Source of the DNA: Candidatus Poribacteria bacterium
Lineage (GTDB): Bacteria > Poribacteria > WGA-4E > PCPOR2b
Direction of reading: 5' to 3'
Length of the DNA stretch: 64,000 bases
Assembly: GCA_965208675.1 (NCBI GenBank)
Contig: OZ242351.1
Coordinates: 3,232,001-3,296,000, forward strand
Below, piece by piece: positions 1 through 64,000 of the stretch. The number at the start of each line of letters is the position of its first letter. Position 1 is the stretch's first letter. Both the position numbers and the translations under genes were made by a program. Under the pieces are notes generated by a model that worked only from the letters and a program-made list of their open reading frames with translations, had not been told where the DNA came from and ran no database searches.

Positions 1-122
1 TTGCCCGATCCGTTTGGCCCAAAAATCGAAACTACTTCGTCAGGCTGGACGACAAGATCCACACCGTTTAAAATGTTCCGATGACCATAACATTTCGTGA
101 TTTGCCGTGCTTGTAAAAGCAT
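1..122 (-). CDS. ABC transporter ATP-binding protein (N-terminal fragment, runs off the window)
   Basis: Manual translation from ATG at 122: MLLQARQITKCYGHRNILNGVDLVVQPDEVVSIFGPNGSGK, ending in Walker A GPNGSGK; not in the ORF track. Confidence 0.85.
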   Translation of the reverse strand, partial: MLLQARQITKCYGHRNILNGVDLVVQPDEVVSIFGPNGSG

Positions 123-184
123 CCTCGGTACAAATTAAAATAGGACCAGAACACAATTAGCCCCATTGGGATTTTTTTTAGGTA

Positions 185-1588
185 TTAGAACAAATCACGC
201 ATTGAGCGTCGGCGATCTTCTTCCACTTGGTCCTGGAATTCCTCATCGCTTGGTCGTTGCCACGCGGTTGGTACACGTGATGTGTACTGCGCCACCTCAC
301 TCTTCCGCTTGAATACCCTAAAATACTCGAACCGCGTGAGGGTAGGAGGAATATTGCCCGGACAAAGCGCGTGCAAACCAACCTGAACCGGATCGCCCAT
401 GCCGACATGTGTTTTTCCGCAGCTTTGCCAGTTCGTACCATCAGAACTAGCGAATCCAGAAAAGAGATTCCCTGTGCGTTCAAGTCGAAGGAAGAGCGCC
501 CTTCCCCGATTATGACTCGCCGACACGCCTATCAATCCCGTACCACGGCCAACGAGGGAGTAAACTCTATTCATATGCCGTTCAAAACGAACATCGCCTC
601 TGAATGCGTGGGGAGCGGAAGTTTTCTCTAACCTAACGAAGGCATGCGGCCCTTTCCATACAATGAGCCCACCGTGTTCTCTCTGCTCAGGGGTTACGCG
701 AATCCGGCACTCAATGGCAAAATCGCCGGACACCTCCATTAATAGACGCGGGGCATCCATGTTGCCGCCATGTCCCGGCGGACTGCCGTGCCATAAATCC
801 TGTCCGGGCTGAACATGCATTTCTAGATAACCCTGGCTCTCTGACCACGTACCGCCGCCATGGGGATCCTCCCATTTCCATTCCGGGCGCATCTGGTTGC
901 CGATGAATTCATCTTCAAAGACTATCTCAGGAAATTCGCTGGAGGAAGACCAGCCTTCAATCTTAATAGAGGAAATTGTATCTCCGAAATTCTGAGGCAG
1001 TACGTGGAGGTTTTCAATTTCCTTTTTATAATCCTTAGGTTCCATCTGGATTCGTACTTGAGCACCTTCGAAGTTCGTATGTTGATAGAGTATCACCTCG
1101 GCGCCATTAGGTGGAAAATCTGGGCCCTTGAAGATGCGAACAGAAGAAACTGCGTCGTGAAGTCCTTGTTCCCAGTGGACAATATCACGCAACACTGTGA
1201 TTTTCTGGCCCTGAAAATCTATATGCTCATAGCATTCGACAATCAGGGGAATCGTTCCCCATTCGGGGCCAACAGTCTGTAAAACCGACCCGAAGCTAAT
1301 CGAGGAGACGATATCTCCAAAGTCGTAAGCCATTTCATGCAAATTCGCATAAATCCCCGGCCCAAGTGGTAGCTTCCGTCCTTTGAAATCGGCGTGTTCA
1401 TGAAGGATGACTTTATAATTTGGACTTGATGCAAAATTGGGTCCTTTATAGACTCTGAGAGAGGAGATGTTATCTTGAAACCCAATTTCTGCTGTTGACC
1501 GGACCGGCTCAATTACAAACCCTTGTCTACCTTGGAAATCATGGTGTTGGAACACCTCAACGACTAGACGTGGTATTACGACTGGCAT
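185..1588 (-). CDS. Beta/gamma-crystallin repeat protein with C-terminal DUF1349/ConA-like beta-sandwich
   Basis: Four F/YxHxDFxG...D-x-I/V-S-S units (e.g. VFQHHDFQGR..DNISSLRV, LYQHTNFEGA..DTISSIKI); C-terminal APRLL..GDF..GGLIVW..LRLERTGN..SSDGTNW pattern. Confidence 0.75.
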   Translation of the reverse strand: MPVVIPRLVVEVFQHHDFQGRQGFVIEPVRSTAEIGFQDNISSLRVYKGPNFASSPNYKVILHEHADFKGRKLPLGPGIYANLHEMAYDFGDIVSSISFGSVLQTVGPEWGTIPLIVECYEHIDFQGQKITVLRDIVHWEQGLHDAVSSVRIFKGPDFPPNGAEVILYQHTNFEGAQVRIQMEPKDYKKEIENLHVLPQNFGDTISSIKIEGWSSSSEFPEIVFEDEFIGNQMRPEWKWEDPHGGGTWSESQGYLEMHVQPGQDLWHGSPPGHGGNMDAPRLLMEVSGDFAIECRIRVTPEQREHGGLIVWKGPHAFVRLEKTSAPHAFRGDVRFERHMNRVYSLVGRGTGLIGVSASHNRGRALFLRLERTGNLFSGFASSDGTNWQSCGKTHVGMGDPVQVGLHALCPGNIPPTLTRFEYFRVFKRKSEVAQYTSRVPTAWQRPSDEEFQDQVEEDRRRSMRDLF

Positions 1589-1798
1589 GTTTTCCCCCGC
1601 GAAATACGATTTTTCAAATTAGATTATTCTAGTAGTTTTCACCCGACCGGTACAAAATCTAACTGTTTCTCTCTTTTTCTCCGAGGCGAGGTATTCGTAC
1701 CTCTCTGTTGTTTCAGGTTGAGTTGGTTTCTTTTTTCCTGTTTTCCCGTAGGGAAGTTAGAATACTCCATACAGTGATAAAGTGGTGTCATCTTTAAG

Positions 1799-2623
1799 CT
1801 ATGATAGGTAACGTTCCATTCGCAACCTGCACTCTTGGGCAACATCCAACGGATTCCATTCCCAGTGCTTGGGGCTGACAAGCTCACAAGACCATATCCC
1901 ATCAAACCCTGTCGATTTGACCGCACTAACCCACTCCTCAATCGGAATTTCACCATCTCCAGGCAGGTATCCCCTAAGTTCCGCCTCATTCCATGGAGCA
2001 CCTGTTTTGTGCGCTACCCCATCGCAGAAATGAACCGAGTAAATCATTGCACTATCCAACTTTGCCACCTCGTCAGGTGTCGTACCGCCTCCAGCGTAGA
2101 GGTGCCAAAAGTCGATTACCATCGCCACGTTATCCCGATCAGCCTCTTCAATAACCTGCAAACTCTGGGACAGAGAGTAGATTGGCGCCCAAGCGATGGG
2201 TTCAAATTGAAAACTCACGCCGTGTTGCTTCCCAATATCTGCGATATCGGCGACGTTCCTAGCTGTCAGCTTCAATATCTCGCTCCACGGCCTCCCTTCA
2301 AGGCGGCAGAAAGCCACAATCTGAATGGTCGGGCATTGGATGGTTGCAGCGGCAATGCAGAGCCGCTCCACTTCCGTGAGCAGTTGGTCGCGCTCTCGAC
2401 CATCCACACGGTCAATGTCTCGCACCGAATTAATCATGACAGGCCGGACATCGTTGGCCCGAAAGATTGGGAGTAATTCCTCAGCTTTAAATCCTTGGTC
2501 CAAATAACGTAAAAGCTTGCCCACTTCAATTTCTAACGCCTCATGGTTAGTCTCGAAGGCAACCCGGATATCAGTGATGAGATTACAGTACATTATGGAC
2601 ACACCATGCAACGCAATGATCAT
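1799..2623 (-). CDS. Sugar phosphate isomerase/epimerase (xylose-isomerase-like TIM barrel, IolH/IolI-like)
   Basis: Metal ligands FEP, DFWH, VHFCD, PGDG and SCE. Confidence 0.85.
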   Translation of the reverse strand: MIIALHGVSIMYCNLITDIRVAFETNHEALEIEVGKLLRYLDQGFKAEELLPIFRANDVRPVMINSVRDIDRVDGRERDQLLTEVERLCIAAATIQCPTIQIVAFCRLEGRPWSEILKLTARNVADIADIGKQHGVSFQFEPIAWAPIYSLSQSLQVIEEADRDNVAMVIDFWHLYAGGGTTPDEVAKLDSAMIYSVHFCDGVAHKTGAPWNEAELRGYLPGDGEIPIEEWVSAVKSTGFDGIWSCELVSPKHWEWNPLDVAQECRLRMERYLS

Positions 2624-3001
2624 TTATTTTTCCAGGATAAATTCGCACCCTAGTCCATAAGTGATTGAATCGTCCATAACCAACGCCGTATTCGGAAAAC
2701 TGATTATGTGCCAGCCATCGCGCATTGCCTCAATGACGGATTCATACGGTAGTTCATTTCGATTCGATGGCAGCGGAATTCGCCTTCCATTGGTATAGAG
2801 CGACATGCCCAAAACGGGAGATTCAAGCGCTGTATTTGTCGCCTGAATATAAAGAATGTCCTGCACATTTCGGTCGGCCTCATCCAGCGCGTCAATGATT
2901 GTCTGCAGGTCATCAAGCGTCAAACTACCTTGCACCAGTTTGTTGCGGCACTTCTCAAGTTGGTTTCGGATGTGCGTGAGATGCGCTGTTGGTACCGCCA
3001 T
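2624..3001 (-). CDS. Hypothetical 125-aa protein, paralogue of 3979-4338
   Basis: Shares PY..AMRDGW.II.FPN.AL.MD.S.TYGLGCEFILEK with 3979-4338; abuts the isomerase start. Confidence 0.8.
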   Translation of the reverse strand: MAVPTAHLTHIRNQLEKCRNKLVQGSLTLDDLQTIIDALDEADRNVQDILYIQATNTALESPVLGMSLYTNGRRIPLPSNRNELPYESVIEAMRDGWHIISFPNTALVMDDSITYGLGCEFILEK

Positions 3002-3083
3002 GGATTGCCTTGATTGATGATGGGTTGGTCAATATCGTCAGATGGCGACTCGCACAACACGTAACCCGCGCAAATCGTACATG

Positions 3084-3923
3084 CTAAGTCAAGTCGGCGG
3101 GCAGACCCGGACAAAACCCTCTCGCATGCGCCGCGGTTGCTGAAGCAGGCCAGGCAAGTCCGCCAATCCATTCGTAGTTATTCAGCTCGCCGCGTAGCCA
3201 TAGGTACATCCTTGCAGCATCGTGGCAGACGCGCGACCAGTCACGGCGGGGTTCTGGCGAACCCGTTGCGAAGTCCGCGTTCTTCAACCTGAAATCCGGA
3301 TCAATAACCCAGTCCCGCGCCGGCACGGCGGTGCGCCAATAAGTGTACTTAATCAGATTTCGGATTCCCGCTGCCGTAGCAGTAGTGGCACGGTGCCAAA
3401 TAGAATAGACAGTAATAAAAATGGAACCAGCCGGCGCAGCAGTCTTGTGGGCGTCAACAATTGAATCAAGGTGTTTCATAAAATGGGAAGACATGGACAG
3501 ATGGTGGGAGCCGGGCAACAATTCGGTTGGCCCCATCTCAAGAGGCGTCGCCTGAGGGTAGTAAAACACCTGAAGGTAATCGACATTCGGCGCATGTTGC
3601 GAACCATCGTCACAATGCCAACCGCCGTTAATCTCTCTAGGGCAATGGACACGATGGTTGCTGATAGTGAGCGGCATTCCGAAATCACGACCGAGTAGGG
3701 ACCTCACAGCACCTGCCGTCGGCGCGTTGCACAAGACTTGATCGACAAACCATGCTTCTTTCAGGAATTCGTTCGGGTTGCCTTCAGGATGCGCATCGCA
3801 AAACGCCATGACTCGCTCATTAATCTCGTCGGGTACCACTTCCTCCAACATGAGGTAGCCATATTTACAAAACTCAATAATTTCCTGGTCTGTGAGCGTG
3901 GGTTTGCAGTTATAGGTTTTCAT
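3084..3923 (-). CDS. Phytanoyl-CoA dioxygenase (PhyH) family Fe(II)/2OG oxygenase
   Basis: WHCD..GPTELLPGSH..AGS..WHR facial-triad pattern. Confidence 0.85.
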   Translation of the reverse strand: MKTYNCKPTLTDQEIIEFCKYGYLMLEEVVPDEINERVMAFCDAHPEGNPNEFLKEAWFVDQVLCNAPTAGAVRSLLGRDFGMPLTISNHRVHCPREINGGWHCDDGSQHAPNVDYLQVFYYPQATPLEMGPTELLPGSHHLSMSSHFMKHLDSIVDAHKTAAPAGSIFITVYSIWHRATTATAAGIRNLIKYTYWRTAVPARDWVIDPDFRLKNADFATGSPEPRRDWSRVCHDAARMYLWLRGELNNYEWIGGLAWPASATAAHARGFCPGLPADLT

Positions 3924-3978
3924 CTCATTCCCATAATGAAGAGTGTTTGCCCACAGACCCGATTACGGGCGTTTTAGC

Positions 3979-4338
3979 TTACTCCCATTTTTCTAGGATA
4001 AACTCGCAGCCAAGCCCGTAGGTGCGTGATTCGTCCATCAACAACGCCAAGTTGGGGAATTCAATAATCCGCCATCCATCTCGCATCGCATCAAGCGGTG
4101 AGCTATATGGCCAATTGTCTTGATCCGGTGGTTCAGTAATCTGACCATCTACAACCATGGTGCAACCGTGGGCGCCTGACCCGACGGAAGTCCCTCCGGT
4201 TTGAAGGTAGAGCAAGTTTTGGCGTTTCGGTTTCGTCTCATCAAGCGCATCAAGAACTGCGGACAGGTCTGCTTCGGTAAGCGCATCCTGTCTCAGCGCT
4301 TCAATGCATTGTTCAATTTGCTGCTTTATCGCTGGCAT
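3979..4338 (-). CDS. Hypothetical 119-aa protein, paralogue of 2624-3001
   Basis: Same C-terminal motif as 2624-3001; GGAGGG RBS upstream. Confidence 0.8.
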   Translation of the reverse strand: MPAIKQQIEQCIEALRQDALTEADLSAVLDALDETKPKRQNLLYLQTGGTSVGSGAHGCTMVVDGQITEPPDQDNWPYSSPLDAMRDGWRIIEFPNLALLMDESRTYGLGCEFILEKWE

Positions 4339-4487
4339 AAAATATTCCCTCCATATTAACTTTTACCGCATCAGTACACTTGGTTCGACCATTAGTTGAA
4401 ATTAAGCCCCTTCAGCATCGTATCATACATGAGTTAAAATTAGACTAGAATTCCAAGGTTTCAATTACTACAAAAGTTTGGACTAGG

Positions 4488-5306
4488 TTACCATTGTGGC
4501 GGACCAGATGGAAACCCATATGATTTTTGAATTTGGTTAGCCTGCGAACCCGAATAGGGCCAAGCTTGACCGCCCATTGTCCGAAATCCGTCGCCATTGC
4601 CGCATAGCCAGAAGAACTTGTGCGCCACAAGTTTCGCAGTCCCATGTCCGCCATAGTTCGCCGTGTGGAAATCAAAGTCTGGTTCGACAACCCAATCCCG
4701 TTGGGGCGGCACTGTTCGCCAGTAACTCCACTTTAACATATTTCTTATCCCCTCGGCGGTAGACTCGCCCTTGCGGTGCAGGATTGGATACATCGTAATG
4801 AAAACTGTGCCCGCAGGCGAGTCCATTAGGCGCCCTCCACGCCATGCTATATCTCGCCCTGTCGGCGCTAAATGCGAACCGGGCAATATTTCAGTCGGTC
4901 CCATCTCTGGCGTGACATCCTTCGGATAATAGAACACCTGTAAATAATTGACTTCGGGACCGAATACCGAGTCGCCGTCGTGATGCCACCCCTGCGCAGG
5001 AGCAGGACATTTGGCACGATGATTACTCATAAGTACCGGCAAACCGACATTCCGCCCCAGTATTGACCTCACAGCGCCTGCTACTAGGGGATGAAGCAGC
5101 ACATTCTCAAGAAACCAATCCTCAAGAATGATTGTGCTTGGTTCTCCGGTCGGATGTTCGACTAGATATTCGTCTGTTCGCTGATTAATTGCATCTGGAA
5201 TGACACTTTCCAGCACGATTGCGCCGTGACTACAGAACTCCAATACCTGAGAGTCCGTCAGTGTAGGATCACAATCAAAAGTTCTCGTCTCTTTATCTAG
5301 CTTCAT
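4488..5306 (-). CDS. PhyH family Fe(II)/2OG oxygenase
   Basis: WHHD..GPTEILPGSH..LHR; start placed at ATG 5306 after GGAGG. Confidence 0.85.
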   Translation of the reverse strand: MKLDKETRTFDCDPTLTDSQVLEFCSHGAIVLESVIPDAINQRTDEYLVEHPTGEPSTIILEDWFLENVLLHPLVAGAVRSILGRNVGLPVLMSNHRAKCPAPAQGWHHDGDSVFGPEVNYLQVFYYPKDVTPEMGPTEILPGSHLAPTGRDIAWRGGRLMDSPAGTVFITMYPILHRKGESTAEGIRNMLKWSYWRTVPPQRDWVVEPDFDFHTANYGGHGTAKLVAHKFFWLCGNGDGFRTMGGQAWPYSGSQANQIQKSYGFPSGPPQW

Positions 5307-5381
5307 TGTGGATCTACCTCCACTTCTTTTTGATAAACTCCTAACCAAGGTCCTCCGTATACCATTATTAATCCATCAGCC

Positions 5382-6272
5382 TCAAACCTTAATTTGGTCT
5401 TTTATTGGGCTTATGGGAAATCTGTAGAACCCTTGGGGCGGATATATCTGTGCCGAGGATCGAGGTGGCGGGTAGCCCATGGGCCAATCTTCACCGCCCA
5501 CCAACTCCCGGAGTATACTCATATCCCCACACAACCAGCAAAACATCGCCGCGGCATCATACCAATCTCGGAATTGCTGCCGGGGGACGCCGCCGAAGCT
5601 AAATTGAGCCATAGCGAAATCAAAGTCCGGTTCGGCAATCCAATCCCGCTGGGGTGGCACCGTTCGCCAGTAGCAGTATTTCAACATATTGCGGAGTCCG
5701 TGCGCAGTGGACTCAGAGCGGCGATGCCAGATGGGATAAGCTGTGATGAAAATAGTACCAGCCGGTGAAGCCATGCGAAGTCCCGATCGAATGTTGCCGT
5801 AGTGTTGCATCCAACTTTGCAAGCAAAAGAGGAAATGGGAGCCGGGTACTATCTCCGTAGGACCAAGCTCTACAGGGGTATCCTGTGGGTAATAGAATAC
5901 CTGCAAATGATTTGTTTCCGGGCCATAGCGTGAGCCGCCATCCCGGTGCCAGCACTGCGCTGGTGCCGGACATTCTAGCCGATGATTTGCCACTCCAACC
6001 GGAAGGCCGAATTCCTCGCCTAGAAGCGACCGTACGGCACCTGCCGCCTGCGGATTGAGAAGCACGTTCTCAATGAACCAATCCTCCTGTCGAAGAGGTG
6101 CCTGTCCATGCTTTTCGATGAATTCAGAAACTCTCCGGTTGATTTCGTTCGGAACGACACCTTCGTACACTAGGTAACCCTGTCTGCAGAAATCGAGTAC
6201 TTCCGTGTCGTTAAGTGTAGGCTCGCAGTTAGCTGTTTGTAATGCCTTCTTTCCAATTTTCACCGGCTGCAT
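5382..6272 (-). CDS. PhyH family Fe(II)/2OG oxygenase
   Basis: WHRD..GPTEIVPGSH..WHR; clearly paralogous to the two downstream copies. Confidence 0.85.
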   Translation of the reverse strand: MQPVKIGKKALQTANCEPTLNDTEVLDFCRQGYLVYEGVVPNEINRRVSEFIEKHGQAPLRQEDWFIENVLLNPQAAGAVRSLLGEEFGLPVGVANHRLECPAPAQCWHRDGGSRYGPETNHLQVFYYPQDTPVELGPTEIVPGSHFLFCLQSWMQHYGNIRSGLRMASPAGTIFITAYPIWHRRSESTAHGLRNMLKYCYWRTVPPQRDWIAEPDFDFAMAQFSFGGVPRQQFRDWYDAAAMFCWLCGDMSILRELVGGEDWPMGYPPPRSSAQIYPPQGFYRFPISPIKDQIKV

Positions 6273-6508
6273 TGCTAGCGGTCTCCCTCTTAAACGCGAA
6301 AATTACTCACGTGGTTCAAAGGCGGTATTATACTATATATTGAGTCATACTGCAACCAATAAAAGGACAACACCTGTGATTCATCCAATCTCAAGTAACG
6401 TGTTAAATTTTGCCGATGGTGGCTTTTTTACGCGTGACGCTAAAGTACCCATGCTAAACTTGAGCAATTCCAGTGAATACGGGGGATACATTTACACGAC
6501 GCCGCGCA

Positions 6509-8311
6509 CTACTTCAGTTCAAGATTGCCCTCGCCCGTCAGCTCATCCAAAAAGAATACTTTCCAGTGGACCTCTTCCAAGTTGACTGCCGGCGAAAGGT
6601 AGAGCGGAAACGAATAAAGCGCTCCAGACCGAACGGATTTCATTGGTACTCTCGTCGTAATCACGGATGTAACCACCGATTCACCCTCGGTTACGGAGAT
6701 TAGCGGCGCCATCACACTTATCACGTCGTCTGGAACAGCGATGACATCCCAATACCTTGGATGTACGGGATTCGGCAATACAGCCAAACGAAACGCTACG
6801 TTCTCGCCTCGTCTAGTACTGTAGGCGTAAGATGTTGTCTTTTCGATTGATGAGAAGGGTTCCGGTTGCACACTGGGTACAAGAATAACTTGTTCGACGC
6901 CCGTTCCAAAATTTGGAATGCTGAGTTGTGCCTTCCCATCCCCGGCCAACGGCATGCGGCGAACGGCAATTGGCTGAGAAGATTGTAGTTCAATCACCCG
7001 TATTTGGTAAGCGTGCTCCCCATCAGTCTGAAAAGCGATGCTCAATGACCCCGCCCCACCCACGGCTGACAGGCCTATATAGTCTGCCGCATAGGCAGCA
7101 AGCCGGTTCCCGGTAACGGCAACCGGATGAGACTGATGGTTACGGTGGAGATGCAGATTCAGATGCTCGTTTCTATAACCGTACTGGCCTTCTGCAAAAT
7201 CGGAGTCGTCCAAGAAGTTCGCTATCTTCCAGTCGGAAAAGATGGTTGAAAACCTCTTCGTTACGCCGCGCGAATCTAACGCATTATTGATACCGGTAAT
7301 TCCATTTCCACGCTGATTTACAACGGCCGCGATAGTGTCTGCGCCGCCGTAATGTTCGTGGAGATACAGCATCCATAAATACGCCGCGCCATAATGCGAT
7401 AACTGGCTGCGAGATCCATGGGGCCAATTGACCAATGATACACTCGCATTTCGTTCAAACGGTATGACATGGTCTTCAACACTGTATCCACAGATAAACA
7501 TGGCATAATCAGAACACCCTTCATTGACCCAAATCTCTTCGTCTTCGTCCTGCTGCCAGTGAATAAGATGCTGAAATTCGTGCGCTAATACTCCCAACCC
7601 CTTTTCTCCTCCAGCATCTAGGGGATGGGTGTCAACATAAATCATGTCGCGCTCATTGCTATGCACCAATGTGCCGAATTCCGGGTGTCGAAGCACCCCT
7701 CGCTGTTGATCGACGGGGCTAAAAAATCCACCGATAAATCCGCCGCTGACTGTCGCTAGATCGCGAATGTCTAGTAAGAGAATATAGATTTTATCTTCAC
7801 CGTCAATGTTGGGCGGCGGTCCAAATAGTGCAGTCTCAATTTCGTAAATACCTCGCCCAAAATCGGCCGGTGTCGCATCGTCAAACGCGTGCCGGACAGC
7901 CTCAACGGTCGCCGCATTCACAGTCTGTCCCCACTGTGAATCTTCGACGAAAATGTAGCAGAATTTTCCAACTATTTGTAAAGTCGATTGGACAACATAT
8001 TGTTCACGCTTTCTAAAATCAATTGAGAAGAAAGATTGGCGGCTTCCTACTGCCAGTTCGGGTACGCACGGTTGAGCAGGCACAGAAGCATCAACAGGCC
8101 GGTTAGGGCGAGTGATAGATTTATCGTCTGTATCTGCATCTAAGACTAACTCGCTACTTACCCATACGTTTGATCGGTCATAAAAAAAGGGAGTACCATC
8201 AATCCAGCCATGAGCCGTTGGCACTCCCAATACCGTGAATATAATTGTAATATGCCGCAATACGTAATGCGTAGAACGAGAAACGTACAGTTGGATTGGA
8301 TTGGCCGTCAT
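6509..8311 (-). CDS. Secreted zinc metallopeptidase (M30 hyicolysin / immune-inhibitor-A-like)
   Basis: LAHEFQHLIH followed by WVNEGCS; hydrophobic N-terminal segment. Confidence 0.75.
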   Translation of the reverse strand: MTANPIQLYVSRSTHYVLRHITIIFTVLGVPTAHGWIDGTPFFYDRSNVWVSSELVLDADTDDKSITRPNRPVDASVPAQPCVPELAVGSRQSFFSIDFRKREQYVVQSTLQIVGKFCYIFVEDSQWGQTVNAATVEAVRHAFDDATPADFGRGIYEIETALFGPPPNIDGEDKIYILLLDIRDLATVSGGFIGGFFSPVDQQRGVLRHPEFGTLVHSNERDMIYVDTHPLDAGGEKGLGVLAHEFQHLIHWQQDEDEEIWVNEGCSDYAMFICGYSVEDHVIPFERNASVSLVNWPHGSRSQLSHYGAAYLWMLYLHEHYGGADTIAAVVNQRGNGITGINNALDSRGVTKRFSTIFSDWKIANFLDDSDFAEGQYGYRNEHLNLHLHRNHQSHPVAVTGNRLAAYAADYIGLSAVGGAGSLSIAFQTDGEHAYQIRVIELQSSQPIAVRRMPLAGDGKAQLSIPNFGTGVEQVILVPSVQPEPFSSIEKTTSYAYSTRRGENVAFRLAVLPNPVHPRYWDVIAVPDDVISVMAPLISVTEGESVVTSVITTRVPMKSVRSGALYSFPLYLSPAVNLEEVHWKVFFLDELTGEGNLELK

Positions 8312-8372
8312 TCTTCTCCTCTCCTTATTCCGCTCGTTCTCCCACCCTTAAACCTCGCGGTTTTCTCTTCGT

Positions 8373-9881
8373 CTACCGTTCTTCACTCATCCCATCTTCC
8401 AATCTTATCAATTTTTCTTGTATTTTCACATTATCTGGTTCAAGTTGAATCGCTTTACGCCAAGCTGAGATTGCTTTCTTTTTGTACCCGACCTTCAGAT
8501 AGACTTCTCCTAGATGATCCTGAATCTCAACGCTGTTGGGAATGTAGCTGACAGCCTTTTCAAGATGCTCTAGGGCGGCGGACAGTTTCCCTTGCTTGAA
8601 ATATGCCCAACCCAAACTATCAAGGTAAGCTCCATTTTCCGGCGATTTCTCCAGTGCTTTCTTTATGAGTTCAACAGCCTCGTCTAGATTGGTGCTATAC
8701 TCCGCAAAGAGATAACCCAGTGCATTATATCCCTCGTCACGATTGGGAGCAAGTGCAACGACTTTTCTGAGATAGTGTTCGGCTTTCTCGAAGTTCCCAC
8801 GCGCCTGATAAGAAAGTCCAATCCAATAGTTTGCGTCAACATTGTTCGAGTCTTCATCTAAAACTCTTTGTAATACCTCTATTGCTTTTTCTTCTTTCGA
8901 CAAGTAGGTATAGAGGCTTCCAAGACGAGTACGAAAAACCGACAGTCCGTAATTGTACCTATCCCGTTCAGCGGGATTAAGCCGGCGCAATTCTGTATAT
9001 GCATTGATGGCTTTTATAAGATTTCCTTCCGCAATCTCTGCGGTGTCGGTTGTTGCTGTATAATTCCAAATTAGATTTTCTAGTTTTTCATACTCTTCGA
9101 TATATAGCTTCCCCAATTCTTGATGCACCTGCCACATATTTCGATCGATTCTAACCGCCCGCTCGTAAGCGGATATCGCTTCTTCATTCTTCCCCAAATC
9201 TTTGTAAGCATCACCGAGTCGCTTATGGTATATCGGCTGATAAGATTCGATACGCGTCAGTTCTTTGAAAGCGTGAACCGCTGATTCATAATCCTCTCGG
9301 TTGTATGCAAGAGTTCCAAGATATCGATGGGAGTCAACGAGGCATTTGACAATAATTCCCCCGAATTTTACTGTAGCATGATTGGAATTGAGTTCAATCA
9401 CTGTCTCGAATTCTGCTATGGCATCGTCTAAATTTCCAGTGCTATTTTTTTGCCGCAGTATTAAAATATAACCCAGCAGAAAACGGGGAGCCGGCATTTC
9501 TGGATTTATCGCAATCGCCCTGCGGCATTCCTTTTCGGCCGCTCTGATGTTTTGCAAGTCTATCAAAAGGCTCGCAAATTGAGTATGTACAAAGGCAGAC
9601 GGCTCATATACTCTCAAAACTTCCTCATATGCCCTTTTCACATCAGACTGCTTTTTATCGAACCTCAGGTAATTCGATCGTAAGTAAGTTGCCCAAGCTA
9701 GTTGCGTATAAACACGGCTCGCCTTTTCATACGCACGGTTTAACGCTGTGTGATTTACACCCGGCGAATCACCGCCCATCATATCGGCCCGGGTGAAGGA
9801 AACTGCAAATACTACCAAAATAATGTAATGCGCTATACGTAAAACGTAAAACATGAGAACAGATGAAATCAATCTTAACAT
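8373..9881 (-). CDS. Tetratricopeptide-repeat protein with N-terminal membrane/signal segment
   Basis: Many TPR units (YNALGY..AVELIKKAL..AYLDSLGWAYFKQG..DHLGEVY). Confidence 0.85.
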   Translation of the reverse strand: MLRLISSVLMFYVLRIAHYIILVVFAVSFTRADMMGGDSPGVNHTALNRAYEKASRVYTQLAWATYLRSNYLRFDKKQSDVKRAYEEVLRVYEPSAFVHTQFASLLIDLQNIRAAEKECRRAIAINPEMPAPRFLLGYILILRQKNSTGNLDDAIAEFETVIELNSNHATVKFGGIIVKCLVDSHRYLGTLAYNREDYESAVHAFKELTRIESYQPIYHKRLGDAYKDLGKNEEAISAYERAVRIDRNMWQVHQELGKLYIEEYEKLENLIWNYTATTDTAEIAEGNLIKAINAYTELRRLNPAERDRYNYGLSVFRTRLGSLYTYLSKEEKAIEVLQRVLDEDSNNVDANYWIGLSYQARGNFEKAEHYLRKVVALAPNRDEGYNALGYLFAEYSTNLDEAVELIKKALEKSPENGAYLDSLGWAYFKQGKLSAALEHLEKAVSYIPNSVEIQDHLGEVYLKVGYKKKAISAWRKAIQLEPDNVKIQEKLIRLEDGMSEER

Positions 9882-9900
9882 TTCAGTTTCCCTTTATACG

Positions 9901-12351
9901 CTATTCCTGCGCATCGCTGCCATTTCCAGAAATTTTTCCAACATCAACGACAATTTCATCTGGACGCAAAGCCATCAGACGAACCCCTTGCGTATTTCTG
10001 CCAATTGCTCGTATGTCGCTTACCGGGATTCGAGTCACCATACCGTTCGAACTGATGAAAATTAGTTCATCATCATTCGATACCATTTTCACGGCGACGA
10101 CGGTACCGTTTCGCTCGCTTGTTTTAATAGCGATTACTCCCTTTCCGCCACGCGCTTGCAATCGATATGCCTTCAAGGAAGTTCGTTTCCCATAGCCGTT
10201 TTTCGTAACAACTAGCAGCATTAGCCTCTCATCCGCGGCAGACACCATTCCAACAACAAAATCATCATCCGCTAAACGAATCCCCCGCACCCCTGCCGCT
10301 GTTCGCCCCATACTACGGACCTCATGCTCATTAAAGCGAATCGACAGTCCGGATTTCGTCACAAGGACGACCTGGTGGTCTCCTTCGGTTAACTGTACTT
10401 CAATCAACTTATCCCCTACATCAAGATTAATGGCGATAATGCCAGCGGAGTACGGCCTACTGAAAACGTCGAGGCTGCATTTTTTTACAATCCCATTTTG
10501 AGTTGCCATGAAAACAAACCGATTTTCGTCAAACTCCCGTACTGAAACAAACGCTGTAATTTTTTCGTCATTCTCGACCCGTAAAAGGTTGACTATTGCT
10601 CGACCAATTGATGTCCGGCTGCCCTCGGGAATCTGAAAGACCTTAAGCCAATAACATTTTCCGCTATCCGTAAAGAATAGGATATACTGGTGCGCGGAAG
10701 CAACAAATATGTGTTCGACGAAATCCCCTTCCTTTGTCCCCATCCCCATAACTCCGACGCCGCCTCGATGCTGGCGACGGTAGACCGAGATTGGCATCCG
10801 CTTGATGTAACCAGTGTGTGAGATAACCACAACCATCTCTTCATCGGCAATCAAATCTTCAATATTAAACTCTTTGACGGCATCAATGATTTCAGTTCGA
10901 CGTTCATCCCCGTATTTGGATTTTAATTCTAATAGCTCCGTCTTGATTATGTCGGTAATTAACATCTCACTTTCAAGAATGGCTTTCAGTTCTTCAATCT
11001 TTTCCAGAAGATCGGCGTATTCGTTATTGATTTTCTGTCGTTCCAAGCCGGTCAACTGGCGTAATGTCATTCCCAATATCTCATTGGCTTGTATTTCCGA
11101 CAAGGAAAAACTTCTGATTAATTCATCCCTCGCATCTTGCGGATTGTCCGCTGTCTGAACAATCTCGATTACCTCCTCGATTTGATTCAATGCTATACGA
11201 TACCCTTCCAGAATGTGCGCTCGTCTCTCGCATTGATCCAAATCAAACTGAGTTCGACGACGAAGAACTTCTCGCCGGTGATCAAGATATGCTTGGAGTA
11301 TCTCTTTCAGAGGCAATACTTTCGGAATTCCGTCGACCAAGCACAACATAATCGAGTTGAAGTTGCTCTGCATCTGGGTGTGCTTGTACAATTGATTCAA
11401 GATGACTTGTGCAATCTCGCCCCGCTTCAGTTCAACAATAACACGTATTTCCCGATCCGATTCGTCACGTATGTCGCTAATGCCAGTGATTGTTTTACTT
11501 ACGACCAGTTCATACATCTTCTCAAGCAACTGGTTTTTCTTGATTTGGTACGGTATTTCTGTAATGACAATCTGTTCCTTTCCCCCTGCCAACCGCTCAA
11601 TCACAACTCTTGCCCGAACCGTGATACTCCCCTTGCCAACTGCGTACGTTTCGCGTATGCCTTCTTTACCGACTATTAAACCTGCTGTCGGAAAATCGGG
11701 ACCGGGTATGCATTTCATCAAATCTTCAACTGTCGCACCCGAATTCTCAAGAATCAAAATTAAGCCATCGATAATCTCGTTTAAATTATGGGGTGGGATG
11801 CGCGTAAGATATCCGACGCCGATTCCAGTAGTGCCGTTGACAATCAAATTAGGTAAACATGCCGGAAGTACCGTTGGCTCGGTCGCCGATTCCTTGTAGT
11901 TCGGCTGAAAATCTACAGTATTCTTATGAATGTCCGCCAGCATCTCATCAGCAACTGGCATTAACCGGCATTCTGTGTAACGCATGGCTCCAGGGGGATC
12001 ATCATCAATCGAGCCAAAGTTCCCCTGTCCATCAATTAACGGGTAGCGCATCGTAAATTCTTGCGCTAACCCGACCAATGTGTCGTAAATCGGACCATCT
12101 CCGTGCGGATGAAAATTTTTCATCACCTCGCCAACAACTGCCGCACACTTATCGTAAGGGCGATTAGCCGTCAGGTTAATCTCGCCCATAGCATAGATGA
12201 TGCGCCGCGTGCTCGGTTTCATCCCATCTCTTACATCAGGAATCGCCCGGTTCGTATTGACACTCATCGCATAGGTCAGGTAGGATTCCTTTAATTCTTC
12301 TTCGATGTATCTCGTAACAATATTTTGGTTTTCTCTATCTGATGTGAGCAC
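9901..12351 (-). CDS. gyrA: DNA gyrase subunit A
   Basis: RDGMKP, HPHGD, AMRYTE catalytic Tyr, GyrA-box QHRGGVG, C-terminal beta-pinwheel repeats. Confidence 0.97.
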   Translation of the reverse strand: MLTSDRENQNIVTRYIEEELKESYLTYAMSVNTNRAIPDVRDGMKPSTRRIIYAMGEINLTANRPYDKCAAVVGEVMKNFHPHGDGPIYDTLVGLAQEFTMRYPLIDGQGNFGSIDDDPPGAMRYTECRLMPVADEMLADIHKNTVDFQPNYKESATEPTVLPACLPNLIVNGTTGIGVGYLTRIPPHNLNEIIDGLILILENSGATVEDLMKCIPGPDFPTAGLIVGKEGIRETYAVGKGSITVRARVVIERLAGGKEQIVITEIPYQIKKNQLLEKMYELVVSKTITGISDIRDESDREIRVIVELKRGEIAQVILNQLYKHTQMQSNFNSIMLCLVDGIPKVLPLKEILQAYLDHRREVLRRRTQFDLDQCERRAHILEGYRIALNQIEEVIEIVQTADNPQDARDELIRSFSLSEIQANEILGMTLRQLTGLERQKINNEYADLLEKIEELKAILESEMLITDIIKTELLELKSKYGDERRTEIIDAVKEFNIEDLIADEEMVVVISHTGYIKRMPISVYRRQHRGGVGVMGMGTKEGDFVEHIFVASAHQYILFFTDSGKCYWLKVFQIPEGSRTSIGRAIVNLLRVENDEKITAFVSVREFDENRFVFMATQNGIVKKCSLDVFSRPYSAGIIAINLDVGDKLIEVQLTEGDHQVVLVTKSGLSIRFNEHEVRSMGRTAAGVRGIRLADDDFVVGMVSAADERLMLLVVTKNGYGKRTSLKAYRLQARGGKGVIAIKTSERNGTVVAVKMVSNDDELIFISSNGMVTRIPVSDIRAIGRNTQGVRLMALRPDEIVVDVGKISGNGSDAQE

Positions 12352-12415
12352 GTTCTACCCTACTTCTGTTACAGTTGGTGAGTACAAATCCTTTTCTAAT
12401 ATCAGGCGCCAAGCC

Positions 12416-14884
<2,469 letters not shown>

Positions 14885-14977
14885 TTATTTGATATCCATT
14901 GATGAGCCGGGTAGGAGATTAATATTTCGCGAAGATTGTTACTTCTTTTTCGGACTCCAAGTTGGTAATGTCTGTCC

Positions 14978-15559
14978 CTATGAGGCACCGCGGCCGCGTT
15001 CAGGAGAATCAGTATCGTGATTAGGTTGATTCTGGGAGGAAATGTAACCGGATTTCGACTGGGCATCATCAATTAAAGCGCGTTGGCTCTGTTTGATAAA
15101 AACACGTTTCAAGCTCGCTTTCAATTCTGTATCCTCTACTTCGGCTATCTTCCGATCAATGCGTTCTATAATATAAGGGGTAAGTACAACTTTCTCTAAA
15201 CTATTTAGACGCTTGGAACGCTGACGAGGTTGCATTTTTCGGGTACACGGCTTGATTGCCTTCACAGAAAACTGCAAATCTCTCACCGCGGTTTTACCAA
15301 CGGTATGGTTAATTTTTTCAGTGACATGCTGCTTGAGTAACGATAGCTCAGTTATCAAAACGGTATTCACCGCATAAACCGTTAACTTACCGTTAATCAG
15401 CGATATGGGTCGAGTATTGCGCGCCACAGGTTCGCCCACGGCACTAGCCCAGGCCGCAAGCACTTTCGCCTCAAGTATTTTCCGATCGTAACCATACTCG
15501 CGCAATAAGTATGAAAGGATATTTTCAATTTTGTGCGTGTTGTCTGATAACTTGTCCAT
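14978..15559 (-). CDS. DUF721 / DciA-family replication helicase loader
   Basis: W..VGE.VA..TRP..L..G.L.V pattern and the conserved position between recF and gyrB. Confidence 0.75.
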   Translation of the reverse strand: MDKLSDNTHKIENILSYLLREYGYDRKILEAKVLAAWASAVGEPVARNTRPISLINGKLTVYAVNTVLITELSLLKQHVTEKINHTVGKTAVRDLQFSVKAIKPCTRKMQPRQRSKRLNSLEKVVLTPYIIERIDRKIAEVEDTELKASLKRVFIKQSQRALIDDAQSKSGYISSQNQPNHDTDSPERGRGAS

Positions 15560-16853
15560 TTTTTATCGTTAAAATGCAACTGTCTTCCAGATATTCGGTC
15601 CAAACCTCTCGCCGCGTCGAAGTGATAAAAGTCTGTGAATTTAATCTTTGCAGCAAATCAAACAAATATTTTGAACGCATCTCATCAAGTTCTGAAATTA
15701 CATCATCCAACAACACAATTGGCGCCTTATTTGATAACGTATGTATTAACTCTAACTCCCCCAATTTTAGAGCTAACGCAATCGTACGTTGTTGTCCCTG
15801 TGAACAGAAGGCTTTGGCATCCTGACGTTGGAAATTTTCGTCTCGCCCTGTTTCTAACATGAGTTTCAAATCGTCTCGATGGGGACCTACAGACGTCGTC
15901 CCACGCAGTATGTCGTGCGATCGAGAATAAGTTAAGGCTTTTAGATATATATCCTCGGCTTCGGATTGGCTAATGGAGGAGATACCTTCCAAAGCCTGAG
16001 GAGGCATGTACTCCAAGTCGAGTGTCTCACTCCCGCCGGTCAGTTCGATATGTTTCATTTGCGCATATGTTCTCATCTGACTTAGCATGTCATTACGAGA
16101 TTGAATAATAGCAATACCATCTTCAATGAGTAACATATCCCAAGGCTCCAAATCGTCGCTTCCGGCTTGTTTCGCCCGAATTTGCTTCAGGAGCTCATTA
16201 CGTTGCTTGAGCGCAAACTGGTAATTTTGCAGATGGTTTAAGTAAGCCGGACTGAGTTGGGATATTAGAATATCAATAAAACGCCGGCGTTCGGAGGGCG
16301 CCCCCTTTACTAAAGTAAGCGATTCAGGTGAAAAGAAAACGACGTTGAACTGTCCAATCCACTCGGAAAGTTTCCGTTGAAGATCTCCATTCAGCTTAAA
16401 CCGCTTTTTGCCATTCGATTCGTTCGAGACTTCCAGAGTCATATTAGGCGAGTCTAGATCCTGCCTACCGGGCTTAGACGAAGTAGAATAGCAATTGCTA
16501 ATATCGGCAGATGGCTGGAATCCTTCAATATAACTGGATTTAACCGCCGAGTTAGCGAGCGGGAATTCGTGAATTAGATTAGAGTGAGTACCGGTGGGTT
16601 GAGTTGCTGTAGTCGAATCGCTTTCACCCGCAATCATACCCTTTAGATAAAACCAGTCTTCGTTATGCCGTATAAGTTCATCATCTGGGTAGGTGCGGTG
16701 GGATTTAGCCGTGCTAAGAAAGTAAATTGCCTCTAACAGGCTAGTTTTACCCTGTGCATTTCCGCCGATAATCAGGTTACCTTTATTTGGAAATTCAATC
16801 TCGCAATCTACATAATTCCGAAAGTTGCGTAACAGAAGGTAGTTTAATCGCAT
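15525..16853 (-). CDS. recF: DNA replication/repair protein RecF
   Basis: NFRNY, GGNAQGKT, GPHRDD, SQGQQR, LLDDVISELD. Confidence 0.95.
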   Translation of the reverse strand: MRLNYLLLRNFRNYVDCEIEFPNKGNLIIGGNAQGKTSLLEAIYFLSTAKSHRTYPDDELIRHNEDWFYLKGMIAGESDSTTATQPTGTHSNLIHEFPLANSAVKSSYIEGFQPSADISNCYSTSSKPGRQDLDSPNMTLEVSNESNGKKRFKLNGDLQRKLSEWIGQFNVVFFSPESLTLVKGAPSERRRFIDILISQLSPAYLNHLQNYQFALKQRNELLKQIRAKQAGSDDLEPWDMLLIEDGIAIIQSRNDMLSQMRTYAQMKHIELTGGSETLDLEYMPPQALEGISSISQSEAEDIYLKALTYSRSHDILRGTTSVGPHRDDLKLMLETGRDENFQRQDAKAFCSQGQQRTIALALKLGELELIHTLSNKAPIVLLDDVISELDEMRSKYLFDLLQRLNSQTFITSTRREVWTEYLEDSCILTIKNGQVIRQHAQN

Positions 16854-16885
16854 CGTTTTAACGAGTAATGTCGGAGACCTTGGGC

Positions 16886-17989
16886 CTAGCTTTCAAGCCT
16901 CATAGGCATAATCAATCCGAGATGATTATCTTCGCCAACAGGTTTTAAAACCACGGCACTTAACGCATCTTTGAATTCCATCACCACCTCTTCAGTTTGA
17001 ATATGCCTCAACACATCTATCAGAAAACGCGCATCAAATGCGATTTCGATTTCGCCATTGCTGCTTTTGAAATCTATAGTTTCCTCAGCTTCTCCTAATT
17101 CCGGCGTTTTTGCAGAGATATTAACCGCGTTTTCATGTACATCCAGTCGGATGGAGAAATTTTTTGGGTTTGAGAACAAAGCAACACGCCTCAATGCACT
17201 GAAAAACAACTCCACATCAAGCACAACTCTTCCCTCATTGTCTTTCGGGATAATCTGCTCGTATTTAGGATATTCCCCTTCCACCAATCGAGAAGTAAGG
17301 GTTGCAACATCATCTGCGAAAATGATTTGATTTTCCCGCAAACAGACGCGTATCTCCTCCGATTCAGCAAATGTCTTTACAATTTCACGGACTGCTTTGA
17401 GGGGTACAATTATACCCATCGGTTCCGTTGGCGCTGGTGTCAATGGGCCATCAGAAGCGATAGCCAAACGCCGCCCGTCTGTCGCAACCATCTGAGTGAT
17501 TTCGGGTGTCAAATAAAAGTAAAGCCCGTTAAGAAAATACCGCGTTTCCTCAGTCGAAGCTGCAAACTCAGTCTTGTAAATCATTGATCGTAGAATTTCC
17601 CCGTTAATTGTAAAAAAATCGTCCTTAATTGTAGGAAGATTCGGAAATTCGTCATCGGGCAAACCAATCATTTTGTAAGTACCTTGTGCGCATACAATTT
17701 CAACGCGATCGTTCGCGGTGGTAGTAAACCTAATTTCTGCCGGCGGAAGTTCACGTGCAATTTCAGCAAGTTTTCTTGCGGAGAGAGTAATAGCACCTTC
17801 GTCGGATATTGTTCCCGGAACAATCATTCGAATACCGACCTCCAAATCTGTTGATGCTATTACAATTTGGTCGCCGGTCGCATCAATTAAAACGTTCGAT
17901 AATATCGGCAGCGTGTTTCTTCCAGCAGCTACACTCTGTACTACTTGTATTGCTTTTAGTAAATTGTCCTTTTCAAATGTTAATTCCAT
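16886..17989 (-). CDS. dnaN: DNA polymerase III beta clamp
   Basis: TLPILSNVL, STDLE, ATDGRRL, LIMPMR. Confidence 0.97.
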   Translation of the reverse strand: MELTFEKDNLLKAIQVVQSVAAGRNTLPILSNVLIDATGDQIVIASTDLEVGIRMIVPGTISDEGAITLSARKLAEIARELPPAEIRFTTTANDRVEIVCAQGTYKMIGLPDDEFPNLPTIKDDFFTINGEILRSMIYKTEFAASTEETRYFLNGLYFYLTPEITQMVATDGRRLAIASDGPLTPAPTEPMGIIVPLKAVREIVKTFAESEEIRVCLRENQIIFADDVATLTSRLVEGEYPKYEQIIPKDNEGRVVLDVELFFSALRRVALFSNPKNFSIRLDVHENAVNISAKTPELGEAEETIDFKSSNGEIEIAFDARFLIDVLRHIQTEEVVMEFKDALSAVVLKPVGEDNHLGLIMPMRLES

Positions 17990-18084
17990 TTTTTTCCTCC
18001 TTAAAGCACGTAATTAAAATTTTAAGTTCTTTTTTCATTACTTGGGTTCCAAGCAAGCATTTCCGCCTACATATCCGGTGTACT

Positions 18085-18310
18085 ATTCTCTATATATTAT
18101 AAATATAAAAATAAATTAAAGTATTAGTAGTAGCTGTGGACATGTGGACAACTGCTGTAAACCCAAATGATTATTGAGTTGCAATACTGGGTAAAAGTTG
18201 TGGATAAATAATCAGATATCCACAATTTCTGTACATCAACTTATTTATCCACATTTATCCACGGACTATACACAGAGTTATCCACATACTTATCCACAAG
18301 TTATACACAT
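18085..18310. other. oriC: Replication origin oriC (unwinding region plus DnaA-box cluster)
   Basis: Perfect or near-perfect DnaA boxes at 18143, 18199, 18245, 18255, 18266, 18278, 18290 and 18301; TAGTAGTAG trios at 18125-18133; AT-rich tract at 18085-18124; lies between dnaA and dnaN. Confidence 0.92.
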
Positions 18311-18665
18311 TATTATTTGTACGATGTTTTTCTAAAATTTAAACCCAATTGCTAAATTTTGTGGTGCAGTGCGCGCTTGAGACTGATGGCGCAGTCATTT
18401 TTGTTTCTATCGTCACACCGCTGCCTGTCGATCGAAATTCTAATTAGCGGGTATATGTAGATAAGTATTACACTTACAATGCAATCGTAATGGAATTTTT
18501 TGGGTAACGCAGTGCGTGTTCAGCGCGGGAACATCCGACATGAGAGACTTCACGAGGCAAATGCCATTGATAGTTTTTCAACGCGATGGCGCAATGGTAT
18601 GGAAAAATTTCGTCTCAACCAACAACAATGGGACTCAAATATTTGATGTATCGGCATTAATCAAG

Positions 18666-20009
18666 TTATTGTATATCAGCAATCAATAATTTGATATCCT
18701 GCTCGAGTTTTGTATCGTCTGGTATCCTTTCTTGGATTTTGTCGTACGCATGGATAACGGTGGTATGATCCTGCTTATTGAAAGCAGCCGCAATTTCCTG
18801 TAATGACATACTTGTCAATTCTCTACAGAGATACATCGAAATTTGCCGTGGGTAAACGTAAGCCCGGTTTCGCTTGGAAGATTTCAGGTCCGATATCTTT
18901 AATTCAAAATAGTTGGCGACAGCTTCTTGTATATCATCGACGGTGATAGCTCTATGGTGACCAACAGGCGACTGTGTGGAAAGAGGGCCTAACACTTGCG
19001 CCGCAAACTCGACAGTTAATTCTTCCTCACAGACACTACTCTCCATAACAAGGCGATTGAGTTTGCCTTCAAGATCGCGGATGTTAGTTTGAACCACTTC
19101 AGCAATGAAACTTAAAACACTATCAGTAATATTTTCATATCCATAGTCTTCGCACTTCTGGCGCAGGATAGCCAGTCGTGTTTCAAATTGCGGCGGATCG
19201 ATATCTGCTACCATGCCGCACCCAAAGCGAGACGTAAGTCTTTCCTCAACAGTTTCAAGGTTTCTGGGTGGGCGGTCACTTGTCATCACGATCTGATTCG
19301 AGTTCAAATGTAACTCGTTGAAGGTGTGGAAGAATTCCTCCTGTGTGCCCTCTTTGCCTCGTAGAAACTGGATGTCATCAATCAAAAGCACGTTTGCTGT
19401 TCGGTATTTGTTACGAAAATCCTGCGCAGTTGTCCGGGCGGAAATAGAATCAATGTATTCGTTCATGAAGATTTCAGAAGTCACGTAAAGCACTTTGAGG
19501 TGTGAATGATGTGCCTGGATATAATTGCCGACTGCATGTAGCAGGTGCGTTTTCCCCAACCCAACTCCGCCATGGATGAATAGCGGGTTGTGTTTATCTC
19601 CGGGCTCTTTAGCGCAGCCAAGTGCAGCAGCATGGCTCAAACGGTTACTGGCTCCAACAACAAATCGGTCGAACGTGCACTTGGGGTCTAGGCGAGTTTC
19701 TTTAGCGGGAAGTACGGAGGTTGCGGCAGCGGCGGACGAAAAACCAGGAGTCGAATTATTATCAGGCTGAACCACGGTGATGTTAAGCCTACATCCCGTC
19801 CCCACGAACTCTTCTAAGTATTCGTTTATCGATGTTAGAAATCGATCGTGTATTTGCTCTTGTGTGAAGAGAGCTGGCACTGAAACTGTGAACTGACTCT
19901 CGGTCAGGGTAATAGGTTTGGTCTGTTTTAGAAAAATATCGTCGCGCGCAATGTCACCAAGTTCAGATAGTATTTGCATCCAGATGTCATTGGGGCTTTG
20001 CTGCATCAT
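18666..20009 (-). CDS. dnaA: Chromosomal replication initiator DnaA
   Basis: NPLFIHGGVGLGKTHL, IDDIQF, QEEFFHTFN, DHTTVIHA. Confidence 0.98.
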   Translation of the reverse strand: MMQQSPNDIWMQILSELGDIARDDIFLKQTKPITLTESQFTVSVPALFTQEQIHDRFLTSINEYLEEFVGTGCRLNITVVQPDNNSTPGFSSAAAATSVLPAKETRLDPKCTFDRFVVGASNRLSHAAALGCAKEPGDKHNPLFIHGGVGLGKTHLLHAVGNYIQAHHSHLKVLYVTSEIFMNEYIDSISARTTAQDFRNKYRTANVLLIDDIQFLRGKEGTQEEFFHTFNELHLNSNQIVMTSDRPPRNLETVEERLTSRFGCGMVADIDPPQFETRLAILRQKCEDYGYENITDSVLSFIAEVVQTNIRDLEGKLNRLVMESSVCEEELTVEFAAQVLGPLSTQSPVGHHRAITVDDIQEAVANYFELKISDLKSSKRNRAYVYPRQISMYLCRELTSMSLQEIAAAFNKQDHTTVIHAYDKIQERIPDDTKLEQDIKLLIADIQ

Positions 20010-20180
20010 AGTATTCCTAGATTCATTTGTGCGGGGAGATTACTGCACCATACGAGAGTTTCATTAAAGCTGTTTTAAGCAAAGTAAAACACATCAAGCC
20101 CCTAATACAGGTGGCAATGCAAACAATTTGAAATAACTATGCTTTGGTGTATGGGCGGGTAAATGATGAGAGAGGAATTT

Positions 20181-20211
20181 ATATCCACAAGTTATTCACA
20201 AATTATCCACA
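20181..20211. promoter_or_regulatory. Three DnaA boxes upstream of dnaA (second oriC part / autoregulation)
   Basis: ATATCCACA, TTATTCACA and TTATCCACA at 11-bp period. Confidence 0.85.
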
Positions 20212-20492
20212 AAATTTATACGACCTAGAAACTTGGTGGTGGTAGTACTTTGTATAGCAAAAGAAGAGTATAAATGTCGGAAAAGATGATTGTCAAAAAT
20301 CCCGCTAAATTTTAATTTCGGTACGATTACCGTCATTCAATACACCTTGTGCAAAGTAACGTCTCAAGAATATATGACCTATATACATTGTTGCCGCGCT
20401 GCCCACGAAATAGGATGCAACTAGAATCCTAGTATATCATGATTTGGAACTTTACGCAAGATGTAAATCAGACTTGTTGAAGGGGATTATAC

Positions 20493-20522
20493 TTGACAAA
20501 TTCTAATCGAATAGACTATTAT
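20493..20522 (+). promoter_or_regulatory. Putative sigma70 promoter of rpmH
   Basis: TTGACA-N18-TATTAT about 40 bp upstream of rpmH. Confidence 0.55.
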
Positions 20523-20563
20523 TCCTCTGCTTTTCGCAGATTAATCTAGGAAGGAGCGAGCTA

Positions 20564-20698
20564 TTGAAACGTACATATCAACCTCACCGCCGCAAACGAA
20601 AAAACAAATTTGGCTTCCGTAAACGTATGTCCTATCGGGACGGGAGAAAAATCCTGTCACGAAGACGCGCGAAGGGGCGAAAAGTGCTCAGTGCCTAA
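20564..20698 (+). CDS. rpmH: 50S ribosomal protein L34
   Basis: TTG start after AAGGAG; [44 protein letters not shown]; divergent from dnaA; below the ORF-track cutoff. Confidence 0.97.
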
Positions 20699-20718
20699 AT
20701 TACATATCTAAAGCATGC

Positions 20719-21726
20719 TTGACGATGATACTGCCGCCCGGTAAGCTAAGTATAGATTTCTTGCAGGAAATTCTACCCAAATTCCAGAACGTAAGCCGCC
20801 TTATCGCGGGACCAACCATCGGCGAAGATGCTGCAGTTATTGACTTTGGGGAAACTTGTCTTGTTGCAACGACAGATCCAATTACGTTTGCAACTGAAGA
20901 GATTGGTTGGTACCTTGTCTGCGTGAATAGCAACGACATTGCAACGATGGGTGCAGTTCCAAAATGGTTGTTAGTGTCCATTCTCTTGCCCGAAAATCAA
21001 ACAACCGAGGATTTGGTTCGTAAGATTATGCTGCAAATAACCTCGGCATGCAGGCAATTTGACATTACGCTATGCGGCGGGCATACTGAAGTCACTTGCG
21101 GCTTGAATCGGCCGATCGTCATCGGACAAATGCTCGGCGAGGTCAAAAAGGAGAACTTGATTACTGCAGCAGGAGCTCGCGCGGGGGACGATTTAATACT
21201 AACCAAAGGGATTGGCATCGAAGCCACAGCAATAATCGCGCGTGAGCAAGAGGGATATTTGTCTAACCGATTTTCGCCCGCATTCTTGAAACGGGCGAGA
21301 GGCTATTTGACAAATCCCGGCATTTCAGTCTTGAAAGAAGCTGCAATTGCTGCCGGCATCAAGGGCGTTCATGCGATGCACGATCCAACTGAAGGCGGTG
21401 TGGCGACGGCAATTCACGAGTTAGCGTATGCAACGAAGCTTGGTGCAATACTATGGGAGAAAAGACTGATTATCTCGGAAGAGACCGAACAACTGTGTGC
21501 AGAATTTCACCTCAATCCTTTGGGCGTTATCTCTTCGGGGGCATTACTCATTGCCGCGGCGCCAGCGTACACCAAAGAAATTTTGTTTGCTCTATCTAAC
21601 GAAAATATCTCTTGTGAGGTAGTTGGTCAATTATTAGCTCCGGATAGCGGACTCTGGCTTGAGACCGACGACCAACGCAGTCCGCTGCCTATTTTTGAAA
21701 CCGACGAGATTACTAAGATATTATAA
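20719..21726 (+). CDS. AIR synthase (PurM/HypE-like) family protein
   Basis: GEDAAV, TTDPIT, NDIATMG, GGHTE, MHDPTEGG. Confidence 0.85.
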   Translation: MTMILPPGKLSIDFLQEILPKFQNVSRLIAGPTIGEDAAVIDFGETCLVATTDPITFATEEIGWYLVCVNSNDIATMGAVPKWLLVSILLPENQTTEDLVRKIMLQITSACRQFDITLCGGHTEVTCGLNRPIVIGQMLGEVKKENLITAAGARAGDDLILTKGIGIEATAIIAREQEGYLSNRFSPAFLKRARGYLTNPGISVLKEAAIAAGIKGVHAMHDPTEGGVATAIHELAYATKLGAILWEKRLIISEETEQLCAEFHLNPLGVISSGALLIAAAPAYTKEILFALSNENISCEVVGQLLAPDSGLWLETDDQRSPLPIFETDEITKIL

Positions 21727-21829
21727 ATTTTCCAAGTTTAATTACCGGATTTTCTGTCCAAAGGACTAGATGTTGGTTAATGAACAACAGCGCATGGAGG
21801 CGTGGATTGGACTGTCCGGAGTAATGTAA

Positions 21830-23080
21830 ATGCCCAGAGAGTTTGATGTTCCCCACTTCTACCGAAGTTCCATCATTTCCTTGGTCAAAAAGTCGCGCCG
21901 CATTACCGATCCGCGAAAGCGCGATCTCGCCCCTTCAGTGCTGGAATTTGGTCCGGTTCGTTTCAAAATTGCGAGACATTTCGGATTCTGTTACGGGGTT
22001 GAAAACGCTATTGAGATTGCCTATCGTGCGCTTGAAGAAAATCCGGATAAACGGGTGTTTCTACTGTCGGAAATGATCCACAATCCGCGTGTAAACGCAA
22101 ATTTGCGACAGCGCGGCGTGCAATTCCTCTGCGACACCGCAGGCAACCAACTCATTCCATTCGATACATTGACGCCGTATGATATTGTCATTGTGCCCGC
22201 GTTTGGTACCACGCTGGAAATACAAGCTGAACTAGATCGGCGCGGCATCAATCCCTATGCGTACAATACTACCTGTCCTTTTGTCGAGAAGGTGTGGAAA
22301 AAAAGCCGAGAGATAGGTCTGCAAAATTACACCGTTGTTGTCCACGGTAAGCGGTACCACGAGGAAACGCGTGCAACGTTTTCTCATGCTATAGCGGAAG
22401 CGCCTGTAGTCGTGGTGCGCGATTTGGAAGAAACGAAAAACCTCGCAAAGGTTATACGCGGGGAAGCATCCGCTGCATTTTTCTTTGCGTGTTTCGAGGA
22501 CCGATTCTCTGAGGGTTTCGACCCGAATCTCCATCTCCAGCGTATCGGCGTGGTTAATCAAACAACGATGCTCGCTACTGAGACACAGGCAATTGCCAAT
22601 CTGCTACGAGGAGCGATGACTGATCGGTATGGCGAGGAAAATATTGACGAACACTTTGCCGACGCGAAGGACACGCTTTGCTACGCCACGAAAGAAAACC
22701 AGGATGCAACTATTGCCCTTATCGAAGACGGCGGCGACTTGGCAGTAATTGTAGGGGGATACAATTCCTCCAATACTAGCCACCTGGTCGAACTGTGTGA
22801 ACAAAAAATGCCGACCTATTTCATCTGCGACGCCGACGAAATGATCTCGCCAACACGCATTCGACACTTAGGAATCGACACAAAAACCGTGCGTGAAACA
22901 GACAATTGGCTTCCGATGAATCCTCCCGGTTGCGCCCCAATCGACATCGTCCTCACAGCAGGTGCTTCTTGTCCCGATGCGCTACTCGACGACGTGTTGC
23001 GCAAAATTATTTCTTGGTTCCCCGAAACCTCTTCAATCGATACTGTGCTCGGTCCATACAACGATCAAATGTTAGATTAA
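21830..23080 (+). CDS. ispH: 4-hydroxy-3-methylbut-2-enyl diphosphate reductase
   Basis: FGFCYGV, IHNP, TTCPFV, TLCYAT, SSNT, TAGAS. Confidence 0.95.
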   Translation: MPREFDVPHFYRSSIISLVKKSRRITDPRKRDLAPSVLEFGPVRFKIARHFGFCYGVENAIEIAYRALEENPDKRVFLLSEMIHNPRVNANLRQRGVQFLCDTAGNQLIPFDTLTPYDIVIVPAFGTTLEIQAELDRRGINPYAYNTTCPFVEKVWKKSREIGLQNYTVVVHGKRYHEETRATFSHAIAEAPVVVVRDLEETKNLAKVIRGEASAAFFFACFEDRFSEGFDPNLHLQRIGVVNQTTMLATETQAIANLLRGAMTDRYGEENIDEHFADAKDTLCYATKENQDATIALIEDGGDLAVIVGGYNSSNTSHLVELCEQKMPTYFICDADEMISPTRIRHLGIDTKTVRETDNWLPMNPPGCAPIDIVLTAGASCPDALLDDVLRKIISWFPETSSIDTVLGPYNDQMLD

Positions 23081-23178
23081 ATCATAATTCTGTCTGCCTC
23101 GAATGATACAGTCGAACATCAGGACAAGCATATCCCCACCGTCTAACGAAAGCAACTTCAGCAACACTTCATTCAACC

Positions 23179-26100
23179 TCACTTCAACATAGTACAATCG
23201 AATACCATACCGACGCTTCCCTCGAACTTCACTCGCACGCGGTCTTTATCGCGGGTAAGCTCAATAGGAATATCGTAAGTTACATCAAAAAATTCACCGG
23301 GGTGATTAATGTTGAGGGTTTGCCTAGCAATACGCGAATCCTCCACAAAAATGTCAAAAGTACGCCCATCCTCACTGCCCCAGTAGGTAACGCTTAGCGT
23401 CATCGGTACGTCTGCAAGAACAGCCAACTCGTAACTAAACCATCCGCCTTCTGATGTGTTTCGCCAGTGTCGGCCCATGTATTGTGAAGCTGAACTGTGT
23501 TCGCTCTCGAGCTTATGTAAATATTCGGACTCAATATTCGAAATCACCTTGACGGTATCGACGGTTCGCCTCAATTTTTCCTTTCTTTGTTGGTCTTCGG
23601 CTAAATAGTCTGCATGGGCTTTGCTGCCTCGTTGGTATACACGCCAATAAAGCGCGTAGCGATCATCAAATAGTTGATAAAACGGGATGAGCGCCACGTC
23701 TTCATTTTGCCCCACGGTGCGAAAGGTCAGCCGTTTTCCTTCGACGGGCTGTATCCATTTATTAAGGTCATCCGAATCGGCAATGAGAACCGGCGCATCA
23801 ACCGGCTCCATCATACTCGCCTCACCAGCTTTGACGCGGGGGACATCTTCCTTACCCAATTCCCCTGCCAACACCAACGGGCCATACATAATGGCGGTGA
23901 GTGTTTCATCGTCCGGCATGGGGTGGAGATGTAAACACATCGGCAAACGCAGTTTCAACGTGTCGCCATCCTCCCATATACGTTTGATCGTCAAAAAATC
24001 TTCGTGGCCGGAAGAGACCTGTAGTGAATTGCCGTTGAGCAACATCTCGCCGCCATGTACTGCCCAGTAAGGTATGCGAAAATGTATGGAGAATTCGATA
24101 GGGTTCTCTAATGACAGTACAATATGGGTGTAATCCTCTTCAGGAAAGTTGGTTTCCTGGCGTAGGCGGAGTCCTTTTTCTCGCCACGACAACTCTGATG
24201 CTATAAACTGGTTTATGTAAAGTTCCTCGCCATTATGGAAATAAATGCTGTCGCCAGATTTGGCGAATGACTCGATTCCTGTACCTACACAGCACATGAA
24301 GGCGTCTTTTCGTTCTGGGGTGTCGTCGCTTTCAGGCATGCTAAAGCATTTGAAGTAGCCTGAAGCCATAGGTACATACCACATCAACATGCCGTCATCG
24401 GGATTTTGCGTGGGGAGAATCCCGTTGAATAACGCTCGTTCATAGTAATCCGCATATCGCGCACCGGCAGTCCATCCAAAAAGATGGCGCGTAAGTTTCA
24501 ACATGTTGTAGGTCGTACAGGATTCATGCGTTCGATTGCTTAGTTGGCACGACAATTCATTCGACTGTTGCCAGTGTTCATGATCCGTTGATCCGCCGGT
24601 AACATACGAGCGGGTATTGACAATTTGATTCCAAAAGAAATCAACAATGTCGTGATAACGCTTCTCGCCAAATAGTTCATACCGGTGGGCAGCGCCAAGA
24701 ATTTTGGGTATAGTCGAGTTGCCATGAAGCCAGATTAAGATGTCATCGTCGCCTTCAGCTAGCGGGTCAAAGACTCGGTTATGCTCAAATCGCATAGCCA
24801 ATCTCAGATGATCCCGGTCTTGGGTTACGGCATACAGTTTCAACAGCAGCCCCTTCATCCCGCCGTGCTCAATATTTAGAACCTCCTGCAAATGATCTTC
24901 ATCCAATCGATTTATACGCCATTTTGCCCACGCGGCCATATTTTTGAGCACGTCCAACGCTTGTTGGTTGCGAATAAGATGGTATACATTATAAAGCCCA
25001 TCCATTATTTTATGGATGACGTACCATGACACTCTCGAGATGCCGATACGCCCAGGCTCACCGGCTTCGATGTCGTCAAAGTAATCTTCCGGAAATGCGC
25101 TGAGATAACCGCCTTTGATGTCCTGTTGGCATTTAGCCAATTCCGCTACTATATAATTGGCTTTGTCCTTGAGCACTGCATCGTCGTCGCTGATATACAT
25201 TAAGGCGCAGGCTGTGAGGTAATGCCCAATGAAGGCGCCGCGGAGGATAAAATCCGGACTTTCCCATCCGCCGAGCGGCTCGGCGGACGACGGCATACCC
25301 GCCGTTACGCGAAACATGTGCAGCAAGCGGTCGGCATCTAGTGCATGAAGGTATTTGCCGTCTCGCAGCATAGCATCTTTAAACGGGCCATCGTGCAAAC
25401 GCACGTGCTGCAAATCAAATGGTTGGGCTTGTAATTGTACGGGATTGGCACTTGGAACGTTGTCGCTGCGGACAGATGCTTTTTGGCCAGTTGGATAGAA
25501 CGGGTAAAAATCATTATTGGGAGTAATGTCAAACACTTCATCTCCCCGCCAACTGAGAGTGTATTCCATTTTGTCAGTGATTTCAACTTCTTGATATACC
25601 GGTAACTCGTATGATAAGTCAATATTGCCCGGTAATTTTTCTTTCGGGATAACGATAAAATCACCAATTTTGTCTGGTGCATACTCTTCATCATTTACGG
25701 ACACGCGAACTGTGTCTTTGGGCGTCCACCGGGGTATCCTTATAAACGTATTTTCCTGGTTTTTGGGACTGATTTTGACCTTCGCCTGATGCGATCTCGT
25801 ACCGGTGATTTTTAGGTTTTCATCTTCGTAATCGAGATGAAAGTATATGGTTAATCCTTTATCGTCGGCTACGGCGATATGATGGTAGATATCAATGAGC
25901 GAGTGTAAAGCCGCGGCGGTGACATCGGTGACGGATTGTTTGCCCGCATGCGGCATGGCGTGCAGGCCGCCAATAGCGCCGATAATCCGCTCTCTCACAT
26001 CGGCCTGTGCACCATCCGAATTGGACGGTTCCAGCGGAGGACTATCGGTAATCTGCGAAGGAATGAGGCGGGCTCTGACGTTATGTTCGACATCGTCGAG

Positions 26101-27075
26101 AAACTCGCTGTAGCCGTGGCGAACGGCGAGCCAGAGTGCAATCTGAGCGGCGTCGCCTGGAGAAGTTACTTCACCTTTGTGGGCACTATCGTCTCCGAGG
26201 TCATGGCATGTGTAACCAGATTTTTTGACAATCTTTGGTATGGTTTCTCGATAAGTGTTAGCGACCACATCAATATACTTGTGTTGACCGGAGATTTCGC
26301 CAAAGCGCAACAACCCGCGCAGCGTGTTGAGATAGGAGTGCGTATGTCCGCGCATGATGAAAGGGTCTTCTGTGGCGTCCCACCTTGCGTGGTAGCGTCC
26401 ATCTGGCCTGGTGGTTTGAGCCAGGTGATATCGAGCGAATTTCTCCGCTAGTTTCAACGCTAAGGCGTCCTTTGATATTTCATAATACTCAATTAGCGCT
26501 TCTATCAGGCGGCCGTGGGATACAACTGCGGAAAGCGCCCAAGCAGATTGGATTTCGGGGCTGCCTGCTTCTCTATAACGATGGGTCGCTTCGACATTCC
26601 AGATGCCTCTGCCAGGGTCAGTCTCCCAATGTTCGTAGGGATACAGAATATGGTCGATGGACTCCAACATCAAATGCGCTTTTTCAATCGCCCATTGGTC
26701 GTTACGGTATTTGATAAGTCCGGTGAGGGCTAGGAGGCTTTCTCGAGGAGAATGGAAGTCGAGGATTTCGCCATCGACGCGGGGCATGTCGAGCGGGCGG
26801 AGGCACAAATGATCCGGATTGTCGTAAAACCTCTTTAGGTTCTCCAGCATGGCTGCTTCTATATCCGGCGGAATTTTGAAGCCCGTCGCGTCTTCCAGAC
26901 GGAGCAAAGCATCCCACCATCGGCCGATATTATGACCCGGACCGAAGAAACGGATTTCTGAACCGTAGTCGTTACCCACGAAAATCCAGAAGTTGGGCAA
27001 GTAGTTTTCATCCGGCGAAAGCATATGAATTAAGTTGTGCCCTGCTAAATTCATGGACTCCTTCAAATTCACCAT
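23179..27075 (-). CDS. Tandem GH127/GH146 (beta-L-arabinofuranosidase-like, DUF1680) fusion protein
   Basis: C-terminal ~760 aa has GGWE, GYLSAFP, ESCTTYNMLKL, MCCVGTG, RIPYW and YGPLVL; N-terminal ~530 aa has a second divergent copy (GHTHS, IRIPRW). Confidence 0.75.
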   Translation of the reverse strand: MVNLKESMNLAGHNLIHMLSPDENYLPNFWIFVGNDYGSEIRFFGPGHNIGRWWDALLRLEDATGFKIPPDIEAAMLENLKRFYDNPDHLCLRPLDMPRVDGEILDFHSPRESLLALTGLIKYRNDQWAIEKAHLMLESIDHILYPYEHWETDPGRGIWNVEATHRYREAGSPEIQSAWALSAVVSHGRLIEALIEYYEISKDALALKLAEKFARYHLAQTTRPDGRYHARWDATEDPFIMRGHTHSYLNTLRGLLRFGEISGQHKYIDVVANTYRETIPKIVKKSGYTCHDLGDDSAHKGEVTSPGDAAQIALWLAVRHGYSEFLDDVEHNVRARLIPSQITDSPPLEPSNSDGAQADVRERIIGAIGGLHAMPHAGKQSVTDVTAAALHSLIDIYHHIAVADDKGLTIYFHLDYEDENLKITGTRSHQAKVKISPKNQENTFIRIPRWTPKDTVRVSVNDEEYAPDKIGDFIVIPKEKLPGNIDLSYELPVYQEVEITDKMEYTLSWRGDEVFDITPNNDFYPFYPTGQKASVRSDNVPSANPVQLQAQPFDLQHVRLHDGPFKDAMLRDGKYLHALDADRLLHMFRVTAGMPSSAEPLGGWESPDFILRGAFIGHYLTACALMYISDDDAVLKDKANYIVAELAKCQQDIKGGYLSAFPEDYFDDIEAGEPGRIGISRVSWYVIHKIMDGLYNVYHLIRNQQALDVLKNMAAWAKWRINRLDEDHLQEVLNIEHGGMKGLLLKLYAVTQDRDHLRLAMRFEHNRVFDPLAEGDDDILIWLHGNSTIPKILGAAHRYELFGEKRYHDIVDFFWNQIVNTRSYVTGGSTDHEHWQQSNELSCQLSNRTHESCTTYNMLKLTRHLFGWTAGARYADYYERALFNGILPTQNPDDGMLMWYVPMASGYFKCFSMPESDDTPERKDAFMCCVGTGIESFAKSGDSIYFHNGEELYINQFIASELSWREKGLRLRQETNFPEEDYTHIVLSLENPIEFSIHFRIPYWAVHGGEMLLNGNSLQVSSGHEDFLTIKRIWEDGDTLKLRLPMCLHLHPMPDDETLTAIMYGPLVLAGELGKEDVPRVKAGEASMMEPVDAPVLIADSDDLNKWIQPVEGKRLTFRTVGQNEDVALIPFYQLFDDRYALYWRVYQRGSKAHADYLAEDQQRKEKLRRTVDTVKVISNIESEYLHKLESEHSSASQYMGRHWRNTSEGGWFSYELAVLADVPMTLSVTYWGSEDGRTFDIFVEDSRIARQTLNINHPGEFFDVTYDIPIELTRDKDRVRVKFEGSVGMVFDCTMLK

Positions 27076-27102
27076 TGTGTAATCCTCCCCCTTTCAGTAA
27101 AA

Positions 27103-28077
27103 CTACCCAAAGGCGACGCCCAATTTGACGCTCCGTTCAGGGTGCTTGTCCATCTCTATGTAAGCTTCAACTGAATCTTCAAACGGCACCACCGGGTCAA
27201 CAACGTCTTCGCAGTCAAATCTGCCGTCTTCCAGCCACTTCCAGCAGGTTTCGAAGATACGTTTGAAATCCCAACGCGGATGATCGCGGTTCGGATCGCT
27301 GTTGGCGCGTGCGAAGATGATGTTAGGAATGTTGACATGTGCGACAGCACCGAGGTCAAGTCCGCCTGTACACATTTTCGCGCGTCCAGCGTAGACGATT
27401 GTCCCTTCAAAAGCGACGCCGCGAAGCGCATCATCAAGGGCTTCGTACACTGCACTCGTTTCTACAGCCACATCAACGCCAAGTCCGCCAGTCGCTTCTT
27501 TAAGTACCTCGCCGGTATTTGAGTCAGCGGGATCAATGACAAGCTCCGCCCCAGTCTTTTCCGCGACCTTCCGCCGTCTTTCGAGCGGGTCTACGGCAGC
27601 GACAAAATCAGCCCCCGCAATGCGTGCCATCTGCACCGTCATCAACCCTATTGCGCCAAGTCCAAAGACAGCCACCCGATCGCCAACGCGGACCTTTCCA
27701 TCACGAATCGCAGACATTGCGAAGTGCGCCGGATCATAGCAGACCGCCTCTTTCCACGTCATCCGGTCAGGCATCTTAACGACATTCCCAGCAGGCAACG
27801 TATGCGTCTCCCTAAGATGTCCGTGATTGGAGACGCGTTCCCCAATCTCGCAACCTTCAACCTCTTCCCCGATTTCAATAATTTTTCCGACGTACATATT
27901 CCCAAGGCCCATCGGAAAAGTTTCGCCGTCGTGTGCGTAGTATGCTGTGAGTTCGGTGCCGCGTTTGGGTGAGCCGAACTCGACTTGAACCCGCACACTG
28001 TCCGCAGGAATGGGACCATCTTCATACTCTCTCAAGACCGGCTGACCGGGGGCAACCGCGACTAATTCTCTTGGCAT
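27103..28077 (-). CDS. MDR-superfamily (zinc-binding alcohol dehydrogenase-like) oxidoreductase
   Basis: GroES-like N-terminus and Rossmann GLGAIG. Confidence 0.85.
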   Translation of the reverse strand: MPRELVAVAPGQPVLREYEDGPIPADSVRVQVEFGSPKRGTELTAYYAHDGETFPMGLGNMYVGKIIEIGEEVEGCEIGERVSNHGHLRETHTLPAGNVVKMPDRMTWKEAVCYDPAHFAMSAIRDGKVRVGDRVAVFGLGAIGLMTVQMARIAGADFVAAVDPLERRRKVAEKTGAELVIDPADSNTGEVLKEATGGLGVDVAVETSAVYEALDDALRGVAFEGTIVYAGRAKMCTGGLDLGAVAHVNIPNIIFARANSDPNRDHPRWDFKRIFETCWKWLEDGRFDCEDVVDPVVPFEDSVEAYIEMDKHPERSVKLGVAFG

Positions 28078-28092
28078 CTCTTTCTCCTTAAA

Positions 28093-28119
28093 GTAGTAGG
28101 CACTCGCCGTGTGCCGTAA
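28093..28119 (+). repeat. GTAG-type REP-like palindrome, family shared with 51773-51872
   Basis: GTAGTAGGCACTCGCCGTGTGCCGTAA versus GTAGCAGCCACACGCCGTGTGCCGTAA at 51773. Confidence 0.6.
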
Positions 28120-28497
28120 ACCTAAAACAGGCCATTAATTGATGCGGAATCTGCGATTAATGCATCCGACGGTGAATTGCTTTCCTCGCCTCTTGACACA
28201 CGCCATATTATAGCACGATGCGGGGATTTAGTTAAGACGATTTGTGTACGTGTAACAGCCGCTTGTTCAACAACTTTCGAACCGGTTTCTTTTTCCCATT
28301 ACGCAGGAATGATATAATCGCCGGACTCAATGCAGCATCGAATTACATTGTTTAGGTGTGTACGTCCAAGAACTTGGTAAGCTTTTCAGTTTACCTTTCA
28401 CCGTAATCGTGCTAAAATGGCAAAAATTCCGGTGTATCAATTGAGGTCGGACAGCAATTGTAATGTGACAAACCGATAAAGGAGAAACGCACGCAAA

Positions 28498-29472
28498 ATG
28501 AGACGAGTTGGTTTTGGTGACTTCGTTTATGAAGAAGTTCGGGAATGGGGACAATTTCCTGCGGACTGGCCGTTCGAAGATAGTCCTGGCGTTGCTGTTG
28601 ATTCACAAGACAGAGTTTACGCCTTTACCCGCGAGACAACCGGTATGGTCGTTTTAGACGCAGACGGCGCCGTCTTGCAGACGTGGGGGAGGGACCAATT
28701 TAAGCGGCCGCACGGCATATTCATTGGTCCGGATGACGCGATATACTGCGCTGACGATTGGGGGCATTCGATTCGGAAATTTACGACTGACGGCGAGTTG
28801 CTCATGGAAATCGAGACCAAAGACCATCCTGCGGATACCGGCTATGTGTGGGGGGACCAGGCATCAGCCGTACGGCGCGGAGGCCCGCCGTTTAACTTTC
28901 CGACGTGGGCAACGCTATCCCCGGAAGGCGATTTGTACGTAACCGACGGCTATGGCAACGCTCGGGTACATAAATTCACCGCCGATGGCGAGTTGCTCTT
29001 TTCGTGGGGTGAACCCGGCGACGGCCCGGGCCAGTTTGTCACGCCGCACAGTGTCTGTGTAGATAAAAGCGGTTTAGTTTATGTTGCTGATCGGCAGAAC
29101 CTTCGTATTCAAGTTTTTAATTCGCAAGGTGAATTTATCAATCAATGGAGCGACATTTATTGGCCTTGCGATATGTGCCTCGATCCTAACGAGAATATGT
29201 ATGTCGCGGAGGTCGGCGGGGTGTTCATGAGCTCGGGCAAAGTTCCCGATCACGACAATCCGTCGGCGCGAGTGACCGTGCGCAACTTGAATGGTGAAAT
29301 TTTGTCTGAATGGGGGGCAGCCGATCCACTTGGAGAAGGTAGATACTTCGCACCGCATAGCATCGCCATTGACTCGCAGGGAAGCCTTTATATCGGTGAA
29401 GTTTCGACATCATACACCGGCGGCGCCGCACCCGCTGATTGGCACGCGTTTCGCAAATTCGCTAGAATCTGA
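28498..29472 (+). CDS. NHL-repeat beta-propeller, peptidyl-alpha-hydroxyglycine amidating lyase (PAL)-like
   Basis: PHGIFI, DGYGNARVHKF, PHSVCVD, ADRQNLRIQVF. Confidence 0.85.
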   Translation: MRRVGFGDFVYEEVREWGQFPADWPFEDSPGVAVDSQDRVYAFTRETTGMVVLDADGAVLQTWGRDQFKRPHGIFIGPDDAIYCADDWGHSIRKFTTDGELLMEIETKDHPADTGYVWGDQASAVRRGGPPFNFPTWATLSPEGDLYVTDGYGNARVHKFTADGELLFSWGEPGDGPGQFVTPHSVCVDKSGLVYVADRQNLRIQVFNSQGEFINQWSDIYWPCDMCLDPNENMYVAEVGGVFMSSGKVPDHDNPSARVTVRNLNGEILSEWGAADPLGEGRYFAPHSIAIDSQGSLYIGEVSTSYTGGAAPADWHAFRKFARI

Positions 29473-29557
29473 CAAATCGGTTACACTTTCATCAGCCCAA
29501 CGTTGAGCGCAAGAAGAGGCGTACCTGACCGAGAAAAAGGTGCGAAAAGAGGAATCC

Positions 29558-30790
29558 ATGTCTGAAAGCGACAGAACCACATTAGATCGACACCTGCTTT
29601 CGCCCGATTTCTATGCGAATCCGTATCCGATTTACCACCAGCTTCGCGACGCCGATCCAGTACATTGGAGTGATGCCTGGAACAGTTGGGTGCTTACACG
29701 CTATGATGATGTCACCGCCACCTTGCGTGACTTTTCCCGCTTCTCAAATGTGGGCAGGATTGACCTGTTTCTCGAACAGTTGCCAGAGAATGGACGCGGT
29801 AAATTGGGTCCCCTCAAGGGGCACTTTTCAAGGGCGATAACGCACTTGGATCCACCGGATCATACGCGAATCCGGAAGTTGTTGAAAACAGTCCTTTCGA
29901 CGCGCTTAGTTCAGAGCATGCGCCCGCGTATTGAAGCGCTTGTTGACGAGCTAATCAGTAAGGTCAAAGACGCCGGGCGGATGGATGTCATTCGCGATTT
30001 TGCCTATCCACTGCCCGCCATCGTGCTCGGTGAAATGCTCGGCATACCGCCGGAAGACCGCGACCAATATAAGAGATGGTCAGACGATATCGGCGTAGGA
30101 CTTGTTGGAACAGGCCGCGCCGCGCTGGACAACGTTGAGCGGGCACGCCAAAGCCTATACGAACTGACACATTATCTCCGCCCACTTGTCACAGAACGCC
30201 GCCAACAACCCCGGAACGACCTCATCAGCAATCTTATTGCCATTGAGGTGAGGGGCGATCGACTCACCGAAAGCGAGCTGTTTTCAACCTGTATTACACT
30301 CATCCTCGCCGGGCACGGGACGACAACCAACTTGATTGGCAACGGTTTATTGGCGTTACTGCGCCACCCTGACCAACTAGAAACTTTGAGAAGCGACCCG
30401 GCTTTAATAGAAGCGGCTGTGGAGGAACTGCTGCGATACGATAGCCCGCTCCAGCGGATTTGGCGGATGGCTAAGGAAGATGTCGAGATTGGCGGCAATC
30501 AGATACGCAAGGGACAGATTGTCTTACCGACGATGGGCGCCGCAAATCGTGACCCGGCAGAATTTTCTGAACCTGACCGGCTGAATATCAGGCGGCCGGA
30601 TAATCCACATGTTGCACTCGGCACCGGTATCCATCTATGTGTGGGCGGACCGCTAGCACGCGTGCAGGGCGCAATTGCCATTAATGCGCTGCTTCAACGC
30701 CTGCCTTCGCTGCAGCTTGAGACGGAAGCACTAGAGTGGGAAGCAAATCTGTTTCATCGCGGCTTGAAATCGCTGCCTATTGTGTTTTAG
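29558..30790 (+). CDS. Cytochrome P450
   Basis: DPPDHTR, AGHGTT I-helix, EELLRY, GTGIHLCVG heme ligand. Confidence 0.95.
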   Translation: MSESDRTTLDRHLLSPDFYANPYPIYHQLRDADPVHWSDAWNSWVLTRYDDVTATLRDFSRFSNVGRIDLFLEQLPENGRGKLGPLKGHFSRAITHLDPPDHTRIRKLLKTVLSTRLVQSMRPRIEALVDELISKVKDAGRMDVIRDFAYPLPAIVLGEMLGIPPEDRDQYKRWSDDIGVGLVGTGRAALDNVERARQSLYELTHYLRPLVTERRQQPRNDLISNLIAIEVRGDRLTESELFSTCITLILAGHGTTTNLIGNGLLALLRHPDQLETLRSDPALIEAAVEELLRYDSPLQRIWRMAKEDVEIGGNQIRKGQIVLPTMGAANRDPAEFSEPDRLNIRRPDNPHVALGTGIHLCVGGPLARVQGAIAINALLQRLPSLQLETEALEWEANLFHRGLKSLPIVF

Positions 30791-30812
30791 GGGCGGTGGC
30801 GTATCAATCGGC

Positions 30813-33188
30813 TTAATTCAAATCCGGCTTGAGCATCAAGGTGTGTACGGGCGGGCCCGGCAGGAACGCGTGAACTTCTCCTTTCACCCAGTGCTTATGC
30901 CCATCCCTGTAATTTCGCGACAGTGGGTGCCCCGACTGACCGCCGGGCATGTGTAATATGCCGTCTGCGTGCTGCCCCGGTGAGACGACGAATCGTTCAG
31001 ACGCACCAAAGTCCGGTTTCGTGACGCGGACGCAAAACGTCCCTCCCGGTTGTAAATCTTGCGCCATGTTCAAATATTTGCCCAATACCGGGATGCGCCG
31101 CCCCAATGGATGGGTGATATCCGCCGCGTTGATTCGGCCCCAAGTCAGTTCATCAAGCGCAATTATATGGTATTCACGATATAACTGTTGCAACACCTCT
31201 TCCAGCTTGACGCGTATCCACACCTCCCAATTTGGGTAGCTGGTATCCGGAATCAGCTCGGGCACCTGCGCTGTGAGCATCATCCGAAGCGGGGGTTCGA
31301 TGGTACGCCATGTAAAAACGAAGTTATCATCCACTTCTTTACAGCGTGCCAAGAACGGCGTAAAGACATCAGTCGCTAAGCGCTGGTGGAAGTGAACAAG
31401 TACACCGTAGCTGACGCTGTCCTCTTCTGCTTTACCGCTCCACGCTTCGATGTGTCGTCGCACGGCTTTCAGCTCTGGCTCATTCGCAATAGCCTCGATC
31501 GTCAGCACTGAAAGCGCTAGCTGTTGGTAAAAATCGTAGAAGCGGCTGGTCGTATCCAACTGGAGTTGGAGCATATCTCCTTCCGTAATCTGATCCATTT
31601 CACTTAGGCGTTCGTTGATTCGGTAGGCGCGGTAGCTGTTTGAGTAATTGTGACCGATTATATACGGGTAGTCTTTCCCTAGCGTCCGATTGTTCGCTGT
31701 TACCAAGAATCCCGCAGGCGGATCTATCACGCGCGGCAGCTCTTCCGGTGGAATGTAGCCTTCCCAACCGGTTTTTCCATCTGCCCAAGACTCGCTCGTA
31801 GCGCCGTCAAAACCCTTTCGAACGGGCGTCCTGCCGCAGTAGGTCCATGCAATCCGTCCGGTGTTGTCAGCTATGGCGGCATTAAGCGGCGGTCCCCCGG
31901 AACGATTCATGACGCGAATCGCGTCTTCAAGCGTGTCGGCTTCATCAATGTGTAACAAGCCGATGTCAACTGCTTGCGGCTCAAGTGCGGTCCAGTGTAT
32001 CGCAACAGGTTGACGCATCAGCGCGGTTTCGCTGACGGGACCCCAAATTGTCAGCTTAACAGGATGTTCAACCGCCGCGCCGCCTTTAACCCGAATGGTT
32101 TCGTTCACAACCTCAAAGCTTTTCCAGCCGCCAGGTGTCATATACTCTTCCGGATTTTCGGGGTTTGATTCTAAGCCGACAAGATCAAGAAAATCGCCGC
32201 TGATGTTTGTGAATCCCCACGCCACATGCCCGTTAGAACCGGCAACCACGCCGGGGACGCCCGGCATAGCCACGCCCGACATTTCAACATCACCATAGCG
32301 AAGTGCGGCGCGGTACCAGATGTTTGGAACGCTAAGCCCCAGATGCATATCGTTGGCAACCATGGCGCGTCCGTCGCTCGTCTTCGACTTTGCGGCAGCC
32401 CAGTTGTTCGATCCGACACGCGGCTGTATCTGAACCAACCCTGCGCTTTTGCCGGTCGGCGCGGATTCGCCGCGGACTGAAGCCAGCGCTTCAATAGGAA
32501 TCGGTCGGATGGGGCGATGAGAGTGCTTCCCGCCCAATAAAACAGTCGTATAGCCGTCTGTATCAGGGGTCAGAAAATCCACAACCTCTGGCGGAAGCGA
32601 TGCCGCCATGACGCTCAACATCCTTTCATCTTCCTCGCTATGCCGGGTTAAATCCTGAAATATATTCAGCATCACCAGGATGCTGTCTTCGACTGTCCAG
32701 GGCTCGGGTCGATAACGCAGGACAAGAAATTCAAAAGGCAGGACTTTTGCCGCATTGATATAGGCATTTATGCCTGAAGCGTAGCTGCGGAGTATCTCTT
32801 TTTGGTCTTCCGGGAGATTGGCGGCGATGGCTTTCGCCGCACGCGCAAAACCGATGGTGCGTTGACTTCTATCGAAACCCAACGCCCCTTTGCCGAGGAT
32901 TTCGCTCAGCCTTCCGGCAGCGCGCCGGCGTAGGATATCAATTTGCCAGAGGCGGTCTCGGGCGGTTATATATCCCAATGCCAGCGTAGCATCCAGACGT
33001 GATTGAGCGGCAATTGTTGGTATGCCGTATCGATCCGAAGTAATCTTGACCGATGATTCCAAACCCGGCACTCGCGCCTCGCCATCAAGCTTCGGCAGCG
33101 ACGCACGAATTAAAACTAGGACAAAGATTGCGCCGCCGACGGCGATAACGAGTAACAATAAAACAACCGTAAAAATGATTCGGAGCAT
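30813..33188 (-). CDS. Penicillin acylase family Ntn-hydrolase with N-terminal membrane anchor
   Basis: DRYGIP, DRLWQ, GSNNW nucleophile, NDMHL, GGQSG; start could extend to 33236. Confidence 0.92.
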   Translation of the reverse strand: MLRIIFTVVLLLLVIAVGGAIFVLVLIRASLPKLDGEARVPGLESSVKITSDRYGIPTIAAQSRLDATLALGYITARDRLWQIDILRRRAAGRLSEILGKGALGFDRSQRTIGFARAAKAIAANLPEDQKEILRSYASGINAYINAAKVLPFEFLVLRYRPEPWTVEDSILVMLNIFQDLTRHSEEDERMLSVMAASLPPEVVDFLTPDTDGYTTVLLGGKHSHRPIRPIPIEALASVRGESAPTGKSAGLVQIQPRVGSNNWAAAKSKTSDGRAMVANDMHLGLSVPNIWYRAALRYGDVEMSGVAMPGVPGVVAGSNGHVAWGFTNISGDFLDLVGLESNPENPEEYMTPGGWKSFEVVNETIRVKGGAAVEHPVKLTIWGPVSETALMRQPVAIHWTALEPQAVDIGLLHIDEADTLEDAIRVMNRSGGPPLNAAIADNTGRIAWTYCGRTPVRKGFDGATSESWADGKTGWEGYIPPEELPRVIDPPAGFLVTANNRTLGKDYPYIIGHNYSNSYRAYRINERLSEMDQITEGDMLQLQLDTTSRFYDFYQQLALSVLTIEAIANEPELKAVRRHIEAWSGKAEEDSVSYGVLVHFHQRLATDVFTPFLARCKEVDDNFVFTWRTIEPPLRMMLTAQVPELIPDTSYPNWEVWIRVKLEEVLQQLYREYHIIALDELTWGRINAADITHPLGRRIPVLGKYLNMAQDLQPGGTFCVRVTKPDFGASERFVVSPGQHADGILHMPGGQSGHPLSRNYRDGHKHWVKGEVHAFLPGPPVHTLMLKPDLN

Positions 33189-33437
33189 ATTTATGTTTCC
33201 ACAACGTCGGTTTGAAAATTCAGAGTCCGTCCACAAGAGAGCCCAATTTGAGATAACCGATAGATATTATTGCACAATCGAGGGGGATTTGGTAGGGAGA
33301 ATTGGAACGGTAACGCTGGCGACAATTCAATTATTGAAGGGAGTGAGACCGGTAGGTGTCTGCCCCTTTTTTGCCAGAGTAAAATCAGGAGGGAAAAGCA
33401 ATGTGAAATGGCCGGCTTCGGAGTGAATCAACATTGA

Positions 33438-33515
33438 TGGTTACCTTTTTCGAAATGCACCGATCCGCTTGTGGTGCGGGTTCATTGGATTCGTGAGGTA
33501 ACCAAAAGGTAACCA
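33438..33515. repeat. Nested inverted repeat at the left edge of the accessory island
   Basis: TGGTTACCTTTT...AAAAGGTAACCA (12-bp perfect IR) enclosing a CCGC..GCGG hairpin. Confidence 0.55.
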
Positions 33516-33806
33516 AAAAAAAAAGATCTATAACTCTCGCTAATCGAGAAGCGGTTGATGCAATATCATTAGGTGGAGCGTTTGAAAATCGTAGCGTTTG
33601 TTGAAACGGCTATGGGAATTGCAAGGCTAGTTCAGGGGAAGTGTCCCAAACAGATTCACGTTTCAGGAGCCGAAAAGTATAGAGAGTATCTGAATGGAGA
33701 CATTGTCCTCAAACTTAATATTTATTCAGTAAATATGTATTTATATGGAAACTACACCAGCGTATGTACAAATGTAAGATTCACTATCTGGGGGACTGTT
33801 ATATTT

Positions 33807-34125
33807 GTAGGTTGAGTTGAGCGGAGATGGTGAATCGGAGGGAGTATTCTGAAAGGAATCCGTATGTTGAGATTGCTTGATGGGAGTTTATAATGAAGCG
33901 TAACCCAACGCATTTGAAACGTCTGGAAAACGAACCGGTTAATTCCAACCGCACAACAATCGAAACAATAAAAATCAACAGAAGGCATAAGGAGTCGTTT
34001 GGCGTTCGCAACGTCCTAACCCACGTGTTGAATTTCTGTTGTCCAGAGGTTTTAAAAGCGTTGGGTTACGCGGAAGACTATCGCCTTCGCTATCCGCTCA
34101 GTTGATCGCTCTACCCAACCTACAA
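33807..34125. repeat. REP/REPIN-like element (GTAGGTTG(G/A)GTT family)
   Basis: GTAGGTTGAGTTGAGCG..GCGTAACCCAAC paired with GTTGGGTTACGC..CCCAACCTAC; similar units at 48655-48725 and 50468-51060. Confidence 0.7.
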
Positions 34126-34182
34126 GAACTTGAGGAGGTCTCGCAAACAAACCCACCTGCGTTACCAGTCAATGTTTTGGTT

Positions 34183-35325
34183 TCAAGTGTCGGACTCGAC
34201 AAATCGAGCTATTGCGTTTTTCTCCCACTCCTGATAGCTGTCCGGGTTGTTCCGAAACCTTTTCCAAGCACTATTCAGCAACTCGACTGGGGAAGTGAAG
34301 GTCGATTTCAGTTCATGCCCGGAAACCTCTGACTCATGAAACTCACGTGGTTCAGTTTCGGTGAGCATATCATCCAACTTCTGCTGAATTATTGGAAGAA
34401 ATGCTGGGGCGTAGAAGCCATAATAGTGGTTCTCGGCGATTCCTAATGCGGAAGCGATCTGGTTCCATTCGTCTTCTAAATCGGCAGCAACTGCGTTGGA
34501 ACCCATCTGTCGGACGCGGTCGGCAAGGAGTTGGATTCGTATCCAAGTAACTGGATGGCTTCTGTGTGCGAGTTTTTCCACGTGGTATTGATTTCGTCCC
34601 AGCATTCTAAGGTACATCGAAAAAGCGTGAGTGAACGCCGCACCACCTATCACAAACCCGACAGCGTCACAGAAGAATTCTTGTGCCCAAGTGTACCATG
34701 TTTCAACAATTATCGCTCGATTTGTCTCTAGGGCGTTTGTGTACCTGTCATTCCTAACCACGTCCGGGAGAAGCAGTCTTTTAATTTCTTCTTGTAACTC
34801 CCGGACTAAATCGTCCATCTCCTTTTGATGGCATCTGTAGAGCAAATGCCCAAATTCATGGAAGTAGAGGGGTAAGTTGAGTAATCCTTGCTGGGCAGCA
34901 CATGGTGTGAAGTAGATACTGGCACCGGTCAGCCAGATACTGAATTCCCCATCACAAACTGCAACTGGGATATTTTTTGTTTTCGGATGTGTTGCGTGTA
35001 ACCATAGCAATAATTTCAAGGAGAGCCGATCTGAATTGCGAGCTCGCAGGATTGGGCTAACATGGCGTTCGTTAAATACATAAAATTCTCGGGATACCTT
35101 TTGTGTCTCGCTTAAGATGTCTTCAAGAAGATCTTGCCGTTCGGTCTCAAGGTATTTAAGATTTTGAAGCACGCTACGGCTGAAATCCTCACAAATCTTG
35201 GTAACCCAAGCTGTATATCCCGTCAGTTCCTTTGGAATGTCATTGCCTGCCTGTCTTAAGCTGCGTTGTAGTTTCCGAATTTCATGGCGTAGAGCAACGT
35301 TGTTCTGTTGAAGGAGTTCTTGCAA
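34183..35325 (-). CDS. Soluble HExxH zinc-metalloprotease-like protein (M48-like motif order)
   Basis: FHEFGH...QEFFCD...SHP..IR; TTG start with AGGAGGT RBS, directly after the upstream stop codon. Confidence 0.65.
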   Translation of the reverse strand: MQELLQQNNVALRHEIRKLQRSLRQAGNDIPKELTGYTAWVTKICEDFSRSVLQNLKYLETERQDLLEDILSETQKVSREFYVFNERHVSPILRARNSDRLSLKLLLWLHATHPKTKNIPVAVCDGEFSIWLTGASIYFTPCAAQQGLLNLPLYFHEFGHLLYRCHQKEMDDLVRELQEEIKRLLLPDVVRNDRYTNALETNRAIIVETWYTWAQEFFCDAVGFVIGGAAFTHAFSMYLRMLGRNQYHVEKLAHRSHPVTWIRIQLLADRVRQMGSNAVAADLEDEWNQIASALGIAENHYYGFYAPAFLPIIQQKLDDMLTETEPREFHESEVSGHELKSTFTSPVELLNSAWKRFRNNPDSYQEWEKNAIARFVESDT

Positions 35326-35781
35326 CTAAATACCTCCTAAAAGCTGACTAACGTCACTTTCCAAATGTTCTTCAATGAGCGTTCGGAGTTCTGCCAAAAT
35401 GGAGAGAATCGCTTGTTTGTCTGCCTCTTCGTCAGAGTGCAAAATCTGCACCACTCCTGAAAGTTTATCTCGAAGCAATGGCGATTGGATTCTGTAGTTA
35501 CGTCTCGCTTCTATAAAATTTTCGACAAACTGCTGTCTGCGCTGATCTATGCCGAGCAGAGGTTGTTTTTCGATTTCAGCGTCTTGTACCTGACGTTCGA
35601 GTTCTTTGAAAAACGAACACAACTCATTTTTTGCTTTGGTGACCGCCTTTTCATCATTTAAATCAGAGTGTCCCTCAATTTCCAATTTGGTGTGAATTGA
35701 CAGGTTATTAACAGCAGAAAGCAGTTTCTGATTTTCGTGAAAACTTTGAACAGCTAATTCTTGAGGTTTCATGGTTTTCAT
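35326..35781 (-). CDS. Hypothetical alpha-helical protein translationally coupled to the protease-like gene
   Basis: 151-aa ORF rich in E/K/L/Q; zero-bp gap to 34183-35325. Confidence 0.75.
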   Translation of the reverse strand: MKTMKPQELAVQSFHENQKLLSAVNNLSIHTKLEIEGHSDLNDEKAVTKAKNELCSFFKELERQVQDAEIEKQPLLGIDQRRQQFVENFIEARRNYRIQSPLLRDKLSGVVQILHSDEEADKQAILSILAELRTLIEEHLESDVSQLLGGI

Positions 35782-35881
35782 TCCTATATTATCTTCTCAA
35801 TGCTTTGGGTTACACCAAATCTGAAAAATAAAGTCGCATTTAGAGATTTTGAAACGCTATGAGGTTTCGGAGGGTTTGGGC

Positions 35882-35904
35882 GGGCGAGGGAACCTCGCCC
35901 CTAC
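35882..35904 (-). repeat. GTAG-type REP hairpin between pAgo and the downstream gene pair
   Basis: Minus strand GTAG-GGGCGAGG-TTC-CCTCGCCC, a perfect 8-bp stem. Confidence 0.7.
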
Positions 35905-35951
35905 GCATCTGTTTTCGTTAATGAGAAGAAATCCTTCGGAAATGGTATTAC

Positions 35952-38237
35952 TTATCGAATCCGGCGAACTTGTTGTGAATCTCGACTCTTAAGTTCGTCA
36001 TCGGTCCGCTTGAGTTCAAGTGGGAGCTTTTGAGCAACTCTGGGATTGGAAAAATTGAGATGTGTAGACGCATAAATAGCTCTGGCTACACGAGTCATGT
36101 CGATGTTAGCACTTTGACCCTCGAGCATAACCGGATCAGCTGTCCCTTGATGTAAGGTCGGAGATCCAGTCGTAATAAGAACAACAGTGCGTTCATCTAT
36201 GCGAATAGCTTTGCCCTCAAGCCCTTGGTCAACTTTCTTTCTCTGGGTTCTCTTCCACAGGCGAATATTTTTCTGAGTGCTCTTACGGAAATCTACCACA
36301 TCTACCTCTACTCCTTCGACAAGAAGCCTATTGGTAACCAACGTCTCCACTGCTTCGTTGATACCTTCTAACTCACTACCGCATTCGCGCCCATCACGTA
36401 GAATGAGAACAGAACGGAGTGGTCGAAAGTCCCTCCATTCTGCAGCATCCTCAAAGAGTTTAACAATTTCTTTGCGTAAAGCAGTTTCATTAATTGTTTC
36501 AAGTCTATAGTCGAATTTTTGTTCAACAACTGTTCTGATGTGAAGATATGGATGGAGAATAAGAAGGGATAGTGCAAAATGCCGCCGCTCTCTCCCAACA
36601 TCGATTGCGAGGTGAGCATCATAGTCAGGCATATCTGTGAATCCCCAAAATACACAATCCATCTGCTGTAGCACATCCAAAGCAATCATTTCTGTAAATG
36701 AATTCCAACCCTTTTCGGCTTTAGAATGTTGGCTACTATGGTGCCCCTCATTCAATTTGAGCCTGTCAAACTTGTTTTTTAGTTCTCTGAAAGTGATTCG
36801 CTTAACCCGCCAGTTAGAGAGCTCATAGGCGACATTATAGTAGGTTTCCGGCGATTCATCATCAAAAACAAATACAACGATTCCAGGGTCGAAGTTATGG
36901 TTAAGTTCTGAGAAGACCTCATCCAGTTCATCGTACGTTACGAGTTGCGGTGTAATATGCTCTTTTGTCAATTGCTTTAAATGCTCGGTGATATCCATAA
37001 GGAGAGCCCCTCGCATCTCTTCCGCTGCCTTATTCGGTATGGCAAATTGAACGACCCTCTTCATCATCACAGGAACACCTAAGCAGCCGTTTTTGCGTAA
37101 TAAGGCGGATCGTTGATGATAGTGCCCTTGGAATTCCTTAGAATCTCGTCTCCGTGGTGCCGGCAGAATAGCCTCATTAGAGAATTGCAATCCTGGTGGT
37201 AAAAGGTTGATGATCTTCTCAGTGGGTGGTTGCCAGAAGTCCCGAGCGACATACGGCTTTCCAGGACCGAATAGGTCATTTCCGAGGTCTTTCCAAAAAT
37301 CACTAATAAGCCAAGCGCGCTTGTATGGAGCGAGCTTGTCAATCTGTTTGAGTGAACTCGGAAGTGCATCGTTCATCACCCGCGAACGAAGCAATTTTGC
37401 TGCAACAGGTTTTGGTTCGTCCATATCTTTGAAGGATACCATTACAACGCTGTCATTAGGATTTATCTTTAAATGAGGTCGCTTCTGTCGGTAGTATTCA
37501 AACAAGGAACCATACGTTTGCCCCTCGACAAACAGTGGACCAATAGTTTCACAGGTTTCCTCTTGTAAAGGTTTCTCAAAGTAGCATTTAATCTGGTTGT
37601 TTCCTAAGTCATACAGCAATGTTCCTTTTCTTCCATATTTGCGCTGACTTAGAGCCTCGAAATCCTCTTGCAAACGCTGCTGCTCATGGTTTAGGATGTC
37701 ACATCTAAAGACATCAGCTAATGTTTTGTGGGTAAAAAACGCCATACTAACGTCTACTGAAATCCCAACACCGATGTCTTCTATTGCAATTGCCGAAACT
37801 TTAAATTGCCTGTGAACATCAAAGCCTTCGACGGTTTTGCACGACTTGGTTTCTTGGAAGATACGTGTACCATCAACGGTCGGCATCTTTAAACGGCGTT
37901 TTATTTGAATTAGGGTGTGTCTTTCAATAAGTTGAGCGAGTAATGAAGCGTCATTTCCAGATTGTGAAAATTGGAGCCTTTGTTCTTTTCCACTGTCCTC
38001 CACTTCGATAATCCAATTTCCCTCTTCCACCTTTACGAAAGGAATTCGACCTCGTGTGAATACAAGAATCTGTTTTCGTATTGGACAATAAACAGCTGCC
38101 AGATTCCGACCCTCCAGTTTACTGCAAACCTTTTCCAGTATTTTGGGGGAGTAGTTCTGCGTTGTGATTCTAGCATATCTCGTCCGAAGATATAGGTTTT
38201 TTCCTGGCTCTACAATGCGAATATTAGTTTCAGTCAT
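35952..38237 (-). CDS. ago: Long prokaryotic Argonaute (N-PAZ-MID-PIWI) with predicted intact DEDD tetrad
   Basis: PAZ-like GSLFEYYRQK..INPNDSVV; PIWI AIDVG, LETINE, ILRDGR, DFRK, GTADP, LNFSNP..KLPLELKRTDD; 761 aa. Confidence 0.88.
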   Translation of the reverse strand: MTETNIRIVEPGKNLYLRTRYARITTQNYSPKILEKVCSKLEGRNLAAVYCPIRKQILVFTRGRIPFVKVEEGNWIIEVEDSGKEQRLQFSQSGNDASLLAQLIERHTLIQIKRRLKMPTVDGTRIFQETKSCKTVEGFDVHRQFKVSAIAIEDIGVGISVDVSMAFFTHKTLADVFRCDILNHEQQRLQEDFEALSQRKYGRKGTLLYDLGNNQIKCYFEKPLQEETCETIGPLFVEGQTYGSLFEYYRQKRPHLKINPNDSVVMVSFKDMDEPKPVAAKLLRSRVMNDALPSSLKQIDKLAPYKRAWLISDFWKDLGNDLFGPGKPYVARDFWQPPTEKIINLLPPGLQFSNEAILPAPRRRDSKEFQGHYHQRSALLRKNGCLGVPVMMKRVVQFAIPNKAAEEMRGALLMDITEHLKQLTKEHITPQLVTYDELDEVFSELNHNFDPGIVVFVFDDESPETYYNVAYELSNWRVKRITFRELKNKFDRLKLNEGHHSSQHSKAEKGWNSFTEMIALDVLQQMDCVFWGFTDMPDYDAHLAIDVGRERRHFALSLLILHPYLHIRTVVEQKFDYRLETINETALRKEIVKLFEDAAEWRDFRPLRSVLILRDGRECGSELEGINEAVETLVTNRLLVEGVEVDVVDFRKSTQKNIRLWKRTQRKKVDQGLEGKAIRIDERTVVLITTGSPTLHQGTADPVMLEGQSANIDMTRVARAIYASTHLNFSNPRVAQKLPLELKRTDDELKSRDSQQVRRIR

Positions 38238-38243
38238 ATACAG

Positions 38244-39209
38244 TTACTCCTTTGGACAGACTTCTTGAAATTGACACAAAGCACATACCTTCGGTTGGGC
38301 ATAAGGGGTGAAAGCATCAGCAATCCACTGCTGCCCGAAGCGGTGCGCTGTCTGCATCTGTTCTAAATCTTGAAGAATTTTCGCTTTAGTTCGTTTTAGG
38401 TCCTTCTCAGTTACACTAAAAGTTGACACAATATCGTTAGCCAAATGGACCCGATGAAGCGTTATACGATCAATCGGGATTCCAAATTCCTGTTTCGCCA
38501 ACCATGCGTAAGCTAACATTTGCAGACTATCATCGCTGTTTCCTGCACTTCCGACTTTCCAATCAATTATTACAACTCTATCGTCTTCCCAATAGACAAG
38601 ATCTACTGTCCCTCTCAAAGTAAAACGGGATTCTTTCAAGCGCATAGGTTTCTCTATCTGTGTGGTGGTTTGGCATGCACTTTCACGAAACTGAGCAAAA
38701 TTTTGGCTCTGCACAAAGTTAGTCAATGCTGTAATAAGCCGTCTTCCCGCCTCGATGCAAACGGGTTCAGCATCCGGTAAATCGTAATAGAACTCTAATA
38801 ATGACGCAGGTGGATGATCTCCATCTGGAATCCTGTTTCCGCTTTCATATTCGCGAGAGTACACCAAATCCGCCCAGTACATCTTCCGAGCCCAACTCAG
38901 TAACCGGTCAAGTGACCATTGTTCGCCTTGCTGATTTTTTTTCAGATAAGTCCTAATAACCAAATGCAATAGATTTCCCGTTCTTAGGTGCCGGTTCTGG
39001 AGTTGTTTCAGAAATCGGAGCTTTTCCTTTTCCGGATCGTTGTTAGATTTCTTTAAACTGGGTCCGTAATACTGATAATAGTACTTTCGAGGACATTGTT
39101 CTAAAACGCCGCGGCGGGAGTAAGACCATTCCGAAAAAGTAGGATTTTCGGATTCAGGTATTCGCTCTGTTTTGCTTTTATGAAATAAAGCTAACTGTAT
39201 TGAAGACAT
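38244..39209 (-). CDS. Cas4/RecB-like PD-(D/E)XK nuclease with [4Fe-4S] cysteines
   Basis: SYS..QCPRKYY, G..LH, IE..RGTVD..IIDWK..QM..Y, C-terminal CALCQFQEVC (1+3 Cys). Confidence 0.88.
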   Translation of the reverse strand: MSSIQLALFHKSKTERIPESENPTFSEWSYSRRGVLEQCPRKYYYQYYGPSLKKSNNDPEKEKLRFLKQLQNRHLRTGNLLHLVIRTYLKKNQQGEQWSLDRLLSWARKMYWADLVYSREYESGNRIPDGDHPPASLLEFYYDLPDAEPVCIEAGRRLITALTNFVQSQNFAQFRESACQTTTQIEKPMRLKESRFTLRGTVDLVYWEDDRVVIIDWKVGSAGNSDDSLQMLAYAWLAKQEFGIPIDRITLHRVHLANDIVSTFSVTEKDLKRTKAKILQDLEQMQTAHRFGQQWIADAFTPYAQPKVCALCQFQEVCPKE

Positions 39210-39225
39210 GTATCATCTCACGCAT

Positions 39226-39570
39226 CTAACGCAGTTTCTTAAGCTGCTGTGTAAGTGTTTCCCACTCGTCATTTGTGAGTGTCATAGTTTGCGCTTCACG
39301 TAGGAATTGCTGTGCGATCGGGTTCTCACTAATAGCTTCCTTTACAGGAGTCGGCATCTTTCGCGTCATCGCTAAGAGTTTATCGGGTGGTATACCAAGT
39401 GTCTCACAGATTTTGACGATAGTATCCGCAGCAGGGGGCGGCATCCGATTGTTTTCAACCTTGCTGATATAAGAAAAATCCACACCAACCGCAGAAGCAA
39501 GTTCACGTTGAGTGATACCCTTACTCCGCCTTAGATTCTTGAGGGTCTGTCCGAAGGTTTTAGTTTCCAT
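39226..39570 (-). CDS. XRE-family HTH transcriptional regulator
   Basis: FGQTLKNLRRSKGITQRELA..VDFSYISKVEN; start taken at ATG 39570 downstream of the promoter. Confidence 0.92.
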   Translation of the reverse strand: METKTFGQTLKNLRRSKGITQRELASAVGVDFSYISKVENNRMPPPAADTIVKICETLGIPPDKLLAMTRKMPTPVKEAISENPIAQQFLREAQTMTLTNDEWETLTQQLKKLR

Positions 39571-39587
39571 TGTTATCACCGCTAACA

Positions 39588-39618
39588 ATTATAGCATGAA
39601 GTTGAGTTGAATGTCAAC
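39588..39618 (-). promoter_or_regulatory. Consensus sigma70 promoter with palindromic operator over the -35
   Basis: Minus strand TTGACA-N18-TATAAT with extended -10 TG; GTTGA-N3-TCAAC palindrome at 39606-39618. Confidence 0.8.
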
Positions 39619-39669
39619 ACAATTTACAAGACAAACTTGCCTTAATTTTACTTATTTTTGTGGTCTAAA

Positions 39670-39717
39670 TTACCGTTGGCACTGCCCCGGACTGAATGGG
39701 CTTGATTCAATATCCAC
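39670..39717 (-). pseudogene. Truncated gene start (possible AAA-ATPase N-terminus remnant)
   Basis: Strong RBS AAGGAGGTGA, then GTG-DIESSPFSPGQCQR*; SPFSPG resembles the NPF.PG start of AAA/STAND ATPases. Confidence 0.35.
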
Positions 39718-39935
39718 GTTTTTCACCTCCTTCACATTCCAGCCGCTGCAGTTGCCTCTGTAATGGTCGCAAGTTGGCTAATGCAAATCATTAACTTTGT
39801 CTTAGATTCATATGCTATCCGACCGCATTTTCTGATACGCGCTAAACCGAAACGTCTCCAGCAAACCACAACGAATAAACGCGAGCCCGCCGACGTTGAA
39901 ATGAATTGAGTACAGGTTTGCAAGTTCAAGCCAGT

Positions 39936-41123
39936 TTAAATGCTGAGATTTAGGAGGTGATACTTCGTCTTTGCAATTTCACCAGTGGTTGCGCTTTTTT
40001 CGATCGTTTCTTGAATTTTAGCTGTGTATTCTTTACTTAAGGTCGCAGTACGAATAGCTTCAATTTTTAGGGCTTCGTCCGCAATGGCGCCCGAATAGGT
40101 TTGCTCCGTAGTTCGAAATTGAAACGTCTTGTTTGGCAGGGATGCGCCTATCAAAGTACCAGTTTCCAAAAACGTCAACGGTTCTTCCTCTTCGAATTTT
40201 TTAAGAATTTCAATTGCCTTACGTATCTGATTTTTTGACAAGCCTGCTGTTCCGCCGCGTTCCGGATTCGGCGATACCCACGTAAATTGTGTGTCGGTTA
40301 CGGATTTGTTTAGGTGTTTCAGAAACTTGGCGTAACTGTTTGCAACTCTTAATCTGAGGTGCCCCAAGAGTTTTCTGAGTTCTTCTTGCTCGCTCCCAGC
40401 AGTAAGGAGATTCAGAAATTCATTTATCGCATTTCCCAATGAACTTTCGTAATGGATTTCGCTAAAAAGATTGGGAATCTGTGTTGCGCCGAGACGAACG
40501 TCGAACGATCCGGCACCCACGTCCAATAGTGACAGTTGCATTTCCCGCCTGATACCTCCAGTGAGATGTACCGACCTGTAGTAAACTGTTCCAATATTGT
40601 TGAGCACGGCTTGAAGCGATCGAAGAATATTGCTAAGCGGATTGAGTGGTGCTTCGGTCCTGAAAACCCCATCAAAATTCAACTTCAGGTTAAGTATTTC
40701 TCGATTTTCCGATTTCGCAATTTCCTCTGGATGGCTTAGCACAGGGAGGGTATCCGTTTTAAGATGGAGGCGTTCACCTGGAATCGGCAGCATGTCCGCA
40801 GGAATTTGATGGGCTGATATAGATTCAAATTGTGGCGTACCCTGATCGCCATATGGGACTATAGCCTGGATTAAACTACCATCTTCAGGATCTGCAAATG
40901 CCTCATGGAGGTCAATCGCTCCCGACCGAATGCGTTTTAGTCGTCCCTCAGAAATCCCCGCATACAGCCATTTGTCATGTTGGTCATTTTCATCAGCGGC
41001 AACAACAAGGTAAAGATGTCCAGCGGCGTTTCTGCAGGAAAAGAGAACTGGCTGGTCGTAGTATTCGAAGGTTTCTAAGATTTTCAGTTGTCCCAACATT
41101 GGGACATTGAGTAAATCATCCAT
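39936..41123 (-). CDS. DUF6575-like N-terminal domain protein
   Basis: ETFEYYDQPVLFSC..YL..W.Y..IS..RL..I.SG.IDL.EAF N-terminus, plus a GSF-containing central/C-terminal region. Confidence 0.55.
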   Translation of the reverse strand: MDDLLNVPMLGQLKILETFEYYDQPVLFSCRNAAGHLYLVVAADENDQHDKWLYAGISEGRLKRIRSGAIDLHEAFADPEDGSLIQAIVPYGDQGTPQFESISAHQIPADMLPIPGERLHLKTDTLPVLSHPEEIAKSENREILNLKLNFDGVFRTEAPLNPLSNILRSLQAVLNNIGTVYYRSVHLTGGIRREMQLSLLDVGAGSFDVRLGATQIPNLFSEIHYESSLGNAINEFLNLLTAGSEQEELRKLLGHLRLRVANSYAKFLKHLNKSVTDTQFTWVSPNPERGGTAGLSKNQIRKAIEILKKFEEEEPLTFLETGTLIGASLPNKTFQFRTTEQTYSGAIADEALKIEAIRTATLSKEYTAKIQETIEKSATTGEIAKTKYHLLNLSI

Positions 41124-41156
41124 TGTTTACCACCCTGTGAGACGATTGCTAGTCTT

Positions 41157-41561
41157 TTACCTGTCAATAACGAGAAAGACGGTCCAGGGCTTTGCGTCAA
41201 CGGGTACCCACCACGTATGATGAGACTTATAGTCAATTGATGGTGTGTGTTTTATCACGCCATGCGTCGGATTTAGGTTGCCTTCCGCAATCTGTCGGTT
41301 TTTGAATTTTCTGGCCCGTTTCTTCGTTCGCTCTAGACGTTTTTGCACGATTTGTTCGCTATCTTGCAAGTCTTTTTGAACGGACAGTCCACACCGTGTT
41401 ACCTTTGGAATATCGGTAAATTGATTTGGATTTGCTTCATAGACTGATTTGAAATCTTTTTCTTGCGGCGGGTTGTTTCGTACAAGACGGAAGAATGTAC
41501 CGGAAGCAGGTACGGCGTCCTCTGGCGGACAATTTTCTGGAAAAAAGTCTGGCCACTTCAA
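41157..41561 (-). CDS. Small protein with ART/RES-like R-S-H motif
   Basis: PENCPP..FRLV..DF.S..CGLSV..SHHTWW; TTG start; 33 bp upstream of the DUF6575-like gene. Confidence 0.55.
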   Translation of the reverse strand: MKWPDFFPENCPPEDAVPASGTFFRLVRNNPPQEKDFKSVYEANPNQFTDIPKVTRCGLSVQKDLQDSEQIVQKRLERTKKRARKFKNRQIAEGNLNPTHGVIKHTPSIDYKSHHTWWVPVDAKPWTVFLVIDR

Positions 41562-41721
41562 ATAGGAATTCCCTTCATTCGATAAATGATTGATTACCGA
41601 GTGTCATGTTTTGTTTTTTTTAACGTTTCGACAAATTATACTATACAGATGTGTTGTTTTCAAATCGATATAAGAAAGCAGATTTGTGATTTCTTAATGG
41701 TTCAGTGTGCTCTTGAGGGTT

Positions 41722-41835
41722 TTATCCCTCTGAGTTATCGACGATAGCCGTGGGCAGGCATTCGATAATTCTAGTTGATTCGACGCTGACGTGGACGATG
41801 CGTTTAATGGCGGCGAGGAGGTCGCGGGGGCGGTG
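41722..41835 (-). pseudogene. Remnant of a type ISP restriction-modification enzyme C-terminus
   Basis: Start-less frame RPRDLLAAIKRIVHVSVESTRIIECLP..* resembles the terminal helix of LlaBIII-type ISP enzymes; locally GC-rich. Confidence 0.5.
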
Positions 41836-42096
41836 ACCCAGTCTACCCTTGCACAACTCACGAAATTCCTGTAGGTATTTGTGCCGTATAGTTTCATAGT
41901 TGGCTCGCGCATTTCAAATTTATTCTGATATTTCCTGCCAACTTGCCATTTAAGACTTCTTTATGGGTTAAAAGTGGAATAATGTAAAAAAACATAACCA
42001 TTAATGCCTTTTGCGTCTAGGCGTAATCTTCTGTTTGACTTCGGAGTAAGATTAAATTGAACGCACACGGCGCGTGCATTCCCAAGTAATTGGGAA

Positions 42097-42891
42097 CTAC
42101 ACTTTGTCGAGATGACTTGAAAACTTACGGTCACGACGGCCAACCCAGTATCCAATAATGATTCCAATGATGAATCCAACAAAAATAAGAACCACAAAGG
42201 TTTGAATTGTAAAATCTAAAGTCATAGTCCACTCCTTACTTTCTTCAACTTTTGTTTTAAGGGTTACGCAAAAGGCTATTACCAAATATACAAAGAACAT
42301 CGCCCCCCGAAGACGTTGGTGTTTCAATAAGCTTTTGCAACTTTTTCTGCGATACCTCAAATGCGAATCAAAACCTAGAATTTCCTCAATCTGGTGAATC
42401 CGCGAGAAGCGAATTTCAAATCTCCTTTTTGAGATTAAAGATGATAGGTACCAGTAGGTTATAAGCACCAACCCGCCGGTAACCCCCAATAGCTCTGGAG
42501 CGGGGTCCTTCAAATATGGTAACGTAAGTGCGACAATAGAGAGAGGCAGCAAAACAGCCGTCCATTTTGAGATCCAGTCATCATCCTGTCTCCAACAAAC
42601 ACCAAGTTCTTTATATTCTTCTAACAACCGATTTTCAACTTGGCAATCTAATTTTCTCAGCAGCGAATATAGACGCTCAATAGTAAAATTGGCTAATTTT
42701 TCAGTTTTGAGTTCTTCGAATCTGCATTCGCTCAGTTCCAAAAAGGCCGCCGCGTCACTATCGTTCATTTCGCGGCTGTCGATCAGGCAATTTATCCTTG
42801 ACGCCAGAAAATGTTTGGTCGATTGTTCATTCGAGTCGTTGGTACGCAACTCTTTGCAATCTTGTATGATGTTGCTTCTACGTTTTGCCAT
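42097..42891 (-). CDS. XRE-like HTH fused to a multi-pass membrane domain
   Basis: LASRINCLI..AAAFLEL..NFTIERLYSLLRKL (HTH), then LEEYK..WR..[TM][TM]..IHQIEEILG..[TM][TM]. Confidence 0.6.
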   Translation of the reverse strand: MAKRRSNIIQDCKELRTNDSNEQSTKHFLASRINCLIDSREMNDSDAAAFLELSECRFEELKTEKLANFTIERLYSLLRKLDCQVENRLLEEYKELGVCWRQDDDWISKWTAVLLPLSIVALTLPYLKDPAPELLGVTGGLVLITYWYLSSLISKRRFEIRFSRIHQIEEILGFDSHLRYRRKSCKSLLKHQRLRGAMFFVYLVIAFCVTLKTKVEESKEWTMTLDFTIQTFVVLIFVGFIIGIIIGYWVGRRDRKFSSHLDKV

Positions 42892-43037
42892 GATTTTGCT
42901 CTGAGAAGTTATTTCGGTTTCTAGCCTTGTATATCGCGACTTTCTAGCTAATTACAAAACAAATTCCGCCGTGAATAACGTAGAATTAGGTTTGACTACG
43001 TTATATTCACCTTACACTAGGCGGCCACCTCAATGAT

Positions 43038-43655
43038 TTATTGTTCGCGTTGACTTGGTTGTCGTTGCTTCGATCTCCAATAAAAATAAAAGTATGTCAG
43101 GTGTGGAGTATTGCCGATTAAAAAACCTATGAATAGGTCCCAACTGAACCCATAGTACCTAAACGCAAATGTTATGTATAGAAAAATCCAAAAGATCCAT
43201 ATTGAAAGAAAGATGCGATTATAAATTGTGTGCCGCCATATTGAAAGACGAGCGTTTTTACGGAAGGCGAAATTGATTTCCCGGGTAAAAGGAACCCCAC
43301 TCATAAATAGAGATGAGAGTTCCTTCTCCAGTGCTAGAATGTAGTCATACTGGCGTTCGATTAGATTCCAAAGTTGCCAATACCTGTGACTAAGGATGAA
43401 AACGATGAATATAGGTAGTAATAAAACGTGAAGGACATTTAGGACAATTTCAACGCCTAATTTCTTGGAAAGCAACTTAGATATAGCACCAGTAGTTTCG
43501 TCTGGAAAGAATTGAAATACATACATTACGGCTAAAACAGCTAATAAAAAAAGCATCAATCGGTCACGTTGCTTCCGATAGCGAATTAGATGTGAAAATG
43601 TGTCCTTGTAATGGTCATTGAGGATTTCTATTTTCTTATCATTTGATGCAAACAT
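43038..43655 (-). CDS. Small multi-pass membrane protein
   Basis: About 4 hydrophobic segments; HYKDTF..R..RDR[TM]..IERQYDYILALEKEL. Confidence 0.75.
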   Translation of the reverse strand: MFASNDKKIEILNDHYKDTFSHLIRYRKQRDRLMLFLLAVLAVMYVFQFFPDETTGAISKLLSKKLGVEIVLNVLHVLLLPIFIVFILSHRYWQLWNLIERQYDYILALEKELSSLFMSGVPFTREINFAFRKNARLSIWRHTIYNRIFLSIWIFWIFLYITFAFRYYGFSWDLFIGFLIGNTPHLTYFYFYWRSKQRQPSQREQ

Positions 43656-43945
43656 ATGCCCAGCCCTGCCGCTACAATCGGCCTTTCACGTATTTTGCGC
43701 CAAGGATAGCGTTTGATTTTTCTCTTTCCGATTTCTACCGTATGGATGGATGTTCAGGGGTAAAATGTTGTGCTTACAACGATAATGTGCCCGTACGGCA
43801 AACATGTTCGAGTGCTATATGATCGGCTCATCGTCGGACACGGGCACTTCTATGTCGCACAAATACAAAATGCCCCGGTAATTCAAGGTTGGTTTTGTCA
43901 CGCGGATATCGCCTTACTCCAACAATCCCAAATCGCTTTAATCGC

Positions 43946-44671
43946 TCAGAAGTCTTTCTCGTCGGGTATATCCTCAATGGCATGGGCGCGCATACCTTTG
44001 CGTAGGTATGCTATACTTCGACTCAGTTGACCAAGAATTTTCTTCGGCTTAAAGTGGATGGTATGAGTGAAATCTGAAATTGCATTTTCATTATCGCCTT
44101 TAGAAAAGTAGATTAATCCTCGGCAGAAGTGGGCAGACGCGCTGTCTGGTTTTAGTTGGATCATTTGAGTAAGGTCAGCAATAGCGTTGTCGTGGTCGCC
44201 TTTGGCCAAATACACTAGGGCACGCCAGAGATGGGCATACGTTTCGTTCGGGTTCAACTGCAAAACCTGGGTAAAATCACAGATTGCGCTATCATCATCA
44301 CAGGTGCGGAAGTATGCCATTCCGCGATTGATGTGGGCGTCTGAAAATCCTACGTTCTGATCTATCGCCTTACTGAAATCTGCGATTGCGCCGTCATCGT
44401 CACCGTTTTCATAGAAAACCGACCCGCGAGCCAAATATGCACGCATAAGATATTCGGGCACTTTTGGGTTAGAGGAGTCAATTTCCATTAATTTGTTGAA
44501 ATCATCTATTGCCGAGGTATATGCGCTTTCGCGGAAATGAAACATCCCACGATTGCGATACGCATTGGCATCATTTGGGTTTTCAGCTATTGCTTGATTC
44601 CAGTATCCGAGAGCTTCATCTCGCGATGCTCTATAGCCCTTCGAAGATTTCACGTTTATTTCCTTTCTCAT
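43946..44671 (-). CDS. TPR-repeat protein
   Basis: Repeated AY.NRG..AI.DF..AI units. Confidence 0.88.
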   Translation of the reverse strand: MRKEINVKSSKGYRASRDEALGYWNQAIAENPNDANAYRNRGMFHFRESAYTSAIDDFNKLMEIDSSNPKVPEYLMRAYLARGSVFYENGDDDGAIADFSKAIDQNVGFSDAHINRGMAYFRTCDDDSAICDFTQVLQLNPNETYAHLWRALVYLAKGDHDNAIADLTQMIQLKPDSASAHFCRGLIYFSKGDNENAISDFTHTIHFKPKKILGQLSRSIAYLRKGMRAHAIEDIPDEKDF

Positions 44672-45057
44672 TACAGATAAAATATTTATCCAACCCCTGA
44701 CTGACTAGTGTTCAATTCCACCTCTGAGAATCCCGCAATCGTCGGATTAGGCTTACTTGTTGACGGGCGCCTATGAAAGAAGGATCTCAACACTCCAATT
44801 TGACCGCTCGCTATTCAAATTATTGGTGTGACTCCAGTGCAGAGGTGTTATAGCTCATTATTCCGATTAGTTGGCTGATAGGCCTTTTCCCCCAAATATA
44901 TGCAACAATCAATGACGTTATCCCAGAAGATCTACCGTCGTGAAAAAATTTATTGGTCTCCCCGTCTTTCCTGTTCCAATCTCAATCTTCACCATGCAAA
45001 ACATGATTGGCTTTCGACAATATACGAAGTCAAGTCCCAAGCCGTTAGTGGCGCTGT

Positions 45058-48024
45058 TTACAGCACAACCTTCGACTTCTTCCCACCGTGAATACTGGGT
45101 TCGGCACACAACCGCTCGCGGAGGTGATGCAAGCCCGTATGCACCTCCGGATGTGCAGTCTCAGATATTCCAAGGACCTCCGATAACAACCGTCGATCTA
45201 GTTCCTGACGCACCATATCTTCGTACATCTGATTGAATGGAAGCATCTTTTTGTGCTTCATCTCCTCAAATATTCTCTCGGCATTTTGCAATGCGTACTG
45301 ATCCAATTGACTCACATCCAACGTTGGCATTGACCGCAAAAGCGTTAAACGTATTGCCCCTCTACCTGCATGTACTCTGTTACAGCGCATCCAGTAATTC
45401 AATAAGCCCAGGGTTGAGTTACCCCACAATGCAAAGGCGTAATCGTGTGACGGGTTGCCAAACATGACATTGGGTAATAAGCGGATACCGATTGAAGGTT
45501 TCTCTGTGAATAGCACAGATAATGAATTCGAATTAAAACGTAATCCTATATTCAAGTGGATGCGGCTATTCCTGTCTAATATCCGTTGGGCTTTTTCCCA
45601 ATAATCGGGACGAATGTCGCCGTGTGAATCCGGTTGGACCACCATAGCACGTTGTATATCTGAATTGACGTGCCATAAGCCCGGATACGTATCTGTATCG
45701 GAGCAGCCAACTTCCATATCAAATGCCCCACGCGCCCCTTTAATCATTGTTTCGTCAAAACTAGTGGACGCAATTTTCTCAACAGTGCAGGTTGGGATTT
45801 CAAAAGGGGCGCGCTGCTCTGGTAACCAAATACACCCATTTGCCAAATGGTAGGCCGATTGCATTAACGCAAGCTCGCCAATGCAAGAGGTTGTCCATAT
45901 CTTATCCAACGGACAATTTAACGCAGACCCGACTATTTCATCCCCCACCTTGATGTGATTCCCACCAATCGGCGGATCTTCGAGCTTTCTGACTCCCTGA
46001 AGACTCTGAATCTGCTTACCTGTTTCAACCGCCTCTAAGTGGCTATTTGGCCGGCGGTGGAGACAGACAAATGTTCCACGGCCAGTGTTTTCCGTTGCGC
46101 CTTTTATTGCAACGACGAGGCATTCCGCCATGGCGGTATCGGCAGAAAATGCGCAGTTATCCGTTTTTTGATCGGCAATCGTAACTACGGTAACGTTATG
46201 ATAAGTAGAAGCCCATAGGTCACGTACCCTCTGCCAGTCTGGAGAAGTCAATACAGTGAGGGGAAGCACAAACCCCATCGTGGGCGGCCACATGGTGGTA
46301 TTTTCCTTCCCATTTTTTAACATTCGATCCGCAAGGTCAACGAAGTAAGAACCAAGCCCTGCATTACTATGTGCAATTGAGGTTTTTATACTTCGAAGCG
46401 CAGCTTTCATTTCTCGGGCAACATCTTCATTCCTATCTCCGAACACAGTCTTTGGAATATCAGGATTTTGCGAACTGGTGTCTGCTCCCGTCCGCGTAAA
46501 GGGCGGATTATCGACAATAATGTCAAACTCACGGTGCCGAAACTCGGGTTCAGGTGTGTCGCGATCGTCACCCTGAATTCGCTTCGAACGAAAATACACT
46601 TTCGCACGATCTAACTCTAATGGATTCGTCTCCTCCGGGTTTTCGAGTAGATCCAATGCTCCTATCGAAAATTGTCCATCGCGTCTTTGGGTGCCGTATT
46701 CCATAGTATGGATGCGGGTCTTCCCGATTTTTACATCCGGGTAGGTACTGGCTATAATCGAAGCAGTGAGGTGGCTGGCATTCGGCATGATGTCAGCCCC
46801 TAAGAGGTTATTCTCTACCATTTGCCGGTGAATATCCTTACCGCTGCCACCAGCCTGTTCATGGAGTGCTAATATTCGCTGGTAAAGCCCGTTTAGTAGC
46901 GCTCCAGTGCCGCAAGCAAAATCGGCAACCTTCGGGAAAGTGCGTAACCCACCATTCAGAGAAGGCTGTTGGTCGGGTAAGACGAGACCAGAAAGCAGGG
47001 CAACGGATTCGGGGCGCGTGTAGTTCGCCTTGATGAATCTGCGGTCGACAATCAACCGTTGGAAGACTATTCCTGCTAACTCATGTACCTGTTCTAGACG
47101 CCGCGTGATTAGTCTTTGGGCAGTGTCACGCAAAATGCGCAACACCTGGCCGACTAACGCATCATCTGTTGCGAGCACCTCCTCGGTTAGACGATACGCA
47201 ACATCAAAAATTGGACGGTAGTTAACCCGAATAACAGCTTTCCAAGCGTTCAAGACTTCATTGACGCTAAGTTGCTCAGCAACAGTTTGAAGTTGACTAA
47301 GGGAGGGTACCTCTTCCATTTCCGGGGTGCCAGCGAGGGCGCTCTGAAACACAAAGGCATTGGTAATTATTAACATCGCCATCCGATAGGTCTGTTTGCC
47401 TGCTTTTTGGTAAAGAATACCCTCAATGGTTTCTGCGATGCGACTACGTGACTCTGCGGTTTCGGCGAGAAGGGATGCGGCTTCATTTACGCCGCGTTCT
47501 AAATCCTCCGCGGCTTCGGAAACTTTGGAAACGGGAATTGCACCGATTCGGAGCGCAGCGGCAACGTCACCAATATTTCCAGCGATCCAACCGTTTTTGG
47601 GAAAACGGTGCGGATTGGTAATACGGTGAAGATCGTCTATGCTAAAGAGGGCGTACCGGAAGTCATCGGCACGGCGGAGTGCGCCGGAGATTTCCGCGGT
47701 ACTAAGTTTACGAAATCGATAGGGGACTCGTAACGACATTGCGGTTTTTAGCATTTCAAAAGGTGCCACATATTCTCCGAGACGTCCTTTCGCTTGTTCT
47801 TCCCCATCCAAATTTGCCGTATGTGCATAGTCAATTTTTACCTCTATGACTATTGGTTCTCTACCGGTTTCAAATACAGTTATATCGGGGCGTTTGGTTT
47901 CGAGCAGCAATGGCAACTGGGGTTCTACTTTCCAGGTATTTCTACGCTCGCGCAATATATCTGCTATGTAGGTCGTGATGGTGTCTTCAGCCTGCATATC
48001 CTTTATCCCTTGATCACTATCCAC
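45058..48024 (-). CDS. Type IIG/IIC-like single-chain restriction endonuclease-N6-adenine methyltransferase
   Basis: N-terminal RPDIT..IEVK (PD-(D/E)xK), motif I DFACGTG, motif IV DNPPF, C-terminal TRD-like region. Confidence 0.85.
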   Translation of the reverse strand: MDSDQGIKDMQAEDTITTYIADILRERRNTWKVEPQLPLLLETKRPDITVFETGREPIVIEVKIDYAHTANLDGEEQAKGRLGEYVAPFEMLKTAMSLRVPYRFRKLSTAEISGALRRADDFRYALFSIDDLHRITNPHRFPKNGWIAGNIGDVAAALRIGAIPVSKVSEAAEDLERGVNEAASLLAETAESRSRIAETIEGILYQKAGKQTYRMAMLIITNAFVFQSALAGTPEMEEVPSLSQLQTVAEQLSVNEVLNAWKAVIRVNYRPIFDVAYRLTEEVLATDDALVGQVLRILRDTAQRLITRRLEQVHELAGIVFQRLIVDRRFIKANYTRPESVALLSGLVLPDQQPSLNGGLRTFPKVADFACGTGALLNGLYQRILALHEQAGGSGKDIHRQMVENNLLGADIMPNASHLTASIIASTYPDVKIGKTRIHTMEYGTQRRDGQFSIGALDLLENPEETNPLELDRAKVYFRSKRIQGDDRDTPEPEFRHREFDIIVDNPPFTRTGADTSSQNPDIPKTVFGDRNEDVAREMKAALRSIKTSIAHSNAGLGSYFVDLADRMLKNGKENTTMWPPTMGFVLPLTVLTSPDWQRVRDLWASTYHNVTVVTIADQKTDNCAFSADTAMAECLVVAIKGATENTGRGTFVCLHRRPNSHLEAVETGKQIQSLQGVRKLEDPPIGGNHIKVGDEIVGSALNCPLDKIWTTSCIGELALMQSAYHLANGCIWLPEQRAPFEIPTCTVEKIASTSFDETMIKGARGAFDMEVGCSDTDTYPGLWHVNSDIQRAMVVQPDSHGDIRPDYWEKAQRILDRNSRIHLNIGLRFNSNSLSVLFTEKPSIGIRLLPNVMFGNPSHDYAFALWGNSTLGLLNYWMRCNRVHAGRGAIRLTLLRSMPTLDVSQLDQYALQNAERIFEEMKHKKMLPFNQMYEDMVRQELDRRLLSEVLGISETAHPEVHTGLHHLRERLCAEPSIHGGKKSKVVL

Positions 48025-48654
48025 TCACCGGTCAACGAGCCACGCCACTGTTGAGAACTTTTTTCATCATTGCATAATTTCATCCGCACTGTCAAGAGTT
48101 TAATACGGCACTGCGGGCTAAGTGGTTGCAATAGAAACTCATCGTACGTGATGATTTACTCGACGCAAAATTAGGTTTGCTGAACGTGATGCAATCACAT
48201 TTTTGTGTAATGTTTTAGGCGAAAAGTGAAACCGTCGCCCATTGGCGTTTCGGCGGATTTATTGTGTTCACATTATTGTGTAATCGCCCCTCACTTCTAT
48301 CTTGAATTACCGACCTAGAATCGTTTTGGCTGCCATCTTTCGGGAATAATTCAGCAAGAATTACACTGAGTTGCTTTTTTTTCTTGACTAGGAAATATAT
48401 ACATAGTATTATTTAGTTAAGTAATATAGATGATGTGTTTAGGATTGCAGATAATTTTGATTGTATGTTTTTCAATGGAGAAGTTTGATAATCGCTTAAA
48501 TCACATTAAGGTCAAAAGCGTGGACATTACTTACCCCCATCCTTTGGAAAGAGGTGAATGACATTAAAGGCAAGAAACTTGTCCAATTCGGTCCATTTTA
48601 AACGCCCGCGAAAATTAGCAATACACCTCGTGTGACTCGGGCTCTGGAATTAGG

Positions 48655-48725
48655 AGAAAACTATCGCCTTCCCTAATCGCTCAGTTGATCATTGGGTTGT
48701 CCCCGTTGGTTTAACCCAACCTACA
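48655..48725. repeat. REP-like element
   Basis: AAACTATCGCC..CGCTCAGTTGATC..AACCCAACCTAC, shared with 34070-34125 and 50468-50700. Confidence 0.65.
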
Positions 48726-48771
48726 AATCCATAAAATTCGTTTTATTTTAAACGGATGATTCACAGAGTTA

Positions 48772-48856
48772 TGCCGTAGAACCCGCACCGGGTATGGATT
48801 TACAGTACACCACAATCGGTAATTCAGATAAACCAATTTCTTATAAAATTGTAACA
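48772..48856 (+). repeat. 85-bp direct repeat, copy 1 (copy 2 at 50792-50876)
   Basis: Ungapped manual alignment with 75/85 identity. Confidence 0.85.
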
Positions 48857-48874
48857 TTTTAGGGGGTATCTTCC

Positions 48875-49414
48875 ATGAAGTTAGCAGAAAAACATAAACA
48901 GTTCGTCGTAAAACGCTTCGCAAGATTCATGAAAGTCCAAGATATTGTTGGCGAATTCACGGAGGAGTTTGAGGATGATTTATACGGAATTTTCGGTGAG
49001 TTCACCACAGAAATGCAACAACGGCGCCGTCTGTCGGCATTGTTTCGCCGATTAAACATAATTCACTCCCAATTCCCGGAAAAGTATAGGCAGCTATTCA
49101 ATGAGGAACGAGAAAAATTCCTTGCCGATTACCGCGACACTTCGCTTCACATTCCAGACAACGTGACACGCGAGTTAGAAGCGCTTTACGGGTTGACGCG
49201 TGAACTTGCCTATGAACAGCGAGATGCCAAATTCATTACCATCGCGTTGCAGATACTCAAAACTATCGTTGCGTGCAATGCTGTCAACGCACGAGAGGAG
49301 CTAATTGAAATTACTCCCGAGGACGCGAAGCAGCTCGCAACCTCAGCCAAAACCCTCGCCGGTCAGGTGAAAAAGGAAACCCGACGATTGGAAAACATGG
49401 CAAACCAGAACTGA
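48875..49414 (+). CDS. DUF2280-like (phage-type HTH) hypothetical protein
   Basis: KL..KHKQFVV..FA.F..QDIV..EEF and KYRQLFNEEREKF recall DUF2280. Confidence 0.45.
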   Translation: MKLAEKHKQFVVKRFARFMKVQDIVGEFTEEFEDDLYGIFGEFTTEMQQRRRLSALFRRLNIIHSQFPEKYRQLFNEEREKFLADYRDTSLHIPDNVTRELEALYGLTRELAYEQRDAKFITIALQILKTIVACNAVNAREELIEITPEDAKQLATSAKTLAGQVKKETRRLENMANQN

Positions 49415-49564
49415 ATCAAACGTAGCTTTTGTAGGTTGGGGGAGAGACAATTCCAAAGCCGTTCTCGTGGAGATAACCGCTCCGAATGCTCTACGATTAC
49501 CTTTGCAGGATATGCGTTGTTGACTTGGATACATGAAGAAAACAACTTGCAGAAAGGCGAAACA

Positions 49565-49987
49565 ATGAAAGAGCGATTACCAATCGGCAAGGTCAGTTAC
49601 CGAATTACCGTTAATTTGGAAATACAGCCGGAGGGTTGTTATATGGTAACCTGTGAAGAATTACCCGAATTATTAACTCAGGGCGATACTATTGAAGAAG
49701 CACTACACCATACCTTAGATGCTTTTATGGCGACAATAGAGCTGTATGAAGATGTTGGAAAAGAGATACCAGGCAATATCATTTATCCGAATGAACCTAG
49801 CAATCCTCCAAAAGTGTCTGTCCCTGCATTATCAGGCAACAAATGGACACAGACCGACTTAGCTAATCTATTTAAGACGAAAACGCCGGAAAGTAAACCA
49901 CCTGGAGATTCTACACCTTCTTACGTTTTTGAAGCAATAGTGCCCAATCTTTCTGATGAGATACCGAGAAATTTCCACGAGGCTTAG
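49565..49987 (+). CDS. HicB-family antitoxin
   Basis: YMVTCEELPELLTQGDTIEEAL; ATG 49565 after AGAAAGG. Confidence 0.8.
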   Translation: MKERLPIGKVSYRITVNLEIQPEGCYMVTCEELPELLTQGDTIEEALHHTLDAFMATIELYEDVGKEIPGNIIYPNEPSNPPKVSVPALSGNKWTQTDLANLFKTKTPESKPPGDSTPSYVFEAIVPNLSDEIPRNFHEA

Positions 49988-50162
49988 ATATGTCGCGGCA
50001 AAGATTTCAAGGTAGATAAAGCCAAAAATTACATCATTCAGATATCCTATGAAGCCAAGCATCAGGGTTATGCTCAGCCCGAACCTTCGTCTTGGTTCCC
50101 TACTTCATAGGATTTTTTTTCCAATTAAACAAAAATATGGTGTAGGGGCAACTCTAATTTAG
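49956..50162 (+). pseudogene. Degenerate HicA-like toxin
   Basis: MRYREISTRLR...TAG(50013)...NLRLGSLLHRI; HicA-sized frame overlapping the hicB end, with no GSH motif. Confidence 0.45.
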
Positions 50163-50467
50163 GCGGCAAATATGCGTAGTTACGCGTATTATTGTTTCTC
50201 AAATTCAAACGGTGTCAAATAACCTAACGCCGAAACGTACGCGAATTGCTGCTAGCGTTGGACATACGTAGTATCGCCTCCCCAAACTCCACAGCGCTTG
50301 ATCCATAGCGATACAGTATCCGTCCGTTCGGTGACGCGATAATTCCAACCCATGTCTTGCGGATATAACCGCTCCGATTGCCTTATGATTAGCTTTGCTG
50401 AATACGCGGAGCGAAACCCGACCTACAAAAACTTCATGACAAATGCGGGGCAAAGGGTAAACTATTA

Positions 50468-51060
50468 GGAAGACTATCGCCCTCTCTATTCGGTCGGTTG
50501 ATCCTTCGCTATTCAGTCAGTTGATCCCCGCCTACTGCAATAAATTGACCCCCTCTAGCTCCCCCTTCTCAAGGGGGAGGATTTGCTAGAGAAAACTATC
50601 GCCTGCGCTGTTCGGTCGGTTTACCCGTCGCTATTCGCTCAGTTGATCCCCGCCTACTACATAAACTTGATTGGTCGTTTGATCGCTCGACCCAACCTGC
50701 AAAAGCAGCGCTAATGATTGAAGCGTATTTGAGGGAAATTCCTTCCAAAATTCGTAAAGTTCTTTTTTTTGACGGACAATCAGCAAATTTGTGCCATAGA
50801 ACCCGCACCACGTATGGGTTTACAGTACGCCACAATTGCTAATTCAGGCAAACCAGTTTCTTATAAAATTGTAACAATTTTTGGATTTTCGGAGGTTTTA
50901 AAAGCGTTGGGTTACGCTCTGCAAATTATTTCGACGTCACGGTAATGGAATTGGGACGATGTTCGTTCGCAAAAGCGGTATGGTAACTACCCGCTCAACC
51001 CAACCTACAAAAGCTAGAGAAAAGCTATAGAGCTCAGTTGATTGCGCAACGCAACCTACA
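50468..51060. repeat. Cluster of REP-like units at the right edge of the island
   Basis: Repeated ACTATCGCC, CAGTTGATC and CCCAACCTAC; GAGGTTTTAAAAGCGTTGGGTTACGC is identical to the copy near 34046. Confidence 0.7.
50792..50876 (+). repeat. 85-bp direct repeat, copy 2
   Basis: See 48772-48856. Confidence 0.85.
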
Positions 51061-51592
51061 AAAATTTACGCGAACGGAATGTGGTTTCACCGAACAGGGA
51101 GAGTTGGCCGCCGGTCAGACGATTGATGATTTCAGCTTGGGACTGGGGTGCGTCGTTTTCGTCAATGTGGACTACCGGTATCTCGCCGTCAGTTAGGGTT
51201 GCGCCAATCAACTTGCTGCGGTGGCACGTCTCCGGTTTTCCCTCGCTGCACATGACGGCTATGCGTTGTTGTTGAGAGAAAGTGGTTTGGAGACGGATGA
51301 TTCCGTCGGCGTAAAATTGCGTCGCTTTTACCATCTCGTAATCCACAACCCCGTTCACGTAACAGTTTTCATCGTCGGGATGACCGCCGAGCGTATCGCC
51401 CATGAACATATAGCGTATATTGTGTTGCTGCAATGCCTCCGCCAGCTCCGCTTTGGAAAACTCCGGCTTGTAGCGCGAATAAGGCGTCGAACGTACATCG
51501 ACGAGGTATTCAATTTCATACCGCTGCAATACCTCGACAAACTGTTCAAAGGTGCGGCTTCCGTAACCGATGGTGTAAATCGGAATAGTCAT
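51056..51592 (-). CDS. DUF488 family protein
   Basis: IYTIGY, LVDVRS.PYS, LGG, MCSE..PETCHRS. Confidence 0.88.
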   Translation of the reverse strand: MTIPIYTIGYGSRTFEQFVEVLQRYEIEYLVDVRSTPYSRYKPEFSKAELAEALQQHNIRYMFMGDTLGGHPDDENCYVNGVVDYEMVKATQFYADGIIRLQTTFSQQQRIAVMCSEGKPETCHRSKLIGATLTDGEIPVVHIDENDAPQSQAEIINRLTGGQLSLFGETTFRSRKFL

Positions 51593-51772
51593 GACCTTCA
51601 GGCGAAATTAAATGATTATACGATTAGTCTAATGCCGCATCGTTAGGCAATGTCGATAATATAGCCATTTTAGCAGAACGCCGAAGTTGTATCAACCCAT
51701 TTCCAGCTTTAAACCTGTATGGATGAATTTACATGTTACTTGGCACATAGGCAGTTGTACGCTCAAGGCATA

Positions 51773-51872
51773 GTAGCAGCCACACGCCGTGTGCCGTAAT
51801 TTGCAGGGATTGCCTTGATAATAGATGACGGCATGGTGAGGAGGGATACGGCCTACGGAGTATGCCTACTAC
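51773..51872. repeat. Inverted pair of GTAG REP-like units
   Basis: GTAGCAGCCACACGCCGTGTGCCGTA ... TACGGCCTACGGAGTATGCCTACTAC. Confidence 0.6.
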
Positions 51873-51962
51873 CATTGAATCCCGTTGACTGCACTCTGTA
51901 TACCTGATATAATAACCGGGGTATGTGGGCGCAGTGTAAACACAACAACATGGAGGGGTTGG

Positions 51963-53768
51963 ATGATGGAAAAGACCACAATCAATGAGCGGCTGCAAAA
52001 TTCGATTAGCCAACACGGTTCAAAAGCGGCGCTGTCCAGCAAGGTCGATGGAGCGTATCAGGACATCTCCTACGATGAACTTGGGGATCGGGTGAAGCAT
52101 CTTTGTTTGGGTTTAATCGAGCTTGGGGTGCAAAAGGGCGATCGGGTTGCCCTGCTGTCGGAGAATCGTCCAGAGTGGGCAATTACCGATCTCGCCATTC
52201 TTGCCGCAGGCGGAGTCAACGTCCCAATGTTCTCAACACTGACGCCTCCTCAAGTTGAGCACATCGTGAGGGATTCCGGGGCAAAGATTATCTGTGTTTC
52301 CAGTGAAACACAGTTGCAAAAAGTGGAGGCTTTCAGAGCGGACATTGACGGCCTACAACACGTCATCATCTTCGATGCAATTGACTCGGAAAATAGCGGC
52401 GGCGTGCTCACATTTGATCAGGTCTGCGAATTAGGGGAAAAGGCGGAGGACGGCGATTTGGTTTACCAAAAAGCACGCGGCGCTGTCACGCCTGACGACC
52501 TCGCCACGATTATCTATACCTCCGGCACAACGGGGCAGCCCAAAGGCGCAATGTTGACTCACAACAACTTCATGTTTAACGTACAGGCGTGTTTCGAGAT
52601 TGTCGGTTTTGCCGATGAAGACGTATTCTTGTCTTTTCTTCCATTGGCGCACGTGTTCGAGCGGATGGGCGGGCATTATCTGCCGCTGAGCTGCGGCGCG
52701 ACTGTTGCGTATGCCGAAAGTCCGTTCACGGTTGCCCAGAATATGAAGGAAGTTCGTCCCACCATTATGATGAGTGTGCCTCGCCTCTACGAAATGATGC
52801 ATGAGAAAATTATCCGCGCGGTTCAGGAGGGGTCATCCTTAAAACAGAAGATTTTCTATTGGAGCGTGGGGGTCGGTGAAAAAGTAAGCCAAGCAATTCA
52901 GCAACAGAAGAATACTTCTCCGATTTTGGGATTAAAGTATGGTCTCGCAAACAAGCTGGTGTTCAATAAACTTCAGAGTGCGACGGGCGGGCGGTTGCGC
53001 TTCTTTGTTTCTGGCGGCGCCCCGCTGTCCAAATCCATTGCGGAATTCTTCCATGCCGCCGGCATCCTGATTCTTGAAGGCTACGGGCTGACGGAGACTT
53101 CACCGGTGATTAGTGTAAACCGCCCGGATCAGTGGCGATTCGGCACTGTGGGGACACAGATTGAGGGAATTGAAGTCAAAATTGCGGAAGATGGAGAGAT
53201 TCTGTCGCGCGGGCCGCACATCATGCAGGGTTATTTCAACAAGCCGGAAGAGACGGCTGAGTCTATCGACACCGATGGGTGGTTTCACACAGGCGACATC
53301 GGGGAGATGGATGCGGACGGGTTTCTGAGTATCACCGATCGGAAGAAAAATATCATCGTGCTTTCTAACGGGAAAAACGTCGCACCGCAGCCGATTGAGA
53401 ATCAACTCATTCAAAGCCGATACATCAATCAGGTGATGCTCCTAGGCGATCAACGCAAAAGCATCTCTGCACTTATCGTGCCGAATTTCGATGCGCTCAA
53501 AGCGTTTGCCGAGGAAATGGAACTGGAAGTCCAGGAAGCGGCGGAATTGATCGAGACAAAAGAAATCCGCCAACTCATCCGTAAGGAAATTGAGCAGCTC
53601 TCAACAGCGTTAGCCGACTTTGAACGCGTAAAGATGTTCACGTTGTTAGATAGAGAGTTTACCCAAGAGGCTGATGAGATGACGCCGACACTGAAACTCA
53701 AGCGCAAAGTCATACTTGAAAAATATGGGGATAAAATTGAAAAAATGTACGGCGGAGAGAGCGTTTGA
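51963..53768 (+). CDS. fadD: Long-chain fatty acid-CoA ligase
   Basis: IIYTSGTTGQPKG, EGYGLTE, WFHTGDIG, DRKK, TPTLKLKR; start after GGAGGGG. Confidence 0.9.
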   Translation: MMEKTTINERLQNSISQHGSKAALSSKVDGAYQDISYDELGDRVKHLCLGLIELGVQKGDRVALLSENRPEWAITDLAILAAGGVNVPMFSTLTPPQVEHIVRDSGAKIICVSSETQLQKVEAFRADIDGLQHVIIFDAIDSENSGGVLTFDQVCELGEKAEDGDLVYQKARGAVTPDDLATIIYTSGTTGQPKGAMLTHNNFMFNVQACFEIVGFADEDVFLSFLPLAHVFERMGGHYLPLSCGATVAYAESPFTVAQNMKEVRPTIMMSVPRLYEMMHEKIIRAVQEGSSLKQKIFYWSVGVGEKVSQAIQQQKNTSPILGLKYGLANKLVFNKLQSATGGRLRFFVSGGAPLSKSIAEFFHAAGILILEGYGLTETSPVISVNRPDQWRFGTVGTQIEGIEVKIAEDGEILSRGPHIMQGYFNKPEETAESIDTDGWFHTGDIGEMDADGFLSITDRKKNIIVLSNGKNVAPQPIENQLIQSRYINQVMLLGDQRKSISALIVPNFDALKAFAEEMELEVQEAAELIETKEIRQLIRKEIEQLSTALADFERVKMFTLLDREFTQEADEMTPTLKLKRKVILEKYGDKIEKMYGGESV

Positions 53769-54069
53769 AAATTCGCCGAATAAGATTTTTGGAATGAATA
53801 CACGTAAACATCAATTTTTTAGGGCAACTATTTTCAAATGGACTCTCACATGTCGTGTGCTTCTTGCCAGCATCATTAAGCAGAGGCCAGGAAAGTTAAT
53901 TGCGAGCCTGACTCGATAAATATTGTACTGCTGCTCGCGCTGCGCTCTCAATTTCCAGACCGTTTGAATCTATTTCAGGCACTGTAGTAAACTCGTTGCG
54001 GCTTAGAAGAAGACCATTCATAATTTATCGGCTATAACTAAAATCTCTTGAGTAAGGTTAATAGTTCGA

Positions 54070-54747
54070 ATGGCGGTGAACACGATGCAGTACGACAAAA
54101 ACAAATTCAAAATATATGCGCTGCCGCACCCCGCTGTCTTATTAATCTGGATACTGAACCCATTTGTGATGTTCAACGAACTGATTTTGGGCCTACGACT
54201 CCCCAAAGTCACATTGGTTGACAAAGAAAGCAATAAACCTTTGCCGGAACGTACTTACTATCCCTGCCCGCACTGTGCAGTTCTAAATGACACGCGTTGT
54301 TGGGCAAGGAGGAATGCCCTTGGTCATTGGTTTGGCTATATTTGTCCAAATTGCCATCAAATAATTCCCTGCCTATGGAGCGTTTTTAGCCTTGTCATCT
54401 TGGCGATTACTTTCCCACTGTGGTATTTCCCCGCACGATTGGTCCGCCAAAGATGGATTGAGAAAGAAAAAGAAAGATTGGCCGCTGTCCTTAAACGTCC
54501 CTTAGTTCAAGTAAAGACCATACATTGGCTTCTTATCGGAACGTTCATTTGGGGTGTATTCATGTGGATATTTATGGAGTTTCTGCCGCAGATGAGGCAG
54601 GTTTTGAATGGAAAAGAATGGGATTTGACAATAATGCTAGTAACGTTGCCAATTTGGTTGTCGGCTGGCTGCGCATGGGGCTTGTTTATGGGTTTTTGGA
54701 TGAATAGAAGGGGCAAAAAAGCAAAAGGAAATTCACCTGTAAAGTGA
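54070..54747 (+). CDS. Hypothetical membrane protein with two CxxC pairs
   Basis: CPHC and CPNC plus several hydrophobic segments. Confidence 0.7.
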   Translation: MAVNTMQYDKNKFKIYALPHPAVLLIWILNPFVMFNELILGLRLPKVTLVDKESNKPLPERTYYPCPHCAVLNDTRCWARRNALGHWFGYICPNCHQIIPCLWSVFSLVILAITFPLWYFPARLVRQRWIEKEKERLAAVLKRPLVQVKTIHWLLIGTFIWGVFMWIFMEFLPQMRQVLNGKEWDLTIMLVTLPIWLSAGCAWGLFMGFWMNRRGKKAKGNSPVK

Positions 54748-54917
54748 ACCGTATGGCTTAGAGCATGTTTTCAATGTAGATAGGAAAAACCGGTTTTTTG
54801 TCATTATGACGGTCGAAATCATTGCATTTTCAAGACATTTACTTCAAGATAGTTTCTCTCGAAGGCAGATTCGGACTGTTCAAAAGTTCAAGAGATGTTT
54901 AAGTATGAGAGGAGACG

Positions 54918-55892
54918 ATGCCAACAGGCCGCATCAAATATTTCAACCGGGACAAAGGCTTCGGATTTATCGCCCAAGACAACGGCGAAGCTGATGTTTT
55001 TTTGCACGTCTCTGCCATTAACTGGGCGGACGACGAGCTAGGCGCAGGGCAACGGGTCAAATACGAAATTACCGAGGGCAAGCGGGGGCTAGTGGCGCGA
55101 AACGTTGAGGTCCTGCTTACACAACTTGAGCAAAAGTGGCTGCGTCAAGGCAAGGCGATTATTCCTCGTGACTACCCAAGATTCGCTTCACGCGAGCAAA
55201 GCGAAACTGCTGATGGAGACAATTCGGTATCGTTTCAAGAACCGATTCGACCGGCGTCAGTTGCATCGTCTAGTGCGCAGAAATCTGAACAATCTGGTGA
55301 ACTACCACCTTCGGGGCCGGACGATGAAGCAGATGCGCTGAATCAGAATTTAGTCGCATCCGATGCTCGGACCGATTCTAGGTCCGATAAACCTGAACGC
55401 GTCACGTTTGGCACTTTATACATGCAAAAGCAAATCCGGCTCCAAACATCAATGGTTTTTGGGTTGTACAATCACGAGCAGCACCCTATGACCATTAGTG
55501 AATACACGCAATCCACGTTTACGTTGCAAGGAGAAGAAGAAAGCCGGGAAATCCCGAAGACGGACGTTAAATATTGTTATAAAGCTGAAGACGCGGATGC
55601 TATGTATGCGCTCATGCATTACGATGAGGAGATTAAATCGCAAAAATTAAAGCCGATTAACTCTCAGAATGAGTGCTACCAAATCGACACACGGGAAATT
55701 CAGCTTGCGCGCAAGGAGGAATACCCCATTGAAGTAATTATGCGCGAGGGAGAAATTTTTCGGGGTTTGGTGGATTGGGTCAGCCCATTCGAAATTAAGA
55801 TAGTTTTGGAAAACGGATCTAAAGTTGTTGTTTTCAGGCATGCCGTCTGCAAGTTTCAGGCAATTCCGTCCGAAAAAGGAACGAGGGATTAG
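54918..55892 (+). CDS. Cold-shock domain protein fused to C-terminal Hfq/Sm-like domain(s)
   Basis: RNP1 KGFGFI and RNP2 VFLH; disordered linker; C-terminal IEVIMREGEIFRGLV..VVFRHAV resembling Hfq Sm1/Sm2. Confidence 0.75.
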   Translation: MPTGRIKYFNRDKGFGFIAQDNGEADVFLHVSAINWADDELGAGQRVKYEITEGKRGLVARNVEVLLTQLEQKWLRQGKAIIPRDYPRFASREQSETADGDNSVSFQEPIRPASVASSSAQKSEQSGELPPSGPDDEADALNQNLVASDARTDSRSDKPERVTFGTLYMQKQIRLQTSMVFGLYNHEQHPMTISEYTQSTFTLQGEEESREIPKTDVKYCYKAEDADAMYALMHYDEEIKSQKLKPINSQNECYQIDTREIQLARKEEYPIEVIMREGEIFRGLVDWVSPFEIKIVLENGSKVVVFRHAVCKFQAIPSEKGTRD

Positions 55893-56095
55893 GGCGTGTT
55901 GACATTTGACATCCCGTAGGTTGAATTGAATGGTTAAACGGCAGTCCCTATCAAGTACAAAGGAATCTTTTGTAACACAATCTGTTAGATTGCGATCCGA
56001 GCCCGCAAACTAACAGTTTGCGCTACTTATATCAGATTATGCAATGGTGACAACCTTTGCCGAATCAGTAGCCTCAAAATGTCAACAGAACCTAG
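55890..56095. mobile_element. MITE-like element with IS5-family-like terminal inverted repeats
   Basis: TAG|GGCGTGTTGACATTT ... AAATGTCAACAGAACC|TAG; flanking TAG duplication; no transposase. Confidence 0.55.
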
Positions 56096-56119
56096 AGTTT
56101 CACTGAACATTTAGAGATT

Positions 56120-56761
56120 ATGCAACCGATAGAGATTCAGAAGGATAACGAAGACGCTAGCTCAAACTTGGTAGTGGAACAGTATCGGCATCTAATGGAA
56201 GAGGTGCATCTTGAGACACAGCGTTTGTACGAAGCGCGAGGCAACTTCCCGTGTCCTTCCACCTGTTATGATTGCTGCCGCAACACGGCGACGATGTTAA
56301 TCAGTGAAATAGAAGGGCAAGACCTCAAGGTAGGACTTAAAAAACTTGCTCCAGAGATACGGGAGCATATCCGCAAGAAAGCCAAACGCTCCGTTCGGAA
56401 GCTCGAGCAAATCGGATTTTCCCATGAACGGATGACGAGAGACGCCGGGATGGAATCGGTCGAAGTGTTGAAAGGGAAACCGGAGGCGGAATGCCCGATG
56501 CTTATTGGGGGAGTCTGTTCGGTTTACGAACATCGTCCATTGATTTGCCGGGTGTGGGGGTATCCAATCGACAATGGGCGTGAATTGGCATGTTGCCGCA
56601 AGACATTTATCGGTCAACGCAGACGTTACAAACCCATTGATTATGCGCGTTACTGGGATACATGCCGGGATTTAAGCGAAAAGATTGGAGCGGAGGAGAA
56701 AACACCGAATGCTTATCTTGTGGTTCGGTTGCTCGTGGAAGAAGGGGTGTCGGAAGGGTGA
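56120..56761 (+). CDS. YkgJ-family cysteine-cluster (Fe-S/Zn) protein
   Basis: CPSTCYDCC ... CPML..CSVYEHRPLICR. Confidence 0.85.
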   Translation: MQPIEIQKDNEDASSNLVVEQYRHLMEEVHLETQRLYEARGNFPCPSTCYDCCRNTATMLISEIEGQDLKVGLKKLAPEIREHIRKKAKRSVRKLEQIGFSHERMTRDAGMESVEVLKGKPEAECPMLIGGVCSVYEHRPLICRVWGYPIDNGRELACCRKTFIGQRRRYKPIDYARYWDTCRDLSEKIGAEEKTPNAYLVVRLLVEEGVSEG

Positions 56762-56796
56762 GTAGGCGTGTCGCTATAGAGTCCTACGGATTTGTA

Positions 56797-57225
56797 TTAT
56801 GGCGGTGGATTGGCGGGGTTAGTATTAAGAGATCGTAGCAATTCAAAGGGATAAATGCCCGTTTTGTGTCCGTCATTCCAAGTCAAGCGGATTGCATATC
56901 TGCCAACGGGTTGGATATTAACGACTTTAAGATTCTCAAATAAATCTTCGGAAGGCAACACCCGCAGCGGGTTTTCATTCTCTCGGACTGCTTTACAACG
57001 GGCGCACGGGCACTTTTGCCGCAGCAATTTATGGGAATGTTCGCTGCGATGGCCGTCGTTCCATTGAATGGCTATCCCGTTTAAAAAACGCTTTATCTGG
57101 GTTGGCTTATATACCATGGTATGCACCATCATGACTTGCGCCACAATAACTTCAGAAACGGGTGTTATCCCAGTCTTGTAACCATCAAAGCTGAAATCAC
57201 TACCCGTCTGAAATTTTGTGAGCAA
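56797..57225 (-). CDS. DUF971 / gamma-butyrobetaine hydroxylase-like N-terminal domain protein
   Basis: WNDGH..LRQKCPCARC..VGRYAI..WNDGHKTGIY; true start probably near 57117-57132. Confidence 0.85.
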   Translation of the reverse strand: MLTKFQTGSDFSFDGYKTGITPVSEVIVAQVMMVHTMVYKPTQIKRFLNGIAIQWNDGHRSEHSHKLLRQKCPCARCKAVRENENPLRVLPSEDLFENLKVVNIQPVGRYAIRLTWNDGHKTGIYPFELLRSLNTNPANPPP

Positions 57226-57231
57226 CTATTG

Positions 57232-57489
57232 CTACTGGAAATAATCCGCGTTGATTTTGGTGAAGTGTTCCCATTCTTCCGGAACATCTTCGTCCATGAA
57301 GATTGCTTCGACCGGACATTCTGGTTCACACACACCGCAATCAATACATTCTTCAGGATCGATAAAAAGCTGCTTGGCGTTTTCAAAGTCCTCTGACTGT
57401 GATGTAGGATGAATGCAGTCAACAGGGCATACGTCCACGCAGGCGGTGTCCTTGACATCAATGCACGGTTCGGTGATGACGTATGTCAT
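57232..57489 (-). CDS. fdxA: 7Fe/8Fe ferredoxin, copy 1
   Basis: YVITEPC..CVDVCPVDCI..CIDCGVCEPECPV. Confidence 0.92.
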   Translation of the reverse strand: MTYVITEPCIDVKDTACVDVCPVDCIHPTSQSEDFENAKQLFIDPEECIDCGVCEPECPVEAIFMDEDVPEEWEHFTKINADYFQ

Positions 57490-57628
57490 AGATGATAAAT
57501 CCTCCTTGTGAACTGGGTTAATTATTTTTTTTCAGAACGTGAGCGTAATAGGGTAATCGTGCTTCTAACTCCACCTCTACTTTTGAGCGTAAATCTGTAC
57601 CCGTCTGAAATTTTGTGAGCAGCTATCG

Positions 57629-57886
57629 CTACTGGAAATAATCCGCGTTGATTTTGGTGAAGTGTTCCCATTCTTCCGGAACATCTTCGTCCATGAAGAT
57701 TGCTTCGACTGGACATTCCGGCTCACATACAGCGCAATCAATACACTCTTCGGGATCGATATAAAGCTGCTTAACGTTTTCGAAGTCCTCTTCCTGAGAT
57801 GTAGGGTGAATGCAGTCAACAGGGCATACGTCCACGCAGGCGGTGTCCTTAACATCAATGCACGGTTCGGTGATGACGTAAGTCAT
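57629..57886 (-). CDS. fdxA: 7Fe/8Fe ferredoxin, copy 2
   Basis: Near-identical tandem copy (CIDCAVCEPECPV). Confidence 0.92.
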   Translation of the reverse strand: MTYVITEPCIDVKDTACVDVCPVDCIHPTSQEEDFENVKQLYIDPEECIDCAVCEPECPVEAIFMDEDVPEEWEHFTKINADYFQ

Positions 57887-58048
57887 AAATGATAATCCTC
57901 CTTGTTAACTGAATTGATGATTTTTCTTCAGACCGTGAGTGCGAAGGGATAATCGTCCTTCTGTATCTCATCTTCATCGCAAATCAGTTAGCTTAGTTTC
58001 CATCGATCTCACCAAACAAAATAAGCATACCACATCAATTTGGCTTTG

Positions 58049-59362
58049 TCAAATGGATTCACGCTGTTTCGATTCTCCCATCAAGCGTTCAATTTCATCA
58101 ATCGTTTTCGGGACTTTAGCAGTCAGAACTTCACAGCCGGACGTGGTTACGAGGACATCATCCTCGATTCGTACACCGATTCCTAAGTATTTCGGATTGA
58201 CATTTTCTGTGTCGGCAGCGATATAAAGCCCCGGTTCAACAGTAAATACCATCCCCGGTTGAAACGTCTTATGTGTGCCGCTTTCCCGCGTTTTCGTTAA
58301 ATCGTGAACATCAAGGCCCAACATATGCCCAATCCCGTGCCTGCAAAACTGCTTATGTTTCTCTTCCGCAATCAACTCCTCTTTCTCGCCGGCTAACAAG
58401 CCAATCTTCAACATACCCTCGGTCATCAACGCTACCGACTTCTTATTGGGTTCATCAAGTGGTACGCCCGGACGAATGGCCTCAATGGCGGCGAGTTGAC
58501 ATTCAAGTACGAGTTGGTAAATCTCGCGCTGCACTGCGGTAAATCTGCCGTTTGCCGGGTACGTCCGCGTAATGTCGCCGCTATAATATTTGTATTCACA
58601 CCCGGCATCGATCAAAACCAGCTCACCGTCCTGAATTTGGCGGTTATTCGCCGTATAGTGCAGCGTCGCCGCATTTGCGGCGCTTGCCACGATTGTAGGA
58701 AACCCGGGCTGACTTCCTTCGCTCCTACGGAAGATCGAATCTATCATCGCCTGAATTTCATATTCGTACTGACCGGGATGTAGGGTTTTCATCGCCATGA
58801 TATGCGCATCCGCCGTGATTTCCGTAGCCCGCCGAATGCGTTTGAGTTCTTCTCCACTTTTGATGAGGCGCATTTCGCCGAGAATCTCGCCCGGATCAAT
58901 CAAGGTATTAGGTCCTGTTCCTTGGAGTGCGCGACGGCGTCCGTACTGCTTGCAGAGTTCGACTATCTTTCGATTAAAGACTTCATCCGATCCGAAACTG
59001 TAGTAAATTTGATTCGTGTCATTAAGGTATTCGTGGATTTTTTGGTCAAATTCTGTGATTGAATAGGCTTCATCGGCACCAATGACGGTTTTCCCGCCCT
59101 CAACTCCCACACGCTTTCCTGTCCACACTTCCTGTTCCGGATCATGAGGATTCACGAACAAAACAAATTGGTGTTCGGGGTGGTCTGGTGCAAGGAGGCA
59201 GATTGAACCCGGTTCCTCAAAACCCGTTAAATAGTAAAAATTACTGTCTTGGCGGTATTCATATTCGACATCATGGGCACGTAAAGCCGGCAATGCGCTC
59301 GGGAAAATTGCAACCCCCCCCTTCATTTTACGCATGAATTCCTTACGTATATTTTCATGCAT
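58049..59362 (-). CDS. pepP: Xaa-Pro aminopeptidase
   Basis: RQDSNFYYLTG, LIDAG, GDITRT, HGIGH.LGLDVHD, TVEPG, RIEDD. Confidence 0.93.
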   Translation of the reverse strand: MHENIRKEFMRKMKGGVAIFPSALPALRAHDVEYEYRQDSNFYYLTGFEEPGSICLLAPDHPEHQFVLFVNPHDPEQEVWTGKRVGVEGGKTVIGADEAYSITEFDQKIHEYLNDTNQIYYSFGSDEVFNRKIVELCKQYGRRRALQGTGPNTLIDPGEILGEMRLIKSGEELKRIRRATEITADAHIMAMKTLHPGQYEYEIQAMIDSIFRRSEGSQPGFPTIVASAANAATLHYTANNRQIQDGELVLIDAGCEYKYYSGDITRTYPANGRFTAVQREIYQLVLECQLAAIEAIRPGVPLDEPNKKSVALMTEGMLKIGLLAGEKEELIAEEKHKQFCRHGIGHMLGLDVHDLTKTRESGTHKTFQPGMVFTVEPGLYIAADTENVNPKYLGIGVRIEDDVLVTTSGCEVLTAKVPKTIDEIERLMGESKQRESI

Positions 59363-59377
59363 TCGTTGTTTCTCCTT

Positions 59378-60163
59378 TTATTCCTCCTGTACCGCGCTAA
59401 TCTCATCTTGAGAAATCTTGTGGACACTCTTTGGGTTAAATGTTTGTTGTGTTCCAAACCTCAGCGCAACTTCGATTCTTCCGCCGGTCAGCACGAAGAA
59501 CTGGATCAGAAACCCTCCACCCTCCATGGATTCGACCTGATACTGATGCGGTTCTAATCCTTCAACCCACGCCGGCAGCGCGTGCGCAAATTCAGCATGA
59601 TTGATTGCCGCTTGGGGTAAAGCGATGATCAGTGTTCCCGGTTCGTCTCCGATTGCTTCAGCGATGACCGCCCGCGTATTAACCATGAAAGGCACCACTT
59701 GGCTGGCATATTCGAACTCGTCATTGCTCGTGCGCTCTGGAGGTACAATGCCCCAAGTCAGGTGGTGGATGAACGGATTCCCGTAGCCTTGGCTCAACAT
59801 GTGCTCTAGACCGGATTCATCGACCGGATGCACAACCGCAACGTAGTCAAACCAACCTCTGGACCGCGCTGCGCTATCCTGGCGCAATCTTGCAGACACA
59901 TTGATATAGTCATAACCGTCCACTGGCGACGGATAGCAGCGGGCGTCCCATCCCGAAATATAACCGAGCTGTTTCAGAGGACCGGCGACCAGATGCGGCG
60001 GGTCGGTGAAAATTGCGGCGTGATCGAGATTAGGCAACAGCCTCACACCTGCTTTCGTCATCTTTTCAGCGGCTTCCAACGCCTCTTTCAAACGTCCTTC
60101 AGCATTTTCAATGCTAAGATAATCTGCGAAGTCTTCCGGTAAAATGGCTAAACTTCCCACCAT
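59378..60163 (-). CDS. Hypothetical VOC/glyoxalase-fold-like metalloprotein
   Basis: LDHAA, IHHLTW, LIQFF and IEVALR pattern similar to HPPD-like VOC proteins. Confidence 0.45.
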   Translation of the reverse strand: MVGSLAILPEDFADYLSIENAEGRLKEALEAAEKMTKAGVRLLPNLDHAAIFTDPPHLVAGPLKQLGYISGWDARCYPSPVDGYDYINVSARLRQDSAARSRGWFDYVAVVHPVDESGLEHMLSQGYGNPFIHHLTWGIVPPERTSNDEFEYASQVVPFMVNTRAVIAEAIGDEPGTLIIALPQAAINHAEFAHALPAWVEGLEPHQYQVESMEGGGFLIQFFVLTGGRIEVALRFGTQQTFNPKSVHKISQDEISAVQEE

Positions 60164-60467
60164 AAACCTCCAGTCCTTAAAACCCTAAAATCCAAGTTGC
60201 GGGCGGAATGATTTGTGTACACTGAATGATAAGTCGCGTCTCGAAAATAAGCACGAGTTTCGGCGCTAAATGATAATCCAAATGCAGTTTAAAATCAAGT
60301 GATATCCGTACCCAAGCGGATTTAACTGTACCCGCTGAACGGCTTGGAAACATTGCAATCAATGGATAAATGTGATAAAATCGAGCGAATGTATAGTATC
60401 TCAAACCCGTTGATAATCACAGCACAGAGATGAGAGTAGCGAACACGACTCTTAACCGCAGGAAAAG

Positions 60468-61448
60468 ATGAAGGCAATTATCAGAACGGGTGATGGCGGC
60501 CCGGAGGTGTTGAGATTATCGGAAGTTCCGGCGCCAATACATGGCCCTAATCAGTTGTTGGTCAACGTGAAAGCGACCGCCCTAAATCGATTGGATACGC
60601 TTCAACGTAAGGGGTTATACAATGCGCCGCCGGGCGAATCTGAAATACTCGGGTTGGAGATTGCAGGAATTGTCGAAGCCATTGGGGGAGAAGTCCCAGG
60701 TTTTAGCCGCGGCGATCGGGTGTTTGGCTTAATAGGAGGGGGAGGATATGCCGAGAAGGCTGTGATCGACCACCGTTTGGCAATTCCGCTTCCCGACGGG
60801 TGGAGTTTTGAACAAGCTGCGGCGATTCCAGAAGTGTTCTTTACGGCTAACGAAACTCTATTTACGTTGGGCAGGTTAAGCCAGAACGAAACCGTGCTTA
60901 TCCATGCGGGCGGCAGCGGTGTCGGAACGGCGGGAACACAGATGGCGCACCATATTGGCGCTCGTGTGTTTATTACTGCCGGATCTGAGGACAAAATTAG
61001 AAAAAGTAAAGCGCTCGGATGTACAGAAGGCATCAACTATAAAGCATGCAATTTCGCTGAAGAAATTTTGCAATTGACAAATGGGGAGGGCGTAGACGTT
61101 ATTCAAGATTTTATTGGTGCGCCTTATCTCGAACGGAATCTATCCATCCTGAGGCCGCGCGGACGCTTACTTATAGTAGGACTGATGGGGGGCACCTCGG
61201 CCGAAACCAATCTCGGATATATACTGAGAAAACGTTTACAAATTTTTGGATCAGTGATGCGTTCTCTCCCGATTGAGGAGAAGATTCAGATTACCAAACG
61301 TTTCGTGAATCGCTGGCTTCCTCTGCTCAAGCAAGGCAGGATTAAACCGATTATTGATACAGTGATGGAGTTATCTCAAGCGTGCGACGCGCATCAATAC
61401 ATGGAAGCCAATAAGAACTTTGGTAAAATCATTCTCAAAATTGAGTAG
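60468..61448 (+). CDS. NAD(P)H:quinone oxidoreductase, PIG3 family
   Basis: ALNRLD..QR.G.Y, ILGLE, GGGYAE, IHAGGSGVG, GKIIL. Confidence 0.9.
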   Translation: MKAIIRTGDGGPEVLRLSEVPAPIHGPNQLLVNVKATALNRLDTLQRKGLYNAPPGESEILGLEIAGIVEAIGGEVPGFSRGDRVFGLIGGGGYAEKAVIDHRLAIPLPDGWSFEQAAAIPEVFFTANETLFTLGRLSQNETVLIHAGGSGVGTAGTQMAHHIGARVFITAGSEDKIRKSKALGCTEGINYKACNFAEEILQLTNGEGVDVIQDFIGAPYLERNLSILRPRGRLLIVGLMGGTSAETNLGYILRKRLQIFGSVMRSLPIEEKIQITKRFVNRWLPLLKQGRIKPIIDTVMELSQACDAHQYMEANKNFGKIILKIE

Positions 61449-61463
61449 TGCGTTTCAATTGAC

Positions 61464-63902
61464 GTGGGCGGCTTTATGAGTATGACGCGGATAAGGACAA
61501 TTTTACGGAATATACTGAGCATTTTACTACTTGCATTTATCGCCGTTTTGATGATGATTTTCATCGGTATCGGATTCGCAGGCGGGCTGACGCTCGCTTC
61601 ATGGGACGCTATCAAAGGTAAAGATTTAGGAGAGTTGGATTACCGAAAGGCGGATACGTGGAAACAACATCTTAAAATCTACTCTTCCGTGTGTACCGTC
61701 CAACGCGAAAATTCAGTCGAATTTCTTGTGGATAAACTGAAGCGTTTGGATTACGAGGAGACGCCGGCAGAATTAACGAAGCCCATTGCTGTCGGAGAAT
61801 ATTCGATAACCCTTGATAAAACCGGAAAAACGGGGACAATGCGGGTCTATCTTCAGGGCTTTCACCACCCGAGTGCGACTCATACCCCTTATCGGGTGGA
61901 AATTTCGGTGCTCCATGGCAAGATTGCTTCTATTCGAAATGCAGATAACGAAATAATATCTCACTTCAATCTTGAGCCAGAGTTAATTAGCGAGAAATAC
62001 GACGAGGGCGGCGACGCGCGGGAAATTATTCGTATCGGCAAAATGCCCGACAAGTTGCTGACAGCGTTTCTTGCGATTGAGGACAGGCGATTTTATGACC
62101 ATTGGGGTTTGGATGTCAAACGCATTGCCGGCGCATTAGTGCATTATGTCCGTACAGGAAATTTACACGGAGCAAGCACAATCACGCAACAACTCACTCG
62201 AAACATCTATCTGAGTCCACAACGGAGGATTTTGCGGAAAGTTAAAGAAGCCTTGCTAGCGATTCGAGTGGAGAGAAACTTTTCAAAAGACGAAATCCTT
62301 GAACGGTATCTCAATTTCATCAATTTGGGGAGACATGGTTCGCATGAAGTGCTTGGCGTTCAGAACGCGGCGAAGAGCTACTTCCGCAAATCAGTTTGGG
62401 AGTTGGATGTTCATGAATGCGCCACACTTGCAGCTATACCAAAGTCTCCAAGCTATTACTCGCCTGTACGTCATCCGGAGCGTGCAAAAACCCGACGAAA
62501 TCTCGTTCTCAAACAGATGCTGCGAGCCGGTTTCATCACGCAAGAAGTATTTGACGAAGCTGAGAATCAGCCGCTAGGCGTCAAATTACCTGAGACCGTG
62601 CGACTCAAGGAAGCCGCCCATTTTTTGCAGTATGTCCATGAACAACTGACCAAAATTCCTGAGCTTGAAGATTTATTATACAGTCAAGGTTTAAAGGTCT
62701 ACACGACGATAGATATGTCTATGCAGAAGACAGCGGAAAGTGTGGTCGCCGAACAGTTGCGGGTGCTCGACAAAGCGGATTTCAAAAAATTGCCAGACTA
62801 CGATTTCAACAAGAACAGACGCGGCGGAATTGACCCTATCAAAAACTATTTACAAGCGGGGTTAATCGCTATTGAACCCAAGACGGGTCACATCAAAGCC
62901 ATGGTTGGCGGGCGGGATTTCTATATTACCGGGCAGAAATTCAACTATTTTAACCGTGCCGTTCAATCTCAGCGCCAACCTGGTTCAGCATTTAAGCCTA
63001 TCGTTTTTGCAGCAATGCTTAATACGCCGCCGTTAGTTACACCCGCAACGATTGTCCGTGATGAAGCGTGGTCTACTGAGGGGGAAGTGGGGGTAAGATG
63101 GGCACCCAAAAACTACAAAAGAAGGTTCTATGGCGATGTAACCCTGCGTACCATGTTGGAGAAGTCGATTAACATCGCAACAGCCAAAATGATGTGGCAA
63201 ACTCCCAAGGACGAACACGACAAGCCGGAAGGGCTTAAGCGTACACTCGCACTAGCAGATCGATTGGGTATACAAAGCCGCATCCCCCCTTATCCCGCGA
63301 TTGCGTTGGGGTCGGAAGGATTGTCTCTTCTTGAACTCTGTTCTGCCTATGGGGTTTTCGCCAATGGCGGCGAACGTGCGATACCGATAAGTATTCAATA
63401 TGTCGAAGATCAGCACGGAGAGATTCTCATCGAAAACCGAGCTGAGCGCGAGAAGGTACTTGACGAAAGCGTCGCCTATCTTATTACATACCTTATGGAA
63501 GGCGTAATCAAAAATGGTACCGGCAGAACCGCTGTTTCAAAGTGGGGATTAAAGCACCGCGCTGCCGGCAAAACCGGTACAACGAACGACTTCTCAGATG
63601 CGTGGTTCATTGGATATACGCCTAGCCTCGTTGCCGGCGTTTGGGTCGGATTTGATGATTACCGGAAAAGCACAAAGAATTCAGGCGCAATTGGGGCGTT
63701 GCCGATATGGGCGCGATTCATTAATGAGGCATCACGAGGACGTATGGACGAGGAATTTCTCGCCCCTTCAGGTGTCCTCTTCAAACAGATAGATAAAGAG
63801 ACGGGATTACTGAAATCCGAAAAATGTCCGGAAGAAAAAATTATACGTGAAGCATTTCTCGTGGGCTCTGAACCTAGAATTATCTGTAATGTGCATGAGT
63901 AG
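61464..63902 (+). CDS. Class A penicillin-binding protein (transglycosylase/transpeptidase)
   Basis: EDRRF, GASTITQQL, RKVKE, RQPGSAFKP (SxxK), SIN, KTG; N-terminal TM and extra periplasmic domain. Confidence 0.93.
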   Translation: MGGFMSMTRIRTILRNILSILLLAFIAVLMMIFIGIGFAGGLTLASWDAIKGKDLGELDYRKADTWKQHLKIYSSVCTVQRENSVEFLVDKLKRLDYEETPAELTKPIAVGEYSITLDKTGKTGTMRVYLQGFHHPSATHTPYRVEISVLHGKIASIRNADNEIISHFNLEPELISEKYDEGGDAREIIRIGKMPDKLLTAFLAIEDRRFYDHWGLDVKRIAGALVHYVRTGNLHGASTITQQLTRNIYLSPQRRILRKVKEALLAIRVERNFSKDEILERYLNFINLGRHGSHEVLGVQNAAKSYFRKSVWELDVHECATLAAIPKSPSYYSPVRHPERAKTRRNLVLKQMLRAGFITQEVFDEAENQPLGVKLPETVRLKEAAHFLQYVHEQLTKIPELEDLLYSQGLKVYTTIDMSMQKTAESVVAEQLRVLDKADFKKLPDYDFNKNRRGGIDPIKNYLQAGLIAIEPKTGHIKAMVGGRDFYITGQKFNYFNRAVQSQRQPGSAFKPIVFAAMLNTPPLVTPATIVRDEAWSTEGEVGVRWAPKNYKRRFYGDVTLRTMLEKSINIATAKMMWQTPKDEHDKPEGLKRTLALADRLGIQSRIPPYPAIALGSEGLSLLELCSAYGVFANGGERAIPISIQYVEDQHGEILIENRAEREKVLDESVAYLITYLMEGVIKNGTGRTAVSKWGLKHRAAGKTGTTNDFSDAWFIGYTPSLVAGVWVGFDDYRKSTKNSGAIGALPIWARFINEASRGRMDEEFLAPSGVLFKQIDKETGLLKSEKCPEEKIIREAFLVGSEPRIICNVHE

Positions 63903-64000
63903 GTATTTGAGGCTTAGCGGCCAATAGCAGGCACCTAACCTTGTATTTTAGGGGTTTTAACTGATGGATAAGTTCGAGTTAATCTCAGATTACGCGCCGC

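Follow-up and report, generated by a model that had tools for sequence, protein, structure and literature searches.

Operons that place a prokaryotic Argonaute (pAgo) next to a nuclease gene have been described before. An operon comprising a helix-turn-helix (HTH) protein, a PD-(D/E)XK nuclease and a pAgo was published in 2022 for the clade of DNA-guided, RNA-cleaving (D-R) pAgos, and in the PnyAgo group of that clade the operon consists of a sigma-70 factor, the nuclease and the pAgo (Lisitskaya et al., 2022; PMC9360449). According to the same source, D-R pAgos have Lys, and other pAgos His, three residues ahead of the final catalytic Asp. In cyanobacteria, the long-A pAgo and the ACE1 enzyme of the APACE1 system cooperate in DNA interference, with ACE1 trimming the guides (Bobadilla Ugarte et al., 2025; PMC12094033). 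That paper reports ACE1 from cyanobacteria only, with an average length of 278 aa, and describes an uncharacterized ACE2 group outside cyanobacteria, mostly in Bacillota, which averages 313 aa and carries a 28–41 aa insertion relative to ACE1; PliAgo goes unmentioned in its text. The preliminary description of the locus analyzed here had relied on the cyanobacterial precedent and had suggested that its three-gene module was possibly an undescribed subtype. The D-R operon is the closer precedent, and its publication in 2022 makes the three-gene core one of a known kind.

The locus probably sits in a Candidatus Poribacteria chromosome, and its features within the 64-kb stretch of DNA analyzed (the window) are listed in Table 1. 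The closest named homologues come from Candidatus Poribacteria metagenome-assembled genomes (MAGs) and others from further non-cyanobacterial MAGs, in keeping with the non-cyanobacterial host suggested earlier.

Table 1. Features of the Argonaute cassette and its flanks, from the promoter onward (window coordinates).
Feature	Coordinates	Strand	Remarks
Sigma-70-type promoter	39588..39617	(-)	TTGACA, 18-nt spacer, TGn-TATAAT; 12/12 matches
Operator-like motif TTGACATTCAACTCAAC	39601..39617	(-)	Candidate XRE site; overlaps -35 box and spacer
XRE-family HTH regulator, 114 aa	39226..39570	(-)	N-terminal HTH, conserved linker G70/K71, C-terminal helix
Cas4-family PD-(D/E)XK nuclease, 321 aa, ATG	38244..39209	(-)	Fe-S cysteine set 1 + 3
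Long prokaryotic Argonaute, 761 aa, ATG	35952..38237	(-)	DEDD tetrad D546, E580, D615, D746
p151, small helical protein	35326..35781	(-)	Sits between Ago and p380
p380, HExxH zinc-peptidase-like protein	34183..35325	(-)	Begins directly after p151 stop codon
Terminator-like hairpin	33936..33951	(-)	About 230 nt downstream of p380 stop; pattern scan only

The ORF coordinates agree with the three tightly packed minus-strand genes reported at the outset, with gaps of 6 bp between Ago and nuclease (38238–38243) and 16 bp between nuclease and XRE (39210–39225). The module had been called intact on the basis of its pAgo, its Cas4-family nuclease and its own XRE, all of which are present; judged by comparison across related loci, however, the conserved unit is five genes rather than three, namely XRE, nuclease, Ago, p151 and p380. 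Of 34 related loci, which represent more than 10 phyla, 28 carry the full set in collinear order (27 by tblastn, plus L026, in which tblastn missed the p151 ORF); four of the six others are truncated where their contigs stop. Across loci, the intergenic gaps have medians of 9.5, 4, 42 and 0 nt, in XRE to p380 order. The nuclease accompanies Ago in 32 of the 34 loci, the two without it being a 1.3-kb contig and a remnant, which bears out the co-conservation expected of the pair; p151 and p380 are conserved as strictly, following Ago in all loci whose contig extends far enough, bar one remnant. A small protein and p380 also follow Ago in all five sister-clade loci sampled.

The distribution of the cassette is patchy: matches occur in 15 of the 176 host-phylum genomes and in one of three other genomes of the host genus. 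GC content is 0.41–0.45 over 34–44 kb of the window, against 0.49–0.55 at 26–34 kb, and a PD-T4-10-like defence pair adjoins the cassette, its genes not being conserved with it. Decayed copies comprise the remnant at L033, an interrupted Ago at L032, an in-frame stop at L021 and, in G002, a p380 with stop codons.

Divergence of the Ago, as first described, is evident from the lack of a Pfam match at E<=0.1 and from homologues that are all labelled 'hypothetical'; the PADLOC pAgo model matches at 1.3e-33. The four tetrad residues, D546 (IDVG), E580 (ETI), D615 (RDG) and D746 (RTDD), are invariant in 30/30 family sequences down to 31% identity and, when aligned with MbpAgo and VbAgo, coincide with the catalytic residues of both. 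The structure model (pLDDT 88.8, pTM 0.86) returned 265 Foldseek matches at E<=1e-3, with ~800 columns aligned to full-length Agos. PliAgo was the best structural match (E 1.3e-42, TM 0.72, ~818 columns), and 8xih (TM 0.74), Siwi, KmAgo and CbAgo were also recovered. The 761-aa protein is therefore predicted to fold as a full-length N-PAZ-MID-PIWI Argonaute, upholding its reading as a PIWI protein with a DEDD site. Profile searches against the PDB point to the D-R pAgos VbAgo (1.4e-43), MbpAgo (1e-32) and PliAgo (1.1e-26, confined to the PIWI half of Ago) as the nearest characterized relatives, at 16–17% identity by structural alignment; the best DNA-targeting pAgo, CpAgo, scored 7e-7 and short pAgos ~1e-5.

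The Ago carries K743 three residues ahead of D746. At the first three positions of the canonical (Y/H/R)KQK 5'-end pocket of the MID domain, a MAFFT alignment that is uncertain at 15–20% identity places Y466, A470 and K479, with no conserved fourth Lys; T482 takes the place of the His found in the XRE-type D-R group, and Y466/A470/K479 that of the H/K/Q found in the sigma-type group. By this sequence alignment, the pocket tentatively fits neither published D-R motif, RHSY (PliAgo group) or HKQK (PnyAgo group), and guide preference could therefore differ. In a quick unrooted IQ-TREE tree of 36 Agos, all 30 family members fall on one side (SH-aLRT 100) of a stem of length 3.34, and both sampled sister groups lie across it, which places the family outside both published D-R clades in this tree, built with no outgroup.

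Profile searches and motifs agree with the original assignment of the second gene to the PD-(D/E)XK nucleases with four Fe-S cysteines, with matches to PDDEXK_1 (7.7e-24; 85.4 bits against a cut-off of 22) and, over its full length, to PADLOC Aga_Cas4-like_Nuc (1.7e-29). C39, D203, D216-W217-K218, Q230 (in LQMLAY), C309, C312 and C318 are invariant in 24/24 sequences, and the protein displays the Cas4-family signature of D...DxK, QxxxY and one N-terminal plus three C-terminal cysteines. It scores below the curated Cas4 cut-offs (TIGR00372, 53.1 bits against 65; Pfam Cas_Cas4, 22.5 against 22.7). Orthologues are mostly 296–336 aa long.

The first gene stood as an XRE-family HTH, with Pfam matches to HTH_19 (4.3e-15) and HTH_3 (5e-15), and its start moved. 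The ORF had been read as 39226–39588 (minus strand, 120 aa) from a TTG at 39588 that falls within the -10 box; in a 25-sequence alignment, within-family orthologues start within 1–2 residues of the ATG at 39570, which is taken from this comparison as the true start (METKTFG..., 114 aa). No other cassette protein is as well conserved as XRE, which shows 47–95% identity within the family. In PADLOC it matches HTH_VI (2.2e-15) and capH (1.2e-12), the latter between residues 7–119 of the 120-aa reading and positions 2–98 of the 103-position model; other generic HTH models score it similarly to capH.

The perfect TTGACA/TATAAT promoter of the preliminary description is present, and is the sole 12/12 match among nine promoter-like sites in a scan of 33800–41800, where loose sites of this kind are not enriched (9 found against 12.8 expected from shuffles). 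The same promoter layout is found in the orthologous Poribacteria loci. The operator-like motif occurs once in the 64-kb window (0.02 expected). Among 31 XRE genes, 30 have CAACTCAAC, with a single substitution at most, in the 200 nt upstream, the background being 0.038 sites per 200 nt. Aligned upstream regions from other phyla show a fuller palindrome, GAGTTGAC-N3-CAACTCAAC. Because this conserved candidate operator overlaps the promoter, autoregulation of the cassette by its own XRE, as originally proposed, is supported comparatively. The hairpin downstream of p380 is a candidate for the end of the operon; the pattern scan gave 5 terminator-like sites in this region where 7.2 were expected, and so showed no enrichment.

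The two genes behind Ago encode proteins with little recognizable homology. Profile searches gave p151 no convincing family match and a single sub-threshold Pfam row; its alignment took in 20 sequences, and its start is possibly M4 (35772), the atlas sequence beginning at residue 4. In the p380 model (pLDDT 91.5), an N-terminal three-helix bundle (residues 1–96) is joined to a catalytic-type domain. The motif rule of M48 peptidases (Ste24/HtpX type) is HExxH, then E-x-x-A-D ~55–80 residues on, then H-P-x4-R. Blocks of this kind are present in p380 as H156-E-x-x-H160, E216-F-F-C219-D220 60 residues later and H257-P258-x4-R263, with Cys where the M48 motif has Ala. FHExGH, E216, C219-D220, H257-P258 and R263 are invariant in 20/20 sequences, HExxH / ExxCD / HP-x4-R are invariant in 10/10 sequences spanning three operon groups, and motif order and spacing are shared with all four host M48 peptidases (spacings 56–78). 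These motifs give p380 an M48-like zinc-peptidase signature, with membership of the family no more than putative: it has no significant Pfam match (20 members gave only single weak ones, e.g. M48 at 0.011), no PADLOC match and no Foldseek match at E<=1e-3, and hhalign against M48 returned a probability of 5% (E 0.008). The label 'protease' is therefore motif-based. No M78 family (ImmA/IrrE/CapP type) was among the Pfam matches of the 20 members at E<=1. Strong p380 matches among 401 Bacteroidota genomes were restricted to six with these pAgos, always adjoining the pAgo.

Compared with the described systems, the locus is closest to the PliAgo group, which has the same first three genes in the same order, the DEDD tetrad and the Lys three residues before the last Asp; both of the XRE-type loci that were sampled, L045 and L046, also encode a small protein and a p380 homologue behind Ago, as here. 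It differs in its identity of only ~16–17%, in the long stem that sets the family apart as a clade of its own in the quick tree, in the absence, by alignment, of the RHSY His from the MID pocket, and in the length of Ago (761 aa, against 789–857 in the PliAgo-group comparison). The PnyAgo group shares the core of nuclease, Ago, small protein and p380 in three sigma-type loci (L042–L044), but its regulator is an ECF-like sigma factor with an uncharacterized protein of ~190–200 aa instead of XRE, and its MID motif is H-K-Q instead of Y466-A470-K479. APACE1 and the locus both pair a long pAgo of the catalytically active type with a Cas4-family enzyme bearing D-DxK and 1+3 cysteines; APACE1 pAgos cut DNA, however, the nuclease here is longer than the average ACE1 and has non-cyanobacterial homologues, and the published account of APACE1 describes no XRE, p151 or p380. 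The likeness to ACE2, compared by length alone, is that of 321 aa to an average of 313 aa.

Repressor-protease switches include CapH/CapP of CBASS, ImmR/ImmA and BlaI/BlaR1. The cassette resembles CapH/CapP in that XRE fits the capH model and a zinc-metallopeptidase-like protein is encoded in the same system; it differs in that p380 is M48-like by motifs with no M78 match, and in that the p380 gene lies inside the repressed operon.

In the mechanism we propose, an XRE dimer on GTTGAC-N3-CAACTCAAC, over the -35 box and spacer, would keep basal expression of the operon low. The Fe-S nuclease would make or trim short 5'-phosphorylated single-stranded DNA guides out of invader DNA. This guide supply takes as its working model the trimming that ACE1 performs for APACE1 pAgos, and may matter if RecB and RecC are missing from the host: in the 96.4%-complete single-contig genome, RecB candidates scored at most 106.5 bits, where the cut-off is 696, and the search yielded no RecC. 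Ago would take up the DNA guides and slice complementary nucleic acid at its DEDD site. Kinship makes invader RNA the most likely target, a preference we hold with fair confidence; the nearest relatives cleave RNA in vitro, which tells against taking the proposed anti-plasmid/anti-phage module for one of DNA interference, and DNA is as a target the less likely of the two, indeed rather unlikely. Their translational coupling (median gap 0 nt) suggests that p151 and p380 would work jointly, forming an Ago-linked zinc-metallopeptidase module. As the likeliest role of this module we tentatively put forward a proteolytic switch clearing the repressor upon invader sensing; in the sister operons, the equivalent protease target would be the sigma-factor partner. 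Three observations count against repressor cleavage: p380 gives no match of the ImmA/IrrE/CapP type, L015 retains p151 and p380 without an XRE, and p380 persists in the sigma-70-type sister operons, whose regulator is of another kind.

An Ago-triggered effector protease seems to us a less likely role than the switch, and an improbable one, and we give similarly little credence to its extension to abortive infection, whereby Ago would sense invader RNA and the p151/p380 protease would cleave an essential host protein and stop growth, Lit-like or in the manner of effector-coupled inactive pAgos. Its attraction is that p380 strictly co-occurs with pAgo under any regulator type and, as in L015, persists without XRE; the nearest Pfam-named atlas clusters to p380 are also Peptidase_U49 (Lit) or M48, but their score of 0.78 is below the level that the tool itself treats as meaningful, and the tetrad of this Ago is invariant, while pAgos coupled to effectors tend to be inactive (PMC6299218).

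A smaller, APACE-like module of three genes, in which a DNA-guided Ago cuts invader DNA, the nuclease supplies guides and p151/p380 are unrelated neighbors, appears more doubtful still. APACE1 itself shows that a long-A pAgo and a Cas4-family enzyme can jointly interfere with DNA (PMC12094033), the MID pocket, unlike both D-R types, makes DNA targeting possible, and the 170-bp gap between Ago and p151 in the window exceeds the 6 and 16 bp gaps. That gap has a median of only 42 nt in other loci, however, and the constant presence of p151 and p380 behind Ago, in the family and in the sister clades, argues against unrelated neighbors; by profile, the RNA-cleaving pAgos lie 20–36 orders of magnitude nearer to this Ago than does the best of the DNA-cleaving pAgos, and ACE1 is shorter on average and reported from cyanobacteria only. 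Least plausible of all is a housekeeping function without immunity, with DNA-guided RNA slicing tuning host or symbiosis-related transcripts: the D-R paper leaves 'antiphage defense or regulation of gene expression' open (PMC9360449), but the patchy, apparently horizontally transferred distribution, the low-GC islet adjoining a defence pair and the decayed copies all speak against it.

We therefore favor, with moderate confidence, the reading of 34183–39617 (minus strand) as one five-gene, horizontally mobile defence cassette operating by the mechanism proposed above. The operator CAACTCAAC overlapping the -35 box appears to be new, as does the pairing of a small protein and p380 behind Ago in all three branches, and the last two genes of the cassette, p151 and p380, have apparently escaped discussion so far. 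By its sequence relationships, the Ago family itself looks like a new, deep third branch beside the two published D-R clades.

The protein at the centre of the cassette, a 761-aa product previously described as a PIWI protein, has no Pfam match at all in the family scan and is matched by PADLOC pAgo models down to 1.3e-33. Its AlphaFold model, built from 30 sequences (pLDDT 88.8, pTM 0.86), bears out that description with a predicted full-length Argonaute fold. The best Foldseek matches are the Pseudooceanicola lipolyticus Argonaute (7r8h; E 1.3e-42, TM 0.72, ~818 aligned columns at 16% identity) and 8xih (TM 0.74), ahead of Siwi, KmAgo and CbAgo. The proposed DEDD motif (D546, E580, D615 and D746) is invariant in 30/30 family members, down to 31% identity.

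Profile comparison places this Argonaute close to the DNA-guided, RNA-cleaving (D-R) pAgos. From the PDB, the family profile retrieved VbAgo (1.4e-43), 8xih/9wmd (1e-32) and PliAgo (1.1e-26), with the next Argonaute, CpAgo, at 7e-7; the alignments to 8xih and 9wmd are identical residue for residue, and 9wmd is the structure cited in the MbpAgo paper. VbAgo, MbpAgo and PliAgo are all D-R pAgos (PMC9360449, PMC13219720, PMC13346755). Three residues N-terminal of the last catalytic Asp the family carries a lysine, K743, at a position where D-R pAgos have Lys and the remaining pAgos His (PMC9360449). The MID pocket, as read from an alignment at 15-20% identity, tentatively comprises Y466, A470 and K479/R480 within W-R-x-K-R-x-T and seems to correspond to neither HKQK nor RHSY. 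A quick unrooted tree calculated for 36 Argonautes separates all 30 family members from the sampled sigma-type and XRE-type relatives; the dividing branch has SH-aLRT 100, and the stem measures 3.34 changes per column. An exhaustive profile search over 1.84 billion representatives found 731 proteins with E<=1e-3; the count falls to 560 with E<=1e-10 and to 236 representative clusters with E<=1e-30. Scores of full-length family members begin at ~550 bits, the full-length protein that comes next reaches 205 bits, and every named member is labelled "hypothetical protein", without a precomputed Pfam domain. On these sequence comparisons, the family seems to constitute a third, large and unannotated branch of the D-R clade.

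The preceding gene encodes the PD-(D/E)XK nuclease that had been proposed, as judged by matches to PDDEXK_1 (7.7e-24) and to the PADLOC model Aga_Cas4-like_Nuc (1.7e-29), and its predicted catalytic and cysteine residues (C39, D203, D216-W-K218, Q230, C309, C312 and C318) are invariant in 24/24 sequences. In the 96.4%-complete, single-contig host genome RecB scores did not exceed 106.5 bits (cut-off 696) and the search for RecC gave no match, a background that fits the predicted role of the nuclease in guide supply or trimming.

To define the extent of the operon, 34 related loci from species-representative genomes were searched with the window proteins as queries. The recurring one-strand order is XRE, nuclease, Argonaute, p151 (a small protein) and p380 (an HExxH zinc-peptidase-like protein), with the complete set recovered by tblastn in 27/34 loci and, once L026 is added, where tblastn overlooked an evident p151 orthologue of 151 aa, in 28/34. 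Contig ends truncate four loci (L004, L009, L024 and L034); L015, a divergent copy from a Candidatus Poribacteria MAG whose Argonaute is 43% identical to that of the window, has another ORF in place of XRE; and L033 is a remnant without nuclease and p380. Median intergenic distances, in cassette order, are 9.5, 4, 42 and 0 nt, and the p151 stop codon is directly abutted by the p380 start codon. The preliminary description had recognised a three-gene operon: its three minus-strand ORFs, their coordinates, order and gaps (6 and 16 bp in the window) stand, and the unit is extended to five genes by p151 and p380. Three RNA runs under the same species label, from which the organism itself may be absent, gave 0 reads over 33800-39900. 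The other window neighbours of the cassette were found in 0/34 loci. Degraded copies also occur, among them an L021 Argonaute gene with an in-frame stop and further cases listed in the table.

The source MAGs span Poribacteria, Pyrinomonadaceae, Competibacteraceae, Verrucomicrobiae/Chthoniobacterales, Scalinduaceae, Salinibacter, Desulfobacterales, Chloroflexi/Anaerolineales, Meiothermus, Bacillota, Cyclobacteriaceae, Chitinophagaceae and Latescibacterota, among others. Of the 176 genomes of the host phylum, 15 gave a hit at E<=1e-20 (11/133 among high-quality ones); one of the three other genomes of the host genus has a match, and the host genome itself carries one copy. GC content dips to 0.41-0.45 over 34-44 kb, versus 0.49-0.55 at 26-34 kb. 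Directly upstream of the cassette lies a PD-T4-10-like pair, whose 395-aa member also matches Pfam DUF6575 (3.1e-27). This pair was considered as part of the cassette and rejected, having a match in 0/34 loci, and is probably a second, independent defence pair. The patchy distribution, the GC dip and the defence neighbour are together what one would expect from a mobile defence module. Within this islet of low GC, a 264-aa HTH_37 protein may represent a small defence or toxin-antitoxin-like element, and a DUF488 protein and a 988-aa protein are possible further defence genes of the window.

Coordinates of features in the window and in related loci (L, fetched loci; G, genomes, with contig numbers C)
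Feature	Location	Coordinates	Strand	Detail
p380 gene	window	34183-35325	-	fifth gene of the unit
p151 gene	window	35326-35781	-	fourth gene of the unit
ATTGTTA-N7-TAACAAT	window	39569-39589		perfect palindrome, from end of -10 box to XRE start codon
XRE start codon	window	39570	-	ATG, 114-aa product
Operator TTGACATTCAACTCAAC	window	39601-39617		1 occurrence in 64 kb, 0.02 expected
Promoter	window	39617..39588	-	TTGACA, 18-nt spacer, TATAAT
PD-T4-10_B/PDC-M63B (395 aa) and PD-T4-10_A (134 aa)	window	39936-41561	-	PADLOC; PD-T4-10_A 4.5e-9
264-aa protein	window	42097-42891	-	N-terminal HTH_37 7.3e-11, hydrophobic C-terminal segments, weak SLATT-like 0.073
988-aa protein	window	45058-48024	-	weak, local PglX / type IIG methyltransferase-like match, ~1e-5
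DUF488 protein	window	51056-51592	-	PADLOC PDC-M45B 2.9e-50
304-aa ORF in place of XRE	L015	4987-5901	+	HNH-like Cys/His motifs
Argonaute gene	L032	4130-8047		split by ~1.7-kb insertion
Cassette remnant	L033	6637-8117		XRE beside a C-terminal piece of the Argonaute; nuclease and p380 missing
p380 gene	G002 (L012)	C6:839469-840827		carries TAA stops
Window-type and sigma-70-type cassettes	G001 (L028, Chitinophagaceae)	C2:87089-90267 and C14:26526-30442		both in one genome
ORF between sigma factor and nuclease	L042	5445-6053		conserved, 187-202 aa
ORF between sigma factor and nuclease	L043	5416-5991		conserved, 187-202 aa
ORF between sigma factor and nuclease	L044	5430-5993		conserved, 187-202 aa
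dCTP-deaminase-like gene	L054	301-921	-	DCD 3.8e-41
468-aa ORF	L054	922-2328	-	unannotated, directly upstream of dCTP-deaminase-like gene; weak match to p380 ExxCD-HP region, E 2.3e-6

The promoter reported for the operon is readily seen in the sequence, where it is the sole 12/12 match among 9 promoter-like sites in 33800-41800, and its -10 box is preceded by an extended -10 TG. The first gene encodes an XRE regulator, as proposed (HTH_3, 5e-15 in the family scan). A TTG at 39588 was rejected as its start codon because it falls inside the -10 box and because the aligned orthologues begin at an ATG, at the same position as the corrected start. The motif CAACTCAAC, with <=1 substitution, lies <=200 nt upstream of the XRE gene in 30/31 cases, mostly at -27 to -51, against a background of 0.038 per 200 nt; the remaining XRE gene, in L011, has an upstream copy with two mismatches. 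In most phyla the operator takes the form of a palindrome, GAGTTGAC-N3-CAACTCAAC, the left arm of which contains the -35 TTGAC, an overlap that partly explains why the -35 box appears perfect. XRE is the most conserved of the cassette proteins (47-95% identity) and, together with the operator, supports autorepression of the operon as a prediction from sequence conservation. The ATTGTTA-N7-TAACAAT palindrome was discarded as an operator, since it is not kept in orthologous loci, and may be a chance or window-specific feature. Several Poribacteria orthologues (L002, L003, L005, L007-L010, L017 and L033) display a second -10-like box, TATG(T/C)TA(T/C)AAT, ~20 nt upstream of the -35/operator, a possible second promoter or element duplication.

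D-R pAgo operons add to the nuclease and pAgo genes an HTH regulator in the PliAgo group and a sigma-70 factor in the PnyAgo group (Lisitskaya et al., PMC9360449). The PADLOC pAgo_II model was run on 401 Bacteroidota genomes, of which 6 matched, and 16 kb around five canonical sister loci were compared. Besides a nuclease and an Argonaute, all five contain a small ORF (121-147 aa) and a p380 homologue (375-379 aa) that aligns near full length with the p380 profile (E 3e-23 to 4e-22). The upstream regulator is a sigma-70 factor in three loci (Pfam-confirmed in both of those checked) and XRE in two. When a cross-group p380 alignment was searched, apparently over the same 401 genomes, strong matches (E<=1e-132) occurred in all six of these pAgo genomes and in no other, always adjoining pAgo; there was one weak outlier besides. 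The sister small proteins bear a weak likeness to p151 (hhalign probability 63%, E 7e-5, 110 columns). Since one Chitinophagaceae genome (G001) carries both cassette types, two branches of the clade can coexist in one cell. The conserved ORF between sigma factor and nuclease in the sigma-type operons, with no Pfam match in the two scanned, is a candidate anti-sigma partner.

The p380 model (pLDDT 91.5) predicts an N-terminal three-helix bundle (1-96) followed by a sheet of three strands, the helix that carries HExxH and additional helices. Ten of ten sequences across three operon groups are invariant at H156-E-x-x-H160, W210, W213, E216, C219-D220, H257-P258 and R263. This pattern resembles that of M48 peptidases. 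In 4/4 genuine host M48 peptidases HExxH is followed 56-78 residues on by E-x-x-A-D, and when they are aligned, HExxH, S-R-x-x-E-x-x-A-D and H-P-x4-R-I are without variation. The three blocks are present in p380 in the same order, with E216 60 residues past H156 and then H257-P-x4-R263-I, and the lone local hhalign alignment matches up precisely the last two of these, ExxCD and HP...RI. Formal support is weak: hhalign gives a probability of 5% (E 0.008), Pfam M48 matches 1/20 p380 members (E 0.011), and Foldseek against the PDB returned no match at E<=1e-3, the best being Ste24p (E 0.3). We therefore regard p380 as an M48-like zinc-peptidase candidate and not as a family member. In VIA searches the matches were taken up by the three-helix bundle. 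Pfam, PADLOC, NCBIfam and PHROGs yielded nothing convincing for p380 or p151, and a PDB profile search gave no match for either. The atlas leads, Peptidase_U49/M48 for p380 (0.78) and, as the sole one for p151, hemerythrin-like (0.82), lie below the useful or meaningful level. The 468-aa ORF of L054 is possibly a remote relative of p380 that belongs to a further defence-like pair.

These results confirm the observation made in the preliminary description and support its interpretation only in part. The three-gene architecture, which had been put forward as a possible undescribed subtype, is of a published kind, an HTH/nuclease/pAgo operon being described in PMC9360449, and PADLOC models for it exist; the Argonaute family itself seems to be a new branch. 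The cyanobacterial pairing of a pAgo with a Cas4-family enzyme that had been cited as precedent, APACE1, proved a more distant analogue than the D-R operons: its nuclease, ACE1, has an average length of 278 aa and is reported from cyanobacteria only, and APACE1 pAgos cut DNA (PMC12094033). APACE2, with ACE2 (~313 aa) as its enzyme, is uncharacterised (PMC12094033). The words "protease", "peptidase" and "unknown function" do not occur in the text of PMC9360449; outside that scope, Fig. 1b or Supplementary Fig. 1 may draw both additional genes and may already list members of the Argonaute family. Likewise, the text of the MbpAgo and VbAgo structural papers, figures and supplements aside, does not discuss operon partners. 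A full-text literature search for prokaryotic Argonaute, metalloprotease and operon returned only unrelated papers, and searches on APACE2 and on co-encoded partners of D-R pAgos found nothing further. The Argonaute family, the five-gene composition common to the D-R clade and the operator seem to be new, and the three-gene core is known.

In the mechanism we propose, XRE would use the operator to repress the operon, DNA guides would be supplied or trimmed by the Cas4-family nuclease, and the Argonaute would slice complementary nucleic acid, most likely RNA. Repressors and sigma-factor systems, the two regulator types of the clade, are classically controlled by proteolysis. Together with the capH-like XRE (as matched by PADLOC) and its conserved linker, this speaks for p151/p380 as a putative regulatory protease. 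Against such a role, p380 is not of the M78 type, L015 keeps p151 and p380 without XRE, and p380 tracks the Argonaute and not the regulator. Because of this last observation, a protease coupled to the Argonaute, as effector or signal transducer, is a serious rival to the regulatory protease.

A bolder and rather unlikely reading, drawn by analogy with Craspase, a CRISPR type III-E system, would combine pAgo and the p151/p380 metallopeptidase into a nucleic-acid-guided protease switch. Recognition of invader RNA by the DNA-guided Argonaute would activate p380, which would cleave the head-of-operon regulator (XRE here, a sigma-factor partner in the sister clade), so that sequence-specific detection of RNA would lead to a change in transcription or to growth arrest. 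That p380 is strictly paired with pAgo in all three branches, whatever the regulator, is compatible with such a switch.

Work on D-R pAgos has so far treated them as isolated enzymes and turned them into RNA tools, and the paper describing them itself raises the question of their natural function (PMC9360449). The locus offers a full parts list of the natural system, with a zinc-peptidase-like protein and a small partner in all three branches, and adds a defined operator for the regulator. Since all five genes can be transferred as a unit instead of the Argonaute alone, the in vivo question becomes directly testable. A peptidase coupled to target recognition, if true, would constitute a new output mode for Argonaute immunity.
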